Under the pieces are notes generated by a model. It did no database searches and was not told the origin of the DNA. It worked only from the letters and a program-made list of their open reading frames with translations. The position numbers and the translations under genes are program-made. DNA of 64,000 bases, taken from assembly GCA_963695545.1 (NCBI GenBank), contig OY968796.1, forward strand, positions 3,840,001-3,904,000, written 5' to 3'. Positions 1 through 64,000 of the stretch are shown one piece after another (the stretch's first letter is position 1; each line of letters opens with the position of its first letter). The stretch comes from Terriglobia bacterium. Its GTDB lineage: Bacteria > Acidobacteriota > Terriglobia > Acidiferrales > UBA7541.

Positions 1-2
1 CG

Positions 3-3000
3 GATTTCAATTACGTAAGCAACCCAGCGACGTCATACTGGAATGCCGGCAATTCCACCATCTCGACAGGCCAGACCCAGGAATCCGCGAAAGGGTACAT
101 ACCAGAAATTCCGTGGGACGACTCCTGCGCCGCAAGCGGCGTGGTTACCGCCTGCAGTAACCAATCCATCGATCAAGAAGCATTCGTCACCGGCGGATTG
201 AACATCGTGGCCGCCGGCGGCGGCGAAAGCAACTGCGTTTTATCCGTCGTCGAGGGGGAGATTGTCAATTGTGACGCCAGCACCGCTTTTCCCAACGGGG
301 GATATCCAAAGCCCGCTTGGCAAAGCGGAAGCGCGGTCACCGGCCTCGCCAGCACCGACGGGGTGCGCGACGTTCCCGACATCTCTCTTTATGCCGCCGC
401 GGAGTCGGCCAGTAACTCCTTCTATCCGATTTGCGAATCCGACCTGAATACGAACAACGCGGAGTGCACCTCGTTCAGTTTGTTTGCCGGCGTCGGGGGA
501 ACGTCCTCGTCCGCGCCCGCTTTTGCCGGCATTATGGCCATGATCAACCAATATACATCGACCACCCCCGCGCCACTCGCAGCTCCCGTTCTGCGTCAGG
601 GCAACGCCAACTATGAACTGTACGCACTCGCGTCGAAACAGGTGACGGCTGCCACGAGTTGCACTTCAGATTCGAATCCCAACACGGCGGACACTTCCGG
701 TTGCACGTTCTACGACATCAACTCAGGTAGCAACTCCGTTCCTTGCGAGGGAGACTCGTTCGGTTGCAGCAATACCAGCGAGACGTCAACGAACGCCGGC
801 GTTGTAGAGCAGTCGGTCAGCTTGACGAACGGCGCTCCGGATGGAACCGTGGCTTGGGTGGCGAGCGCGGGATACGACCTAGCTACGGGCCTGGGCTCGG
901 TCAACGTGTATAACCTGGTGCACAACTGGCCCGCCGTTGTCGGCGCCTTCCATTCAACGTCGTCAACATTGAAACTCTGCACGGGAGGAACCGCGGTCTG
1001 CCAGCCGGGCGACAGCCCCACCGCTCTCAGCTTTGTGCACGGCACAACAGTAACCGTCGATATCGGCGTTTCCTCCGGGAGCGGCACCCCGACGGGGAAT
1101 GCTGCAATCATCGGATCGCCGAACCCGCTTTCTAACACGAACGGCAACTTCGCCATGGGCACCACCGCCGCCGTGGATATCTTCCATCTCACCTCCACCG
1201 GCGCCCTCAACATCGATGCGTATCCTCTGACCAACGGGGCCGCCACCGGCACCACCGTCTACCTCCCCGGCGGAAGCTACGCCATCAACACGCACTACAC
1301 CGGCGATGGTACTTTTGGCGCCAGCGATTCCGCCGCAGTCACCGTAAACATATCTGCCGAAAACAGCACAGCGACTCTTGCAGCTTCCGAGTACAACCCT
1401 GTGGAACAGGAATTCGTGGCCCTCCCGGCCTCAGTTCCTTACGGCACCGCCGAAATATTCCGCCTCGATGTCTTCGGCACTTCTGGCACTTCGACTACTC
1501 ATCCGGAAACCGCCACGGGGGCCGTATTGTTCACCGACGAGGGAACTCCAATTTCGCAAACGTCCGTGAACGGCGGCGCTAACGAGGCGTTTACTCTGAA
1601 CTCGGAGGGCTATGCCGAGGTCCAAACTCCGGTGTACGGGCTCTTCAACAACACCACGCTGCAATCCGGGTATGTGATCCAACCGCTCACCGTTGGCGCC
1701 CACAGCATTCAAGCGAGCTACCTCGGAGCCCAATCATCTTTCAACGGCGCGGGAACTGCCGGCGACTCAAGCTACAACCAGAGCCAGACCTCGGCGGTTG
1801 CCGTCAACGTGACAAAGGGATCGACCGTGATCGCCGATGCGCCGGCCGCTCCCACGCCTCCATGCACCACCAGCGAGCCATCCACTTTCACGCTAGGTAG
1901 CAGCGTGACCATCGCCGCCCTCGTCGAGACGACCAGCTACGCCAACGTCCCCACCGGATCCGTAACGTTCGCTTCAACGCGCGGCGAGAACCTAAGTTTC
2001 GTTACCGCCACGCCGTTCTACGATCCGAACTACGGCTTTTCCGAGTTGTGCGCCAGCGTCACCTACACTCCCACAGGCACCGAGACGATCACCGCGAACT
2101 ATATTGGCGACACCAATTACCTCGCTCCCTCCGCGGCTGCCACCACGACAATCACCTCCGGCAGCGTCGCCTCCGCAACGAACTCCACCGTGACCGCGAG
2201 CCCGACATCGATCGCCGCGAACGGCACGACGACCTCGACCATCACCGTCACTCTCAAGGACGTGAACAGCAACCCGGTCAGCGGCAAGACCGTCACCTTG
2301 GCGGGAACCGGTAGCTCGTCCATCTCCGCTGCCAGCGGCACGTCCAGCTCCAGCGGCGTCGTCACATTCACCGTTAAGGATTCTCTCCCCGAAACGGACA
2401 CCTATACCGCCGCCGACACCACTGACGACATCACGCTCACGCACACCGCTTCGGTAACCTTCACCGCCACCTACGCGATCACTTCGGCGAACAGCACCTC
2501 TGGCACCGCCGTGCCGATCAGCACGCAAGGTGGCTCCGGCTCCGCAACGCTCGGGGTCACTCTCGCTGCGGGCACCACGTCGGTCACGCTTTCGTTCGTC
2601 CTGGATACGTCTCCGGCAAATGCGGTCGATTTGCCGACTTGCAGCCTCTCGCCGAATCCCGATACGACGGCGGGGACCAGCAACGTGATGATGATGTGTA
2701 ACACCACCGCGGCGCACGTTCCGCCGATGCCGGCGGTCGGTCCGAAAGTGCACGGCACACCTCTTGTGCCGGCCCTCGCAGCGCTCGCGGCTCTGCTGGC
2801 GATTCTGATTTTGCTCGCCTTGCCCGAGCGGCGTCGCGGCTACGCGCTTCTGGTTCTCTTGCTCGTCGTCGCGGTCGGAGCAGTCGTGGCCTGCGGCGGT
2901 GGTGGCAGCAGCGGCGGCGGAGGAGGCGGTGGCGGCGGAGCTACCGGAACCACAATCGGCCTCTACGAATACACCGTCAGCGGAGGCGCAGGCGGACAAC

Positions 3001-3029
3001 CAGTGATCGTCTGGTTCAACGTCGAATAA
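3..3029 (+). CDS. S53 (sedolisin-like) peptidase with Ig-like repeats and C-terminal membrane anchor; 5'-truncated by window edge
   Basis: Frame is open from position 3 (DFNYVSN...SAKGYIPEIPWDDSC). S53-type motifs RDVPDISL, GGTSSSAPAFAG (catalytic Ser) and GYDLATGLGS. Followed by Ser/Thr-rich beta (Ig-like) repeats and a hydrophobic C-terminus. Confidence 0.85.
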   Translation, partial: DFNYVSNPATSYWNAGNSTISTGQTQESAKGYIPEIPWDDSCAASGVVTACSNQSIDQEAFVTGGLNIVAAGGGESNCVLSVVEGEIVNCDASTAFPNGGYPKPAWQSGSAVTGLASTDGVRDVPDISLYAAAESASNSFYPICESDLNTNNAECTSFSLFAGVGGTSSSAPAFAGIMAMINQYTSTTPAPLAAPVLRQGNANYELYALASKQVTAATSCTSDSNPNTADTSGCTFYDINSGSNSVPCEGDSFGCSNTSETSTNAGVVEQSVSLTNGAPDGTVAWVASAGYDLATGLGSVNVYNLVHNWPAVVGAFHSTSSTLKLCTGGTAVCQPGDSPTALSFVHGTTVTVDIGVSSGSGTPTGNAAIIGSPNPLSNTNGNFAMGTTAAVDIFHLTSTGALNIDAYPLTNGAATGTTVYLPGGSYAINTHYTGDGTFGASDSAAVTVNISAENSTATLAASEYNPVEQEFVALPASVPYGTAEIFRLDVFGTSGTSTTHPETATGAVLFTDEGTPISQTSVNGGANEAFTLNSEGYAEVQTPVYGLFNNTTLQSGYVIQPLTVGAHSIQASYLGAQSSFNGAGTAGDSSYNQSQTSAVAVNVTKGSTVIADAPAAPTPPCTTSEPSTFTLGSSVTIAALVETTSYANVPTGSVTFASTRGENLSFVTATPFYDPNYGFSELCASVTYTPTGTETITANYIGDTNYLAPSAAATTTITSGSVASATNSTVTASPTSIAANGTTTSTITVTLKDVNSNPVSGKTVTLAGTGSSSISAASGTSSSSGVVTFTVKDSLPETDTYTAADTTDDITLTHTASVTFTATYAITSANSTSGTAVPISTQGGSGSATLGVTLAAGTTSVTLSFVLDTSPANAVDLPTCSLSPNPDTTAGTSNVMMMCNTTAAHVPPMPAVGPKVHGTPLVPALAALAALLAILILLALPERRRGYALLVLLLVVAVGAVVACGGGGSSGGGGGGGGGATGTTIGLYEYTVSGGAGGQPVIVWFNVE

Positions 3030-3044
3030 CCGACTCAACAGCGG

Positions 3045-3081
3045 AAAAAGCCCGCGCGTCTAAGAAGCGCGCGGGCTTTTT
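3045..3081 (+). terminator. Rho-independent terminator (possibly bidirectional)
   Basis: AAAAAGCCCGCGCG-tctaagaag-CGCGCGGGCTTTTT immediately after the stop at 3029. Confidence 0.85.
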
Positions 3082-3313
3082 CATTTTCAAACGATCGCTA
3101 GAATCGCAAAGCGTCAGTAATTCATTCTTCGGTCACTACAGGAATTACATACTTAACTCGCTAACAGGATTCTGACAGTTCGAAGGGCTGGGCCGCCGTT
3201 TGAAGGAAAAACATTTAGGCCGCTGGAAGGGCCCCACCTCGAGAATCTTGTAGGGAAAGGCTTTCCAATGTACAGTCTGTCTCCCCGCGAAGCCTGTTCT
3301 GCCGAGGTGTGCA

Positions 3314-3847
3314 ATGAAACTGAAATTCGCATTGGCATTTGCAGTTCTGTCGTTGAGTGTAAGTGTAGCGCGGGCCGATCAAGTCAGCGACGGCGGCTAT
3401 TCATTCATCATCCCCGACGGCAGTACAGTAACGGGCCTTACGCAGTCAGCGCCCATCGAAGATGTTGGCCCGGCCTACATTCTGAGTTATTCCTTCGCGG
3501 ACGGCACCGGCTCTACTTCCTTCAACTGGTACTTTGGAAGCTGGGGCGAAATCCTGTTCTCCACGCCGGTTTCCGATTTGTCGTTTGACTATGAAAATGG
3601 GGGCGGCTCCTTCATCGACGTCTCTGACAACGCGGGCGATGGCCTCTATTCCTTGGACGAGTCCGGCGCCGACACTTTCGAAGGAACGGGCATCACAGAG
3701 CTCCAATGGTCCGGCCCGCTAGACGGCGGAATCACCGCGATATGCTACACGACACCCGAGCCGAGCTCTCTTCTTCTGCTGGCTTTAGGACTTATCGGGC
3801 TGGGCGGCCTTGTCCGTCGCCTGTCTCGCAGGGAGTCATCCATATAA
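3314..3847 (+). CDS. PEP-CTERM sorting domain protein
   Basis: Signal peptide (MKLKFALAFAVLSLSVSVARA), acidic body, C-terminal TPEPSSLLLLALGLIGLGGLVRR; GAGGT RBS. Confidence 0.9.
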   Translation: MKLKFALAFAVLSLSVSVARADQVSDGGYSFIIPDGSTVTGLTQSAPIEDVGPAYILSYSFADGTGSTSFNWYFGSWGEILFSTPVSDLSFDYENGGGSFIDVSDNAGDGLYSLDESGADTFEGTGITELQWSGPLDGGITAICYTTPEPSSLLLLALGLIGLGGLVRRLSRRESSI

Positions 3848-3914
3848 TTCCCATTGGTGCCTCTAGACAGAACAGCGAGTTTGCGCTATGCTTATGTATG
3901 TCAGCCGACAAAAT

Positions 3915-4213
3915 TTCGAATACTTCTCGGACGTCGCCGCGCCGTTCCTTTCCCAACGTAAATCGCCTCCCGCCCCACCATCCGGATTTTGCCCCTCTGA
4001 ACGACGAAATCATCAAGCCCTTTAGAATCAGCACTTCCAAGCATTTGCCGATATTCTGCATCTCGTTCATTCACAGTGGTTTGAACTCTACTAGAATCAA
4101 CACTTCTGAGAATAAGGACTTAAAGTCAATTAGAATCAACACTTCTGGGTATAAGGACTTAAAGTCGTTTAGAATCAGCACTTCCAAAAAACAGGGGGGG
4201 GGGAGGGGGGGTG
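3915..4213 (+). repeat. Non-coding element (copy C) containing 39-bp tandem repeats and a terminal G-tract
   Basis: Starts TTCGAATACTTCT. TAGAATCARCACTTC units at 4023, 4092, 4131 and 4170. Ends AAAAAACA-G10-A-G7. Confidence 0.65.
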
Positions 4214-4257
4214 CTCCTAAACGTATGACAGCAAAGCCAGATAAGACGCGGGCATTC

Positions 4258-5286
4258 TCAAGTTCGCCAGTCCAGCACCACTTTCCCCGATTGCCCCGAG
4301 CGCAGCGCTGCGAAACCTTTCTCGTACTCCTGCCAAGGAAATCGGTGCGTGATCACCGGCGCGATATTCAATCCCGATTCGAGCATCACCGTCATCTTGT
4401 ACCAGGTCTCGTACATTTCGCGTCCGTAGATTCCCTTGATCGTGATCATATTGAAGATCACCTTCGTCCAATCAATGGCCATCTCGCCGGACGGAATTCC
4501 CAGCATCGCGATTTTTCCGCCGTGCGCCATGTTCGCCAGCATTTCGCGAAACGCCGCGGCATTTCCCGACATCTCGAGGCCGACGTCGAATCCTTCCACC
4601 ATGCCCAATCGTTTCTGCACCGCGCCCAGCGATTCCGCGCGCGCGTCGACCGCCGCGGTCACGCCGAATTTCCGCGCGAGTTCGAGTCGCGCCGGATTCA
4701 CGTCCGTCACGACCACGTAGCGCGCACCCGCGTGCCGCACCACCGCCGCGGCCATGATTCCAATCGGCCCCGCGCCGGTGATCAACACATCCTCGCCAAG
4801 CACCGGAAACGAAAGCGCCGTATGCACCGCATTGCCCAGCGGATCGAAAATCGCCGCAATTTCCAGCGGCACTTTCGCGCTGTGGCGCCACACGTTGCTC
4901 ATCGGCACCACCACGTACTCCGCGAACGCGCCCGCGCGCTGCACGCCCACGCCCTGCGCGTGCGCGCACAAGTGCCGCCGCCCCGCCAAACAATTCCGGC
5001 ACAGCCCGCACACCACGTGCCCTTCGCCGCTCACGATTTCGCCCGGTTTGAAATCGGCAACGTTCGATCCCGCTTCCACGATTTCGCCCACGAATTCATG
5101 ACCGATCACCAGCGGCACGCGGATCGTGGCCTTGGCCCAATCGTTCCATTCGTAAATGTGCAAATCGGTGCCGCAAATCCCCGTCATCATCACGCGAATC
5201 AATACGTCGTTGATTCCCGGCCGCGGCACCGGCACGTCTTCCAGCCACAGCCCCGGCTCCGCGCGGCTTTTCACCAGCGCTTTCAA
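4258..5286 (-). CDS. tdh: L-threonine 3-dehydrogenase
   Basis: [28 protein letters not shown], four-Cys Zn motif, [20 protein letters not shown]. Confidence 0.95.
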
Positions 5287-5405
5287 TTTTCGCCCCGCTG
5301 CATTAAAGTCTCCCTCGCCATTTCCGATTCAAGAGTAACAAGACATTGCGCCGAAGCACGCTTTCTTTTAGGATGCGCACATCTCGCTTGCCAAGGGGTG
5401 ATGCA

Positions 5406-5978
5406 ATGCCGATTCCTGCTCCGCTCTCGCGCGTTCCCGCGCGGAAAAAACGCGCGCCCATCGCCGCGCTCGTCGCAATGCTCTCCGCCGCTCTCGCCGT
5501 AGTGCTTCTCGCTGCCTCACCCGCGCGCGCGCAATTGCAACCCATGGGCGGGAGCGCGCAGGGCACGCCCGCGAAATCGTCTACATCCGCGCCCGCCGCG
5601 GCGCACAGCACGTCCAACTACGGCTCGGGAAGCGTTCGCGTTTTCATGAGCAACAGCGCCTCGTGGAAAAAAATTGGCGGATGGGGCCTCGCCGGCCAGT
5701 CAGAATCTGGCCGAGGCGATGCAGCCGACGCCGACGGCGTGAAAGCATTTGAAAAACATTGCTCACAATATCCGCTCACCAATGACAGAAACGCGGCCAG
5801 CTACGTGATCCTGCTCGATCAGCTGAACGAAAAAGCCCCGAAAAAAGGCCGCGACAAAATCACCGTCTACAATCGCGCCGGCATCGCGGTGTACGGCAAT
5901 TCGACGCGCCTGCTCGACGATTCGATCAAAGACGCCTGCCGCGCCATCGGCGGCGATCACAGCAAACATCACAAGTAG
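5406..5978 (+). CDS. Exported hypothetical protein
   Basis: Basic N-terminus plus hydrophobic signal peptide (..ASPARA/Q); AGGGG RBS before the ATG at 5406. Confidence 0.7.
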   Translation: MPIPAPLSRVPARKKRAPIAALVAMLSAALAVVLLAASPARAQLQPMGGSAQGTPAKSSTSAPAAAHSTSNYGSGSVRVFMSNSASWKKIGGWGLAGQSESGRGDAADADGVKAFEKHCSQYPLTNDRNAASYVILLDQLNEKAPKKGRDKITVYNRAGIAVYGNSTRLLDDSIKDACRAIGGDHSKHHK

Positions 5979-6189
5979 TCCGCGCGCGTTTCCGATTGGG
6001 CGCCGCACAGCGCTCGCTTAATCGCGTCACGCTCTCTCGTGCCGCAAGGCGCGAATCGCGCGCCGCTGTTCACACAGTAAGAATATTTGCCATGTGTAAA
6101 CTCATGTGGTATAAATCCGGCATTGGCGTCCTCCGGTTGTTACGTGTGTACCCGCGCGCTTCGCGGGCCACGCGAAGGAGGAACCAACC

Positions 6190-6912
6190 ATGCGAGTGTG
6201 TTTGATCTCTCTCGTAGTCCTGCTGGCTGCAGTTCCCTTCTCCTGCTACGCGGTCCCGCAAGCGACGCATCCCAGATTCGTCTTAGAAGACGGCACCCCG
6301 GTCAAGCTCGTGCTCGCCGAAACGATTTCTTCATCGAGCGAGCACAAGGGCAATCTGGTGCTCTTCTCCGTCGCCGAGGACGTGAGTCTCGGCGATGTGG
6401 TCGTGATTCCGAAAGGCGCCTACGCCTGGGGCACGATCATAGCCGTGAAAACCAAAAGAAAAATGGGACGCGGCGGCAGGCTCGAAGTCGCAATCGATAA
6501 AGTTCGCCTCGCCGACGGCGAGAAAGCGCCGCTCACCGAAACCGAAGGCGGCGATGGCGATAGCCACGAAACACAAATGGCCACCGGTATCGCCGTCACC
6601 GGTGCGCTCGCGTGGCCCGCCGCTCCGCTTTTTCTCTTGATGCATGGAAAGGACATCACCATGCGAAAGGGAGCGGAGACCATGGCATTTGTCGCCGGTG
6701 ACGATCCTCTTGAACCCGCGAAGTTCACGCCCGAGGCGCTCGCCGCAGCGAACAATCTCGCTCCGCCGCCGGCGTCCGTCGCCCCGACGTCGAGCACGAG
6801 CTCCGCTCTCGGCTCCGCGCCAAACACCGCGCCAACTGGGCCAGAGGACGCGGGACCAGTGCCAGCTCCGAACGCATCGCCAAACGATCCGGGCGGGCAG
6901 CCGCGGCAGTGA
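6190..6912 (+). CDS. Exported hypothetical protein (beta-rich domain, Pro/Ala-rich tail)
   Basis: AGGAGG RBS, signal peptide, LEDGTPVKLVLAETISS beta-rich domain. Confidence 0.8.
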   Translation: MRVCLISLVVLLAAVPFSCYAVPQATHPRFVLEDGTPVKLVLAETISSSSEHKGNLVLFSVAEDVSLGDVVVIPKGAYAWGTIIAVKTKRKMGRGGRLEVAIDKVRLADGEKAPLTETEGGDGDSHETQMATGIAVTGALAWPAAPLFLLMHGKDITMRKGAETMAFVAGDDPLEPAKFTPEALAAANNLAPPPASVAPTSSTSSALGSAPNTAPTGPEDAGPVPAPNASPNDPGGQPRQ

Positions 6913-6971
6913 GCAGAAAATCAATCGCGATTGAAGCGCGCGACGGAGAAAAATCTAGAAGAGAAAAACGA

Positions 6972-7047
6972 TGGAGCCGAGGGGCGGACTTGAACCGCCG
7001 ACCTGCCGATTACGAATCGGCTGCTCTACCAACTGAGCTACCTCGGC
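6972..7047 (-). tRNA. tRNA-Thr(CGT)
   Basis: Minus strand reads GCCGAGGTAGCTCAGTTGGTAGAGCAGCCGATT-CGT-AATCGGCAGGTCGGCGGTTCAAGTCCGCCCCTCGGCTCCA; 76 nt, cloverleaf, encoded CCA. Confidence 0.97.
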
Positions 7048-7189
7048 TCGAGGTGAATCGCGCGCTGGGGGCCGCTGTTGCTGGCTGGCGCGAAATCGAA
7101 TTTAGCATCCCGGCCCGAGGCCGTCAAAGCGAGTGGCGCAGTCGAGTTCCGTTCACAAATCCTTCGCGGCTGGCCGCCGCGAATTTCTT

Positions 7190-7363
7190 TCAATGCGAAA
7201 ACGGGAGCATCAGCCAGCCGATTCCGATGGCGACCAACAGGAATGCGAGGAACGCCCAAACGGTGTAGCGAACGCGTTCGCCGATGCGGCGCTTCGAGAG
7301 AAACGCGAACGCAACCGACACGCAGAACGCGAAGATCAGCATAGCTTGAAAATGATTCAGCAT
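7190..7363 (-). CDS. Small 2-TM membrane protein (57 aa; absent from the ORF track)
   Basis: MLNHFQAMLIFAFCVSVAFAFLSKRRIGERVRYTVWAFLAFLLVAIGIGWLMLPFSH*; co-oriented 28 bp after the upstream gene. Confidence 0.75.
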   Translation of the reverse strand: MLNHFQAMLIFAFCVSVAFAFLSKRRIGERVRYTVWAFLAFLLVAIGIGWLMLPFSH

Positions 7364-7391
7364 CGTTCTTTCGTCCGCCTCAGAATAAAAA

Positions 7392-7823
7392 TCAGACGCG
7401 ATTGCGCCGGCCGATTTCGTACGCTTCCAGAATAATCAGAAAATTCAGCACGCCGGCCGCGGCGAACATGCGCGTGCCGTAATCGCCGGCGGCTTTTGAA
7501 TCGTCCGGTCCTTGAGGCTGGAAGGTCTTCGAGAAAAAGTAGTAGCCGCCGGTGCCGAGATCGGCGACGAAGCCCAAGCGATCGAATGCGTCCTGGCTTG
7601 ACGGAGGGAGAACGTCGCCGCGCATGGTGAGACCCGCGACGGCAAGCACGCCGACCGCGAGAAAGTATGCGAGCGCCTTGGGCCAGCGGCGAAGCATGGC
7701 GTGGCCGAGCCCCGGCACAAGCCAGGCGCAAAGCGCAGCCGCGATTCCGCGCACGACGCTCGGAGGAGCTTCGTCGATGTTCTCGCCGGCCTTCGCTGCT
7801 TTGGTTTCCGCCACTTTATTCAC
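7392..7823 (-). CDS. Membrane protein (DUF6677-like)
   Basis: AWLVPGLGH motif, ~3 TM segments, DYGT...AGVLNFL. Confidence 0.7.
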   Translation of the reverse strand: MNKVAETKAAKAGENIDEAPPSVVRGIAAALCAWLVPGLGHAMLRRWPKALAYFLAVGVLAVAGLTMRGDVLPPSSQDAFDRLGFVADLGTGGYYFFSKTFQPQGPDDSKAAGDYGTRMFAAAGVLNFLIILEAYEIGRRNRV

Positions 7824-7871
7824 GCTTCCGTTTCACGCTGCGGTTCTTCGCGAAAAATCTGACCTCGCACT

Positions 7872-9047
7872 CTATCCTACCAAAGCCAAAATCTCGGTTT
7901 GAATCGGGCCGGTGACGCGCGCTTCGTGATCGTCCACGAAAACGTTGACCTCGCTTCGGATTCCGAACTCGGGAAGATAGATGCCCGGCTCGATCGAAAA
8001 GCAAGTATGAGGCAGAACGAGCCGAATGTCGCGCGTTTCGAGGCTGTCCATATTCGCGCCGTTGCCGTGCACGGATTCGCCGATGCTGTGGCCGGTGCGA
8101 TGAACGAAATATTTGGCGTAGCCCGCTTTGCGAATCACTTCGCGCGTGACGCGATCCACTTGCCAGCCTTGAATTGTGCGGCCGGCCTTCACCGATTGCT
8201 GCACGAAGGCGACGGCAGCATCGCGCGCGGCGCTCACGATGGAAAATATCTTCGCGTATTTTTCAGGAACCGCCGGGCCGAGGAATCCGACCCAGGTGAT
8301 GTCGTAATACACGCTGCCGGGCGCTTGCATCTTGCCCCAGATATCGAGCAGCAGCAAATCGCCCGCGCGAATCGGCGAGGATGATGCGGCGGTCGGCTCA
8401 TAATGCGGATCGCCGGAATGCGGGCCGACGCCGACGATGGGCGGCTCTTCGGTGACGACGCCATTGGCGCGAAAATGTTCGAGAATCCATTGCTGCAAAT
8501 CGTATTCGGAAATTGTACGGCCGGCGCGGACCATGCCCGCCGCGAGGGCGAAGGCTCCCTGCGTGACGCGATCGACGACGCGGCCCGCGGCCTCGTGCGA
8601 GCGGAATTGCTCGGCGGTCCAGGTGGCCTCGAAGCGCTGCACGAGATCGGCGGAGCTTGCGATTTTCGCGCCGGCGCGGCGCACCATTTCGATTGTGCCG
8701 GCGTCAACCATCGAAACGTAAGGGATGGCGTTGCGCGGCGAATATTGCATGGCGACATGGCGCGAACGTCCGATCAGGCGGCGCAGATTCGATTCAAGTT
8801 CGATCAAGCTCGCGTATTCGAGTTTCGTGCCGGGCAGCGAATCGAGAGCGCGCGATTCGATCTTGTGTACTAATTTGCGCGGAGTGCCGCGCGCGGGAAT
8901 CAGATAGAACCAGCGTCGCGTGGCCATTCCGCCGTTTAGTCCAAGCACGTGCGCGGCGATCGGATCGCGATGATGAAAATCGTAGAAGAGCCAGCCGTCA
9001 AGCGATTGCGCGCGCAACGCTGCTTGAATCGCCGGAATATCGGGCAT
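7872..9047 (-). CDS. M24 family Xaa-Pro aminopeptidase
   Basis: GDPHY, LLLDIW..YYDITW, HRTGHSIG..HG, FSIEPGIY..GIRSE metal-ligand motifs; likely start MPDIPAIQ. Confidence 0.9.
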   Translation of the reverse strand: MPDIPAIQAALRAQSLDGWLFYDFHHRDPIAAHVLGLNGGMATRRWFYLIPARGTPRKLVHKIESRALDSLPGTKLEYASLIELESNLRRLIGRSRHVAMQYSPRNAIPYVSMVDAGTIEMVRRAGAKIASSADLVQRFEATWTAEQFRSHEAAGRVVDRVTQGAFALAAGMVRAGRTISEYDLQQWILEHFRANGVVTEEPPIVGVGPHSGDPHYEPTAASSSPIRAGDLLLLDIWGKMQAPGSVYYDITWVGFLGPAVPEKYAKIFSIVSAARDAAVAFVQQSVKAGRTIQGWQVDRVTREVIRKAGYAKYFVHRTGHSIGESVHGNGANMDSLETRDIRLVLPHTCFSIEPGIYLPEFGIRSEVNVFVDDHEARVTGPIQTEILALVG

Positions 9048-9240
9048 GATCGGCGGAACTACAGACACGGTAGATCCCGCTCCCCCTGTGGCACAAACGC
9101 GGTCGATTCTAACAGCGGCTGAGGGCGCTTTCAAATTTGCGTGCGGCAAAGGGTGGAGGACGCTATTCATGGCGCGGCGCCCTCCCGTTGGTTTCGATTC
9201 TGCTTCGGAGCGCGCTGCCGGAGGAGCTATCTGGCGCGCC

Positions 9241-9651
9241 TACCCCCCTACACCCCCGGGTATGTTTTGCGTAGGAGCGGCAAATACGGGATTTACAGGA
9301 AAAGAGTGACAAAGAGTGCGCAATTAATTGAGAACAATGGATTTGCGAGTGTTTATTTTCAACGAGTTGCGCACTCTTTTGCAATCGGCTGAAAATAAAT
9401 GGTTTGGAGGGACACGATTTTACAACAGATCGCGAGTCGATTGAAATGTATCGATGATATTTGGTAGGTGCGAGTGCACAAAAGGTGACAGGCCTGCCTA
9501 CCGGCGGGCAGGCTCCGACCCTACGTGCGGAAAATTTGTCACGGTTAGTGCGCGGCGAGGGTGTGCGTTTGCAGAACACACCGCATGTTAGCATGGCGGG
9601 CAACAGCGTGTCAATATTATCTTTGAGTTATTCGAATAGAAGTATTCGAAT
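9241..9651 (-). repeat. Non-coding element (copy A) with internal inverted repeat and IHF-like sites
   Basis: 13-bp perfect IR at 9311-9323/9367-9379. A 24-mer at 9361-9384 is identical to 28976-28999. Minus-strand TTCGAATACTTCT (9638-9650) is identical to 3915-3927. Confidence 0.7.
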
Positions 9652-9854
9652 GCGTGGCTGGAATCGTCGGGTTGTTGCCGGCGGGGTTGCGCAGCGCGCC
9701 TCCGTCCGCGCGACCGGACGCAGGCCCGAGCCTCACCGGTCGGTGCTGTGCCGCGCCTGGATCGGCGCGCCGACCGTGCTACTATCGAGTATAGCGATGA
9801 TGTCTTAAGTGACCGGTAAATTCGACGCGGACGAGCCGCGCGCCAGAGCCGGAA

Positions 9855-12800
9855 ATGCTGCGTCTTGACCCACTGGAAGTCATACAGCGATTCCGCACGC
9901 CCGGCGGGAGTGAGTTCGCCGGGTTTTGCAATCGGATTATTCTAGCCTCGTGCTGGGCGGGCGGCGTGCCCCCGTCCGCCGTTTCAACCTCCTCGAGAAC
10001 GGACGCGAGGGACGGCGGAGTGGACACGCATGTCGCCGTAGCGATTCCCGGCGACCGGAGCGGATACCTTGACGTGCCCACGATCTGGCAGTTCAAAGCC
10101 ACCGCCGCTCGCAACGTGAATGAAGCGAGCATGAAGAAGGAGGCCAATAAACCACACGCAAAGCAGAAAATCAAAGAAGGCCACGGCTACAGGTTCTGCG
10201 TCTGTGACCATTTGACGTCCGAGAAGAGGCAGACTTTGCTTACCGCCCTAACCCAGGCGGTGAAGAGAATCAACAAGCATGCTCCGCCGCCCCTGATTCT
10301 CTCCGTGGATCATCTCGCCGAATTCGCGAATTCCTTCCCCGCACTCGTGTTGGATTACCGACCACGCGCCGACGGAATTTTCTGCCTCTTTGATCCGTGG
10401 AGCCAGTCCGTCACGAGTATCACAGCCATATTTGTGCCTCAAGGCGGATTCGAGGCAATACGCTTGAACATCGTTTCTTATGTTGACCCATCCAACGAAG
10501 TTCGGTCGCCGGTGCTCACGGTCTACGGTGCCCCCGGGGCCGGAAAGACCAGGTTAGTCTTCGAGTGCCTCCGCCAAATTCCCGCCGCGCCCAGCCTGGT
10601 TCTTTACACATCCAGCGAGGACGACGCCCTTAACCTCGCCAACATGTTGGCGAACCACCAAAACGCGCACGCGATAATCGTTGTGGATGAATGTTCAATT
10701 TCCGCCCGCGAGCGAATATCGCGGGTCCTGAGTGGATTCCGAGGCACGATTCGGTGCGTCTGTATTGATAACGATCGCTTACGCCTCGTCACGCCAGCGC
10801 CGGAACTACTGGTATCGAAATTGACCCCAGGGGAGCTTGAAAACGTTCTGCGGGCAAACTTTGCGCATATTCCGTTCGAGCGGGCTCGTGCATACGCCGG
10901 GCTCTGCGACGGCTCTGTACGTCTGGCCGCCGATATGTGCGCCCACTACGATGCGGAGATCGCCCAAGCGCGCACGATGAGTCCCGCCCTGGCCCCGACC
11001 AGCGAATACTTTGGGGTGCGGTTAAAGGACGACGCGGACCGCGAGGCGATCGAGGCGATCGCGCTACTGCGGAGGGTGAAATATAAAGGCGAGCGGCCCA
11101 CCGAGCTGGAGCTGATTTCCAAGCTCACGGGAATCCAGGACGCTAAAGAAATGGAACGTTCGCTTTCTCGAATCAAGGAAACACCGGGATGGGTGGAGAA
11201 GGGAGCGCTCTACTACAGGGTGACTCCCGGAATTATCGCGATGGTCGCGTTCGATCTTGCGTGGTCGCGTTGGGCCAAGGGAAGAGAGGAAGACTTCTTG
11301 GGACGGATGCCGGACGCGATCCAGGAATCATTTCTGCAACGCGTTTCCGAGAGCGCGAGTCAGGAGGTGCGGGACACTGTACAAAGGTTTTTTCGAAGGT
11401 TCGCCGATGATTTTACGCCCCGAGATCTGGGGGATATCCGCATGGTTAATCGATTCATCAGTTTGATCGAGACAGACTCACGCACATATCTACCATCGAT
11501 ACGTCGCGTCATCGAAGCCGCGGCGCCCGGCGATCTGGCCAGGAAACCGAAGCGCGCCAGCGGGTCGTGGGGTCCGCGACGACAGCTCGTGTGGACGATG
11601 GAGAACTTCGTAGTCTTTCCCGAGCATTTCATCGACTGCGAGGCCATTCTCTATAGGCTCGCTCAACACGAATGCGAACCGGAGATCGGCAATAACGCGA
11701 CGAAGACATGGCAACATTTGTTCAGGATCCAAATGCCCGGCACGGCCGTTCCACTCACGGCAAGGCTCGACCTGTTGCGGTCAAGGCTAAATCAGGCGAC
11801 TGACGACACAGCTGAACTGCTTTCGGGGGCCTTAGGCGAAATTCTAGACACCATGGGGACGAGACTCATGGGCCCCCCCGTAGTCGGAGGACGAGTGCCT
11901 CCCGCGGACTGGTTCCCGCAAGGGAGGCAGGAAACGTTGGACTCGATCATGGCCGGGCTCAGGCTCCTTGACGATAGCACGCAGCATCCCGTCGCCTCTG
12001 TTGCGGCCGCGGCAAAGAAGCACCTACTGGGAGACGTTGAAGTCCTCACGAGATACGGATGGCTACCTGAGGTGCGAGATTTCGTCATGCATTCCCACCT
12101 AGACGAGTCCGACAAAGCATCCCTAGCCACTAGGTTTAAGCGTGTGTTGACCTGGGGCAAAGACACGAGCGATAAGGCTTTCACCCCGGAATTCATTAAA
12201 GCCCTCGGCGAATGGATCGCGAGCTTGGAGCCAACATCCATCCACGCCAGAATGGTTGGCGCGGTCAGCGCATCCAGCGGGGAATTTTACGGCCGAGAAC
12301 AGGAATGGGAGCATGACCTGGACCGACTTGCCTCCGAGGTCTTGGCCGACGACGCTCGATTCGACTCGGAGATCGCTTGGCTCACCTCCAGCGAGGCGAA
12401 AAGCTCCTTCGAATTCGGAAGCAGGCTTGGCACGATGGACAGGGAGGCCAAACTAATCGACAAGATTCAGGAGAAATCGCTCGGCGCCGAGATCGGGCTG
12501 CTTCGGGGATACGTCGCCGGGTTGCTTTACGGTGCAAATGCCGATCCGCAGATTGTCAACTCTCGTCTTGATTTGATCGAAGAGCAGGACCCACTTCTTT
12601 CATTCCAGATCGCACTCGCCGGCGGATCGCGCGTAAGCGTATTTGATCGGGCCATCCGACTCATCAAGGCGGGTCGCCTAACTCCGTTTGCACTCCGCAA
12701 CTTCACCTTCTGGGTCGGGAACGTTCGGGTCACAAATGAGCAAGTCAGCGAGGCTCTCGGCGTGCTCACACCTGTCGCTGCGGACGATCCGTCCGCCTCC

Positions 12801-13529
12801 GACGTGATCGTGGATTTCCTCGGCGCGCGCCTACACGTCCACGAGTTTGATGCCCTTCTTGAGGGGAACAAGGAATCGGTTTGGAGGGCGATCTCCGCAG
12901 CGGCGGCGCGCCCAGGAAGAGAAGTATTTTGGATAGGCAAGGTACTCGAAGCTGCGGCCCCTACGGATCGGTCTCTTGCCATACGGCTGGCCACCCGACT
13001 GCTGGTCAGCGACAATTTCGAGTGCAGGGACGAAGCCGCAAAACTGCTTTCATCTTGGGCCACGCTATACCCGGACGATGTGATGACCAGCGTCGGGGAA
13101 GCGATGCTAAATGAGACGACGGGTTGGCGCTTTTTCGCATCAAAGTTCAACATCTTCTACGCGATCCCTGAAAATATTGTTATCCGCTGGCTCGAATCGG
13201 CGGGTGTACAGGGTGCGCGGAAGATCGCACGCCATTTGCCTTCCCCATTCTTAGACGCGACGGGTGAACCCGAGGTGCCCGCGCTGACCGGGTACGTGCT
13301 GACTCGTTTTGAAGACGATCGCATGACGTTCGCCGAGTTTTGCGCGGGCACACGAACTCGATTTTATGTGGGCGACTTTGCGAGCCAACGCGAGGAAGAA
13401 GCCAGGGCGATGAAACCGTTTCTCCGCCATCCTCTGAAGAGAATTCGCCAGTGGGCGCAATACGAACAAGATTCCGCCGCCGAAGAGGCGAGGATCCACC
13501 GCGAGCACGACGACGAATCGAACCCATGA
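9855..13529 (+). CDS. Large PD-(D/E)xK/Mrr-like nuclease - P-loop (STAND-like) NTPase - helical domain protein; candidate antiphage protein
   Basis: N-terminal DGGVD...WQFK motif, Walker A GAPGAGKT (10527-10550), Walker B IIVVDE, long alpha-helical C-terminus; visibly more CTA/TTA/ATA/AGG codons than the core genes. Confidence 0.7.
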   Translation: MLRLDPLEVIQRFRTPGGSEFAGFCNRIILASCWAGGVPPSAVSTSSRTDARDGGVDTHVAVAIPGDRSGYLDVPTIWQFKATAARNVNEASMKKEANKPHAKQKIKEGHGYRFCVCDHLTSEKRQTLLTALTQAVKRINKHAPPPLILSVDHLAEFANSFPALVLDYRPRADGIFCLFDPWSQSVTSITAIFVPQGGFEAIRLNIVSYVDPSNEVRSPVLTVYGAPGAGKTRLVFECLRQIPAAPSLVLYTSSEDDALNLANMLANHQNAHAIIVVDECSISARERISRVLSGFRGTIRCVCIDNDRLRLVTPAPELLVSKLTPGELENVLRANFAHIPFERARAYAGLCDGSVRLAADMCAHYDAEIAQARTMSPALAPTSEYFGVRLKDDADREAIEAIALLRRVKYKGERPTELELISKLTGIQDAKEMERSLSRIKETPGWVEKGALYYRVTPGIIAMVAFDLAWSRWAKGREEDFLGRMPDAIQESFLQRVSESASQEVRDTVQRFFRRFADDFTPRDLGDIRMVNRFISLIETDSRTYLPSIRRVIEAAAPGDLARKPKRASGSWGPRRQLVWTMENFVVFPEHFIDCEAILYRLAQHECEPEIGNNATKTWQHLFRIQMPGTAVPLTARLDLLRSRLNQATDDTAELLSGALGEILDTMGTRLMGPPVVGGRVPPADWFPQGRQETLDSIMAGLRLLDDSTQHPVASVAAAAKKHLLGDVEVLTRYGWLPEVRDFVMHSHLDESDKASLATRFKRVLTWGKDTSDKAFTPEFIKALGEWIASLEPTSIHARMVGAVSASSGEFYGREQEWEHDLDRLASEVLADDARFDSEIAWLTSSEAKSSFEFGSRLGTMDREAKLIDKIQEKSLGAEIGLLRGYVAGLLYGANADPQIVNSRLDLIEEQDPLLSFQIALAGGSRVSVFDRAIRLIKAGRLTPFALRNFTFWVGNVRVTNEQVSEALGVLTPVAADDPSASDVIVDFLGARLHVHEFDALLEGNKESVWRAISAAAARPGREVFWIGKVLEAAAPTDRSLAIRLATRLLVSDNFECRDEAAKLLSSWATLYPDDVMTSVGEAMLNETTGWRFFASKFNIFYAIPENIVIRWLESAGVQGARKIARHLPSPFLDATGEPEVPALTGYVLTRFEDDRMTFAEFCAGTRTRFYVGDFASQREEEARAMKPFLRHPLKRIRQWAQYEQDSAAEEARIHREHDDESNP

Positions 13530-13694
13530 CGCGGGAAGGCCGTGTCCCGAATCTCCGGGCATCAGCGCGATCCGCCAACGCCACCGGCCAGCCAGCGGCT
13601 GACCCCACAATCGCCCGCCGCCAGAATGTCGCTGCGGTCTTCGACCTCCGCGACGGCCTTCGGCAGAGCGGTGTGGTAGTTGTTGCGATCGTTA

Positions 13695-14411
13695 TCCAGG
13701 GCTTCCCCGCCAGAAGGCCGGCGGGCAGGCGCCCTGGGCTAGATTGTTTCGCCCCCTGCCTACCGGCAGGCAGGCTACGGGGCTTTTGCGGCGCGGGGGG
13801 GAGAGAGTTACGAGGGGTGATGGGGCGTTAGCGGCGAAGAAAGTCAAAGGCGACGGAGAGGTCCCTCGTCGCTACGCTCGCTCGGGATGACCAAGTAACG
13901 GTCAGTGGCGAGGGGTGGGGACGGCGGATCAAAAGCGACGGAGGGATTCTTCGACTGCGAGACGACTCGTCCGCGGGACGCGGACGGAGGAAAAAGAGTC
14001 GTCTCTTCGCTCAGAATGACGGTTTTTCTTCGTGTGGTCGGCCGGGGCGTTAGCGGCGATTGGGATCCGAAAGTGGGCGGGATGACAACGTTTGGGGAAG
14101 GGCGGGGATGGAGGCCTGAAGGCCTCCGCTACATACGGCAGAAAGGCTGCCAGCCTGAAGGCTGGCGCTACAAATTCGTACGGCCAAGGCGACGGAGAGG
14201 TCCCTCGTCGCTGCGCTCGCTCGGGATGACCAAATAACGGTCAGTGGCGAGTGGTGAGAGAAAGCGAAAGCAGATCCCTCACCTCCGTTCGCGAAGGCGC
14301 GACCGGGTTCGGGATGACAACGCTAACGGCAAAGGCGGCGGAGAGGGCGAGGTCAAAAACCGCACCCTTAAAGGCGAAGGGTGCGGCACCCGCGCGGGGC
14401 GTTAGCGGCGA
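13695..14411. repeat. Mosaic cluster of REP-like palindromes (several families)
   Basis: GCGACGGAGAGGTCCCTCGTCGCTRCGCTCGCTCGGGATGACCA x2; GTAG-type hairpins at 14110-14133 and 14149-14172; GGGCGTTAGCGGCGA x3; CGCACCCTT..AAGGGTGCG hairpin. Confidence 0.85.
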
Positions 14412-14478
14412 AAAAGAGCGAGGGCACACAGCGAGGAGTCGCCGTGCTGCGTGAGGCGCGGCTAGGGGGACTACGCGC

Positions 14479-15057
14479 TCACGGACGATGGAAGCGGCCT
14501 ACCAGGACGCCTTTCATTAGGATGTGGCCATTCATCGCGTTCATCACGTCGGCTTGCGTGGCGTCGGGGCCGAGCGACAATTTCGTATCGAGGGCGTAGA
14601 GCTCGAAGGTGTAGTGATGATACGGGCCCGCAGCGCCCGCGCCCATTCCCATGTAGCCGACGTGCTTGCCGTAGTTGAGCGCTTGAATCGAGCCGTCGGG
14701 AAGTTGCGCGGTGGCGGGCTGGCCTTCGGGCAATTCGCGCGCGGTGCCGGGAATGTTGAAGACCATCCAGTGCAAAATCTGGTCGGTGGTTTTGTTTACG
14801 GAGGTGTCGGGATCGTGCACGATCAGCGTGAACGTCACGACGCCATCGGGCACGTTGGTCCACATCAGTTCGGGCGAGACGGGCGCGCCGTCGGCGGCCA
14901 TGGTGAATTTGTTGGGAATGATGCCGCCGTCTTCAAATCCGCTCGAGGTGAGAGTGAGGCGAGGCTTCGTCGGCGCGGGCGCTTGCATCGAGGGCGATTG
15001 CGCCATGGCGCCTGCGGCTGAGATCAACATGAGGCCGGCGATCCATGCGGTTTTCAT
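14479..15057 (-). CDS. YbhB/YbcL family (PEBP/Raf kinase inhibitor-like) exported protein
   Basis: Signal peptide, SPELMW, LIVHDPD, HWMVFNIP, HHYTFELYALD; GAGGA RBS before MKTAW. Confidence 0.92.
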   Translation of the reverse strand: MKTAWIAGLMLISAAGAMAQSPSMQAPAPTKPRLTLTSSGFEDGGIIPNKFTMAADGAPVSPELMWTNVPDGVVTFTLIVHDPDTSVNKTTDQILHWMVFNIPGTARELPEGQPATAQLPDGSIQALNYGKHVGYMGMGAGAAGPYHHYTFELYALDTKLSLGPDATQADVMNAMNGHILMKGVLVGRFHRP

Positions 15058-15164
15058 TTTTAGGTCCTCGCTGTGCGAAGAATTTGGATGTCGCGATGTC
15101 GGCGCGACCGGGAATTCGGCCGGCGATTTGGCGCGACGATTGTAGATGAGTTTCGCGTGGGTGA

Positions 15165-15496
15165 CGAGTGGCGAGTGGCGAGAGATTTTGGGCGTTAGCG
15201 GCGAAAGCAGATCCCCCACCAGCGTTCGCCGGGGGCCGGCGACCGGGTTCCCTCCTTCGCAAGGGCTGCGGCGGGCAGGCGGGATGACAACGGTACGGCA
15301 AGGGCGGCGGAGAAAAGCAAAAGCGACGGAGAGGTCCCTCGTCGCTGCGCTCGCTCGGGATGACCAGATAACGGGCAGTGACCGGTGTTGAGTGGCGAGG
15401 TGGCGAGAGATTTTGGGCGTTAGCGGCGATTGCGATTCAAGGGTGGTTGGATAGAGAGGAAGAACCCCACGCGCAGGCACGGCGCGTGGGGCACAC
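15165..15496. repeat. Second REP-like mosaic cluster
   Basis: Third GCGACGGAGAGGTCCC...GGGATGACCA copy (15323-15366); TGGCGAGAGATTTTGGGCGTTAGCGGCGA x2; CCCCACGCGC..GCGCGTGGGG hairpin. Confidence 0.85.
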
Positions 15497-15658
15497 GGGA
15501 ATAGAACCACGGCGGGACGTTGCCAAATTGCGTTCAGGCGCGTAAAGAAATGGTGGGATCGGGCGCGGCGGCGCGGTAGTGTGCTAATTCAAGGTGGGCG
15601 CGATTGGGGCAGGCCGGGTGAGGCGCGGCGCGGTGGCGCGCGAAAAGGAGAATAGGCG

Positions 15659-16210
15659 ATGCGACGAACGCTGGTGATTGTGGGATTGATGCTGGTGAGC
15701 GCTGCGGCGGCTTTGGCGCAGGACACGACTCTGAAGATCAGAATCGACGAAATACCCGGCGGGAGCCAGGACGCCGGCGGGCAAGTGCGCACGGACGTGC
15801 TGCCGATGATCTCGGGAAATCCGCATTACACGCTGGTGTCCGACACGAGCTGGGATCTGCACCTGCTGCTGAATTGCGTGTATGCGACGTCGGGCAGCGA
15901 CAATCAGCGCATTGGCGTGAATTGCGCGAACGAGCTGATCTATCAGCCGGATAAATGGGGCGGGATTATGGACGCGTTCGGTCCTTACATTGAGCTGGGC
16001 CCCGATGAGGACAGCGTGGCCAAGCAGTCGTTTGCGGATTTGATCGACGCGACGACGGTGGACAACATCAAGAAAGCCGACGACTACATCACGCAAATCG
16101 TTTCGGGAATTTACAAGGTGGCGAGCAGTTCGGCGTCGTCCACGGCGAAGCCGTGCACGGTCTCGCCAAAATCGCCGGCGAACGCGAGCGGGCAGCCGGT
16201 GCCGCACTAG
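15659..16210 (+). CDS. Exported hypothetical protein
   Basis: AGGAG RBS, signal peptide MRRTLVIVGLMLVSAAAALA/Q, GC3-biased codons. Confidence 0.8.
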   Translation: MRRTLVIVGLMLVSAAAALAQDTTLKIRIDEIPGGSQDAGGQVRTDVLPMISGNPHYTLVSDTSWDLHLLLNCVYATSGSDNQRIGVNCANELIYQPDKWGGIMDAFGPYIELGPDEDSVAKQSFADLIDATTVDNIKKADDYITQIVSGIYKVASSSASSTAKPCTVSPKSPANASGQPVPH

Positions 16211-16302
16211 ATCGGCGTTCTGGACCGCGGGACATACACCGACAAGCTGAGCTGAGCGCGGATTGCGCGCCGGGCGTAAGCGTTTGCGGAGCGCCGCCAG
16301 TG

Positions 16303-16384
16303 GGGCGTTAGCGGCGATTGCGCTCGAAGCGAAATCGATAGAGTCAAAACCCGCACCGTTAAAACCGAAGGGTGCGGCACCCGC
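16303..16384. repeat. REP-like unit
   Basis: GGGCGTTAGCGGCGA plus GTCAAAACCCGCACCGTTAAAACCGAAGGGTGCGGCACCCGC, homologous to 14352-14393. Confidence 0.8.
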
Positions 16385-16572
16385 AAAAGTCGTGGCTGTG
16401 TGTCCCATCGCGGACAGGCATTTACTGTACGCGGGGGCGCGAGGTGCCTGGTAAAGCGCTGATACGCGGCCACTTACTCGACGCCTGGCCGAAAACCGCG
16501 GGGATGGCAAAGAGGTAACCTTCGAGCGGCAAATATCGCCGGATGCGTGCACCAAAATGGTACAAGTGAGAG

Positions 16573-18381
16573 ATGGCATTCCGCTCGAACAGCAACGTTC
16601 AAAAGTATATGCGGTCGGTGGATCGCCGCGAATGGATTCTGTGGAGTTTCGCGATCCTGGTGACGCTGCTGCTGACGGCGGGAATCGCGTCGTTCATGGC
16701 GCCGATGTTGCACGAGCGGCTGACCGACTTCGAGAAGTTGAATATGAATCTGGCGGTGCGCGGCCTGGTGGGCATGGTGCTGCTGTTCGACATCTACACG
16801 ATTTACCAGCAATTGCAGATTCACGGAATTCGCAAGGAGTTGGTGCGGCGCGAGGAATTGTTTCGGCTGATCAGCGAGAACGCGGCGGACATGATCTCGG
16901 TGGTGGACGCGGACGGGAAATGGCTTTACAGCAGTCCGGCGTACGAGCGGATTCTGGGGTATAGCGCGGAGGAGCTGCAGAGCACGTCGTCGCTCGAGCA
17001 GGTTCACCCGGACGATCGGCACATCGTGGAGGAAGCGGCGCGTGCGGCGCGCAACGGCGGGCAAGGCCCCACGATTCAGTATCGCATGCGGCATAAGGAC
17101 GGCACGTGGCACGTCGTCGAGTCAGGCGCGCGGGTGGTGCTGAACGACAAGGGTCAGGTGGAGAAGCTGGTGATCGTGAATCGCGACATCAGCGCGCGCA
17201 AACAATTGGAAGAGCAGTTTCGTCAGTCGCAGAAAATGGAGGCGGTGGGGCGATTGTCGGGAGGCGTGGCGCACGATTTCAACAATATTTTGGGCGTGAT
17301 CATCGGATACGCGGAATTTCTGCAGGAACGCATCGGGCCGGAAGACCCTCTGCGCGGCAGCGCCGACGAAATCCTGAAAGCTGGGAAACGCGCGGCCTCG
17401 CTGACGCGCCAACTGCTGGCGTTCAGCCGGCAGCAAGTGCTCGATCCGAAAGTGATCGATATCAACAGCGTAGTCCTCGATATGGAAAAGCTGCTGCGCA
17501 GGCTGATCTCAGAAGACATCGAGCTGACCACGCCGCTCGGGACCGGAGTGGGCCGCGTGAAGGCCGATCAAGGCCAAGTGGAACAAGTGATCATGAATCT
17601 GGCCGTGAACGCGCGCGACGCCATGCCGCACGGCGGCAAACTGACGATCTCAACCGAAGAGATGGTGATGGATAAAGAGTTCGTGCGGCGCTATCCGTAT
17701 CCGGTGCAATGCGGGCCGTACGTTTGCCTGACGGTAACCGACTCGGGAATCGGGATGGATGCGGAGACGAAGGCGCGCGCGTTTGAACCGTTTTTCACCA
17801 CCAAGGAAAAAGGAAAAGGCACGGGGCTCGGGCTTTCCACGGTGTACGGCGTGGTGAAGCAGAGCGGCGGGTACATCGATATTTTCAGCACCGTGGGCAA
17901 AGGCACGACATTCAAGATTTATCTGCCGCGCGTTGAGGACGCGATTAAGGCGCCGGAGTTTTTGGCCGCCGGGCCGACCAGCTCTTTCGAGGGCAAAGAG
18001 ACGATCCTGGTGGCTGAGGACGAGGAATCGCTGCGCAAACTGACGCGCACCACGCTCGAATCGCTGGGCTACGAAGTGCTGGAATCGCGCGACGGCGTGG
18101 AGGCTCTCGAAGTGAGCGCGCAACACGCGGGGCCGATCCATTTGCTGCTCACCGACATGGTGATGCCCGGGATGGGCGGGCGCGCACTGGCGCAGGAACT
18201 GTCGCGGCAGCGCGTGGACACCAAGATCGTATATATGTCCGGCTACACGGGGCAGGCCGTGGGATCACAGGGACCGATCGAGCCAGGCAGCGATTTCCTT
18301 GCGAAACCGTTCACGCGGGAAACTTTGGCACGCAAGATCCGGGAAGCGCTGGATCGCCGCGTGCTTGCGGAGTCCAGATGA
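16573..18381 (+). CDS. Membrane PAS-domain hybrid histidine kinase/response regulator
   Basis: 2 TM, PAS (VHPDD), H-box GGVAHDFNN, N-box NLAVNARDAM, FEPFFTTK, GTGLGL, receiver LLLTDMVMP..KPF. Confidence 0.95.
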   Translation: MAFRSNSNVQKYMRSVDRREWILWSFAILVTLLLTAGIASFMAPMLHERLTDFEKLNMNLAVRGLVGMVLLFDIYTIYQQLQIHGIRKELVRREELFRLISENAADMISVVDADGKWLYSSPAYERILGYSAEELQSTSSLEQVHPDDRHIVEEAARAARNGGQGPTIQYRMRHKDGTWHVVESGARVVLNDKGQVEKLVIVNRDISARKQLEEQFRQSQKMEAVGRLSGGVAHDFNNILGVIIGYAEFLQERIGPEDPLRGSADEILKAGKRAASLTRQLLAFSRQQVLDPKVIDINSVVLDMEKLLRRLISEDIELTTPLGTGVGRVKADQGQVEQVIMNLAVNARDAMPHGGKLTISTEEMVMDKEFVRRYPYPVQCGPYVCLTVTDSGIGMDAETKARAFEPFFTTKEKGKGTGLGLSTVYGVVKQSGGYIDIFSTVGKGTTFKIYLPRVEDAIKAPEFLAAGPTSSFEGKETILVAEDEESLRKLTRTTLESLGYEVLESRDGVEALEVSAQHAGPIHLLLTDMVMPGMGGRALAQELSRQRVDTKIVYMSGYTGQAVGSQGPIEPGSDFLAKPFTRETLARKIREALDRRVLAESR

Positions 18382-19106
18382 GCACATTAACCAGCAAGGG
18401 GAACGGTTCGACTGCGCCCGGGGCCGTGAAATTGGCGAAGATCCTGGTCGTGGACGACGACGAATCCGTACGCGGGCTGATTCGCATGCGATTGTCGGAC
18501 ACATACCAGGTGGTTGATACCGGCGATCCCGAGCAGGCTCTCGCGCTGGCGCTCGAGAACAAACCAGACGCGATTTTGCTGGATTTGATGATGCCGGGGC
18601 TATCCGGATTCGAGCTGTGCCAGAGCTTTCACAGTCTGAGCTACACATCGCGCATCCCGATATTCGTGATCACCGGCGAGGCCGGGACAAGATACAAAGA
18701 ACACGTCGAGACACTCGGCGCAAAGGGCTACTTCCACAAGCCGGTGGATTTCGCGGCGCTCAAAGCCGCGCTCGCGGCGGAACTTGACACCAAGCAACCG
18801 GAGCGACGGAAACACAAGAGAGTCCAAATGCGCGTCACGCTGAAACTGCGCGGGACAGACGCAAGTGGGAAAGCGTTCGAGGAATCGATCGCCACGGAAA
18901 ATGTGAGCGCTTACGGGTTTCTGTCCAATTGCGCGGCGACGCTGGTCAAGGGAAGCGCGGTCGAAGTCTTTCTCGCGGCCGGCGGGCAAGAGCGGTACGC
19001 AGGGCACGCGCAGGTGGTCCGCCAGGAATCGACCGCCGCGTCCTGGCACCGCTATGGATTTCAGTTCCTGGAGACAACCTCCGATTGGTTGCTTCAGGAT
19101 AAGTAG
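18378..19106 (+). CDS. Response regulator with C-terminal PilZ domain
   Basis: ILVVDDD, LLDLMMP, KP; PilZ motifs RRKHKR and NVSAYG; ATGA overlap with the kinase gene. Confidence 0.88.
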   Translation: MSTLTSKGNGSTAPGAVKLAKILVVDDDESVRGLIRMRLSDTYQVVDTGDPEQALALALENKPDAILLDLMMPGLSGFELCQSFHSLSYTSRIPIFVITGEAGTRYKEHVETLGAKGYFHKPVDFAALKAALAAELDTKQPERRKHKRVQMRVTLKLRGTDASGKAFEESIATENVSAYGFLSNCAATLVKGSAVEVFLAAGGQERYAGHAQVVRQESTAASWHRYGFQFLETTSDWLLQDK

Positions 19107-19294
19107 CGCGCGCGGGAGCGGCGCCCCGCCGATAAGCGCCCGTCCGCGTCCGGGATCCCCTCGAAAAATTATTTTACAAATGCCGGCCGCGGTTGGAGCC
19201 ACGCAGATTTTCCGCGGCTCTCTGCCGGATGCGCGGCGCATGGAAACTTGTTATGCTCGGCGGCGAGTTTACAAGTTTAATTCGAGGGGATCCG

Positions 19295-21334
19295 ATGCGA
19301 AGGCCAAACGCGCAGCGCTCTTTTTGGGGATTGATCGCGGTTGCCGGGATATCGCTGCTCTGCGCGACTGCATCTTCGCAACAAACTGCTGATTCTTCGC
19401 AGCAGACCAAAACGGCACCGCCGGCGCGGAGGAACGTTATCATTTTCGTGGCTGATGGGTTGCGCGCCGGCTCGGTGAATCAGAAGGACGCGCCAACGCT
19501 TTGGGCGATTCGGCAGCAGGGCGTGAATTTCGCCAATAGTCACAGTTTGTATCCGACGGTGACCACGGCGAATGCGTCCGCGATTGCCACAGGACACCAA
19601 CTCGGCGATACCGGCGATTTCGGAAACACGCTTTGGGTCGGATACCCGACGTTTGACAGCGGGAATTTCAACATGGAGCCGGGCACGCCGGCACCGTTCC
19701 TCGAAAACCTCGAGATTCTTGGCGACCTTTCGAGCCACTTCGGCGGCAATTATCTGAACGAAACGACGCTGCTGACCGCCGCGGCGCAGAATGGCTTCAA
19801 CACCGCGTCGATTGGAAAGCTGGGGCCGGCGGCGATTCAAGAGTTGGAATCGATTGCTCCCAAACAAAAGGCATTTCCGTTTGGCAGCACGGCCATCCTG
19901 ATCGACGATCAAACCGGAACACCCGCGGGCTTTCCGATTTCGCCCGCGCTCACACAGAAAATCGTGGACGCGGGCCTTTCGCCCGAGGCGCCGACGCGCA
20001 GCAACGGCTACGGTCCTACGGCAGCTTGGAACAACGGCTATGCAGGAAATCGCACTCACGCGGGAACGCTGCAGGCGAATTCGACGCAGCAAGAATGGCT
20101 GGCGGACGTAACTACCAAAGTGGTGCTGCCGAAATTTCAAGCTGACGCGCCGAAGCCTTTCGTATTGCTGTTCTGGTCACGCGATCCGGACGGGTCGCAG
20201 CACGATCAGGGCGATAGTCTGGGCACGCTTTCGCCTGGAATCAACGGCGACACTTCGCGCGCGGGAGTGCGGAACGCCGACCGTAACCTCCGGGAAATTC
20301 TGGACTGGCTCGATGCGCATCCCGACGTGAAAGCCAACACCGACATTTTCGTGACCTCGGATCACGGCTTCGCCACGATCAGCCGCGAAGAAATCAACCG
20401 AACCGGCCGCAAAGCGGCGAGCGGGGCCGCGCAACATTATTATTACGATGCGGCAGGCAGCATCGATACGGATCAAGGGACGCTGCCCTACGGTTTTCTG
20501 GCAATCGACCTCGCGGTGGGAATGCAGACGAATTTATTCGATCCTAATCGGCCCGCGCCGGAAGGAAGTCCGGAGCCCTACCGGCAAGTGCCACTTGTCC
20601 CGGATATCTTCCAGCATCCCGTGGGCGGAAGCGGTCTGCTCGGCCCTGACGTGCGCAATCGTGACGGTTCGGATGCGCGAGCGATCGTCACGGCGAATGG
20701 CGGCTCGGACTTAATCTATGTTCCGGACAAAAGTCCGGAGACGGTGCGGCAAATTGTCGGATTGCTCACGACGTATGATTACGTGGGCGGAATTTTTGTT
20801 GACGATCAGTACGGGCCGATCGCTGGCACGCTTCCCATGAGCGCCGTCGGGCTTGTGGGTTCTGCGCTCACTCCTCGACCGGCAATCCTCGTGGCCTTCA
20901 CAACTTTCTATCTCGATCCCGGCGACTTGCAATCGGCTATCGAGATTTCCGACACGAGTCTGCAGGAGGGCCAAGGCAATCACGGAGGATTCGGGCGCGA
21001 TTGCACCCTCAACAACATGGCCGCGATCGGGCCCGATTTCAAGGCGGGATTTCTGGATCCGGCTCCCGTAAGCAATGCGGATATCGCTCCGACGATTGCG
21101 CATATTCTCGGATTAAAGATAACGTCGCGCGGCGCGCTGAAAGGCCGGGCGATTGTGGAAGCGCTTCGCGGAGAAGCCGATGCGATTCCCTTCACCGCGG
21201 CGACCAGCGAATCGCAGCCGGCCAACGGGAAGATCACGGTGCTGCAATTTCAGGAAGCCGGCGGCGAGCGATACTTCGATCGCGCCTGCTACATCGACGC
21301 CGCGAGCGCCGCTGGCGCCAATCCTTGCAATTAG
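19295..21334 (+). CDS. Alkaline phosphatase/nucleotide pyrophosphatase-phosphodiesterase family exported enzyme
   Basis: IIFVADGLR, PTVTTAN (Thr nucleophile), DPDGSQH, TSDHG, GNHGG; GAGGGG RBS. Confidence 0.88.
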   Translation: MRRPNAQRSFWGLIAVAGISLLCATASSQQTADSSQQTKTAPPARRNVIIFVADGLRAGSVNQKDAPTLWAIRQQGVNFANSHSLYPTVTTANASAIATGHQLGDTGDFGNTLWVGYPTFDSGNFNMEPGTPAPFLENLEILGDLSSHFGGNYLNETTLLTAAAQNGFNTASIGKLGPAAIQELESIAPKQKAFPFGSTAILIDDQTGTPAGFPISPALTQKIVDAGLSPEAPTRSNGYGPTAAWNNGYAGNRTHAGTLQANSTQQEWLADVTTKVVLPKFQADAPKPFVLLFWSRDPDGSQHDQGDSLGTLSPGINGDTSRAGVRNADRNLREILDWLDAHPDVKANTDIFVTSDHGFATISREEINRTGRKAASGAAQHYYYDAAGSIDTDQGTLPYGFLAIDLAVGMQTNLFDPNRPAPEGSPEPYRQVPLVPDIFQHPVGGSGLLGPDVRNRDGSDARAIVTANGGSDLIYVPDKSPETVRQIVGLLTTYDYVGGIFVDDQYGPIAGTLPMSAVGLVGSALTPRPAILVAFTTFYLDPGDLQSAIEISDTSLQEGQGNHGGFGRDCTLNNMAAIGPDFKAGFLDPAPVSNADIAPTIAHILGLKITSRGALKGRAIVEALRGEADAIPFTAATSESQPANGKITVLQFQEAGGERYFDRACYIDAASAAGANPCN

Positions 21335-21364
21335 TCTGGCGCTGAAGCGCGGCGCGCCGCGCGC

Positions 21365-22090
21365 TCAGTGCGCACCTTGCGCCAATTTCCGATCGCCGAA
21401 GATCGCGGTGCCAACGCGGACTTCCGTCGAACCTTCCTCGATCGCAACTTCAAAATCGTGGGACATTCCCATCGAAAGAACGGGCAGCGGCGTGCCGATG
21501 CGCCGCTCGAGAGCATCGCGCAGCTCGCGCAGGCGGCGGAAGGCGGGCCGCGCTCCGGGCGCGTCGCCCATCGGCGGAGGAACGCCCATCAGGCCGCGGA
21601 GTTCAAGATGCGGCAGCGCGAGGACTCCGTCGGCTACGGCGTCGAGATCTTCTTCGCGAACGCCGGATTTCGCGGGCGCTGCGTCGAGGCGCACTTCGAT
21701 CAACACGCGAAGGCGCGCGGAAGGCGCGGGATCGAGCGCCGTCCGCGCGCGTTCGAGGCGTCGCGCGAGCTCGAGGCTATCGAGCGAATCGATGGCGTGA
21801 AACAGAGTGGCGGCGCGCGCGGCTTTGTTGCTTTGCAGATGGCCGACGAAATGCCAGACGGCGTTGAGATCGGCGACTTCGGGGCGCTTCGATTCCCATT
21901 CCTGAATGCGGCTCTCGCCGAAATGGCGCGCGCCTGCGGCGTAGGCTTCGCGGATCAGCGGAGCGGGAAAAGTTTTGGACACGGCGATCAGCGTGACGTC
22001 TTCGGCGTGGCGGCCGGAGCGCGAGGCGGCCTGCGCGATGCGGGCGAGCGCATCGGACAGATTCTCGGCAACGGAGAAATTGCGCTGCAT
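21365..22090 (-). CDS. yggS: PLP homeostasis protein YggS/PROSC
   Basis: LIAVSKT, FGESRIQE, WHFVGHLQSNK, LSMGMSHDFEVAIEEGSTEVRVGTAIFG. Confidence 0.95.
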   Translation of the reverse strand: MQRNFSVAENLSDALARIAQAASRSGRHAEDVTLIAVSKTFPAPLIREAYAAGARHFGESRIQEWESKRPEVADLNAVWHFVGHLQSNKAARAATLFHAIDSLDSLELARRLERARTALDPAPSARLRVLIEVRLDAAPAKSGVREEDLDAVADGVLALPHLELRGLMGVPPPMGDAPGARPAFRRLRELRDALERRIGTPLPVLSMGMSHDFEVAIEEGSTEVRVGTAIFGDRKLAQGAH

Positions 22091-22228
22091 GTCGCGCATT
22101 TTATCAGGGATGGCAGCGGCGCAAAATACCGGCCCACGGCGCGCCGCGCCGCGCGAGGATGACGAATGAACGCGGCGCGAATGCGAGTTGCGGGGCGAGG
22201 CGCACGCGGATACACTGGTCGAAATCAC

Positions 22229-22927
22229 ATGCCTGCGCGCGGCACATTCATCGCCATCGAGGGAATAGACGGTTCGGGGAAGCGCACTCAAATTGAGTTG
22301 CTTGGCCGCGCTCTCGATCAACGCGGCATCCGCTACGTGTGTTTCAGTTTTCCGCGCTACGAATCGTCGTTCGGACAACTCGCCGCCAGCTATTTGAACG
22401 GCGAATTCGGGCCGCTCGAGCGCGTGGACCCGCATTTTTCGGCGCTGCTTTTTGCCGGAGACCGCTTTGAATCGAAAGGCGAACTGGAAGCGGCGCTGGC
22501 AAAGGGCAGAGTCGTGCTGGCGGATCGCTACATCGCGTCGAACCTGGCGCATCAAACGGCGCGCGTAGGTCCGCAGCGGCGCGAGGAATTTTCTTCGTGG
22601 CTGAAACGGCTGGAGTACGGAATTTATGGCCTGCCGGTGGAGGACCTGGTGATCTATCTGCGGCTGCCGGCCGCGAAAGCTCAGGAATTGATCGGCCGCA
22701 AGGGCACGCGCGATTACACCAAGCTTTCGCGCGATCTTCAGGAAGCGGACGTGAAACACCTCGAACAGGCCGCGCTGGTATACGACCGTCTGGCGACCGA
22801 GGCGAATTGGCGGACGATCGAATGCTGCGAAGGCGCGGCGAACAGTCTTCGCGCGCCGGAATCCATCCACGTCGATGTGCTCGCCGCGATTGAGGCGGTC
22901 TTGCCGGCGGTTCCGGCGCGGGCCTGA
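22229..22927 (+). CDS. tmk: Thymidylate kinase
   Basis: FIAIEGIDGSGKRTQ, LLFAGDR, VLADRYIASNLAHQ. Confidence 0.92.
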   Translation: MPARGTFIAIEGIDGSGKRTQIELLGRALDQRGIRYVCFSFPRYESSFGQLAASYLNGEFGPLERVDPHFSALLFAGDRFESKGELEAALAKGRVVLADRYIASNLAHQTARVGPQRREEFSSWLKRLEYGIYGLPVEDLVIYLRLPAAKAQELIGRKGTRDYTKLSRDLQEADVKHLEQAALVYDRLATEANWRTIECCEGAANSLRAPESIHVDVLAAIEAVLPAVPARA

Positions 22928-22960
22928 ACAGTCAATCGAAATACAGGACAGAACAAAAAA

Positions 22961-24094
22961 TTGGGATTTAGCGAATTCGCCGGCAATCAAAGGATCGTCG
23001 CGGCGCTGCGCGGGATGCTCGCCGGCGGACGCGTGCCTCACGCGCTGATGTTTACGGGACCGCGGGGCGTGGGGAAATACACGCTGGCGCGGATGTTCGC
23101 CCAGGCCGCAAACTGCGAGCGGTTGACCGACGATTTCTGCGGCGAGTGCGCAACCTGCCTGCGCATCGCGGAGCTCGCCGATCCGCAGCCGATCATCGAG
23201 CGCGCGCTTGCCGAGCGCGGCGAAAGCGCCGACGCCGCGGCGGTCGAGCGAATGCCGCTTCTGCTGCAACCGCATCCGGATGTATGCGTGGTGGTGCCGG
23301 ACCCGATTCGATTGAAGACTCCGGTGGCGCGGCCGGTGCTGCACGTGGGCCAACTGCGAGCAGTGCAGCGCGCCGCTTATTTCCGACCTACGGGCCGGCG
23401 GCGCGTGTTCGTGCTTGACGGCGGGGAAACCATGCGCTGGGACTACGCCAACATTTTCCTGAAAATCCTGGAAGAGCCGCCGGAGAGCGCCACGCTGATT
23501 CTGCTCGCGCCCAGCCCGTTTGCGCTGCTGGGAACGATTCGTTCGCGGTGCCTTCAATTCCATTTCGCGCCGCTCGAAGCGCTGCAGGTGGAGGCCATTC
23601 TGAGCGAGCACAGCGAACTCGGGGCCGCGCAACGAAAACTGGCGGCGCAATTGTCCGACGGCAGCCCAGGCGTGGCGCTGAGTATGGATCCCGATGCGGC
23701 GATGGCGCTCCGGCGCGACGTTTTGGCGGTGATCGAGCGCGCGGCGAAGCCCGGCCCGCTTTCGGATTTGTTCAGCCGCACGGCGCAACTTTCCAAACAA
23801 CGCGAAGTGCCGTTTGAACAGGTGCTTGAGGTGTTCTACAGCCTGCTGAGCGATTTGTTGGAATTGACGTGGACCGGATCGCACGAGCGCATGCGCAATG
23901 CACCGCTGCGCGAGGAACTCGAGGCGCTGGCAAAACACGTCGATCCGGCGTGGGTGGCGGCGATGGTGGGCGGATTGGACGGGCTTTCCTCGCGGCTGCG
24001 GCGCAATATCAGCCGCCAGCTTGGGCTTGACGCGCTGGCCACCGCGCCGGGGACGGGCAGCGCTGAAGCGCAGCGTCGGCCTGTGTCGAGCTAA
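22961..24094 (+). CDS. holB: DNA polymerase III subunit delta'
   Basis: HALMFTGPRGVGK, CGECATC, HPDV, LKILEEPP, TIRSRC; directly after tmk. Confidence 0.92.
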   Translation: MGFSEFAGNQRIVAALRGMLAGGRVPHALMFTGPRGVGKYTLARMFAQAANCERLTDDFCGECATCLRIAELADPQPIIERALAERGESADAAAVERMPLLLQPHPDVCVVVPDPIRLKTPVARPVLHVGQLRAVQRAAYFRPTGRRRVFVLDGGETMRWDYANIFLKILEEPPESATLILLAPSPFALLGTIRSRCLQFHFAPLEALQVEAILSEHSELGAAQRKLAAQLSDGSPGVALSMDPDAAMALRRDVLAVIERAAKPGPLSDLFSRTAQLSKQREVPFEQVLEVFYSLLSDLLELTWTGSHERMRNAPLREELEALAKHVDPAWVAAMVGGLDGLSSRLRRNISRQLGLDALATAPGTGSAEAQRRPVSS

Positions 24095-24260
24095 GTAGTG
24101 CGACACCGAATCCCTCGCGACGCTATAATCCAAATATAAATCCGTGTAACCAAACTGTCCTTCGTGGCGTCTCATGAGCAGAAGCGCGAGTTTTTCCACC
24201 CCGGGGGCTGTGTCGGGCAGCCCACTCCTGGACGGGTTTCTTGTGGAGATAGGAGTTGTG

Positions 24261-24602
24261 ATGGTCAATCGGAAGCTTTTTCGCCCCACTCTCACCGAAG
24301 TCAAAGAGCAGGCGCCCGTCCGCACGCAACATTCGGGCCCGCAGCCTCACAAGAAGCCGGCCCCGCCCGAGCAAACCAACGCCGAGGGATTTTACTGGGT
24401 GAAGCAGATGCAAGCGCACACGCCGATGGTTATCGTGCTGACCGACGGCGAAGTGCTGCACGGGACAATCGAATGGTATGACCGGGATTGCGTGAAGCTG
24501 ACGCGCTTCGGGAGCCCGAACCTCTTGGTGTACAAACAAGTGATCAAGTACCTCTACAAAGAAGGGGAAGAAAACGCGCAGGGGGGCTCGAACGGAGCCT
24601 GA
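24261..24602 (+). CDS. Hfq-like (Sm-fold) RNA chaperone with Pro-rich N-terminal extension
   Basis: TPMVIVLTDGEVLHGTIEWYDRDCVKL...LLVYKQVIKY resembles Sm1/Sm2 (YKHAI) motifs; AGGAG RBS. Confidence 0.75.
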   Translation: MVNRKLFRPTLTEVKEQAPVRTQHSGPQPHKKPAPPEQTNAEGFYWVKQMQAHTPMVIVLTDGEVLHGTIEWYDRDCVKLTRFGSPNLLVYKQVIKYLYKEGEENAQGGSNGA

Positions 24603-24837
24603 CGCGACGGTATGCGCGCCGAGATGGCGCGAAGCTTCGCCACTTGCCGCGTAATATTCGCGCCCGCTGAGGGTCATCGCAGCCCGCCAATTGTAGCCGT
24701 CGCCCGCAAATCGCGGTTCCGCTCCAAACATCGCTCACGCTGGAATCGGTGCAAGTAAAATAAGCGCCACGCGGCGGGGCGCCCCGTGCAAGGCCAGTTA
24801 GTTTACTGTATACTAACGCAGGCGTTCCGGGGGGCCC

Positions 24838-27288
24838 GTGCTCGGAGAACTTGGGAGAGACCTGCGCTTCGCGGCGCGGATGTTGTTTAAGAACCGCGTG
24901 GTCACGCTGCTCGCGGTGGCGACTTTGAGTTTGGGCGTCGGCGCGAGCACCGCGGTTTTTAGCGTGGTGGACGCCGTGGTGCTGCGCCCTCTGCACTTCC
25001 CACATTCCGACAGAATCTGTTTCGTTTGGAAAACGAATCCGACGCGCGGCGCGGATTCCCTGCCGGTGTCTCCGGCGGAGTTTCTCGATTGGCGAGAACG
25101 CAGCCACTCGTTTTCGCAACTTTCGGCGTGGCGCGCGTGGTTCTACACGCTGACGGGCGAAGGACAGCCCGAGCAGGTGTGGGGCGTACGCGTATCCGCG
25201 AATTTTTTTGACTTGCTCGAGGTAAGGCCCGAGCAAGGCCGCACGTTTCTTCCCGATGAAGAGCAACCCGGGCACGACGCCGAGGCCGTACTGACGCACG
25301 CAATATGGATGCGTCGCTACGGCGGCGACCCGGGCCTGGTGAACCGGACGATTTTGATCGACGGAAAGCCGGTCACGGTCGTCGGCATTCTGCCGCGGGA
25401 ATATGACCATTTGTTCGCCGAGCGCGCGTACGACGTGTTTATGCCGCTGCCGCTGGTGCGCGACGAAGCGGCGCGGCGATACGATTCGCTTGTGGTGTAC
25501 GGAAGGCTGCGTGACGGCGTCTCGCTCGCCGCGGCGCAATCGGAAATGCAATCCATCTTCGCCGATCTTCGGCGCGAATATCCGGACGCGGATGTTGGCG
25601 ACGGCATCCGCATCGCGCCAGTGCTGGACGATTACGTGCGGCCGGCGCGGCCGGCGCTTTATTTGTTGCTGGGAGCCGCGCTGCTGGTTTTGCTGATTGC
25701 TTGCGCGAACGTGGCATGCTTGTTGCTGGCGCGCGGCTCGGCGCGCAACAAAGAGATGGCTATACGCAGGGCGCTCGGAGCGAGACCGTGGCGCATGGTG
25801 CGGCAACTGCTGATCGAAAGCGTGCTGCTGGGAATCGGCGGAGGGCTCGCGGGGATTTGGATGGGATATCTCGCGCTCGAGGGGTTTCGCGGACTGGGTA
25901 CGCTGCCGGGCATTCCCCGGCTGGGCTTGGCGGGATTGAATGTGGAAGTGTTGGGATTCGCACTCGCACTTTCGGTGGCGACGGGAGTTTTGTTCGGATT
26001 GGCGCCGGCGGCGAGCACCCTGCGCGGCAATCTGGGCGAGACGCTCAAGGAGGGAGGGCGATCCGGCGGCGCGGGCCGCAATCGCCGAAGATTTCAGGAC
26101 GCGGTGGTGGTGTTCGAGGTGGCCATCTCGCTGGTGTTGCTGGTTGGCGCGGGATTGTTGATGCGGAGTTTCGTAGCGCTGGTCGAGATGAGTCCCGGGT
26201 TTCGCCACGACCATGTGCTCACGATGCAAGTTTTTCTGCCGCAGAATAAATATGCCGATCCTGAACGCGCCGCCGATTTCTTCGCGAGAACGCTTGAAGA
26301 GGTGCGCGGCGTGCCGGGAGTGCTGAGCGCGGGGGCCATCAGTTTTCTGCCGCTGAGCGGCTGGACGGCGTACGTGGAATTCGCGATCGACGGCAAACCC
26401 GTGACGCCCGACAACGTTCCGTGGGCCAACGACATGGTGGTTACAAGCGACTATTTTCGTACCATCGGGATTTCGATCGAGAGCGGCCGCGCGTTTACCG
26501 AGGCCGACGACGCGAACGCTTCCGGCGCCGCGATTCTGAGCCGCACCGCAGCGGAATTCTACTTCCCCGGCGAGGATGCTGTCGGGCAGCGCATCTCGAT
26601 CCATGTTGAACCCACGACTGCGCCGGGAGCGCCGCGCCTGCGCGCGGGGTGGCTGACCATTGTCGGCGTGGTGGGGGATATTCACGATTGGGAATCGGGC
26701 GATCCGAAAAATCCGGTGATTTATTTGCCGGCGGCGCAGAATCCTTCGGCGTTGATGAGTCTGACGATTCGCACGCAGCGCGATCCGCTGGCAGCGGCGC
26801 CGGCGGTGGTGGACGCGCTTCATCGAGTGGACGCGGACCAACCTGTGACGGAAATTAAAAGCATGGACCAATATATCGATGAGGCTTTCGGAATTCGGCG
26901 GTTCAACTTGATGCTGCTCGCGGCGTTCGCGGGGATCGCGGTGCTGCTGGCAGCGGTGGGGCTGTACGGATTGATGGCGTACAGCGTGAGCCAGCGCACG
27001 CAGGAAATCGGTGTGCGCATGGCGCTGGGAGCGGAACCGCGCGACATCCGGCGGATGGTGCTGAACGAAGGTTTGCGGCTTGGGCTGTGGGGATTGCTGG
27101 CGGGATTTATTGCCGCGATTGGGTTGGCGCGATTGCTTGAAAGCGATCTTTTCGGCGTAGTGATGTGGGATCCGGTTACTTACATCGGCGTGGCGGCGCT
27201 GCTGCTCGTGGTGACGGGGCTCGCTTCGTACTGGCCGGCGCGGCGAGCGACGCGCGTGGATCCGCTGCGCGCGCTGCGCTACGAGTAG
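24838..27288 (+). CDS. ABC transporter permease, duplicated MacB/FtsX type (ADOP-like)
   Basis: DLRFAARML, LIACANVA..LLAR, EMAIRRALGA, second half RTQEIGVRMALGA, PARRATRVDPLRALRYE. Confidence 0.93.
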   Translation: MLGELGRDLRFAARMLFKNRVVTLLAVATLSLGVGASTAVFSVVDAVVLRPLHFPHSDRICFVWKTNPTRGADSLPVSPAEFLDWRERSHSFSQLSAWRAWFYTLTGEGQPEQVWGVRVSANFFDLLEVRPEQGRTFLPDEEQPGHDAEAVLTHAIWMRRYGGDPGLVNRTILIDGKPVTVVGILPREYDHLFAERAYDVFMPLPLVRDEAARRYDSLVVYGRLRDGVSLAAAQSEMQSIFADLRREYPDADVGDGIRIAPVLDDYVRPARPALYLLLGAALLVLLIACANVACLLLARGSARNKEMAIRRALGARPWRMVRQLLIESVLLGIGGGLAGIWMGYLALEGFRGLGTLPGIPRLGLAGLNVEVLGFALALSVATGVLFGLAPAASTLRGNLGETLKEGGRSGGAGRNRRRFQDAVVVFEVAISLVLLVGAGLLMRSFVALVEMSPGFRHDHVLTMQVFLPQNKYADPERAADFFARTLEEVRGVPGVLSAGAISFLPLSGWTAYVEFAIDGKPVTPDNVPWANDMVVTSDYFRTIGISIESGRAFTEADDANASGAAILSRTAAEFYFPGEDAVGQRISIHVEPTTAPGAPRLRAGWLTIVGVVGDIHDWESGDPKNPVIYLPAAQNPSALMSLTIRTQRDPLAAAPAVVDALHRVDADQPVTEIKSMDQYIDEAFGIRRFNLMLLAAFAGIAVLLAAVGLYGLMAYSVSQRTQEIGVRMALGAEPRDIRRMVLNEGLRLGLWGLLAGFIAAIGLARLLESDLFGVVMWDPVTYIGVAALLLVVTGLASYWPARRATRVDPLRALRYE

Positions 27289-28634
27289 GACGGTTTGGCT
27301 CCATCGCCGCCGGGCAGCGCGGTGACCAGTTCGGGAACTTCGATGCGAATGCGCGTACCCTCGCCTTCGCGGCTGGTGATGTCCATGGTGAAGTCGCCGC
27401 CGTAGAGCACGCGCAAGCGCTCGTGCACGTTGCTGATGCCGATTCCCTCGTCGTAAACCTTCGCAAGCCGCGCTTCTGGAATTCCCACGCCGTTGTCTTC
27501 GACTTCGATCACCAGGCGGCCATCACGCGAAGTCGCGCGAATCAGGATGGTGCCGCCTTCGAGCTTGGCGGAAAGGCCGTGCTTGAGCGAATTTTCGACG
27601 ATGGGTTGCAGGAGCATGCTGGGGACGAAGGTTTCGACGGAGCGCTCGTCGACTTCTTTGGAGATGCGGAGGTTGTCGCGGCCGAAGCGCGCGACTTCGA
27701 TATCGAGATAGTCGTCCACGAATTCGATTTCTTCACGCAGCGGGACGAAAGTTTCGTGCTGGCGGAGGAGGCGGCGCAGAATGCTGCTGAGTTTGATGAG
27801 CACTTCGCGCGCGAGATCGGGATCGTAGCGGATGAGCGACGAAACGGTGTTCAGCGTGTTGAAAAGAAAATGCGGATTGATCTGGCTGGAGAGCGCGGCC
27901 ATGCGCGCTTTGAGCAGAAGCTGCTGGTGCTGCTCGAGATTCATTTCGACGCGCGTGTTGTTCCAGATTTTGATGGGCACGGCGACGGCCGTCATGGTGG
28001 CGCCCATGGCCACGGCAAGTTGCCAGCCGTTGTGAGCTTGAATGCAGAAAAGCCAACGCGGATGCGTGGCGTGGACCAGGAATTGGCGGCCGAGTTCGAG
28101 AACGAGTGAACCCGCGAGGGGCAACATCACCCAACTGCCGCGGCCTTCGCGCACCAGGCGCACCACCCACCGCGGGACTCCCAAAAACGTGAAGGGACCG
28201 AAATTCCAGATCTCTTCTTTGTTGGGAATGATCTGGCGAATGAGGCCGCCCATAAGGCCCACGGCTGCCGCCACGGGCATCGCAAGCCACTCACGATGAG
28301 CGAACGCCGGGAGGCTGACGATCGATCCGCCGAGAGGTCCGACGACGCGGCCACCGAGCAAACCGAGCAGGAAGGAACCTTCGAGCATGAGGTCGGCGAA
28401 CTGGTAGGGCGGGCCGCCAATTATGCGGATGGCGACGCTGAGCATCAGCGCGGGCGTGAGGAAGAGCATGAGCTTGAGTTTGAGATCGGAATCGCGGACT
28501 TCGGCGTAGAGCACGCGGCGAAAAATACTCCAGCGAGCCATGAGCGCGGCGAGCGAGGCCGCGACCAGCACCTTCAGCAAGAGCGTGAAGAGAAAGTCTT
28601 TGCCGGATGAAAGCGATTCGAGCGGCGTCAGCAA
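27279..28634 (-). CDS. LytS/YehU family sensor histidine kinase
   Basis: Multi-TM N-terminus, LSSQINPHFLFNTLN, LQPIVENSLKHG, EDNGVG, GIGISNVHERL. Confidence 0.93.
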   Translation of the reverse strand: MLTPLESLSSGKDFLFTLLLKVLVAASLAALMARWSIFRRVLYAEVRDSDLKLKLMLFLTPALMLSVAIRIIGGPPYQFADLMLEGSFLLGLLGGRVVGPLGGSIVSLPAFAHREWLAMPVAAAVGLMGGLIRQIIPNKEEIWNFGPFTFLGVPRWVVRLVREGRGSWVMLPLAGSLVLELGRQFLVHATHPRWLFCIQAHNGWQLAVAMGATMTAVAVPIKIWNNTRVEMNLEQHQQLLLKARMAALSSQINPHFLFNTLNTVSSLIRYDPDLAREVLIKLSSILRRLLRQHETFVPLREEIEFVDDYLDIEVARFGRDNLRISKEVDERSVETFVPSMLLQPIVENSLKHGLSAKLEGGTILIRATSRDGRLVIEVEDNGVGIPEARLAKVYDEGIGISNVHERLRVLYGGDFTMDITSREGEGTRIRIEVPELVTALPGGDGAKPSYS

Positions 28635-28869
28635 ATCATGCTCCGTGGGAGCGAGTGCGATCGAGGCGAGCGCGCTCGACTGAGACGTTAGCCAATGACG
28701 GAGGGAATGTAAAGCGCGGGCGAAAAACGGGATGATGGGCGAGATAGTGAGAAGCGAAGGCGGCGATTTCAGCGTTGAAATTGGAGAGTTGGGACAATCC
28801 GGATTTGCAGGTGGTGCGGGGCGGGTTCAAAAGCTCAAGTAATGGTTTGAGGTTGTGGTGAAGCGACAG

Positions 28870-29192
28870 CCTATACACCCCGGGTGTGATTTTCTTAAGT
28901 GCGGCAAACAAAGGAGATGCAGAAAAAGAGTGCGGATGAGTATGGAAACAAAGGGATATAATGGTTTTTGTTTTGAACGAGTTGCGCACTCTTTTGCAAG
29001 ACATTGATAACAAAGGGGCTGTAGAGGGGGTTTCGTGTAGATGGGCGCGGGATTTGGCAAGGCCGACGACGCGCAGTGACTCGGGGATGCGAGGAGGGAG
29101 TGGCGTTACGAGGATTTGCTGGCTGCTCACACCACCTTGTGGCATAGAAGTGAACACACGTCAATAGTAGTTTATGAGTATAGCATTCGAAT
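28870..29192 (-). repeat. Non-coding element (copy B), homologous to 9241-9651
   Basis: TACACCCCGGGT, GCGGCAAA, AAAAGAGTGCG/CGCACTCTTTT IR, shared 24-mer, GTCAATA..ATTCGAAT end. Confidence 0.7.
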
Positions 29193-29298
29193 GGAGTTCC
29201 GGCGGCGCCCCACGGCGCTATTCGAAACAATTGTGTCGTCCCTACGGGCTGGTTTTCGATGCCATCGCAATGCGGGGGCGCGGCGCCGGGCGTTCGAT

Positions 29299-30336
29299 TC
29301 AGGGTGCGGTGCCGCGCTTCCGAGAGCCGCGCGTCTCGACAGCATTCTGTTGCAGTATTTTCCGTGACACCGGGCGCAATTCCTGGAGATGCTCGCGAAG
29401 GTAAGGCATTAGGTGTTGCTTTTTACTCTTCCCGCGCTTGGATGTCTCGTCGTCCGTCTGAGAATCGCCTGGAATCAATTCCGGATTGCGCGCGGCCACG
29501 CGACGATAAATGGAGCGCCACATTTTCTTGGTTGTGGAGAGTGAGATGCCCAGCTCGTCGCTCAAATTTTCGTCGGTTCCTCCGGCGAGCGCGGAAAGCA
29601 GCAATCGCTGTTCGCTGCGGCTGAAGCCGAAACGGGGCACTTCATGCACGAATATCAACCCGATCCAGGATATGGGTACGCCGCGAGCCAACTCGCCGGT
29701 GGTGCCCACGATGTGCGGTTTCGTCTTAAGTTCTTCCAGATTTGTCGCCCCAAAATCGCCATAGCCGCCATCCGGGCACTTGAATAGCCGTATGCCGGTG
29801 TTCCGTATTCCCTCGAGATGCTCCGCGCTCTCGCCTTGCGCTACCAACTCCTTCAAGAGATAACCACGGTGCTCGTCGAGGAACGTAGTCATGAGCTCTT
29901 GCCAAACCTCCACGCGCCTGATGTCCGCCATGCGCACGGTGGAGGCCCACACGGCAAGGTTCAATCCGCCCTTGGAATTCGCCTCGCGCACCTGCTTTTC
30001 GGATAGCAGGGGAGAATCGCCGCGCGCAACGCGTCTGGCCATCTCCGGGCAGATCCAAAAAAGAGGCGGTGTTTTCAGTTCGCGCAGGAAATCTTCGGAG
30101 ACGAAAACGGTGACGCCAACTCCGACGATTCGGGCTCGTGCTCGACGCGCTGCTTCTTCAACTTCTTCAAACACCATCGCCGAGCAGAATCCATCCGTGG
30201 AAAGCAAGCGGAGCCAGGCAGTGCGCAAATCCGTAAGCGAGCCGCCATAGCGCGGGCCGCCAACTGGATGGGCCGCGACGAGCTCGACGCACGCGAGGAC
30301 ATCCTTCGGCTGCATAGGCCTATGCCGAATGCTCAT
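29299..30336 (-). CDS. Putative transcriptional regulator, GNAT-like N-domain plus LuxR-type HTH (paralog 1)
   Basis: C-terminal FSRSEQRLLLSALAGGTDENLSDELGISLSTTKKMWRSIYRRV has LuxR/NarL HTH spacing; colinear with two paralogs in the window. Confidence 0.75.
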   Translation of the reverse strand: MSIRHRPMQPKDVLACVELVAAHPVGGPRYGGSLTDLRTAWLRLLSTDGFCSAMVFEEVEEAARRARARIVGVGVTVFVSEDFLRELKTPPLFWICPEMARRVARGDSPLLSEKQVREANSKGGLNLAVWASTVRMADIRRVEVWQELMTTFLDEHRGYLLKELVAQGESAEHLEGIRNTGIRLFKCPDGGYGDFGATNLEELKTKPHIVGTTGELARGVPISWIGLIFVHEVPRFGFSRSEQRLLLSALAGGTDENLSDELGISLSTTKKMWRSIYRRVAARNPELIPGDSQTDDETSKRGKSKKQHLMPYLREHLQELRPVSRKILQQNAVETRGSRKRGTAP

Positions 30337-30371
30337 GCCGGATACCAACCTACGGTTTACAGCGGGGACTT

Positions 30372-30417
30372 ACCGCTCTTTTAGAGGGCTTGTTTATATC
30401 ATGGCTTCGTAGATACT
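30372..30417. promoter_or_regulatory. Divergent promoter with palindromic operator (copy 1)
   Basis: GCTCTTT-T-AGAGGGC (30375-30389), then TTGTTT-N16-GATACT; minus-strand TGATATAAA. Confidence 0.7.
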
Positions 30418-30448
30418 TCCACAACCCGCGAACTCGCTGGAGGTTACC

Positions 30449-31186
30449 ATGAAGGCCAAGCCAATTCTGAAACGCTGGGCGGTATTGCCAGGCATCCCCG
30501 CCATACTATTGGTGATCGGTTTATATACGCCCACCTCTCGTGCAAGTTCCGTTCCCCTCTGCGCCGAAACCGGATTCGAGCAGGCTGGCGAGTCTGGCTC
30601 AGCCGTGGTGGGCTCGTCGGCATCCGACGGAATGGGCGACACGGCTACGACGACTCCGAATTCCGTTACGGCGACCTCTTCAAATGCGAGCTCGGGCGCG
30701 TCGATTACATACTGCTTCGATGTAAGCGCGACAGCTGATGCGCCTGCGACATCGGTATACGTGGACATCGCGGCTTCCGCTACGGCCTCGGCCGCCGGGG
30801 GTGGGCCAAGCGCGCTAGCACTCGTGGATATCGGCGGGTTCGACAATTTGTCAGGCGTGGTAGCGTACGACAGTACTGATACACCAGAAGAGGCCACCGA
30901 TGATCAGTACTTGCTGGCTGTCGGTGCCGAGTACGACCTCGTAGTCACCGCATCCGCGAGCGGGGCGGGTGAGGGAGGCGCAACCGCGGAGGCCGATCCG
31001 TATATATATGTCGATCAAACCTTGAATGCGGACCCGGGAGACTATTCCATTGACGTGAGCGCAGGCGTTTCAAATGTGCCCCTTACGCCGCCGCCCGCAA
31101 ACGCACCGGAGCCGGGCAGCGCAGGCCTGCTTGGCGTAGGGCTGCTAGGGATTGTGTTCGCGGGACGGAAGCGGCTAATTGCGTAG
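30449..31186 (+). CDS. PEP-CTERM sorting domain protein
   Basis: GGAGG RBS, signal peptide, acidic body, APEPGSAGLLGVGLLGIVFAGRKR. Confidence 0.9.
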   Translation: MKAKPILKRWAVLPGIPAILLVIGLYTPTSRASSVPLCAETGFEQAGESGSAVVGSSASDGMGDTATTTPNSVTATSSNASSGASITYCFDVSATADAPATSVYVDIAASATASAAGGGPSALALVDIGGFDNLSGVVAYDSTDTPEEATDDQYLLAVGAEYDLVVTASASGAGEGGATAEADPYIYVDQTLNADPGDYSIDVSAGVSNVPLTPPPANAPEPGSAGLLGVGLLGIVFAGRKRLIA

Positions 31187-31197
31187 TACTCGGAAGT

Positions 31198-31241
31198 GGA
31201 GGCCTCCGCCACGGCGGACAGGTCTAGGCCTCCGCTACATA
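31198..31241. repeat. GTAG-type REP carrying a 20-nt nested insertion
   Basis: GGAGG[CCTCCGCCACGGCGGACAGG]TCTAGGCCTCCGCTACATA. Confidence 0.7.
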
Positions 31242-31273
31242 AACCTATGGGAGCAGCGCGGACGGCGCGAGGA

Positions 31274-33949
31274 TCATGGCTTTAGATCGGAGGGCCAATT
31301 CGTGACGACGGCGATGGGAGAAATGGCTTGCTGCGCTACGGGGGTGACGGCGAGAAAGCGCTGGCCGTCTGGGGTCACAACGTAGGTGGTGGGCTGAAAG
31401 GCACCGGACAGAAAATCCGCTTCGAAGAGAGGCTTGGGCGTGCCCGCTTCAAACTGGGGGCCATCAGTGGTCACGTCCACAGCCATCATCTTGTCGCCGG
31501 AAAGGAAGAAGAGCTCCTTGCCGTCGCGCCGCCACTGGGGGTGCTGTCCCCCAGCGGCGGAGACCTGCCATTTGCCGGTGCGATCTGGAAACGTCTGGAC
31601 GTAAATCTGGTAGGTTCCCGACTCGTCTGAGATGTAGGCGATGTAACGGCCATTGGGCGAGAAGAACGCTTCCCTGGTGTTGTACGCGGCCTGTACAAAG
31701 GGAATGGGCTTGCGGTCGCCGAAGAGCGGCAAAATCCAGAGATTGGCCGGCAAAACCGTGGTGTCGTACACAACGTAGCGACCATCGGACGACCAGTCAT
31801 TCACGCTCTTCTGCTGATCCTTGGATGCGAAGACAATCTGGGAATCGCCGATGCCGTTGGCCGCTTTCTCGTAAATATCCCGATTGCCGGTTTGTGTTGA
31901 ACTGAACAGAATTTGGCTGCCGCCCGGGGACCAAAGCGGGCTGATTTCGTCGGTAGGATCAAACGTAAATCTGGAAGCCGTGGCCCGCTTCAAATCGAAA
32001 AGCCAAATATCGCGCGTGCTCAAATGCGGATCGGCGATATCCACGGCGAGTCGATCTCCGTCCGGCGAAAGGGCCGGGCAGCAGTAAGCGGCGGGCTGCC
32101 CGAGCGTCCCGAGCTTCTTCCCGCTTCGATCAAACCACTGGAGCTCGGTCTGACTGGTCGCTCCCGCAGGAATGTAGGTCAGGATGCCGTTCTGAGAAGC
32201 CGAAAAAGACTGCGCGGTGTCAGGTCCAAGTTGCACGTAGGGATTGACGCCCTCGGCGATGGGGACGGCATCGCCTGTGGTCACCAGGCGCTGGGCATCG
32301 AAGGGCTGAGCCATCAAGGTCTCGCCGCGGGTATAGAGCAGATCGCCCGGAGGGGCGTATTCGGCGCCTCCGTCGGCGTTCAGCAAGCATTTCGTTTCGC
32401 TTGAGTCGAGCGAGCCAACACAGAGCCACGGTTCGTTGAGTGCGGTGGAGCGAATGGAGGCGTAGAGGAAATGGCGACCGTCCGGCAGGAACCAAGGGTA
32501 TGCCTGCGAGATTTCCCGGACCGATCGATCAAGCGTGGTGAAAGGGACGGGCTCGCCGCCGGCATCGGGAACTTTCACGAGTGGGCCGCCGAGACTGAGG
32601 ACAATCACGCCATCGCTGTTCCAGCTTGCGCCAAATCCTCCCACTGCGTCGCAGAGCGTCTGCGGGGTTCCGCCCGAGACTGCCACCTTCTTGAGCGTAG
32701 CTCCGTCAAAAAAGCCCAGGTAATGGCTGTCGGGCGACCAAAAAGGGCGACGCGCACCGTCGGTTCCCGCCAGCGGCTGCGCGGCGACATTATTGAGCGC
32801 GCGCAACCATAGTTGGCGGGTTCCGTCCTTGGTGAGGGCTGTAAAGGCCAAGAGACGGCCGTCGGGCGAGAGGCTTACTGCTCCCCAAGTCGCATCCTCG
32901 GACGGGAGGGAGAAGAGGAAGCGGGTGACGCTGGGTTTGGGCTGGTTGAGGTACGGACGAAGGTACACAAAGACCAGGGCCGCGGCGACGAGCAGCGCCG
33001 CGCAGGCGGTCGCGGCCAGCGCCCATGCGATTCTTTCGCGGCTGCGACGGTGGGCGACGACGGGCGCGGCGACGCCGGCTTGCGAGCCGGCTTCGGAGAT
33101 CCATTTCAATTCGTCGCGAAGGTCTCCGGCCGATTGCCAGCGATCGTCGGGATCTTTCGCGAGACATTTCTTCACGACGCGGTCGAGCGCGGGCGGCGTC
33201 ATGGGTTGAAGCGAGGAGATGGGCGGCGGATCGACCTCAAGAATTTTCGCGATCAAACTGGCTTGACTCTTGCCCTCGAAGGCTTTTTTGCCCGTGGCCA
33301 TCTCGTAGATCACGGTGCCGAATGAGAAGATGTCCGTGCGCGCGTCTGCTTCCCTGCTTTCGAGTTGCTCGGGCGCCATGTATTGCAGCGTGCCGACGAT
33401 GGTGCCTTCGGCGGTGATCGGACGATCGACAGCGGGCAACGTGGTGAGCGTGGCCGACGTCACGGCCGTTTCGCGCGTGAGTTTCGCCAGCCCGAAATCG
33501 AGCAGCTTCACGCCGGATTTGGTGAGCATGATGTTGCCAGGTTTCAGATCGCGATGGGTGATGCCGTTGCGGTGGGCTTTGTCGAGAGCGTCGGCGATTT
33601 CGATGGCGTACTGCAACACTTGCTCGGCGGGGAGCGGGCCTTTGAGGAGGCGCTGCGCGAGCGTTTCGCCTTCGACGAGCTCCATGACCAGATAGTCTGT
33701 GCCGGCCTCGCGGCCGATATCGTGGAGCGTGCAAATGTGCGGATGATTCAGGCTGGCGATGGTGCGGGCTTCGCGCTCGAAGCGCTCGCGCAAATCGGGG
33801 CGGTCGGCGAGATGCGGCGGCAAGACTTTGATGGCTACGACTCGGTCGAGGCGAGAGTCGCGGGCGCGATAGACTTCTCCCATGCCGCCAGCTCCGAGCG
33901 GAGCGACGATTTCGTAGGGACCTAGTTTCGTGCCATTCGCGAGGGGCAT
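31274..33949 (-). CDS. Hanks-type Ser/Thr protein kinase with TM segment and TolB-like (PD40) beta-propeller repeats
   Basis: LGAGGMGEVY, VAIKVL, HRDLKPGN, DFGLAK, GTLQYMAPE, TM, repeated (W/L/F)SPDG motifs. Confidence 0.95.
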   Translation of the reverse strand: MPLANGTKLGPYEIVAPLGAGGMGEVYRARDSRLDRVVAIKVLPPHLADRPDLRERFEREARTIASLNHPHICTLHDIGREAGTDYLVMELVEGETLAQRLLKGPLPAEQVLQYAIEIADALDKAHRNGITHRDLKPGNIMLTKSGVKLLDFGLAKLTRETAVTSATLTTLPAVDRPITAEGTIVGTLQYMAPEQLESREADARTDIFSFGTVIYEMATGKKAFEGKSQASLIAKILEVDPPPISSLQPMTPPALDRVVKKCLAKDPDDRWQSAGDLRDELKWISEAGSQAGVAAPVVAHRRSRERIAWALAATACAALLVAAALVFVYLRPYLNQPKPSVTRFLFSLPSEDATWGAVSLSPDGRLLAFTALTKDGTRQLWLRALNNVAAQPLAGTDGARRPFWSPDSHYLGFFDGATLKKVAVSGGTPQTLCDAVGGFGASWNSDGVIVLSLGGPLVKVPDAGGEPVPFTTLDRSVREISQAYPWFLPDGRHFLYASIRSTALNEPWLCVGSLDSSETKCLLNADGGAEYAPPGDLLYTRGETLMAQPFDAQRLVTTGDAVPIAEGVNPYVQLGPDTAQSFSASQNGILTYIPAGATSQTELQWFDRSGKKLGTLGQPAAYCCPALSPDGDRLAVDIADPHLSTRDIWLFDLKRATASRFTFDPTDEISPLWSPGGSQILFSSTQTGNRDIYEKAANGIGDSQIVFASKDQQKSVNDWSSDGRYVVYDTTVLPANLWILPLFGDRKPIPFVQAAYNTREAFFSPNGRYIAYISDESGTYQIYVQTFPDRTGKWQVSAAGGQHPQWRRDGKELFFLSGDKMMAVDVTTDGPQFEAGTPKPLFEADFLSGAFQPTTYVVTPDGQRFLAVTPVAQQAISPIAVVTNWPSDLKP

Positions 33950-34066
33950 TGGTTGGACGCAGTATACGCCGGAAGAATTATGCCGGCGCGATAAACCGAT
34001 GCGCGCGCGGATTGGGGCGGAGGAGTTCAAGCATTCAGGCGTGGTGGCTCTTGCGCGCAAAAACAA

Positions 34067-34095
34067 GATGGAGGCCTGAAGGCCTCCGCTACATA
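34067..34095. repeat. GTAG-type REP
   Basis: GATGGAGGCCTGAAGGCCTCCGCTACATA, identical to 14107-14135. Confidence 0.85.
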
Positions 34096-34184
34096 AGACC
34101 GTGCGACGTTACTTTGTAATCGTCCCGTGGTTTAGTGGGCGCGGGCTGCGTCACGAGGTGGTTTGGCGCCGCAGCTTTCGATTC

Positions 34185-35201
34185 TTAGGGACGCGGCGAT
34201 GGCGCGGCGACGCGACCGATGAGTTTTCGCGAAAAGGGGCGCAGTTCCTGAAGATGCTCGCGCAGGTAAACCACGAGACGCTGCTTCTTGCCCCTTCCGC
34301 GCTTGGATGTTGCTTCGCCCGACTGGGAGTCGCTGGGGACCAATTCCGGATTGATCGCGGCTACCCGGCGGTAGATCGAGATCCACATTTTCTTGGTTGC
34401 GGAGAGCGAGACACCCAGCTCGTCGCTCAATTCCTCGTCGGTTCCTCCGGCGAGCGCGGAGAGCAGCAATCGCTGCTCGCTGGGGCGGAATGCGAAGCGT
34501 GGGGGCTCGAAGAGAAAGAGATAGCCGATCCAGGTTCCGAGCTGCTTTTGGGCGATCTCACGAGTGAGGCCGGAGATGTGGGGCCGCGAGAGAATGTCCT
34601 GAAGATCTTGTTCCTCGAAAGCGCCATAGCCGCCGTGCGCGGAATTCCACATGCGGCCGCCGGTGTTGCGCATCCCGATCAAGTGCTCCGGGCTGTCGGC
34701 TTGGCCTACCAATTCCTTCAAGCGAAAGCCGCGGTGATCGTTGAAGAACGCGGCCATGAGCTCGGCCCCTACTTCCGCGCGCTTAACATCTTCGCCGCGA
34801 ATGCAAACGTGCCACATCACAAGATTCAGGCCGCCCCGCGAATTCGCTTCACAAACTTGCTTTTCGGAGAGTAGCGGAGAATCGCCGCGAATCACGCGCC
34901 TGGCCAGTTCAGGGCCAATCCAAAAGGATGGCGGCGTTTTCACTTCGCGCAGGAAATCGTCGGAGGCGAAAACGGAGGCGCCGACGCCGAGCAGCCGCGG
35001 CCGCGCGCGGACGGCTCCTTCGTCAACTTCTTCAAACACCGATGTGCCGCAGAAACCGTTGGAGCGAAGCAAATGAAGCCAGGCCGGGGCTAAATCCGCG
35101 ATGGATTTGGAGTATCGCGGTCCGACAACGGGATCCGCGGCGACGATTGCGACGCACTCACGGACATCGTTCGGGCGCATGGGGCGGTGCCGAATGCTCA
35201 T
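34185..35201 (-). CDS. Putative transcriptional regulator, GNAT-like plus LuxR-type HTH (paralog 2)
   Basis: MSIRHRPM..; FRPSEQRLLLSALAGGTDEELSDELGVSLSATKKMWISIYRRV. Confidence 0.75.
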   Translation of the reverse strand: MSIRHRPMRPNDVRECVAIVAADPVVGPRYSKSIADLAPAWLHLLRSNGFCGTSVFEEVDEGAVRARPRLLGVGASVFASDDFLREVKTPPSFWIGPELARRVIRGDSPLLSEKQVCEANSRGGLNLVMWHVCIRGEDVKRAEVGAELMAAFFNDHRGFRLKELVGQADSPEHLIGMRNTGGRMWNSAHGGYGAFEEQDLQDILSRPHISGLTREIAQKQLGTWIGYLFLFEPPRFAFRPSEQRLLLSALAGGTDEELSDELGVSLSATKKMWISIYRRVAAINPELVPSDSQSGEATSKRGRGKKQRLVVYLREHLQELRPFSRKLIGRVAAPSPRP

Positions 35202-35259
35202 GTGCAGATCCCAAGCTCCATTTGGCGGCTAGTGGTACCAGGACTCATGCTGCGCGCGC

Positions 35260-35305
35260 ACTGCCCTTTTAGACCGCTTGTTTATAGCATCCTGCTATGC
35301 ATAAT
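35260..35305. promoter_or_regulatory. Divergent promoter with palindromic operator (copy 2)
   Basis: GCCCTTT-T-AGACCGC (35263-35277), TTGTTT-N16-CATAAT; minus-strand TGCTATAAA. Confidence 0.7.
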
Positions 35306-35384
35306 TCCACAATTCACGTTCTCAGTAATTGGCGACGGTGTGGCGATCCCCGCGCGGCACCCTCGAATGTTCACTGGAGGATCA

Positions 35385-36293
35385 ATGACAGCGGAATCGG
35401 AGCTTCATCAGCATTCGCGTCGCGAAGGCCAGCGGCAAACAGCGAAAGAAATTGCCACGCGACACGCATCGCCACGCTTGGCGCTGTTCACTTTGCTGGC
35501 AATCGCCGTGGCGCTGGCGGCCCCGTGCGCATCGCGCGCGGATGATTTGCCGGCGGCCACACTCGGGCAGGTGATGCAAACTATAACCCCGTACCCGCCG
35601 GGCCCAATCCTCGAAGGTCCCGGCCTGTCGAGCTTCTCCTTGACCAACCCGGGGTTTGAAGGAGGGACCGCCACAGCTACCACCTATGCGTCCTATGCTG
35701 ACGGGACGGCGACGATTGTGGGAAGCGGCACAACGTCGGGGGAGGCAAACGTGCCAGAGATCACGGCGACGGTCGGAGTGAGTTACTCCTTCGAGATCGT
35801 CGGCCCGGAAAGCGACGTGGAAGTGCCGATCATCATCTCCGCAAGCGCGAGCACTTCGGTCACCGGCAAAGGGTCCGCGACCGTAAACACCGCCGTCGGT
35901 GGCGATGTACTTAGCGGCGGGGGTACCCTCAACGCTTGCTCCGAGGTAGGCTTTTCGGCTTGCACTTACCCGTCGTCCTTTTCAGGATCGATCGACGCTG
36001 TCGTTTATTCGAATGACCCAGAGTATTCCATTAACATTGACGCCTCCGGAATGGGATACGATACGAGCTCTTGGACCTTTTCTGCCGATCCTTCGATCGA
36101 GATAGACCCAAGCTTCGCGGACGCGGACGAATACTCGATCGTATACAGCGCCGACGATGCGGCTTCAACCGGGCCGCCGACACCGCCCCCGACTACTGCG
36201 CCAGAGCCTTCGGGCCTCGCCATGCTTGGAATTGGCTTGCTCGCTCTGGTGGGTTTGAAGCTCTCGAAACTCGAAGCGCGCGCCGAAGCGTGA
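35385..36293 (+). CDS. PEP-CTERM sorting domain protein
   Basis: GGAGG RBS at the 35385 ATG, extended signal peptide (..CASRA/DD), APEPSGLAMLGIGLLALVGLKLSK. Confidence 0.88.
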   Translation: MTAESELHQHSRREGQRQTAKEIATRHASPRLALFTLLAIAVALAAPCASRADDLPAATLGQVMQTITPYPPGPILEGPGLSSFSLTNPGFEGGTATATTYASYADGTATIVGSGTTSGEANVPEITATVGVSYSFEIVGPESDVEVPIIISASASTSVTGKGSATVNTAVGGDVLSGGGTLNACSEVGFSACTYPSSFSGSIDAVVYSNDPEYSINIDASGMGYDTSSWTFSADPSIEIDPSFADADEYSIVYSADDAASTGPPTPPPTTAPEPSGLAMLGIGLLALVGLKLSKLEARAEA

Positions 36294-36371
36294 CGAATAT
36301 TCGTGCCGTGCCGCGATTTGGTCGCGTTGGGCGCCCGGCGCGAATCTAGCGGGAATCCGCCACCAACTCGT

Positions 36372-37418
36372 TCAAATGAAGTCCGATGCAGTTCTATCCT
36401 GGTCGCAGCTTCGCTCGCGCGCGGTGTTCTCTTGCAGTATTTTTCGCGAAACCGGGCGCAGTTCTTGGCGATGCTCGCGGAGATAGGCGATCAGGCGTTG
36501 CTTCTTATTCTTCCCGCGCTTGGATGCCTCTCCGTTGGCCTGCGAATCGCTGGGGACTAATTCCGGATTGATTGCGGCTACGCGGCGGTAGATGGAGCGC
36601 CACATCTTCCTAATTGTGGAAAGCGAGACGCCCAACTGGTCGCTCAATTGCTCGTCGATTCCGCCGGCGAGCGCGGCAAGCAACAATCGCTGCTCGCTTG
36701 TGCTAAAGCCGAAACGCGGCGGCTCGTAAAGAAAAAGAGAACCGACCCATGAGCCGAGTTGCGTTTGCGCTATCTCGCGCGTGTACCCGGAAATGTGCGG
36801 CTCCCTAACGATTTCGTGCAGGTTTTCCCCATCGAAATCGGTATAGCAGCCGTCCGAAGATCTCAACAGGCGCCCACCGCTGCCCCGCATACCCTCCAAG
36901 TGCTCCGGGCTTTCGCCATGCGCCACCAGCTCGTTCAAAAGGAAACCGCGGTGCTCATCGAGGAACGCCGTCATCAGTTCGGCCCAAACATCTGCACGCT
37001 TAATATCTTCCACGCGGATACACGCTTGCCACACGGCAAGGTTGAGGCCGCCGCGCGCATTTGCGTCGCGCACCTGCTTTTCGGAAAGCAGCGGAGAATC
37101 GCCGCGCATCACGCGTTTCACCAACTCGGGACCGATCCAGAGGAATGGCGGGGTTTTCAATTCGCGGAGAAAATCGTCGGAAACAAATACGGTGACGCCG
37201 ACCCCGAGCAATCGAGCGCGAGCGCGGCCCGCGGCTTCGTCGATTTCTTCGAACACGACGGCAGAACAAAAACCGTTGGAGGAAAGCAACCGAAGCCAAG
37301 CGGGGCGCAGTTCTGCGAGCGCGTCGCCATAGCGCGGCGCGACAATTGGGTGCGACGCGACGATCTCGACGCACTCGCGGACATCCTTCGGCCGCATGGG
37401 GCGATGCCGGATGCTCAT
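36372..37418 (-). CDS. Putative transcriptional regulator, GNAT-like plus LuxR-type HTH (paralog 3)
   Basis: MSIRHRPM..; FSTSEQRLLLAALAGGIDEQLSDQLGVSLSTIRKMWRSIYRRV. Confidence 0.75.
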   Translation of the reverse strand: MSIRHRPMRPKDVRECVEIVASHPIVAPRYGDALAELRPAWLRLLSSNGFCSAVVFEEIDEAAGRARARLLGVGVTVFVSDDFLRELKTPPFLWIGPELVKRVMRGDSPLLSEKQVRDANARGGLNLAVWQACIRVEDIKRADVWAELMTAFLDEHRGFLLNELVAHGESPEHLEGMRGSGGRLLRSSDGCYTDFDGENLHEIVREPHISGYTREIAQTQLGSWVGSLFLYEPPRFGFSTSEQRLLLAALAGGIDEQLSDQLGVSLSTIRKMWRSIYRRVAAINPELVPSDSQANGEASKRGKNKKQRLIAYLREHRQELRPVSRKILQENTARERSCDQDRTASDFI

Positions 37419-37482
37419 GGACGGATCCCACGCCCGGTCCAGGTACTAGACGTACTAGAAATGCTCCAGGCCGATGCGCCTT

Positions 37483-37528
37483 ACTGCCCTCTAAGAGGTC
37501 TTGCTTATAGCACTCTCCGTTGCATAAT
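37483..37528. promoter_or_regulatory. Divergent promoter with palindromic operator (copy 3)
   Basis: GCCCTCT-A-AGAGGTC (37486-37500), TTGCTT-N16-CATAAT; minus-strand TGCTATAAG. Confidence 0.7.
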
Positions 37529-37680
37529 TCCAACAATTCACCATTTCCAAACGCGCTACGGTGCGGCGAAAGCGAATGGCAAAAGATTCCGCGGCGTAGA
37601 TGGAATTGTTTCGGGTTGCTCGGAGGAAGTGAAATCGGATGAGGATTATATTTAGCAGCTCAAGTTAAGGAGCCACGACG

Positions 37681-38361
37681 ATGATGAAGGCCCAGTCATT
37701 CCGTTTCGCGCTGTGCACATTTGGAATTATTGCTTTCTGCCTTGTGCTCTCGCCAAGACCTTGCGCGGCCGACCCGACCGCGATCGGCCCTTCGACTAGC
37801 AGTACCTTGGAGGCTGCCTCCTATTCTTATGAGATTCCGGGTGCGCTCGTGGTGAGCGGGTACGCAACAGGCAGCACCTACGATGCCGGCTTCGAAGGCG
37901 CGGTATTCTGTGGTGGCGACGGTTCATGGTCTTGGTGCAGCGGCGGCGCAACGAGTTATAGTCTTGACGTTCCTGGGGTCTTTGAGGGGGCGCTCTACGA
38001 CACTGGCGCCTCCGTAACGCTGACACAGGCCTCCGTGGATAGTCCGATCGTTCTCACCTATGTTGTGGACGGCTACACGGTGGTGTTCGATCTGTATGAA
38101 GACCCGGTTTTACTCTCCTCGCTCACGTATGAATCGCCCGAAGTAGACGGAGTCAGCTACGTTAACCTTACGGTTACAGGCGGCTGCTATGACAACAGCG
38201 CGACGCCATGTACACCCGCATCCTCCACGCCGCCGCCGTCGAACGCGCCGGAGCCAGCGTCCCTCGGTCTGCTCGCTGCGGGCCTGGCGGGATTGGGATT
38301 GATGGTCGGATTGCGCCGGCGGAAAGAACTGCTGCATCAGCGGAGTTTGGCGGCCGCGTAG
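37681..38361 (+). CDS. PEP-CTERM sorting domain protein
   Basis: AGGAG RBS, signal peptide, APEPASLGLLAAGLAGLGLMVGLRRRK. Confidence 0.9.
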   Translation: MMKAQSFRFALCTFGIIAFCLVLSPRPCAADPTAIGPSTSSTLEAASYSYEIPGALVVSGYATGSTYDAGFEGAVFCGGDGSWSWCSGGATSYSLDVPGVFEGALYDTGASVTLTQASVDSPIVLTYVVDGYTVVFDLYEDPVLLSSLTYESPEVDGVSYVNLTVTGGCYDNSATPCTPASSTPPPSNAPEPASLGLLAAGLAGLGLMVGLRRRKELLHQRSLAAA

Positions 38362-38651
38362 TTATCTGGACGTAAATATCTGGATCGCTTGGGGCTAGGA
38401 ATGCCACGCGATTTCTAGCCCCGGCGCAGCAATGCCAACAACACGCTTTGACGATCCCAGCCTTTTGACTGCCGAAGCAATCTGCTGGAACCTGCAAAAG
38501 TGAATCTTGTGGCGTCCCATGGCGGGCTGAGGGTTTCCCGCCGGGTCTAGAGCTGACGAAATTGCGATCGTGGATTACCTGCGACGCGACCCGAGCACCC
38601 ACCAGCGCACGCGGGCGTCCGGAGCGACGCGGCTGTTATAATGTTTGATTC

Positions 38652-39311
38652 ATGATGAAACGAAAATTGAGACCAAGCGGTTCGCGAAGCGCGGGGCGCG
38701 GCGGAAAGCGGCGATCGGGGCGCGCGCGGATTGTGGCGGAGGCGCGGCTGCCGACGCGGTTTGGGCCGTTTACGATTCGCGGCGTGGAGGGCGCGACGCC
38801 CGCGGAGACGGCTGTGGCGCTGGTGCACGGGCGGATTTCGGGGAAACAAGCGCCGCTGGTGCGCATCCATTCGCAATGTTTGACGGGCGACGTGTTTGGG
38901 TCGGAGCGGTGCGATTGCCGGGCGCAGCTGGAATATTCTTTGCGCAAGATCGCGAAGGCGCCGGCGGGAGTGCTGCTGTATCTTCCGCAGGAGGGGCGCG
39001 GAATCGGGTTGATGAATAAGTTGCGCGCTTATGCGCTGCAGGATCAGGGGCTCGACACCGTGGAGGCCAATCAGAAATTGGGATTTGCGGCGGATTCGCG
39101 CGATTACGGATTCTCGGCGGCGGCGCTGCGGAGGTTGGGCGTGCGGCGGGTGCGGCTGTTATCGAATAATCCGGATAAGGTCGCGCAACTGGAACGCGGG
39201 GGGATTGAAGTGGTGGAGCGCGTGCCGTGCCAGCCGCGGGCTTCACGGGCTTCGCGCGGGTATTTGGCGACGAAGAAATCTAAGATGGGGCATATTTTGG
39301 CGGGGATGTGA
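38652..39311 (+). CDS. ribA: GTP cyclohydrolase II
   Basis: LPTRFG, LVRIHSQCLTGDVFGSERCDC, QEGRGIGL.NK, DTVEAN, LLSNNPDK, YLATKKSKMGH. Confidence 0.95.
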   Translation: MMKRKLRPSGSRSAGRGGKRRSGRARIVAEARLPTRFGPFTIRGVEGATPAETAVALVHGRISGKQAPLVRIHSQCLTGDVFGSERCDCRAQLEYSLRKIAKAPAGVLLYLPQEGRGIGLMNKLRAYALQDQGLDTVEANQKLGFAADSRDYGFSAAALRRLGVRRVRLLSNNPDKVAQLERGGIEVVERVPCQPRASRASRGYLATKKSKMGHILAGM

Positions 39312-39424
39312 GCGGGCGGCGGCGTTGAAGACGGGCGCAGGGCGAGCTTGCCGCGCAACGGCCGATTGAAATAGCGACGCGTAGTTCTCTGGCGACGGCG
39401 ATCACGAGGTTAGTGGGACGCGAA

Positions 39425-39507
39425 GAGGGATTCTTCGACTGCGAGGCGACTCGTCCGCGCAACGCGGACGAAAGGAAAAAGAGTCGCCTCTCCGCTCAGA
39501 CTGACGG
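39425..39507. repeat. Nested-hairpin repeat, homologous to 13941-14022
   Basis: GAGGGATTCTTCGACTGCGAGGCGACTCGTCCGCG..CGCGGACG..GAGTCGCCTC..CGCTCAGA.TGACGG. Confidence 0.85.
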
Positions 39508-39622
39508 CTCTTTTCTTGCGCGTCGGCGTGGAGATGTGGGCGAAACTGTGTACTCAACGACGGACGCGGTGTTCGAAGCGCGGACGGGACGATTTATCCA
39601 CAATGGAGGCGGAGCGTTCGCG

Positions 39623-39838
39623 TTAGCCGCCGCCGACTAATTGGACGATCTCGAAGCGGTCATTGGGGGCGACGGAGGTGGTGGCCCAGAGGGACTTCGG
39701 GAGGATTTCGGCGTTGCGCTCGATGGCTACGCGGTCGTGGCGCAGGGCGAGATGATCGAGGAGCTGCGCGACCGTTAACGCGGGAGGGATTTCGCGCGGC
39801 TCGCCGTTTAGCGTGATGGCGATTGCGCTGGCGGTCAC
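39623..39838 (-). CDS. thiS: Sulfur carrier protein ThiS
   Basis: ITLNGE, VAIERNAEI, D.FEIVQLVGGG C-terminus. Confidence 0.92.
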   Translation of the reverse strand: MTASAIAITLNGEPREIPPALTVAQLLDHLALRHDRVAIERNAEILPKSLWATTSVAPNDRFEIVQLVGGG

Positions 39839-40479
39839 TTTGCGCTCTTAGTCGGCGAGGGCGCGGGGCGGGGCTTGATGCGATAGCGCAATTCGGCGCG
39901 CGACGCGCCGGAAGTTGCGACGAGCACGAGAACCGCGACTTCGGGCACGGATTCGGACAGAGGCAATTCCAGGATCACTTTGCCGGCGAGATCGGCGATG
40001 GCCGAACCCGAGGCCCTGATCAAGCCGTAACATTCGATTCGCGCTTCGACCGTGGCGCCGATGGCCGGGGCTCCGTCCTCGAACATTAGTTCGACCGTGA
40101 TCACCGCCGGAGCGGGCTCGCCCGGTGAGACAGGCGCTTCGCGCTTCAGCCACAAATTGGGATTGAGCGGGCGAATGGTGAGGGTCGCGGCTTTTTTCGA
40201 CGAGGCGCGAGCCGAGGCCGCGGCGGCGTTCGGGCGCAATTCCCCGCTTTCGATTTCCGCAACGACGGCTTGATGCTGGCGCTTGACGCGTTCGCCGATT
40301 TCCGATTCGGAATTTCCCTGCTCTTGCGCATCGCGCAAATTCGTGTGCACGCGATGGATCACGCGGCCGGAGATGTATACGACGGTGTCAAGCACGGCGC
40401 CGCCTGCGCCTCGCTGCTCGGTTTGAACGTGATAGACGATCTCGCCGACGCGTACGTTGGTGTTTAGTCCGAAGCTCAT
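39835..40479 (-). CDS. Hypothetical protein
   Basis: MSFGLNTNVRVGEIVYHVQTE..; GTGA overlap with thiS. Confidence 0.7.
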   Translation of the reverse strand: MSFGLNTNVRVGEIVYHVQTEQRGAGGAVLDTVVYISGRVIHRVHTNLRDAQEQGNSESEIGERVKRQHQAVVAEIESGELRPNAAAASARASSKKAATLTIRPLNPNLWLKREAPVSPGEPAPAVITVELMFEDGAPAIGATVEARIECYGLIRASGSAIADLAGKVILELPLSESVPEVAVLVLVATSGASRAELRYRIKPRPAPSPTKSAK

Positions 40480-40578
40480 GGGACGACCTGGCGACCTCGC
40501 GACCGCAGGCGCAGCGCGTTTTCGGTGCGCGTCCACTCGGGACATAAAAGCTTCCCAAAAAGAGGGCGCTTCGTGGAA

Positions 40579-40607
40579 TTGACCGCGCGGCAGCCGGTCG
40601 CTATTAT
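40579..40607 (+). promoter_or_regulatory. Sigma70-type promoter of nuo cluster 1
   Basis: TTGACC-N17-TATTAT ending 14 bp before the nuoA ATG. Confidence 0.65.
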
Positions 40608-40621
40608 ATTCGTTCTAGCCC

Positions 40622-41020
40622 ATGGCCGAAAACACCCTAGCGAACTACGCGCCGCTTCTTTTGCACTTCCTGCTGGCATTGGCGCTGGGGAGCGCGATCG
40701 TGGCGGTGTCGGCGATCGTGGGTTGGCGGCGGCCCTCGCGAATCAAGGAATCTCCGTACGAATGCGGCGTGGAGCCGACGGGCGATGCGCGGCAACCGGT
40801 GCCGGTGAAGTTTTACCTTGTGGCGATGGTCTTCATCCTGTTCGACGTGGAAGCGATATTTTTGTATCCGTGGGCGTACGTGTACCGGCAATTGCGGTGG
40901 TTCGGATTCGTGGAGATGCTGACGTATATCGCCATCCTGCTGGCAGGTTACTTCTATCTCTGGAAGAAAGGCGCGCTGGATTGGAATCGCTCGGCGGCGC
41001 GCGGGAACCGCGGTTCGTGA
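40622..41020 (+). CDS. nuoA: NADH-quinone oxidoreductase subunit A
   Basis: SPYECG, FYLVAMVFILFDVE..FLYPW, WKKGALDW. Confidence 0.95.
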   Translation: MAENTLANYAPLLLHFLLALALGSAIVAVSAIVGWRRPSRIKESPYECGVEPTGDARQPVPVKFYLVAMVFILFDVEAIFLYPWAYVYRQLRWFGFVEMLTYIAILLAGYFYLWKKGALDWNRSAARGNRGS

Positions 41021-41496
41021 CCGAAACACCGGACCTCGATCAGCATCCGATCGTCAAGAAATTACGGGCTTGGGAGCCTGAGGCGATCGCGGAAGCCCTG
41101 TTTTTTCGGGGCGAAACCACGTTGGTGGTGCCGCGGGAGCGGCTGCGGCGCGTGGCGGAATTTCTGGCGACCGAGCCGGATCTCGATTTCAAACTTCTTG
41201 CCGATGTCAGCGCGGTGGATCGATATCCGGTCGAGCCGCGCTTCGAGCTGAATTACCACATGGTTTCGCTATCGCGGCGCGAGCGGCTGCGCGTGCGTGT
41301 GCGCGTGGCGGGGAGCGATCCGGTGGTGGATTCGGTGACTTCGGTGTGGCCGACGGCGAATTGGCACGAGCGCGAGATTTTCGATCTGTTCGGAGTGCGC
41401 TTCGCGGGGCATCCCGATTTGCGCCGCATTCTGTTGCCCGAAGATTGGGAAACCTATCCTCTCCGCAAGGATTACCCGGTGGAGGGCCCGCGCTGA
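41017..41496 (+). CDS. nuoC: NADH-quinone oxidoreductase subunit C
   Basis: ANWHEREIFDLFGVRFAGHPDLRRILLP..PLRKDYP; GTGA overlap with nuoA. Confidence 0.93.
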   Translation: MTETPDLDQHPIVKKLRAWEPEAIAEALFFRGETTLVVPRERLRRVAEFLATEPDLDFKLLADVSAVDRYPVEPRFELNYHMVSLSRRERLRVRVRVAGSDPVVDSVTSVWPTANWHEREIFDLFGVRFAGHPDLRRILLPEDWETYPLRKDYPVEGPR

Positions 41497-42692
41497 TGGA
41501 CACCGTCGAGACCGCGATCGGGCCGGCACAAACACTGGTTCTGAACATGGGGCCGCAGCACCCATCGACGCACGGGGTGTTGCGCGTGGTGCTGGAGCTT
41601 GACGGCGAAACTATTGTGAAAGCGGTGCCGGAAATTGGGTATCTGCACACCGGCATCGAGAAGAATGGCGAGGCGCTGACTTACTCGCAAGCGATCACCA
41701 TTACGGATCGCATGGATTATCTGGCGCCGCTTTCAAACAATTTGGGTTACTGCCTGGCGGTGGAAAAACTGCTGGGCATCGAGGCGCCGCCGCGCGCGAA
41801 ATATATTCGCGTGATGCTGACGGAGCTGACGCGGATTCAGTCTCATTTGGTGTGGCTGGGGACGCACGCGCTGGATTTGGGCGCGATGTCTGTTTTTCTT
41901 TACTGTTTCCGCGAGCGCGAGGCGATCCTGAACATTTTCGAGATGGTTTCGGGCCAGCGGATGATGACGAGCTATTTCCGCATTGGCGGTTTGGCACTGC
42001 AGCCTCCGCCGGGATATCTCGATCGCGTGGCGCGATTCTTGCGGATGTTTCCGGCGCGGATCGACGATTACGAATCTTTGCTTACGCGGAATCGCATCTG
42101 GCTGGGGCGCACGCAGGGGATCGGTATTCTCGCGCCGAAGGATGCGATTGCCATGGGCGTGACCGGGCCGATGCTGCGCGCATCGGGCGTGGATTACGAC
42201 GTCCGGAAATATTTCCCGTATAGCGGCTATGACGAATTCGATTTCAACGTGCCGACGCGCACGGAGGGCGATTGTTACGCCCGCTACCTGGTGCGGGTGG
42301 CGGAGATGCGCGAGAGCCTGAAAATCGTGAAGCAAGCGATGGACAAGATTCCGTCCGAAGGCCCGATTCGCGCCGATGCACCCGGGATCGTGCCGCCAGA
42401 GCGCGAGAAAATGAAAACGGAGATGGAATCGCTGATCTACCACTTCAAAATTTTCACTGAGGGATTTTCGCCGCCGGTGGGCGAGGTGTATCAGGCGATC
42501 GAATCGCCGCGCGGAGAGCTGGGATTTTTCATCGCCAGCGACGGTTCGCCAAAGCCTTACCGGATGCGAGTGCGCGCGCCGTCGTTTGTGAATCTGCAAT
42601 CATTGCAGACGCTGGTGAAAGGGAGTTTGCTGGCAGACGTGGTGGCGTGCATTGGAACGACCGACATTATTTTGGGGGAAGTGGACCGCTGA
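41496..42692 (+). CDS. nuoD: NADH-quinone oxidoreductase subunit D
   Basis: NMGPQHPSTHGVLR, GYLHTGIEK, ESPRGELG, DIILGEVDR. Confidence 0.96.
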   Translation: MDTVETAIGPAQTLVLNMGPQHPSTHGVLRVVLELDGETIVKAVPEIGYLHTGIEKNGEALTYSQAITITDRMDYLAPLSNNLGYCLAVEKLLGIEAPPRAKYIRVMLTELTRIQSHLVWLGTHALDLGAMSVFLYCFREREAILNIFEMVSGQRMMTSYFRIGGLALQPPPGYLDRVARFLRMFPARIDDYESLLTRNRIWLGRTQGIGILAPKDAIAMGVTGPMLRASGVDYDVRKYFPYSGYDEFDFNVPTRTEGDCYARYLVRVAEMRESLKIVKQAMDKIPSEGPIRADAPGIVPPEREKMKTEMESLIYHFKIFTEGFSPPVGEVYQAIESPRGELGFFIASDGSPKPYRMRVRAPSFVNLQSLQTLVKGSLLADVVACIGTTDIILGEVDR

Positions 42693-44506
42693 TGGTGCTT
42701 CCGGCCGAAGTCGAAAAGAAATTTCAGCAATTGCTGGGCCGCTATCCGGTGAAGCGCTCGGCGCTGGTGCCGATGGCGCTCTATGCGCAGGACGCGCTGG
42801 GGAGCGTTAGCGATGAATTGATTGCTGAGATCGCGCGGCGCCTGGATTTGAACTCGCTGCAGGTGCTGGAAACGCTCGAATATTACTCGATGCTGCATCG
42901 CAAGCCGCACGGACGCAATCACGTTCAGGTTTGCACGAACATATCGTGCAAATTGCGCGGCGCGGACCGGCTGTGGGAATTCGCGCAACGCAAACTCGAA
43001 ATCGGCAACAAGCAAACTTCCGCCGACGGATTATTTTCGCTCGAAGAAGTGGAATGCATCGGCGCCTGCACCGGCGCGCCGGCTATGCAGGTGAACTACG
43101 ATTTTTACGAGAATCTAACGCCGGAGCGATTCGAGGGAATCATCGCGCGGCTGGATCGCGGCGAGCGGCCGCCATCCGTTCGGCCCACTTCCGGCGCGGT
43201 GCATCCGCGGCATCCGGCGGAAGTGCCGGTGATCAGCCGCCTATTCGGCGTGGAAAATTCGCACACGCTCGCGGTTTACTTGCAGAACGACGGGTACAAG
43301 GGACTGGAGAAGGCGCTTTCGATGTCGCCGGATCAGGTGATCGACGAAGTGAAGAAATCGAATTTGCGCGGGCGCGGAGGCGCGGGTTTTCCGACGGGAC
43401 TGAAGTGGAGTTTTGTGCCCAAGGAATCGGCGAAGGGCAAATACATCCTGGCGAATTGCGACGAGAGCGAACCCGGCACATGCAAGGATCGGCCGCTGAT
43501 GGAAATGGCGCCGCATCAATTGATCGAGGGCATGATCATCGCGGCGTACGCGGTGGGCGCGCACAACGGTTACGCGTATATCCGCGGCGAGTATCGCTAC
43601 GTGCTCGATATCGTGGAAGCCGCCGTGGTTGAGGCCTATGCAGCTGGCTGCCTCGGCAAAAACGTGATGGGCAGCGGCTTCTCGTTCGATATGGCGGTGC
43701 ACACCGGAGCGGGCGCATACGAGTGCGGCGAAGAATCGGCGCTGATGGAATCGCTCGAAGGCAAGCGCGGCTATCCGCGCATCAGGCCGCCCTTCCCTGC
43801 CGTCGTCGGGCTGTACGGCGTGCCGACGGTGATCAACAACACCGAGACGCTCTCGTCAGTGCCGGCCATTCTGCACCGCGGCGGCGAATGGTACGCGTCG
43901 CTGGGCACGCCGAAAAATGGCGGGACGCGATTGTTTTGTATTTCGGGGCACGTCAACAAACCGGGCATTTACGAATTGCCGATGGGCTTTCCGTTGAAGC
44001 GGATGATCGAGGAAGTCGCGGGCGGCATGGCGGGCGGGCGCAAGCTGAAGGCCGTGATTCCCGGCGGGAGTTCCTGCCCACTGCTGAAGGCCGATGAGAT
44101 CGAGGGCCTGGCGATGGACTACGATTCGGTGGCCAAGGCCGGCTCGATGCTGGGATCGGGCGGCACGGTGATCATCGATGAGCAGACCTGCATGGTGGAT
44201 TTGTGCCGGCGCATCATGCACTTTTACGCGCACGAATCGTGCGGCTGGTGCATTCCCTGCCGCGAAGGCACGGCATGGCTGCGGAAATTGCTCGATCGCA
44301 TTCACGACGGCGGCGGGCGCGCATCAGATATTCCGATGGTTGGCGAGCTGGCGAAAAATATGCTGGGGCGGACGTTTTGTCCTTTGGGCGACGCTGCCGC
44401 GCTGCCGACGATGAGCATCGCGAAGAAATGGCCCGAGGAATTCGAGGAGCATCTCTCCGGCAGATGCCCTTACAAACCCGCCGACGTTCTGGCCGCGGCG
44501 CTCTGA
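42692..44506 (+). CDS. nuoEF: Fused NADH-quinone oxidoreductase subunits E and F
   Basis: NuoE VCTNISC..ECIGAC followed in frame by NuoF LRGRGGAGFPTG, NCDESEPGT, GAGAYECGEE, ESCGWCIPCREG, FCPLG. Confidence 0.92.
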   Translation: MVLPAEVEKKFQQLLGRYPVKRSALVPMALYAQDALGSVSDELIAEIARRLDLNSLQVLETLEYYSMLHRKPHGRNHVQVCTNISCKLRGADRLWEFAQRKLEIGNKQTSADGLFSLEEVECIGACTGAPAMQVNYDFYENLTPERFEGIIARLDRGERPPSVRPTSGAVHPRHPAEVPVISRLFGVENSHTLAVYLQNDGYKGLEKALSMSPDQVIDEVKKSNLRGRGGAGFPTGLKWSFVPKESAKGKYILANCDESEPGTCKDRPLMEMAPHQLIEGMIIAAYAVGAHNGYAYIRGEYRYVLDIVEAAVVEAYAAGCLGKNVMGSGFSFDMAVHTGAGAYECGEESALMESLEGKRGYPRIRPPFPAVVGLYGVPTVINNTETLSSVPAILHRGGEWYASLGTPKNGGTRLFCISGHVNKPGIYELPMGFPLKRMIEEVAGGMAGGRKLKAVIPGGSSCPLLKADEIEGLAMDYDSVAKAGSMLGSGGTVIIDEQTCMVDLCRRIMHFYAHESCGWCIPCREGTAWLRKLLDRIHDGGGRASDIPMVGELAKNMLGRTFCPLGDAAALPTMSIAKKWPEEFEEHLSGRCPYKPADVLAAAL

Positions 44507-44514
44507 GACTCCCG

Positions 44515-46815
44515 ATGCCCGAACCTACAAAAGACGTCACTTTCAAGCTCAACGACAAGGACATCGTCGTACCGCCGGGCACGCTGGTGATCGAGGCGGC
44601 GCGTCGGCTGGGCACCGAAGTGCCGTCGTTCTGCTATTACCCTGGGCTTTCGCTGCAAGCGGCGTGCCGCATGTGTTTGGTGGAAGTCGAGAAGGCGCCG
44701 AAGCTGCAAACGGCCTGCACGCTGGTCGCGACGCCCGGCATGATCGTGCGCACGGACACCGATCAAGTGCACGCGGCGCGCAAGCAAATGCTGGAATTTC
44801 TGCTGACCAACCATCCGCTCGATTGCCCGGTGTGCGACAAGGGCGGCGAATGCGAATTGCAGGACATGGTTTTCCGATACGGCGCGGACCGCAGCCGTTT
44901 CGCCGAAGAAAAAATGCATCGGCCGGAAGAAAAATGGTCGGAGCTGGTTTATTACGACGCGCCGCGCTGCATCCTGTGCTTCCGCTGCGTGCGCGTGTGC
45001 GATGAGGGCATGGACGTGAAGGCGCTCGGCGTGGGACAGCGCGGCGTGCAGTCGGTGATCCTGCCGAATCGCGAAGGCGCGCTGGACTGCGAAGAATGCG
45101 GGATGTGCATCGACATCTGCCCGGTCGGCGCGCTCACGAGCGGGACTTATCGCTACCAGACGCGGCCGTGGGAAATGACCTACGTGCCGACGGTTTGCGC
45201 GCATTGCTCGAACGGGTGCAAGACGACGCTCTCCGTGCGCAATCACGAAATTCTGCGCGCCAACAATCGCGATCTTTCGGGCTTCAACAAAGATTTTCTT
45301 TGCGTGAAGGGGCGCTTCGGATTCGATTTCACGCGGCATCCGCAACGATTGCGCGAACCTCTGGTGCGCCGCAATGGAGCCTTGGTGCCCGCCAGTTGGG
45401 AGGACGCCATCGCGGAGATTGCCGGGCGGCTTGCCGGAATCTACAAGAAACATGGGCCGAGCGGAATCGGCGTGATTGGCTCAAATCGCACGACGAACGA
45501 AGAAAATTATTTGCTGGGCCGACTGGCGCGCGCGTCGCTCGGCACGAACAACGTGGATCATCACCGCTCGGCGGATTACGCCGGGTTGGTGGCGGAAGTC
45601 GGCAAGGCGGGCAAGAAAGATTCCGCGGCTTCGTTCGCCACGATGGGCGATCTTGAAACTGCGGGCGCGTTCCTGGTGATCGCGAACGATCCGACTGAGG
45701 AAAATCCGCTGGTCGCCTGGCAGATTCGCACGGCGATTCGCCATCAGGCGTCGCGGCTTTACATTTTAAATTCGCGCGCGATCAAACTCGGCCACAAGGC
45801 CACACAATTTGTAGAAACGCTGCCGGGAGGCGAAGCGGCAGCCGTGCGCTGGCTGGCGACGGGCCAAGGAAGCGCTAGCGGCGACGCCAAGGCAACTTTA
45901 GAAACGCTGCGCGCCGCGCTCGATAAGGAAACCGACCTGGTGATCCTGTTCGGCGCGGAGATCGCGGGCGGCGCGATCGCGGACTTGGTCGCTTGGGGCG
46001 CGGCTCGCGCGGGCCGCACGCGTTTCATGGCCCTGGGCGATTACGCGAATTCTCGCGGCGCCGCCGACATGGGTCTTCTGCCCGATCGCTTGCCGGGTTA
46101 CGCGCACATTTCCGACGCCGCGGCGCGCGCGGCGTTTGGCAAACGATGGGACGCGACGCTGCCTGACGCGCGCGGCCTGAACGCGGCGCAAATGACGGAG
46201 GCGGCGCTCGCGGGGCAATTGCCCGCGCTGTACGTTGTTGGCGCGAATCCCATCGAAACATTTGGCCGCGCGGGCACGGAGCGACCCACGGGGCTCGAGC
46301 TGCTCGTGGTGCATGAACTGTTCCTGACGGAGACGGCGCGCCTGGCAGACGTTGTTCTGCCGGCAGCGTGCCTTTACGAAAAAGACGGCACGGCGACGAA
46401 CACCGCCGGCGAAGTCCAAATGGTGCGCAAGGCGAGCGAGGCCATGGGGCCGCGTTCGGATTTCGATCTAGTGCGCTTGCTCTCGCACCAACTCGCGCGG
46501 CTTGGTGTGGGGCAGCCGATTCCACTGCGCACACCCGCAGCCGCGTTCGAGGAAATCAGGAAGCATGTTGCCGGCTACGGCGTTCCGTGGGCGGCTTTGC
46601 TCGGCGGAGGCGCCGAACTTTCTGCGCCGATCGCGAGCGCGAACGGCCAGCCGCCAGCGGGCCTGGTCTTCTCAGCGCACGACACTTTGTTTACGAGCGG
46701 GAGCTTGAGCCGCTACCTCAACAAGATTAACGCTCTGGCCGAAGCGGCTCCGGACGGCGTGAAGGCTGCAGGTCTCGGGGCGCCCGAATTTCACGAGCAA
46801 GAGGACCCGGCATGA
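44515..46815 (+). CDS. nuoG: NADH-quinone oxidoreductase subunit G
   Basis: ACRMCLVE, NHPLDCPVCDKGGECELQ, CILCFRCVRVC, CEECGMCIDICPVGAL, CAHCSNGC. Confidence 0.95.
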   Translation: MPEPTKDVTFKLNDKDIVVPPGTLVIEAARRLGTEVPSFCYYPGLSLQAACRMCLVEVEKAPKLQTACTLVATPGMIVRTDTDQVHAARKQMLEFLLTNHPLDCPVCDKGGECELQDMVFRYGADRSRFAEEKMHRPEEKWSELVYYDAPRCILCFRCVRVCDEGMDVKALGVGQRGVQSVILPNREGALDCEECGMCIDICPVGALTSGTYRYQTRPWEMTYVPTVCAHCSNGCKTTLSVRNHEILRANNRDLSGFNKDFLCVKGRFGFDFTRHPQRLREPLVRRNGALVPASWEDAIAEIAGRLAGIYKKHGPSGIGVIGSNRTTNEENYLLGRLARASLGTNNVDHHRSADYAGLVAEVGKAGKKDSAASFATMGDLETAGAFLVIANDPTEENPLVAWQIRTAIRHQASRLYILNSRAIKLGHKATQFVETLPGGEAAAVRWLATGQGSASGDAKATLETLRAALDKETDLVILFGAEIAGGAIADLVAWGAARAGRTRFMALGDYANSRGAADMGLLPDRLPGYAHISDAAARAAFGKRWDATLPDARGLNAAQMTEAALAGQLPALYVVGANPIETFGRAGTERPTGLELLVVHELFLTETARLADVVLPAACLYEKDGTATNTAGEVQMVRKASEAMGPRSDFDLVRLLSHQLARLGVGQPIPLRTPAAAFEEIRKHVAGYGVPWAALLGGGAELSAPIASANGQPPAGLVFSAHDTLFTSGSLSRYLNKINALAEAAPDGVKAAGLGAPEFHEQEDPA

Positions 46816-48029
46816 ACGCGCTCGCGGCCGCGCATCCGATTCTGGTTGTGGCGCTGATCAAGATCGTGGTGCTGCTGTTCCTGTTGATGACCGTTCTGGC
46901 CTACCTCTCGTGGTTCGAGCGCAAAGTGATCGCGCACATTCAATCGCGATGGGGGCCGTATCGCGTGGGGCCGCATGGCTTGCTGCAACCGCTGGCGGAT
47001 GGCTTGAAATTTCTATTCAAAGAAGATCTGGTGCCGGCGGGCGCGGACAAATTCGTATTTCTGCTGGCGCCGCTGCTTGCGCTTTCGCTGGCGATCACGT
47101 CGATCGCAATGATTCCCTTCGGGCCGTACGACATTACGATTTTTGGACAGCACACGCCTCTCGAAATCACGAATCTCTCGTTGGGCCTGCTGTTTCTGTT
47201 TGCCATCACATCGGTCGGCGTGTACGGGGTGACGCTGGCCGGCTGGTCATCGGACAGCAAGTATTCGTTGCTCGGCGGACTGCGCAGTTCCGCGCAAATG
47301 ATCAGCTACGAGCTCGCGTTGACGCTTTCCGTGGTCGGCGTGCTGTTGATGAGCGGGAGCTTGAATCTGCGGGACATCATCACGTCGCAGCAAGGCTTCG
47401 CGTGGGGAATTCTGCCGCGCTGGAATCTGCTCGCAGGACCGTTGCCACAAATACTTGGATTCTTCTGCTTCTTCACCGCATCGGTGGCGGAGACCAATCG
47501 CGCGCCGTTCGATCTGGCGGAAGCTGAAGGCGAACTGGGCGGAGGATTCCACACGGAATACTCGAGCTTCAAATTTGCGATGTTCTTCATCGCCGAATAT
47601 TCGAGCATGGTCACGGTCTCCTGCCTGGCGACAATTTTGTTTTTCGGCGGCTGGCTCTCTCCATTTCCTGCAACGTGGACGTGGACGGCGTACATTCCCG
47701 CCGTTGCGTTCGGACTGGCGGGCATCGGGCTGATCGTCGATGGCATACGCTATCGGACAATCTTCGGGCGCATCGTGCTGCCGGTTGTGGGACTCGTTCT
47801 CCTGGCGGTGGGAGCGCTGCTCTTGCGTCCCGGTGTTCTCGAAGTCGCGCAGGGGCCGTTTTGGTTTCTGCTGAAGATGGCCACGTTTCTTTTTATTTAC
47901 GTGTGGGTGCGCGGCACGCTGCCGCGATTTCGCTACGACCAATTGATGTCGATTGGATGGAAGGTGCTGTTTCCGCTGGCGCTCGCAAACGTGGTGCTGA
48001 CGAGCCTGGCCGTGGCGTTGCGGCCGTGA
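46812..48029 (+). CDS. nuoH: NADH-quinone oxidoreductase subunit H
   Basis: ERKVIAHIQSRWGP.RVGPHGLLQPLADGLK, ETNRAPFDLAEAE, PRFRYDQLM. Confidence 0.96.
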   Translation: MNALAAAHPILVVALIKIVVLLFLLMTVLAYLSWFERKVIAHIQSRWGPYRVGPHGLLQPLADGLKFLFKEDLVPAGADKFVFLLAPLLALSLAITSIAMIPFGPYDITIFGQHTPLEITNLSLGLLFLFAITSVGVYGVTLAGWSSDSKYSLLGGLRSSAQMISYELALTLSVVGVLLMSGSLNLRDIITSQQGFAWGILPRWNLLAGPLPQILGFFCFFTASVAETNRAPFDLAEAEGELGGGFHTEYSSFKFAMFFIAEYSSMVTVSCLATILFFGGWLSPFPATWTWTAYIPAVAFGLAGIGLIVDGIRYRTIFGRIVLPVVGLVLLAVGALLLRPGVLEVAQGPFWFLLKMATFLFIYVWVRGTLPRFRYDQLMSIGWKVLFPLALANVVLTSLAVALRP

Positions 48030-48042
48030 GGGCGGCGATGCG

Positions 48043-48537
48043 ATGAGCGTGGTTTTCCTGGTGTTTCTGGCGCTGGCGGCGCTCGCGGTGGCGGGCGCGA
48101 TCAATTTGATTGCGCAGCGCCACCCGATTCACAGCGCGCTTTCGCTGGTTGTGGTGATGGTGGCGCTGGCGGGCGAATACCTGCTGATGGGCGCCGAATT
48201 CATCGCGGCGGTGCAAATCATCGTGTATGCGGGCGCGATCATGGTGCTGTTCATTTTTGTGATCATGCTGTTGAACGCCGGCGTCGAAGATCGCACCAAT
48301 TTGAGTCACATCGCGCGCTGGCTCGGCTTGCCGGTGGCTGCGATTCTGCTTGCGGAACTGGCGTGGACCGTGCGGCACGGATCGCGGGCCGCGGGCAATC
48401 TTCCAGGCGGAACGGTTTCGACAAGTCGTCTTTCGACGCTGCTGTTTCGCGAATACGTGTTTCCGTTTGAGTTGACGTCGGTTTTGATTCTGGTGGCGAT
48501 CATGGGCGCGATCGCTCTGGCGAAGCGCGAAGAGTAG
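48043..48537 (+). CDS. nuoJ: NADH-quinone oxidoreductase subunit J
   Basis: AEFIAAVQIIVYAGAIMVLFIFVIMLL, PFELTSVLILVA. Confidence 0.95.
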   Translation: MSVVFLVFLALAALAVAGAINLIAQRHPIHSALSLVVVMVALAGEYLLMGAEFIAAVQIIVYAGAIMVLFIFVIMLLNAGVEDRTNLSHIARWLGLPVAAILLAELAWTVRHGSRAAGNLPGGTVSTSRLSTLLFREYVFPFELTSVLILVAIMGAIALAKREE

Positions 48538-48571
48538 CGCCGGGCGATTTAGGCCGCCGCGGGGGGAAGGC

Positions 48572-48874
48572 GTGGTTTCTGTCTCTGACGTCCTGGTGCT
48601 GAGCGCCTTGCTGTTTGGATTGGGCGTGATCGGCTTCATTTTCAAGCGCAACATCATCACGCTGTTCATGTGCATCGAGCTGATGTTGAACGCGGTGAAC
48701 CTTGCGTTTGTGGCGTTCAGCCGCGCGCTCGGCGAGCTGCAAGGCCAGATTTACGTGTTCTTCGTGATCGTGGTGGCCGCGGCCGAAGCGGCCGTGGGAT
48801 TGGCAATCGTGATTCTGATCGCGCGAAATCGCCGCTCGCTGAACGTCGAGCGCGTGGATTCGCTCAAGCTCTAA
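48572..48874 (+). CDS. nuoK: NADH-quinone oxidoreductase subunit K
   Basis: IELMLNAVNL, VAAAEAAVGLAI. Confidence 0.95.
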   Translation: MVSVSDVLVLSALLFGLGVIGFIFKRNIITLFMCIELMLNAVNLAFVAFSRALGELQGQIYVFFVIVVAAAEAAVGLAIVILIARNRRSLNVERVDSLKL

Positions 48875-50808
48875 TGCCCGTTCTCGACCACTTGTGGATC
48901 ATTCCGCTGCTGCCCTTGCTGGGCGCGGCGGCCAACGGCTTGCTGGGCCGCGGATGGAGCGCGAAACGCGTCAACGTGGTCGCGCTCAGCTCGACGGGCT
49001 TGGCGCTCTTAGCTGTGCTCGAGCTCACGCGCGAATTCTTCCGTCTGGGTGCGGACCAACTGCCGTGGATGCCGCCCGGTTATTTTACGTGGATCGCAGC
49101 GGGCGGATTCCGCGCCGATTTCGCGCTGCAAGTCGATCAGCTCACGCTCGTGATGCTGCTCGTGGTCACCGGCGTGGGCTGGCTGATCCATCTCTACTCG
49201 ACCGGATACATGTCGGGTGATGGCGGCTACACGCGCTTTTTCGCGTACATGAATCTTTTCATGTTCTTCATGCTCATTTTGGTGCTGGCGGCGAATTACG
49301 CGCTGATGTTCGTCGGGTGGGAAGGCGTGGGCCTGGCGAGTTACCTGCTCGTCGGCTTTTTCTTTTTGAAACCTTCGGCGACGAATGCCGGCAACAAAGC
49401 GTTCTGGGTGAATCGCATCGGCGATTTCGGTTTTCTGCTGGGACTGTTCTTGATGTTCCGCACGTTCGCGTCGCTCGATTTCAGTTCGGTGTTCCCGCAA
49501 GCCGCCGCGATGCCCGTGGAATCCTCCGGGCACGGCGTGATGACGGCGATTGCGCTGCTGCTGTTTGTCGGCGCAACCGGAAAATCGGCGCAGTTGCCGC
49601 TATACGTATGGCTGCCGGACGCGATGGAAGGCCCGACGCCGGTAAGCGCGCTGATCCACGCCGCGACGATGGTCACGGCCGGCGTGTACATGGTGGCGCG
49701 CTCGAGCATGATCTTCACGCACGCGCCACGCGCGATGATGGTCGTCGCGGTGATCGGCGCCGTCACGGCGCTATTCGCCGCAACGATTGCCCTGGTCCAG
49801 ACCGACATCAAGAAGGTGCTGGCCTATTCCACAGTCTCGCAATTGGGTTACATGTTCCTTGGGCTGGGAGTGGGCGCTTTCGGAGCCGGAATTTTCCACT
49901 TGATGACGCACGCATTTTTCAAAGGATTGCTGTTCCTTGCCGCCGGCAGCGTGATCCACGCCACGGGCGGCGAACAAGACTTGCGCAAAATGGGCGGACT
50001 GCGCAAGAAAATTCCCTGGACCTACGGCACGATGCTGATGGCCACGCTGGCGATCGCAGGCGCGCCGGGATTTTCCGGATTCTTCAGCAAGGACGACATT
50101 CTCGGCGCGACCGACACGAGTACGGGCGGACAGATCCTGTGGCTCATCGGCGTCGTGACGGCCGGCCTGACGGCGTTCTACATGTTTCGGCTGCTGTTCC
50201 TGGCCTTTCACGGCGCGCCGCGCTACGACGAACACGCCGTGCATGTTCACGAATCGCCGAAGTCCATGCTCGTGCCGCTGGTCGCGCTGGCGGTTCTCTC
50301 GGTGGTCGGCGGATGGTGGGCGGTTCCCGAATTTTTCGGCGGACCGAACTATTTCGATCGCTTTCTCGCTCCGGTGTTCGCGGCAAGCGGCACGCTGCTC
50401 GGGGAAATGAGCCGCGCGTTCGTGCTTGGGCGCATGGCGGTGGCTGTCGGCGCGGGACTCGTGGGATTTATTGTGGCTTGGTGGTTTTATCTCGGCCGCT
50501 CGAAAGCGGCGGATCGTCTTGCGGAATCGCTGTCTGGAATCTATCGCCTACTTGTCGGCAAATACTTCATCGATGAAATTTACGCCGCCGTCATTGTGCG
50601 GCCGCTCGTGTGGATTTCGCGCGTGGTGCTTTGGCACGGTGTGGACGAAGGCGTGATCGACGGCACGGTGAATGGCGTCGGGCAATCGGCGCAAGTCGGC
50701 GGCGGCATTTTGCGACGCATCTACTCGGGCAACACGCGGAGTTACGCGACGTGGGTGGTGCTGGGCGCCGCGGTGCTGGTCGCATTCCTGCTCTGGATGG
50801 GACACTGA
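48874..50808 (+). CDS. nuoL: NADH-quinone oxidoreductase subunit L
   Basis: GWEGVGL.SY, NRIGD, GKSAQLPLYVWLPDAMEGPTPVSALIHAATMV, HAFFKG. Confidence 0.96.
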   Translation: MPVLDHLWIIPLLPLLGAAANGLLGRGWSAKRVNVVALSSTGLALLAVLELTREFFRLGADQLPWMPPGYFTWIAAGGFRADFALQVDQLTLVMLLVVTGVGWLIHLYSTGYMSGDGGYTRFFAYMNLFMFFMLILVLAANYALMFVGWEGVGLASYLLVGFFFLKPSATNAGNKAFWVNRIGDFGFLLGLFLMFRTFASLDFSSVFPQAAAMPVESSGHGVMTAIALLLFVGATGKSAQLPLYVWLPDAMEGPTPVSALIHAATMVTAGVYMVARSSMIFTHAPRAMMVVAVIGAVTALFAATIALVQTDIKKVLAYSTVSQLGYMFLGLGVGAFGAGIFHLMTHAFFKGLLFLAAGSVIHATGGEQDLRKMGGLRKKIPWTYGTMLMATLAIAGAPGFSGFFSKDDILGATDTSTGGQILWLIGVVTAGLTAFYMFRLLFLAFHGAPRYDEHAVHVHESPKSMLVPLVALAVLSVVGGWWAVPEFFGGPNYFDRFLAPVFAASGTLLGEMSRAFVLGRMAVAVGAGLVGFIVAWWFYLGRSKAADRLAESLSGIYRLLVGKYFIDEIYAAVIVRPLVWISRVVLWHGVDEGVIDGTVNGVGQSAQVGGGILRRIYSGNTRSYATWVVLGAAVLVAFLLWMGH

Positions 50809-50809
50809 C

Positions 50810-52435
50810 GTGCAGCAACCGCTCTTACTGACGGTTCTCACATTCCTGCCGATGGCCGGCGTGCTCGCGCTGCTCGTGCTGCGCTCGGACGATCACGATT
50901 GGATTCGGCGCCTCGCTCTGGTGACTGCGCTGGCCGAATTTCTTTTCTCGCTTCTGCTGCTGCGCGGCTTCGATTCCGCGAACGGCACATATCAGTTCCA
51001 GGAATTTCACAACTGGATTCCCTCGCTCGGAATCCACTATCACCTGGGCATGGACGGCATCAGCCTTTTTCTTGTGCTGCTGAGCACGTTCTTGACGCCG
51101 ATCGCCATGCTGGCGTCATGGAATTCGATTCACGAGCGCGTGAAAGCATTTTTCATCGCGCTTCTCGTGCTCGAAACCGGCATGGTCGGCGTGTTCCTCT
51201 CGCTCGATCTGTTCCTTTTCTTTCTTTTCTGGGAAGTGATGCTTATCCCGATGTATTTCCTGATCGGCATCTGGGGACACGATCGGCGTATCTACGCCGC
51301 AATCAAATTTATTTTGTACACCATGTTCGGTTCGATTTTGATGCTCGTGGCCATGATCTGGCTCGCGCAGCTCGCGCACACGTTCGACATTGTGGCCATA
51401 CAAGAGCGATTAATGACGGGTCAGCTCGCGCTTTCCTCGCGCACGGAAATGCTGCTGTTCGGCGCGTTCTTCCTGGCATTTGCCATCAAGGTTCCGCTGT
51501 TTCCGTTCCACACCTGGTTGCCCGATGCGCATACCGAGGCTCCCACGGCCGGCTCGATTCTTCTGGCGGGCGTGCTGCTGAAGATGGGCGCGTACGGCAT
51601 GCTGCGCTTCTGCCTGCCGTTTTTTCCGGATGCGAGCCGGCGATACGCGCCTGAGATCGCCACGCTTGCGATCATCGGCATTATCTACGGCGCGCTGGTG
51701 GCCATGGTGCAGACCGATTTGAAGCGGCTGGTCGCGTATTCGTCGGTCAGCCACATGGGCTTCATCGTTCTGGGCATTTTCGCACTGCATCCCATCTCGG
51801 AAAACGGCGCGGTGTTCCAGATGCTGGCGCACGGCGTTACCACCGGCGCGTTGTTCCTGGCCGTCGGCATGCTCTACGACCGCAGACACACGTTCGAAAT
51901 TTCCGAATACGGCGGTCTGGCGACGCCTATGCCCGTGCTCGCGGCGTTCTATCTGTTCTTGTGCTTCGCTTCGGCCGGACTGCCGATGCTGAACGGCTTC
52001 GTGGGCGAATTTCTTATCCTGATCGGAACGTTCGTGCGCCACTCTACTTGGGCGTCGTGGGCCGCGCTGGGCGTGATCTTCTCCGCGGTGTATCTGCTCT
52101 GGTCGTACCAGCGTGTGTTCTTCGGCGCCGTCACGCAAGAGCGCAATCGTACGCTGGCGGATGCATCGGTGCGCGAGCGCGGCCTTTTGACGGTGATGGC
52201 GATCATGGTTCTGTGGATGGGCGTCGGTTCAACCGGATTCACGCGGCGCATCGAGCCTTCCGTCACGTACCTTCTCGAAACGATGCAGCGGCCCGCGGTT
52301 GACGCAAGCACGCGTCCGGCGGCGCGGCCCGCGCCTGCCTTCGCCCCGGCCGTTGTTCCGGCGGCCGCGCATTTCGCGACGCCCCAATCCGCGCCCACGG
52401 CCTCCGCGATTCACGCGCGGGGAGCGGCCGACTAG
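50810..52435 (+). CDS. nuoM: NADH-quinone oxidoreductase subunit M
   Basis: FWEVMLIPMYFLIG, IKVPLFPFHTWLPDAHTEAP, AYSSVSHMG. Confidence 0.95.
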   Translation: MQQPLLLTVLTFLPMAGVLALLVLRSDDHDWIRRLALVTALAEFLFSLLLLRGFDSANGTYQFQEFHNWIPSLGIHYHLGMDGISLFLVLLSTFLTPIAMLASWNSIHERVKAFFIALLVLETGMVGVFLSLDLFLFFLFWEVMLIPMYFLIGIWGHDRRIYAAIKFILYTMFGSILMLVAMIWLAQLAHTFDIVAIQERLMTGQLALSSRTEMLLFGAFFLAFAIKVPLFPFHTWLPDAHTEAPTAGSILLAGVLLKMGAYGMLRFCLPFFPDASRRYAPEIATLAIIGIIYGALVAMVQTDLKRLVAYSSVSHMGFIVLGIFALHPISENGAVFQMLAHGVTTGALFLAVGMLYDRRHTFEISEYGGLATPMPVLAAFYLFLCFASAGLPMLNGFVGEFLILIGTFVRHSTWASWAALGVIFSAVYLLWSYQRVFFGAVTQERNRTLADASVRERGLLTVMAIMVLWMGVGSTGFTRRIEPSVTYLLETMQRPAVDASTRPAARPAPAFAPAVVPAAAHFATPQSAPTASAIHARGAAD

Positions 52436-52437
52436 AT

Positions 52438-53928
52438 ATGTTTCCCTCGCATGCAGAAATGCTGCGCCTCGCGCCCGAAATCGTTCTGACGGTCCTCGGC
52501 GCACTGGTGATGCTGGGGTCGCCGTTCTTTGAACGTCCGGCCGGGGCAAGCCAGCCGAAAGGCGCGAATTGGCTCACCGCGATTTCAATTTTCGGCGTGG
52601 TCGCGGCACTCGCGTCCACTGATTTCGCGGCGCACAATCCCGGCCCGGCTTTTTCGGGCCTGATCTCGGCCAACGCTTTCAGCACGCTTCTGGACTGGAT
52701 CATTTTGAGCGCCGCGCTGCTCGTGCTGCTCGGTTCAGCCGGTTACCTCGAGCGCGACAACATGGCCCCCGGCGAATTCTGCGCGGTTATTCTTTTCGCC
52801 GCGACGGGCATGTGCGTGATGGCCAGCGCCACCGAGCTGGTGACGATTTTCATCGGCCTCGAAATCAGCTCGATCGCCAGTTACGTTCTCGTCGGCTATC
52901 GCCGCGATTCACCGCTTTCGGATGAAGCGGCGATGAAATATTTCCTGCTCGGCTCATTCGCCACGGCGTTTTTCCTCTACGGCATCGCGCTGATTTACGG
53001 CGCCTCCGGAACCACGCGCCTCGATCAAATCTCCGCATCGCACGGTGGCCCCGTGCCTGCGTTGATGCCGCTGGGACTGGGGCTGGTTCTGGTGGGCCTG
53101 GGCTTTAAAGTTTCGGCTGCGCCTTTTCAGATTTGGACGCCTGACGTATATCAGGGCGCGCCTGCGCCAGTAACCGCGTTGCTATCGACAGGGCCCAAGG
53201 CCGCGGCCTTCGCCGTGCTGCTGCGCATCGTCGCAAGCGTCGATGCGGCTTCAGGAGTGTGGATGTGGGCGCTGTGGACTGTCGCGGTGCTTTCGATGTT
53301 TGGCGGGAATTTGGCCGCGCTTGCGCAGTCGAACCTCAAGCGCCTCTTGGCTTACAGTTCGATCGCGCACGCCGGCTACATTCTCGCGGCGCTGGCTGCG
53401 GCGGCTGCGGCAGCGTCGTCTGGCGATCCGAATTTGTGGATCAAAGGCATCGCCGCGGCGCTGTTTTATCTGGCGGCGTACGCCCTGATGAAACTCGGCG
53501 CGTTCCTGATGATCGCGCACCTCTCCGGACCCGGCGAGCAGCGGCAGGAACTGTCTGACTTCGCGGGGCTGGGCACGCGGCAACCGATAGCAGCGGCGTG
53601 TCTTTCGTTGTTTCTTTTTTCGCTTCTGGGCCTGCCCATCACCGCCGGCTTCGTCGCCAAATTCTACGTGTTTGGCGCGGCGCTCTCATCGCACCTGGTG
53701 TGGCTTGCGCTGGCAATCGCCGTGAACAGCATCATCGGTTCATATTATTACCTGCGCGTGATCGTGGTGATGTACATGCGCGAACCGCAGCAGGAAACTC
53801 CGCGCTTCCCCGTTCCCGCGACCGCCGTGGTCGCGCTGCTCGTGGCCGCCGTCGGCACGGCCTTCTTCGGCTTGATGCCCGCGCACTTGACCGATTGGGC
53901 CGCGCGCGCCGCGGCGTCACTGCGCTAG
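52438..53928 (+). CDS. nuoN: NADH-quinone oxidoreductase subunit N
   Basis: EAAMKYFLLG, FKVSAAPFQIWTPDVYQGAP, KRLLAYSSIAHAGY. Confidence 0.95.
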   Translation: MFPSHAEMLRLAPEIVLTVLGALVMLGSPFFERPAGASQPKGANWLTAISIFGVVAALASTDFAAHNPGPAFSGLISANAFSTLLDWIILSAALLVLLGSAGYLERDNMAPGEFCAVILFAATGMCVMASATELVTIFIGLEISSIASYVLVGYRRDSPLSDEAAMKYFLLGSFATAFFLYGIALIYGASGTTRLDQISASHGGPVPALMPLGLGLVLVGLGFKVSAAPFQIWTPDVYQGAPAPVTALLSTGPKAAAFAVLLRIVASVDAASGVWMWALWTVAVLSMFGGNLAALAQSNLKRLLAYSSIAHAGYILAALAAAAAAASSGDPNLWIKGIAAALFYLAAYALMKLGAFLMIAHLSGPGEQRQELSDFAGLGTRQPIAAACLSLFLFSLLGLPITAGFVAKFYVFGAALSSHLVWLALAIAVNSIIGSYYYLRVIVVMYMREPQQETPRFPVPATAVVALLVAAVGTAFFGLMPAHLTDWAARAAASLR

Positions 53929-53961
53929 CCGGCACGCACAGATCTCTTTCCAAAAATAATT

Positions 53962-53994
53962 CGGCCCGAATTCTCGCGTGGAGAATTCGGGCCG
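53962..53994. terminator. Hairpin between convergent operons (probable terminator)
   Basis: 14-bp perfect stem CGGCCCGAATTCTC-gcgtg-GAGAATTCGGGCCG; A-rich left flank gives a U-rich tail on the minus strand. Confidence 0.7.
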
Positions 53995-54054
53995 GTTAAA
54001 TTTGCGCTGGCTTCCGAGAAAAGGTCAGGTTGCCGCCGCGCGGGATAGAGGCCG

Positions 54055-54381
54055 CTACTTCACTTTGATGAAGATGATGGCGAAGGTATAGAGGGCCATC
54101 GATTCGATCAGCACCAGTGCCAGAATCAGCATGTTCTGGATCACGCCAGCCGCGCCTGGATTTCGCGCCATTCCTTCCGAGGCCGCGGCCGAAGCCTTGG
54201 CCTGCGCGAATCCGCAAGCCGCCGAAGCGATGGCCATCGCGAAGCCGGAGGTGATCGCAACCCAGTTTGTCGGTGTGGGCATTGAGCCGCTATCACTCTG
54301 CGCGAACGCCGAAGGCGCGAGAAGCATCGCCGCTAAAACCACAAGCAGAAACGTGGCGTAGGTCCTTCCGTGCTTTTTCAT
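54055..54381 (-). CDS. atpE: F0 ATP synthase subunit c (with signal-peptide-like extension)
   Basis: ARNPG loop, LIESMALY carboxylate helix; follows atpB. Confidence 0.93.
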   Translation of the reverse strand: MKKHGRTYATFLLVVLAAMLLAPSAFAQSDSGSMPTPTNWVAITSGFAMAIASAACGFAQAKASAAASEGMARNPGAAGVIQNMLILALVLIESMALYTFAIIFIKVK

Positions 54382-54491
54382 CAAGGTGATTCTCCTTCAC
54401 TCAGAAATGGCCGGCCGGAGGTGGCTCCCGACATCCTCGTGCAGCCGGGATCGCGCGGCGCGGCGTATCATGCCGGTATAAATGGTCGCTA

Positions 54492-55304
54492 TCAATGCGC
54501 TTCCGAAACGGCGCCACTCAAATAAATGACCGGAAGAATCGTGAATACGAAAGCTTGCACGAAGGCCACGAAAATATGCAGCACGATGAACAGCGCCGGC
54601 GCAACCAGGGGCACCGGCGCCAGGACGTAACCCACGGGATTTGCGTGGCCGGCGAACAGGAAAAGCACCAGCGTGAGCCCCAGAAAAATCGTGTAGAGCA
54701 TTTCGCTCACCATCATGTTGACCCACAGACGTACGGTGAGTGAGAGCAGGCGCGCGAAGTGGCTCACCGTCTCGACCACCACCATCAAAGGCGAAAGATA
54801 AATATTCGGCCCCATGAAGTGTGCGCCGTAATGGATGGGACCGTGCTTCCTCAGGCCGGCCCAGTGATAATAGAGGAAGACCACAATCGCACACCCGAGC
54901 GGTACGGAAACTTCCGCCGTAGGCGAGCTCAGGCCCGGAACCACGCTGATCAAATTGCAAATCAGCACGAACAGGCCAATCGAACCGATCATCGGCAGAT
55001 AGCGGTCGCCGCCGTGGCCCAGATTGCTATCGATTAAGTCGGATACGCCCAGGTTCATCGAGTTGTGCAGCAGAGTTTCCATGCACTGTTGCGTCGCGCC
55101 GGGGTTGTCCACCGAAAGCCGCGCGCGCAGCCACAGAAAAAAAACGATGGAAACGAGAAAAACCAGCCACTCCATCGCAATGTGGTTGGGGATGGGATAT
55201 TGCGGATCGGCCGGCGCGATGTGCAGCGCTGCTAGCAGCGCCAGCACGGGCTTCGCCAGCAGCCAATTTACCAATTTTGTGAAGCCCAGAACGTGCTCTT
55301 CCAT
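54492..55304 (-). CDS. atpB: F0 ATP synthase subunit a
   Basis: ETVSHFARLLSLTVRLWVNM (essential Arg), VQAFVFTILPVIY. Confidence 0.94.
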   Translation of the reverse strand: MEEHVLGFTKLVNWLLAKPVLALLAALHIAPADPQYPIPNHIAMEWLVFLVSIVFFLWLRARLSVDNPGATQQCMETLLHNSMNLGVSDLIDSNLGHGGDRYLPMIGSIGLFVLICNLISVVPGLSSPTAEVSVPLGCAIVVFLYYHWAGLRKHGPIHYGAHFMGPNIYLSPLMVVVETVSHFARLLSLTVRLWVNMMVSEMLYTIFLGLTLVLFLFAGHANPVGYVLAPVPLVAPALFIVLHIFVAFVQAFVFTILPVIYLSGAVSEAH

Positions 55305-55328
55305 GATTTCTCGTCTACCCGCGCTTGC

Positions 55329-55760
55329 CTACAAACTCCCCGCCGCACCCTGCCCCGCGCCGCCCGAACTCAGCTCCCAGATAAGTCCCAGGATCACCGC
55401 CGCGGGCGATGCGAACAAACCCGCGAGTAATGAAATTGCCGGCAACGAGGAATGCGTGAGAATAACATACACCGCGACGACCAATAAAGCGAAGCGGCCG
55501 AAAAACTTCGCGAACGCCGATTTCGGCACGCGCGCCGCCGGCGCACCCTCGCCGGCAGACGTTCCCACGCTGCCAAATGCTAGCACGCTGCCCTTGAGCC
55601 ACCGGAAATTGATCCAGGAAAGCGTGGCGCCTATCGCCAATCCCACCGCGCCGCGCCATCCCCAACGCCAACCAGCCGCGACGCTGCCGACGGCACCAAG
55701 CGCAAGCGTCAACCATTCGATTCGGCGCAGCGTGGCGCTGCCGAAAGCTTCACTGGCCAC
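55329..55760 (-). CDS. atpI: ATP synthase protein I
   Basis: 4-TM protein directly upstream of atpB. Confidence 0.75.
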   Translation of the reverse strand: MASEAFGSATLRRIEWLTLALGAVGSVAAGWRWGWRGAVGLAIGATLSWINFRWLKGSVLAFGSVGTSAGEGAPAARVPKSAFAKFFGRFALLVVAVYVILTHSSLPAISLLAGLFASPAAVILGLIWELSSGGAGQGAAGSL

Positions 55761-56019
55761 CGCGCGCTCGCTTTCCGGTCAGGCGGTGAATCACTTCGTA
55801 GATGCCGGCCGCGAAACCCACGCCGCCCAGGATGAGCGCGCACAGCGGCGCGGTGTGCAGCCGCCGATCGAGCAAATAGCCAAGCGCGCCTCCGATTAGA
55901 ACGGAGCCAACCAATACGATGGGCAGATCGATCACATTGAGAAATTTCCAAGACGCGCCGCCGCTCGAACCGCCTGAGCCATACGTGGGCGGGCCTGTCG
56001 ACGGCGGACGTGGATCAAT
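55750..56019 (-). CDS. atpZ: AtpZ/AtpI family 2-TM protein (start uncertain)
   Basis: IGGALGYLLDRRLHTAP..LILGGVGFAAG motif; position between nuoN and atpI. Confidence 0.7.
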   Translation of the reverse strand: MDPRPPSTGPPTYGSGGSSGGASWKFLNVIDLPIVLVGSVLIGGALGYLLDRRLHTAPLCALILGGVGFAAGIYEVIHRLTGKRARGGQ

Positions 56020-57538
56020 GGCCAAACGGCCCCAACGGCAGGAATATCGAATAGCCGGCCAAATGGACGAAAGGTTCGGGGTAAATTCCAGCTGCGAGAG
56101 TGACAAAGCACATCACGGTCATGGCTATCGTTTGCGCCATGGATATCGGTACGCGGCTGTGATCGGTGCCGTCCTTGAGCCAGGCGTGGACCACGACGCG
56201 GAAATAATAATAAAGTGCGGGCACGATATACAGCGCCGCAAAGACGGCCAGCGTGTAGTGCTGCGCCTGGATCAGCGCAAGGAAAATAAAATACTTGCCC
56301 ATGAATCCCGCCAGCGGTGGTATGCCCGCAAGCGACAGCATGAAAATCAGCAGCAGCAGTGCGGCCACAGGGCTGCGACGATACAGCCCGTTCAAATCGT
56401 CCAGTTCGTCGCCAGCCAAACCCCGGCGCTGCAGCACGATCAGCACGCCAAACGCGCCCGCGGTCATGAACACGTAGACCATCAGGTAGTAGGAGATCCC
56501 CACAAGTCCCGTTTCGTTTCCGGCGACCAGGCCCAACAGAATATATCCCACGTGGGAAATCGAAGAGTACGCCAGCATACGCTTGACGTTGGTTTGCGTG
56601 AGCGCCGCAAAATTACCGAGCGTGAGCGACGCGACCGCGACGCCCACCAGAATCATTTCCCAATTCACGCGCGCGGGCCAAAACGCCGTCAGAAACAGGC
56701 GCAACAGCAGCGCGAAGCTCGCCGTCTTCGACGCTACGCTGACGTAGGCAGTAATCGTCGTCGGCGCGCCCTCATACACATCCGGCGCCCATTGGTGGAA
56801 CGGCACGGCGGCCACCTTGAAGAAAAGGCCCACCGCAACCGTCACCAGCGCCAGCATCACCAGCAAAATGCCAGCCCCGTGCTGGTCCACCATGATTTGC
56901 ACTGCCGCGTTCACCGCGGCCAGGCTCGTGCGCGGGACATCCGGTCCGAATAAATCCTTTAAATCGGCCGTGGCTGAAATGCCATACAGCAGCGAAAATC
57001 CGTAGGCCAGAATGCCCGAGCTAAATGCGCCGAGCAGAAAATATTTCACCGCGGCTTCATTCGAGCGCTTGTCGCGGCGCAAGAAACCGACCAACACGTA
57101 GAAGCTGAGTGCCATCGTTTCAAGGCCCAGGAACTGGACCACCAGATCGATGCCCGCGGCCATGAACATCATGCCGACCGTCGCGAAAAGCAGCAGCGCG
57201 TAATATTCTCCGTGATTTTCGCCGACGGTCGAAAGGTACTTCACCGAAAGGAGGATCACGAGCGCCGTCGCGGCCAAAAATAGCGCGCCGAAGAAAATGT
57301 AGAACGGGTCCACCAGAATCGAATAATGGAATGCGACGGACGCATCCGGCGGCAGATCGCGCAATCGCCACAGTGAAAACCCGCTGAACGCGACACCCAG
57401 CAGGGCCATTACGGCGTTCCAATATTTGTACTGATCTTCGAGCAGAAAATCGGTCAGCAGAATGCCCAAGCCGAACAGCACAAGCTGCACTTCGGGCAGG
57501 AGCAGAAAGAAATCGTGGTGTAGCGCGGCGTTGTCCAT
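56015..57538 (-). CDS. nuoN: NADH-quinone oxidoreductase subunit N (cluster 2)
   Basis: EAAVKYFLLG, FKVAAVPFHQWAPDVYEGAP, KRMLAYSSISHVGY. Confidence 0.95.
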   Translation of the reverse strand: MDNAALHHDFFLLLPEVQLVLFGLGILLTDFLLEDQYKYWNAVMALLGVAFSGFSLWRLRDLPPDASVAFHYSILVDPFYIFFGALFLAATALVILLSVKYLSTVGENHGEYYALLLFATVGMMFMAAGIDLVVQFLGLETMALSFYVLVGFLRRDKRSNEAAVKYFLLGAFSSGILAYGFSLLYGISATADLKDLFGPDVPRTSLAAVNAAVQIMVDQHGAGILLVMLALVTVAVGLFFKVAAVPFHQWAPDVYEGAPTTITAYVSVASKTASFALLLRLFLTAFWPARVNWEMILVGVAVASLTLGNFAALTQTNVKRMLAYSSISHVGYILLGLVAGNETGLVGISYYLMVYVFMTAGAFGVLIVLQRRGLAGDELDDLNGLYRRSPVAALLLLIFMLSLAGIPPLAGFMGKYFIFLALIQAQHYTLAVFAALYIVPALYYYFRVVVHAWLKDGTDHSRVPISMAQTIAMTVMCFVTLAAGIYPEPFVHLAGYSIFLPLGPFGH

Positions 57539-57543
57539 GGGCG

Positions 57544-59151
57544 CTATGGAGTGCTCCCGGGGGCGGCGGGCGGCAAGGCGGCCGGGGCGCTAGGCGCCGG
57601 CGTCGCCATGCTCGGCGGCGCGGGCGAACCGTAGTAGCCCGGATTAACTTCCTGGACCAATTCGCGCACCGGCCGATCGAGAACGCGGAACAGCGGCTTC
57701 GGGTAAATGCCGATCCAGAACGCGAGAATGATCAATGGAATCACCGTAGCGTATTCGCGCGCGTTCATATCGGCCAGGTGTTCGTTCGCGGGGTTGGTGA
57801 TGCTGCCGAAAATCACGCGTTGATAGAGCCATAACAAATACGCCGCGCCGAGCACAATGCCGAGCGACGCCCAAGCCGCCCACGCAAAGCTGACCTCAAA
57901 CACGCCGCGAAGAATCGTGAATTCGCCGATGAAGCCGTTGAGCAGCGGCAGACCGAGCGAGCTCAGCGTGATGATCATATACGCGGCGGCGAAATTCGGC
58001 ATCGGGGTCGCAAGGCCGCCAAATTCCGAAATCAATCGCGTGTGCCGCCGCTCGTAAAGCATGCCCACGATCAAGAACAAGCCGCCAGTCGAAATCCCAT
58101 GATTGATCTGCTGGATCACGCTTCCCGTCAGCCCGTTGGGCGTGAGCGCGAAAATTCCCAGCGTGCAAAAGCCCAGATGGCTTACCGAGCTGTAGGCGAT
58201 CAGGCGCTTCATATCTTTCTGCATCATGCAAACCAGCGCGCCGTAAATGATGCCGATGATCGACAGCGTGACCATGATCGAAACGATGTGGTGCCGCGCC
58301 ACGGGATCGGTCGGCAGCAGCGCGAGCGAAAAGCGAATGAAGCCGTAGGTGCCCATCTTCAACAGCACGCCGGCCAGGATCACGGAGCCCGCCGTGGGGG
58401 CCTCGGTGTGCGCATCGGGCAGCCAGGTGTGAAACGGGAACATCGGCACCTTGATCGCGAACGCGAAGAAGAATCCCCAGAACAGCCACTGCTGCGTCAC
58501 GGTGGAAAGCTGCGGCACGCAACCGAGCAGCGACTGCACGTCAAACGTGAACACGCCCGACAATTCTGCGTACTTGAAATAAAGCGCCAGAATCGCGAGC
58601 AGCATCACCACCGAACCCGCCAGGGTATACAGGAAAAATTTGATGGCCGCGTACAGCCGCCGATCGCTTCCCCACACGCCGATCAGGAAATACATCGGCA
58701 CGAGCATCACTTCCCAGAAAACGTAAAACAGGAAAAAATCGAGCGACATGAAAACGCCCAGCATCCCGGTCTGCAAGAGCAGAAACAGAATGTAATATTC
58801 CTTCCTGCGCAGTTTGATCGCGCTCCACGACGAGAGTATCGAGATCGCGCCCAGCAGCGTCGTCAGCATCACCAGCAGCAACGAGATGCCGTCGATCCCC
58901 AGCGAATAATGCGCACCGATCGAAGGAATCCATTCGGCGCTTTCGCCAAATTGAAACCGCGGCGCCGCGGCGCTTAGACTGAAACGCCACACGAGCGGCA
59001 ATGAAATCGCAAAGCCCAGCATGCCGAAAAAATTCCCGAGCACTCGATGGACGTTTTCGCTGTCGCGCGGCATCAGCAACAGCACAATCGCCCCCACCAG
59101 CGGCGTGAACAGCACGACGCTCAGGATATGCGCGTTATAGAATTGCATCAC
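57544..59151 (-). CDS. nuoM: NADH-quinone oxidoreductase subunit M (cluster 2)
   Basis: FWEVMLVPMYFLIG, IKVPMFPFHTWLPDAHTEAP. Confidence 0.95.
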   Translation of the reverse strand: MMQFYNAHILSVVLFTPLVGAIVLLLMPRDSENVHRVLGNFFGMLGFAISLPLVWRFSLSAAAPRFQFGESAEWIPSIGAHYSLGIDGISLLLVMLTTLLGAISILSSWSAIKLRRKEYYILFLLLQTGMLGVFMSLDFFLFYVFWEVMLVPMYFLIGVWGSDRRLYAAIKFFLYTLAGSVVMLLAILALYFKYAELSGVFTFDVQSLLGCVPQLSTVTQQWLFWGFFFAFAIKVPMFPFHTWLPDAHTEAPTAGSVILAGVLLKMGTYGFIRFSLALLPTDPVARHHIVSIMVTLSIIGIIYGALVCMMQKDMKRLIAYSSVSHLGFCTLGIFALTPNGLTGSVIQQINHGISTGGLFLIVGMLYERRHTRLISEFGGLATPMPNFAAAYMIITLSSLGLPLLNGFIGEFTILRGVFEVSFAWAAWASLGIVLGAAYLLWLYQRVIFGSITNPANEHLADMNAREYATVIPLIILAFWIGIYPKPLFRVLDRPVRELVQEVNPGYYGSPAPPSMATPAPSAPAALPPAAPGSTP

Positions 59152-59163
59152 GGCGTCTCGCTC

Positions 59164-61299
59164 CTAATGCCACAGGTTCGCCATTGTGAATCCCGCGGCG
59201 TGCAGGTAATACCCGATAAACACCAGCAAGCCCACCACGATCAGCAGTGCGTAACTTCCGACTCGTCCGGTCTGCAGCATGCGCATCGGATAGCTCACCA
59301 GCCAGAAGATGCGCGCGCCCAGATTCACCAGGCCGTCCACGAACCACTTGTCCCACCACGCGGAAACCAGCCCCGTGGCTCGCGTAAGCCGCCCCGCGCC
59401 GTTGATGAACAGCCCGTCGATGAAAATGCGATCGAACGCACCGAGCCCCAGCGCCAGATCCTTCACGCGATTCACGAACATCGCATCGTAAATCTGATCC
59501 ACGTAATATTTGTTGTAGACCAATCGATAAAGTCCGCCGGCGCTCGCCGCAATTTTCGCCGGCAAATCCGTGCGCTTGAGATACAGATAGTACGCGAGCA
59601 GAATGCCCGCGAGCGCCACGCCCACCGACAAAGCCATTAGCAGCAATTCCGGTGTTGCTTCGCCTGCTTCCTTCTCCGCCTCTTGCGGCGCCGCCGGCGC
59701 TTCCACTTCATCATGGCGCAGCGAAAGACTCGCCGGCGAAGCAGGGCCTTCCGTCAGCATCCCCATCGCGGGGGGCGCGACCACCGGATCCAGGAATTTC
59801 TCGAATCGTCCGTCGATTCCCACCAATCCGCCCACGATCGAGAGCAACGCCAGAATCACTAGCGGCACAGTCATGCTCGCCGGCGATTCGTGAATGCGGT
59901 GCTCGGCCTCCGGCGAGACGCGCGATTCGCCGCTAAACGTCAGAAATAGCAGCCGGAACATATAGAACGCCGTCACGCCCGCCGTGATCCATCCCACCAG
60001 CCACAAAAGGTGGCTCGCGCCGAACGTGCGTCCCAGAATTTCGTCCTTGCTGAAAAATCCTGCGAGCGGCGGAATTCCGGAGATCGCGAGCGTGGCCGCC
60101 AGCATCGTGCGATATGTCGTCGGAATTTTCTTCGCCAGGCCGCCCATCTTCAGCATGTCCTGCTCGCCGCTCATGGCATGAATCACGCTGCCCGCCGCGA
60201 GAAACAGCAGACCCTTGAAGAACGCGTGCGTCATCAGATGAAAAATGCCCGCGCTGAACGCGCCCACGCCGCACGCCAGAAACATGTAGCCCAGTTGCGA
60301 AATCGTCGAATACGCCAGCACTTTCTTGATGTCGGTCTGCAGCACTCCGATAGTGGCCGCGAAAATCGCCGTCGCCGCGCCCACTCCCGCCATCACCTCG
60401 AGCGCCAGCGGCGCCATCGAAAAAATCGCGCTCGTGCGCACCACCATATACACGCCGGCCGTCACCATCGTCGCCGCGTGGATGAGCGCGCTCACCGGCG
60501 TCGGGCCTTCCATCGCATCCGGCAACCAAACGTACAACGGCAATTGCGCCGATTTGCCCGTCGCGCCGACAAACAGCAGAAGCGCAATCGCAGTCAGCGC
60601 GGCATCGCCGTGATGGAAATTCCCCAGCGCGATCGCCGGCCAAAGCTGCGTGAAATTGATCGTGCCCAGCGTGCCCGCCATCAGAAAAACGCCGAGGATA
60701 AATCCCGCGTCGCCGATGCGGTTCACGATGAAAGCCTTCTTCCCCGCGTCCGTCGCCGACTTCTTGTGGAAGTAAAATCCGATCAAAAGGTAGCTGCACA
60801 AACCGACGCCTTCCCACCCGACGAACATCTCCAGAATGTTGTTCGCCAGCACGAGCGTCAGCATCGAGAACATGAAAAGATTCAGATAGCCGAAGAAACG
60901 ATAGTAGCCGCCCTCGTGCGACATATATCCGATCGAATACACGTGAATCAGAAAGCCTACGCCGGTCACGACACCCAGCATCACAACCGTCAGCGGATCG
61001 AACAAATATCCCCACTGCGCGTCGAAGCGCACAAGCTGTCCCGCCGTGGTGTGCATCGCTCCCGCAGGCAGCCAATCGAACAGCACATACTCGACCACGC
61101 GTTGCGAAACCGGCCGCGCCAGCAACTGCAAAATCGCGCCGAACGCATACAACATCGAGAGGAACACGCCCCCGACGCAAAACACGTTCACCGCGGCTTT
61201 GGGAAAGTGACGCCCGAAAAGCAGCATCATCGCCGCGGCCGCCAGAGGAAACAGCGGTATCAGCCACACATGCGCCAGAAAATATTCTGTCGGCATCAC
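59164..61299 (-). CDS. nuoL: NADH-quinone oxidoreductase subunit L (cluster 2)
   Basis: GWEGVGLCSY, GKSAQLPLYVWLPDAMEGPTP. Confidence 0.96.
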   Translation of the reverse strand: MMPTEYFLAHVWLIPLFPLAAAAMMLLFGRHFPKAAVNVFCVGGVFLSMLYAFGAILQLLARPVSQRVVEYVLFDWLPAGAMHTTAGQLVRFDAQWGYLFDPLTVVMLGVVTGVGFLIHVYSIGYMSHEGGYYRFFGYLNLFMFSMLTLVLANNILEMFVGWEGVGLCSYLLIGFYFHKKSATDAGKKAFIVNRIGDAGFILGVFLMAGTLGTINFTQLWPAIALGNFHHGDAALTAIALLLFVGATGKSAQLPLYVWLPDAMEGPTPVSALIHAATMVTAGVYMVVRTSAIFSMAPLALEVMAGVGAATAIFAATIGVLQTDIKKVLAYSTISQLGYMFLACGVGAFSAGIFHLMTHAFFKGLLFLAAGSVIHAMSGEQDMLKMGGLAKKIPTTYRTMLAATLAISGIPPLAGFFSKDEILGRTFGASHLLWLVGWITAGVTAFYMFRLLFLTFSGESRVSPEAEHRIHESPASMTVPLVILALLSIVGGLVGIDGRFEKFLDPVVAPPAMGMLTEGPASPASLSLRHDEVEAPAAPQEAEKEAGEATPELLLMALSVGVALAGILLAYYLYLKRTDLPAKIAASAGGLYRLVYNKYYVDQIYDAMFVNRVKDLALGLGAFDRIFIDGLFINGAGRLTRATGLVSAWWDKWFVDGLVNLGARIFWLVSYPMRMLQTGRVGSYALLIVVGLLVFIGYYLHAAGFTMANLWH

Positions 61300-61309
61300 G
61301 TCGCGCGCC

Positions 61310-61612
61310 CTACCATTTCAGCAAATCCATCTCGTCGCCCAGCACTGTCTCGCGATTGCGGAAAAACGCGATCAAAATCCCGAGCCCAACCGCGGCCTCA
61401 GCCGCCGCATCGGTGATGATAAAAATCGCGAATACCTGCCCTTCGACCGATCCTACCAGCCGCGAAAACGCGATCAAATTGATATTCACCGCGTTCAGGA
61501 TCAATTCGACGGACATCAAAATGATGACGACGTTCCGCCGCGTGATCACGCCGATCACGCCGATCAGAAACATCGCCATGCTCAGAAACAAATAGTGCCC
61601 TGTCGAAATCAA
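61310..61612 (-). CDS. nuoK: NADH-quinone oxidoreductase subunit K (cluster 2)
   Basis: VELILNAVNINL, DAAAEAAVGLG. Confidence 0.94.
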   Translation of the reverse strand: MISTGHYLFLSMAMFLIGVIGVITRRNVVIILMSVELILNAVNINLIAFSRLVGSVEGQVFAIFIITDAAAEAAVGLGILIAFFRNRETVLGDEMDLLKW

Positions 61613-61625
61613 CGATCCCTCCGCC

Positions 61626-62135
61626 TCAAACCCTGCGCTTGGCCATCACCACCGCGCCAACCATGGCCACAAGCAACAGCACCGACGCGATTTCAAACGG
61701 CAGCATGTAAGTCGAAAACAGCGCGCGCCCAACCATTTCCGTATTTGGCTGCAGCACAGACGCCGGCGGCGCGCCCGATCCCGGCGGCAAGCCCGTGCGC
61801 CCGATGCGTATGGCCAGCGCGATTTGCGCGCCCAAGACGAGCGCAATCAGCGTGGCCACCCACGCCTGCCGGCGAAAACGCATCTGGTGCATGGCCACGT
61901 CAAGATTCACGAGCATGATCACGAAAACAAAGAGCACCATGATCCCGCCGACGTACAAAATGATCTGCACGATGAACAAGAACTCAGCCTGCAATTGCAG
62001 AAAAATCCCAGCGGTCGCGAGCAGCGCGGTGATCAGAAAGATCGCGCTTTGCACCGCACTGCGCCGCGTCACCACCAGAATCGAGGAGACAATCGCCAGC
62101 ACGGCGAAAAAATAAAATACAATCAGGTCAAGCAT
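61626..62135 (-). CDS. nuoJ: NADH-quinone oxidoreductase subunit J (cluster 2)
   Basis: AEFLFIVQIILYVGGIMVLFVFVIMLVN, PFEIASVLLLVA. Confidence 0.94.
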   Translation of the reverse strand: MLDLIVFYFFAVLAIVSSILVVTRRSAVQSAIFLITALLATAGIFLQLQAEFLFIVQIILYVGGIMVLFVFVIMLVNLDVAMHQMRFRRQAWVATLIALVLGAQIALAIRIGRTGLPPGSGAPPASVLQPNTEMVGRALFSTYMLPFEIASVLLLVAMVGAVVMAKRRV

Positions 62136-63492
62136 CGCGGCCCGTTCCCCAGAATTCGCCCACAATCGCCTCGCTCGGCTCCTTGCGCTCTCCGGCCGCG
62201 CCTAGATACACCGCGACCACGGCCGTCAGCGCCGTCGTCAGCGGCAGCGCGAGCCAAAGGCTCCAACCGAACGCGCGATGCAGCGCCAAACCCGTCGCGA
62301 TTCCCACCACGTTCACGATCGAAACCGGAATCAAAAATTGCCATCCGAGGCGCATCAACTGATCGAACCGATAGCGCGGAAATGTGAATCGCAGCCACAT
62401 GAACAGGTAAATATACAAAAACACTTTCAGCAAAAACCAGAATCCCCCGTGAAGAGAAGCTTTCCAACCCGCCACCATGCTCCCCGCCGGCGCCACCAGC
62501 GGCCCGACCAGCGCCACAGCGAACAGCGCGAAAAGCCCCGCCACCGCAACCATCACCAGTTTCTGAATTCCCACCGGCTGCTTCGGCGCGCGAAACAAAC
62601 AATAGCCCGCAATTCCCACCATCAGAATCGGCGGCAGCCAATCCAGAAAATTCAGAGCCGGCGTTGCGGCAAACGGACGCAGCCATCCGCCCAGAAAAAG
62701 TGTCGTGGCGATCGCCGCGACCACCACCATGTTCGTATATTCCGCAAGAAAATAAAGTGCCCAGCGAAATCCGCTGAACTCCGTCATGTACCCGGCTACG
62801 AGCTCCGATTCCGCTTCCGGCATATCGAACGGCGCGCGATTGGTTTCCGCAATCGACGCGATCAGGTAAATAAAAAATGCGATCGGCGTCGCGAAGATGA
62901 ACCACATTCCATGCGCGGCCTGCACTTCGACGATCCCGCGAATCGAAAGTGTCCCGGCCATCAGCAGCGCGCCTACAATCGCCATGCCCGCCGCGGTTTC
63001 GTAACTCACCAATTGCGCCGCGCTGCGCATCGCTCCCAGCAGCGAATAATGGCTGTTCGAGGCCCATCCGCCCAGCACGATCCCGAAAATTCCCATCGCG
63101 CCGATGCCCACCACGAACAACAATCCAATATTCAGCTCGGCGATCTGAAATCCCGGACCAAACGCCAGCGCCGACATCGCCAGCATCGCCGCCGTCACCG
63201 AAAGCAGCGGCGCGAGCCAAAAAATCATGCGGTCGGCGCTTTCCGGAACGATGTCTTCTTTCAGCAGCAGCTTCACCGCATCGGCGATCGGTTGCAGCAA
63301 TCCGTGCGGGCCCACGCGCATCGGGCCCAGCCGCACCTGCATGTGCGCCATCACTTTGCGCTCGAGCAACACGATGTAGCCCGCGATCAGCGGCAGCACG
63401 CCCACGATCACCAGCGCAAAAATCAGCGGCAGCACGTAGGGCTTCAGCGGGCCCTGCGCCAAGCCGATGATCTTTTGTAATGTGGCGTGCAT
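62128..63492 (-). CDS. nuoH: NADH-quinone oxidoreductase subunit H (cluster 2)
   Basis: ERKVMAHMQVRLGP, ETNRAPFDMPEAESEL, PRYRFDQLM. Confidence 0.96.
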   Translation of the reverse strand: MHATLQKIIGLAQGPLKPYVLPLIFALVIVGVLPLIAGYIVLLERKVMAHMQVRLGPMRVGPHGLLQPIADAVKLLLKEDIVPESADRMIFWLAPLLSVTAAMLAMSALAFGPGFQIAELNIGLLFVVGIGAMGIFGIVLGGWASNSHYSLLGAMRSAAQLVSYETAAGMAIVGALLMAGTLSIRGIVEVQAAHGMWFIFATPIAFFIYLIASIAETNRAPFDMPEAESELVAGYMTEFSGFRWALYFLAEYTNMVVVAAIATTLFLGGWLRPFAATPALNFLDWLPPILMVGIAGYCLFRAPKQPVGIQKLVMVAVAGLFALFAVALVGPLVAPAGSMVAGWKASLHGGFWFLLKVFLYIYLFMWLRFTFPRYRFDQLMRLGWQFLIPVSIVNVVGIATGLALHRAFGWSLWLALPLTTALTAVVAVYLGAAGERKEPSEAIVGEFWGTGRDA

Positions 63493-63495
63493 CGA

Positions 63496-63999
63496 TTAGC
63501 GGTCCACTTCTCCGAGCACGATGTCGAGCGTGCCGATAATCGCCACCACGTCCGCCACCAAGTGCCCGCGCACCATCTTGTCGAACGCTTCCAAATTGAT
63601 CAGCGACGGCGGCCGGATGCGCACGCGATACGGTTGCGTCGTGCCGTCGCTCACGATGTAGTAGCCCAGCTCGCCCTTCGGCGCTTCGATCGAATGATAG
63701 ACCTCGCCCGGCGGCGGCTTCAGCACCTTACCGACCTTCCCCATGATCGGCCCGGCCGGAATCGCTTCCACAGCCTGCAAGCAAATCTTGCGCGATTGGC
63801 GCATCTCTTCCATGCGCACGATGTAGCGGTCGTAGGTGTCGCCATTCTTGCCGATGGGAATCTCAAATTCATATTGATCGTACGCCGCGTAAGGCATGGC
63901 CTTGCGAATGTCCCACTTCACGCCGCTGCCGCGCAGCACCGGCCCCGACGCTCCGTAAGCAATCGCATCTTCTGCCGAGATCACGCCGATCCCCTTCGT
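63496..63999 (-). CDS. nuoD: NADH-quinone oxidoreductase subunit D (cluster 2), 5'-truncated by window edge
   Basis: [26 protein letters not shown]-terminus; 3 bp upstream of nuoH. Confidence 0.93.
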
Positions 64000-64000
64000 G

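Follow-up and report, generated by a model that had tools for sequence, protein, structure and literature searches.

A predicted GNAT-fold, LuxR-type regulator family with a putative operator beside its own gene and exchangeable, mostly exported cargo in soil Acidobacteriota

Why should three closely related genes lie near one another, each head-to-head with a different gene for a PEP-CTERM surface protein? In the window, by which we mean the whole 64,000-nucleotide stretch of DNA analysed, three paralogous regulators of 345, 338 and 348 amino acids occupy positions 29299..30336, 34185..35201 and 36372..37418, all on the minus strand and all starting with MSIRHRPM, and a sequence-only reading had placed them correctly. 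The other signature named there, YLREHxQELRPxSRK, is present in all three proteins but lies 12–22 residues before the C-terminus rather than at it. Opposite each regulator, on the plus strand, is a different PEP-CTERM gene, as that reading had noted (cargo 1, 30449..31186, 245 amino acids; cargo 2, 35385..36293, 302 amino acids; cargo 3, 37681..38361, 226 amino acids), and an intergenic motif at 30373, 35261 and 37484 is indeed common to the three pairs. The proposed contrast between alike regulators and divergent cargoes also stands: the regulators are 63–69% identical to each other, whereas cargoes 1 and 2 are weakly similar (E 9e-4 and 6e-7) and cargo 3 resembles neither beyond its tail. 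Cassettes 1 and 2 are separated by a Ser/Thr kinase-PD40 gene that does not belong to the unit. Four soil DNA runs, all from one study, have contigs that cover this region, one contig spanning 34902–38040 with zero differences; these runs are possibly the window's own source and so lend no independent support.

The shared motif is a palindrome with the core YCT-TTT-AGR, found in 102 of 116 dereplicated upstream regions, compared with 0–1 of 116 in each of 20 shuffles and 0 on the other strand. It lies 30–40 nt from the regulator start in 78 of the 102, at a distance fixed relative to the regulator and not to the cargo. TTG comes directly after it in 91 of 102 cases, and 72 of 102 show A-11/T-7 across a 16-nt spacer; a weak sigma70-like promoter facing the cargo is predicted directly after the palindrome. 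Specifically, putative operator 1 (30373..30389; like the other two, recognised by the family motif and without strand) is followed on the plus strand by the predicted promoter TTGTTT-16-GATACT (30390..30417), putative operator 2 (35261..35277) by TTGTTT-16-CATAAT (35278..35305), and putative operator 3 (37484..37500), with the non-canonical core CTCTAAG, by TTGCTT-16-CATAAT (37501..37528). These assignments draw on family conservation, and a strict sigma70 consensus scan found 0 promoters in the region. Family conservation also points to a predicted reverse extended -10 for the regulator, overlapping the cargo promoter, at 30393-30401, 35281-35289 and 37504-37512; this element does not end in the customary T, and of the 102 regions just 68 have its TG and 69 its TA.

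Symmetric positions within the palindrome are complementary above shuffles (positions 4/14, 0.54 vs 0.24; positions 5/13, 0.70 vs 0.50), with no compensation at outer arm positions 1–3, 2–4 mismatches in the 7-bp arms of most sites, and arm compensations that are not significant on independent pairs (p 0.06 and 0.5). Across the genome, the cassettes themselves give the three top-scoring matches, a rank that is partly circular since the matrix was trained on a set including these sites. The core is also present at a fourth paralog in this genome. A regulon was rejected: beyond the three cassettes there is only one weak site (score 11.3) in 4.16 Mb. At further loci the motif passed in 12 of 22 rows, at least one of which repeats an earlier locus and two of which are near-identical, the misses being two tandem copies and eight distant members; judged by eye, the core is kept, sometimes flipped, in 6 of 8 low-scoring distant rows. 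The motif tracks the regulator family and not PEP-CTERM genes, and is absent from the other 7 of the 10 PEP-CTERM genes checked in this genome.

The reading we prefer, with somewhat more belief than doubt, is that of a one-component regulator working on its neighbour and on itself, in a unit with exchangeable cargo. One predicted transcription factor, joining a GNAT-fold sensor to a LuxR-type HTH, would bind the conserved palindrome beside its own gene, presumably as a dimer on the two-fold site, activate the divergent gene for an exported protein from about -43 in that gene's predicted weak sigma70 promoter, and repress the overlapping promoter of its own gene, with a small acyl-type metabolite as the putative signal for the GNAT domain. 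With the same protein and site, the regulator might instead be a repressor of the cargo, blocking RNA polymerase when bound by the -35 and released by a ligand. The palindrome does end exactly at the TTG of the -35-like hexamer, and some LuxR proteins repress and are freed by their ligand, according to part of the account in PMC4471428. However, the palindrome lies upstream of the -35/-10 and not on them, its centre at about -43 matching the activator position of the lux box in LuxR systems (-42.5 in the relevant portions of PMC4471428 and PMC3376562), and the cargo promoter is too weak for a consensus scan. We regard repression of the cargo as unlikely.

What kind of protein would act at this site? 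Pfam and NCBIfam profile searches place the three window regulators in no family, no HTH or GNAT model gives them a significant sequence match, and a search of PDB sequences returns HTH matches only at E values of at least 0.27. The fold assignment comes from the full-length predicted model of regulator 3 (pLDDT 92), and is extended to regulator 1 by homology. Structural alignment matches its residues 1–231 to the GNAT fold (best Z 12.6, rmsd 3.0–3.1, 164–165 residues aligned), a best Z shared by many GNATs, with the GNAT-like domains of CurA, SxtA and GphF among the top ties. Foldseek finds 4 matches for this domain model at E<=0.001, and identity to GNAT and GNAT-like structures is about 10%. 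For the C-terminal domain (residues about 232–325), the first 20 of the 50 chains listed are LuxR/NarL/GerE-type (best Z 8.8, rmsd 2.0, 66 residues aligned), a Z of about 8 counting as modest when the domain is helical; the HTH-domain model has a pLDDT of 72 and gives zero Foldseek matches at E<=0.001. It shows four helices, the last of them preceded by an insert of about 15 residues. Pfam GerE (PF00196) matches none of the three window proteins and 5 of 52 distant members (best E 6.7e-6), and the autoinducer-binding domain PF03472 has no Pfam match in window regulators or distant members, the N-terminal domain modelling as a GNAT fold. The regulators are predicted to consist of a GNAT-fold N-terminal domain and a LuxR/GerE-type HTH. 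The Atlas agrees with the predicted folds. A homodimer prediction scored 0.31 against a mark of 0.42 and was counted neither for nor against a dimer. The family is large (at 50% identity, 1940 clusters with E<=0.001 and 668 at 1e-30), and literature searches limited to CC-licensed PMC papers and bioRxiv did not find it described.

Variation in the recognition helix offers a possible view of how protein and site are matched. Helices with KK go with a canonical operator core in 88 of 90 cases, and those without KK in only 1 of 8, from about six lineages; regulator 3 itself combines a K270R helix with its non-canonical core. This suggestion that helix changes accompany core changes was noticed after the fact, comes from too few lineages and is not significant on independent pairs (3.3 of 5 the same way, 0 opposite, p 0.25). 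Mutual information between protein columns and operator positions gives residue 267 of the helix the top rank at positions 2 and 4, with spacer controls reaching similar z (up to 4.2) and no support from independent pairs (P267).

Might the predicted GNAT domain instead be catalytically active, as an acyltransferase that uses acyl-ACP or as a GNAT-like decarboxylase, so that one bifunctional protein is both enzyme and regulator and produces or alters its own signal? The GNAT core is intact and confidently modelled, with many near-invariant polar residues (Y30, E57, K88, N120, N126, H156, E163), and the structural ties to CurA, SxtA and GphF point the same way, as does the use of this fold, minus the classic CoA loop, by AHL synthases and FeeM-type synthases. 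None of these synthases is among the 50 structural matches listed for residues 1–231, a result that excludes nothing. Against activity, motif A, the acetyl-CoA loop with consensus R/Q-x-x-G-x-G/A, occurs in only 4 of 98 and 1 of 52 sequences and in 0 of the 3 window proteins. Its region, the most variable of all, is hypervariable with indels (36–60% among the three paralogs vs 79–83% in the HTH). TIGR03694, the model for FeeM-type N-acyl amino acid synthases, has no match in the window proteins or the genome, and the cargoes share no biosynthetic theme. An active enzyme is on balance quite improbable, and the domain is probably non-catalytic.

Returning to the preferred activator reading, its reach can be judged from the homologous loci, which lie mostly in soil Acidobacteriota and were taken from the best 80 of 179 and best 80 of 249 matches, so that close relatives are over-represented. 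Of 131 rows, 121 have a divergent gene as their nearest upstream neighbour, compared with 1035 of 3313 genes of the genome. By a home-made signal-peptide rule, 86 of 111 close divergent genes are export-like, against 249 of 944 (26%) divergent-pair genes in the genome, and mostly exported cargo is found in 39 of 55 regulator clusters (70% identity); the 25 of 111 cargoes that fail the rule include an acyl-CoA ligase and a transposase. Cargo is diverse, with 46 families among 114 cargoes, and of 83 regulator pairs sharing at least 80% identity, 46 carry non-homologous cargo. Fifteen such pairs were compared as DNA, and in most of them the similarity stops 70–290 nt upstream of the regulator. 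It appears that regulator, operator and promoter travel together and acquire new cargo, at junctions in the cargo's 5' leader or its first codons. The earlier proposal of cassette duplication with cargo exchange is borne out for exchange and not for a fresh local triplication; recent in-situ triplication was rejected, because two of the three regulators have closer sisters elsewhere (all trees were built with FastTree). A phage association was also set aside, 30 candidate stretches in viral contigs yielding a single distant relative, and in the phylum of genome G439 the other 400 sampled genomes gave 0 matches.

Across the family, gene layout, a motif with fixed geometry, mostly exported cargo (by the home-made rule) and cargo turnover behind the promoter recur together, and the modular unit of regulator, motif and cargo first suggested from the window is upheld, its first member being regulator-like by the predicted LuxR-type HTH. 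The regulator could nevertheless control only itself, the exported genes being passengers on a constitutive outward promoter in variable islands. The palindrome keeps its distance to the regulator and not to the cargo, as a passenger arrangement would have it, the 10-kb block here is an accessory island, and such loci are rich in exported genes generally (271 of 718 other genes). Yet the cargo-facing TTG and -10-like element are conserved at fixed register to the palindrome, and the export bias upstream is twice that downstream (35 of 98 downstream neighbours), making passengers a slightly poorer prospect even than the active enzyme.

Is this, then, a system for exosortase substrates, as had been supposed? 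Each window cargo has an N-terminal hydrophobic leader and a C-terminal PEP-TM-basic tail. Against the PF07589 cut-off of 20.7 bits, cargoes 1 and 3 score 23.5 and 23.3, while cargo 2 falls under it at 15.5 and has a 62% identical homologue that passes at 26.8 bits; the genome also encodes an exosortase (PF09721, 137.7 bits, G000:C1:1524943-1525725). The expected enrichment of PEP-CTERM among divergent neighbours is found (23 of 111, vs 11 of 3315 genome genes and 0 of 98 downstream neighbours), but about four in five cargoes are without PEP-CTERM, and PEP cargo occurs in only 7 of 55 regulator clusters. The regulator family is not specific to exosortase substrates, PEP-CTERM genes being one recurring cargo class. 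Nor does each surface protein always have a regulator to itself: some cargoes stand first in runs of 4–6 PEP-like genes, and tandem copies make up 14 of 166 regulator rows. That the system stands apart from PrsK/PrsR-sigma54 control was rightly anticipated, in that no sign of such control was seen in this 93.8% complete genome, where PrsK (TIGR02916) reaches at best 114.5 of 300 bits and PrsR (TIGR02915) 427.2 of 502.6, and a -24/-12 sigma54 pattern occurs in 0 of 10 PEP-CTERM upstream regions and 2 of 135 family regions. The notion that the neighbouring gene is unrelated, and that the motif belongs to the known PEP-CTERM system as PrsR enhancer and sigma54 site or else forms an RNA terminator hairpin, is largely refuted already and barely credible, for although the genome has many NtrC-like proteins beside its exosortase and site 1 was flagged as terminator-like, no PrsK/PrsR exceeds its cut-off, the motif goes with the regulator family, and its arms are short and mismatched around a sequence-invariant core that can flip, with no plus-strand gene end there.

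A large unannotated regulator family now has a candidate binding site and promoter geometry, which makes it directly testable with synthetic DNA in a laboratory host. The original PEP-CTERM paper (Haft et al. 2006, PMC1569441) states that there were still more regulators and motifs to discover, and the present family would be one of those awaited outside Proteobacteria. The range of input domains in LuxR-type regulators would also grow by a predicted GNAT fold, and the family gives a lead on how accessory surface proteins are regulated and reshuffled in soil Acidobacteriota, a poorly cultured group. A bolder and doubtful, though conceivable, extension is that a portable regulated expression slot spreads in soil Acidobacteriota and captures unrelated exported genes, the GNAT fold having become a diversifying small-molecule receptor with its own acyl-type cue for each protein; a signal receptor would then have been built from a fold that elsewhere makes such signals.

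Among known systems, the proteobacterial sigma54 system PrsK/PrsR/PrsT likewise ties a conserved upstream motif and a dedicated regulator to PEP-CTERM genes, in the part of PMC1569441 that describes it, but the cassettes are local, one-component, sigma70-like and carry mostly non-PEP cargo. GNAT and GNAT-like domains (CurA/SxtA/GphF, N-acetyltransferases, FeeM-type) share the predicted fold of residues 1–231, from which the regulators differ in being about a tenth identical, in mostly missing motif A and in their fusion to an HTH. EpsA, the XrtB/PEP-CTERM-associated LuxR-type regulator (TIGR03020), likewise occurs in an exosortase context and ends in a LuxR domain, with no autoinducer-binding domain, yet heads an EPS operon, unlike the cassette regulators (as far as the pertinent text of PMC13751637 goes); no window protein matches TIGR03020, only 1 of 52 distant members matches it weakly (E 6.5e-4), and the curated cut-off is not reached. 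Finally, one-component regulators of the LuxR/FixJ/GerE type (LuxR, TraR, SdiA, VqmA, EL222, VpsT) resemble the predicted architecture in their C-terminal four-helix HTH and N-terminal input domain. No LuxI-type gene was the divergent partner among 74 neighbours scanned. Where those regulators have an autoinducer-binding, PAS/LOV or receiver domain as input, the cassette regulators would have a GNAT fold, their HTH would carry the insert before helix 4 and lies in most members under the Pfam GerE cut-off, and their putative site is a short pseudo-palindrome with an invariant core.

The three minus-strand regulator paralogs of the window (29299-30336, 34185-35201 and 36372-37418; regulators 1 to 3) and their divergent plus-strand partners (30449-31186, 35385-36293 and 37681-38361; cargoes 1 to 3) lie where the sequence-only reading placed them, and represent a real and undescribed family, in which a one-component regulator of LuxR type, unusual for its predicted GNAT input domain, is combined with what is likely its own operator and with an exchangeable exported cargo. 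The regulators are 63-69% identical to one another, and pairwise comparison of the partners finds little similarity outside their tails. The Pfam cut-off for PEP-CTERM is exceeded by partners 1 and 3; partner 2 scores under it, yet contains the motif, and one of its homologues passes. The host genome (4.16 Mb, one contig) encodes one exosortase, about a dozen PEP-CTERM genes, and a distant fourth paralog (28-29% identical) divergent from an exported IPT/propeller protein that has no PEP-CTERM tail.

Neither Pfam nor NCBIfam has a family matching the three window regulators. An AlphaFold2 model built from 115 homologues is confident over the full protein (pLDDT 92). Residues 1-231 adopt a GNAT fold in this model, with many GNATs tied (best Z 12.6; 164-165 residues aligned at rmsd 3.0-3.1). 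The C-terminal domain modelled by itself (pLDDT 72) retrieved LuxR/NarL/GerE helix-turn-helix (HTH) domains as the first 20 among 50 chains listed (best Z 8.8); Foldseek ranked the same family first, at a non-significant E-value, and Pfam GerE matches 5 of 52 distant family members. GNATs possess a glycine-rich acetyl-CoA loop, the consensus of which was found in only 4/98 and 1/52 family sequences, and the corresponding stretch is the most variable part of the protein (36-60% identity among the three paralogs versus 79-83% in the HTH). The modelled GNAT domain is thus probably a sensor and improbable as an enzyme.

De novo search of the upstream regions returned one strong motif, a pseudo-palindrome with core YCT-TTT-AGR, followed by TTG(T) and, 16 nt further, a TAnAAT-like hexamer. 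It scored in 102 of 116 dereplicated regions, whereas each of 20 shuffles gave 0-1 of 116. The distance to the regulator start is 30-40 nt for 78 of these 102 sites. Among non-duplicate rows of further loci it passed in 12/22, the ten misses comprising two tandem copies and eight distant members (in six of the eight the core is visible on inspection); upstream of the fourth paralog the core is flipped, then followed by TTG. The three best sites of a genome-wide scan are the cassettes themselves, a partly circular result, joined by one weak fourth, and the motif is absent from seven other PEP-CTERM genes checked in the genome. Regulators also occur in tandem pairs or triples with one common putative operator (L022, L025, L026, L029, L034, L041, L094, L101, L104, L107); in several of them the stop codon of one gene overlaps the start codon of the next, and heteromers are possible; none of 14 downstream tandem copies has its own core.

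A possible link between regulator and palindrome involves KK, a residue pair in the predicted recognition helix: among 98 pairs, the canonical core accompanies 88 of 90 regulators with KK versus 1 of 8 without, regulator 3 being an exception in both helix and core. This link was noticed post hoc and the changes are confined to about six lineages; independent pairs (3.3 versus 0 of 5) are consistent in direction and not significant. Compensating substitutions between positions 4 and 14 and between 5 and 13 likewise exceeded shuffles and were not significant after correction for kinship. Overall, the protein is very probably a DNA-binding regulator of this site. The full model, in which it would activate the cargo and repress itself, is held with moderate confidence. 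Conservation points to a candidate cargo promoter, and the finding of zero promoters in a strict sigma70 scan of the region fits a weak, activator-dependent one. On the reverse strand lies a less well conserved TGn-TATAAA-like element without the usual last T, from which the regulator transcript would begin inside the palindrome.

Divergent neighbours were surveyed in 79 genome loci, from the best of 179 matches, and in 80 metagenome loci, from the best of 249; gene calling and the rule for export were both home-made. Removal of 14 downstream tandem copies and 21 rows with too little upstream sequence reduced 166 regulator rows to 131, in 121 of which the nearest upstream gene is divergent (genome baseline 1035/3313). 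Of 111 divergent genes within 900 nt, 86 are export-like and 23 carry a PEP-CTERM tail; under the same rule export-like genes number 249/944 among divergent-pair genes of the genome, 35/98 among downstream neighbours (0 PEP) and 271/718 among the remaining genes of these loci (23 PEP). The expected PEP-CTERM enrichment was therefore borne out (23/111 versus 0/98 downstream), but the proposal of a system for exosortase substrates gives way to a broader rule, an exported protein. When 108 rows were clustered at 70% regulator identity, cargo was mostly exported in 39 of 55 clusters, and any PEP cargo appeared in seven. Pfam assigned PEP-CTERM to 12 of 74 representative neighbours, the others including propellers, Kelch, FG-GAP, beta-helices, Ig-like domains, cytochrome c proteins, a PAP2 enzyme, a molybdo-enzyme and an RHS protein, and many having no family. 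Exceptions to exported cargo include a transposase and an acyl-CoA ligase, the latter an AMP-binding partner in one clade (L044:1766-3274, L161:1404-2822) and a weak hint of an acyl-type ligand. In another clade (L032, L093, L111, L113) the partner directly upstream is a conserved protein of 66-71 aa that matches no known family. At three loci (L081:2025-5894, L083:2143-5454, L069:2718-5893) the cargo comes first in a row of 4-6 PEP-CTERM-like genes with the same orientation. Several of these genes are paralogous and some are broken, and the rows may be regulated operons or reservoirs of cassettes.

The suggested duplication of cassettes with cargo exchange stands, but as an older process than a recent local event. 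The 111 cargoes and the window's three form 46 families, and 46 of 83 regulator pairs at least 80% identical have non-homologous cargo, although gene-calling errors or broken genes may account for some of these. Fifteen pairs were picked by hand for DNA comparison; in most, similarity begins at the regulator start, spans the motif and ends 70-290 nt out, at a point either in the leader or some 25 codons inside the cargo gene. The PEP label changes 10 times among rows with known cargo on a tree of 158 regulators (FastTree). A fresh local triplication was rejected since regulators 1 and 2 are sisters of L102 and L104, respectively, in other loci, and all three copies fall inside one 9-row clade, the duplications therefore being older. 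The cargo of L104 shares 63% identity with cargo 2; that of L102 resembles cargo 1 by eye at the N-terminus alone, BLAST of the mature part being negative.

The 10-kb cassette block is accessory, as its flanking kinase and ribA genes abut in a compared genome (G004). The interval from the LytS-like kinase to ribA (28634-38652) is an insertion hotspot, filled in another genome (G001) by a different 13 kb with transposases and exported proteins. Cassettes 1 and 2 are separated by a minus-strand gene for a Ser/Thr kinase that carries PD40 propeller repeats (31274-34066, likely start near 33949); it is part of this block and not of a cassette. A non-coding dispersed repeat of ~380 bp (about 28870-29255) may be a structured RNA or an element of the MITE type; the gap around it (28636-29298) has 68 blastn matches across the genome, of which the best copy elsewhere is 78% identical over 386 nt. 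A REP-like short hairpin repeat (about 34050-34100) has 55 such matches, and its contig depth is high in soil runs.

Profile search retrieved 1940 clusters at 50% identity. The records of the closest homologues are titled, for example, Candidatus Acidiferrales or uncultured Acidobacteriota. Distribution is patchy: the family occurs in 36 of 301 genomes and 5 of 34 genera of the order, in only one of five genomes of the same genus and, by a narrower profile, in 11 of 401 genomes of a phylum sample, six of them weak HTH-only matches. The few loci titled Alphaproteobacteria, Roseiarcus or Dormiibacterota may reflect transfer or mis-binning. A distant homologue (27%; L222:571-1695) lies on a viral contig with a terminase-like gene nearby and no obvious divergent exported partner within 650 nt upstream.

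A GNAT-LuxR family of this kind was not found described in the literature searched, which comprised CC-licensed PMC papers and bioRxiv. No PrsK or PrsR scored above its cut-off in the genome, and a sigma54 pattern precedes 0 of 10 PEP-CTERM genes; Haft et al. 2006 (PMC1569441) confine that system to Proteobacteria and anticipate additional regulators and motifs. EpsA (TIGR03020), a LuxR-domain regulator of exosortase loci (PMC13751637), belongs to a different family from the window regulators. If the last hexamer is a -10 element, the palindrome would be centred at -43, close to the -42.5 of the lux box (PMC4471428, PMC3376562).
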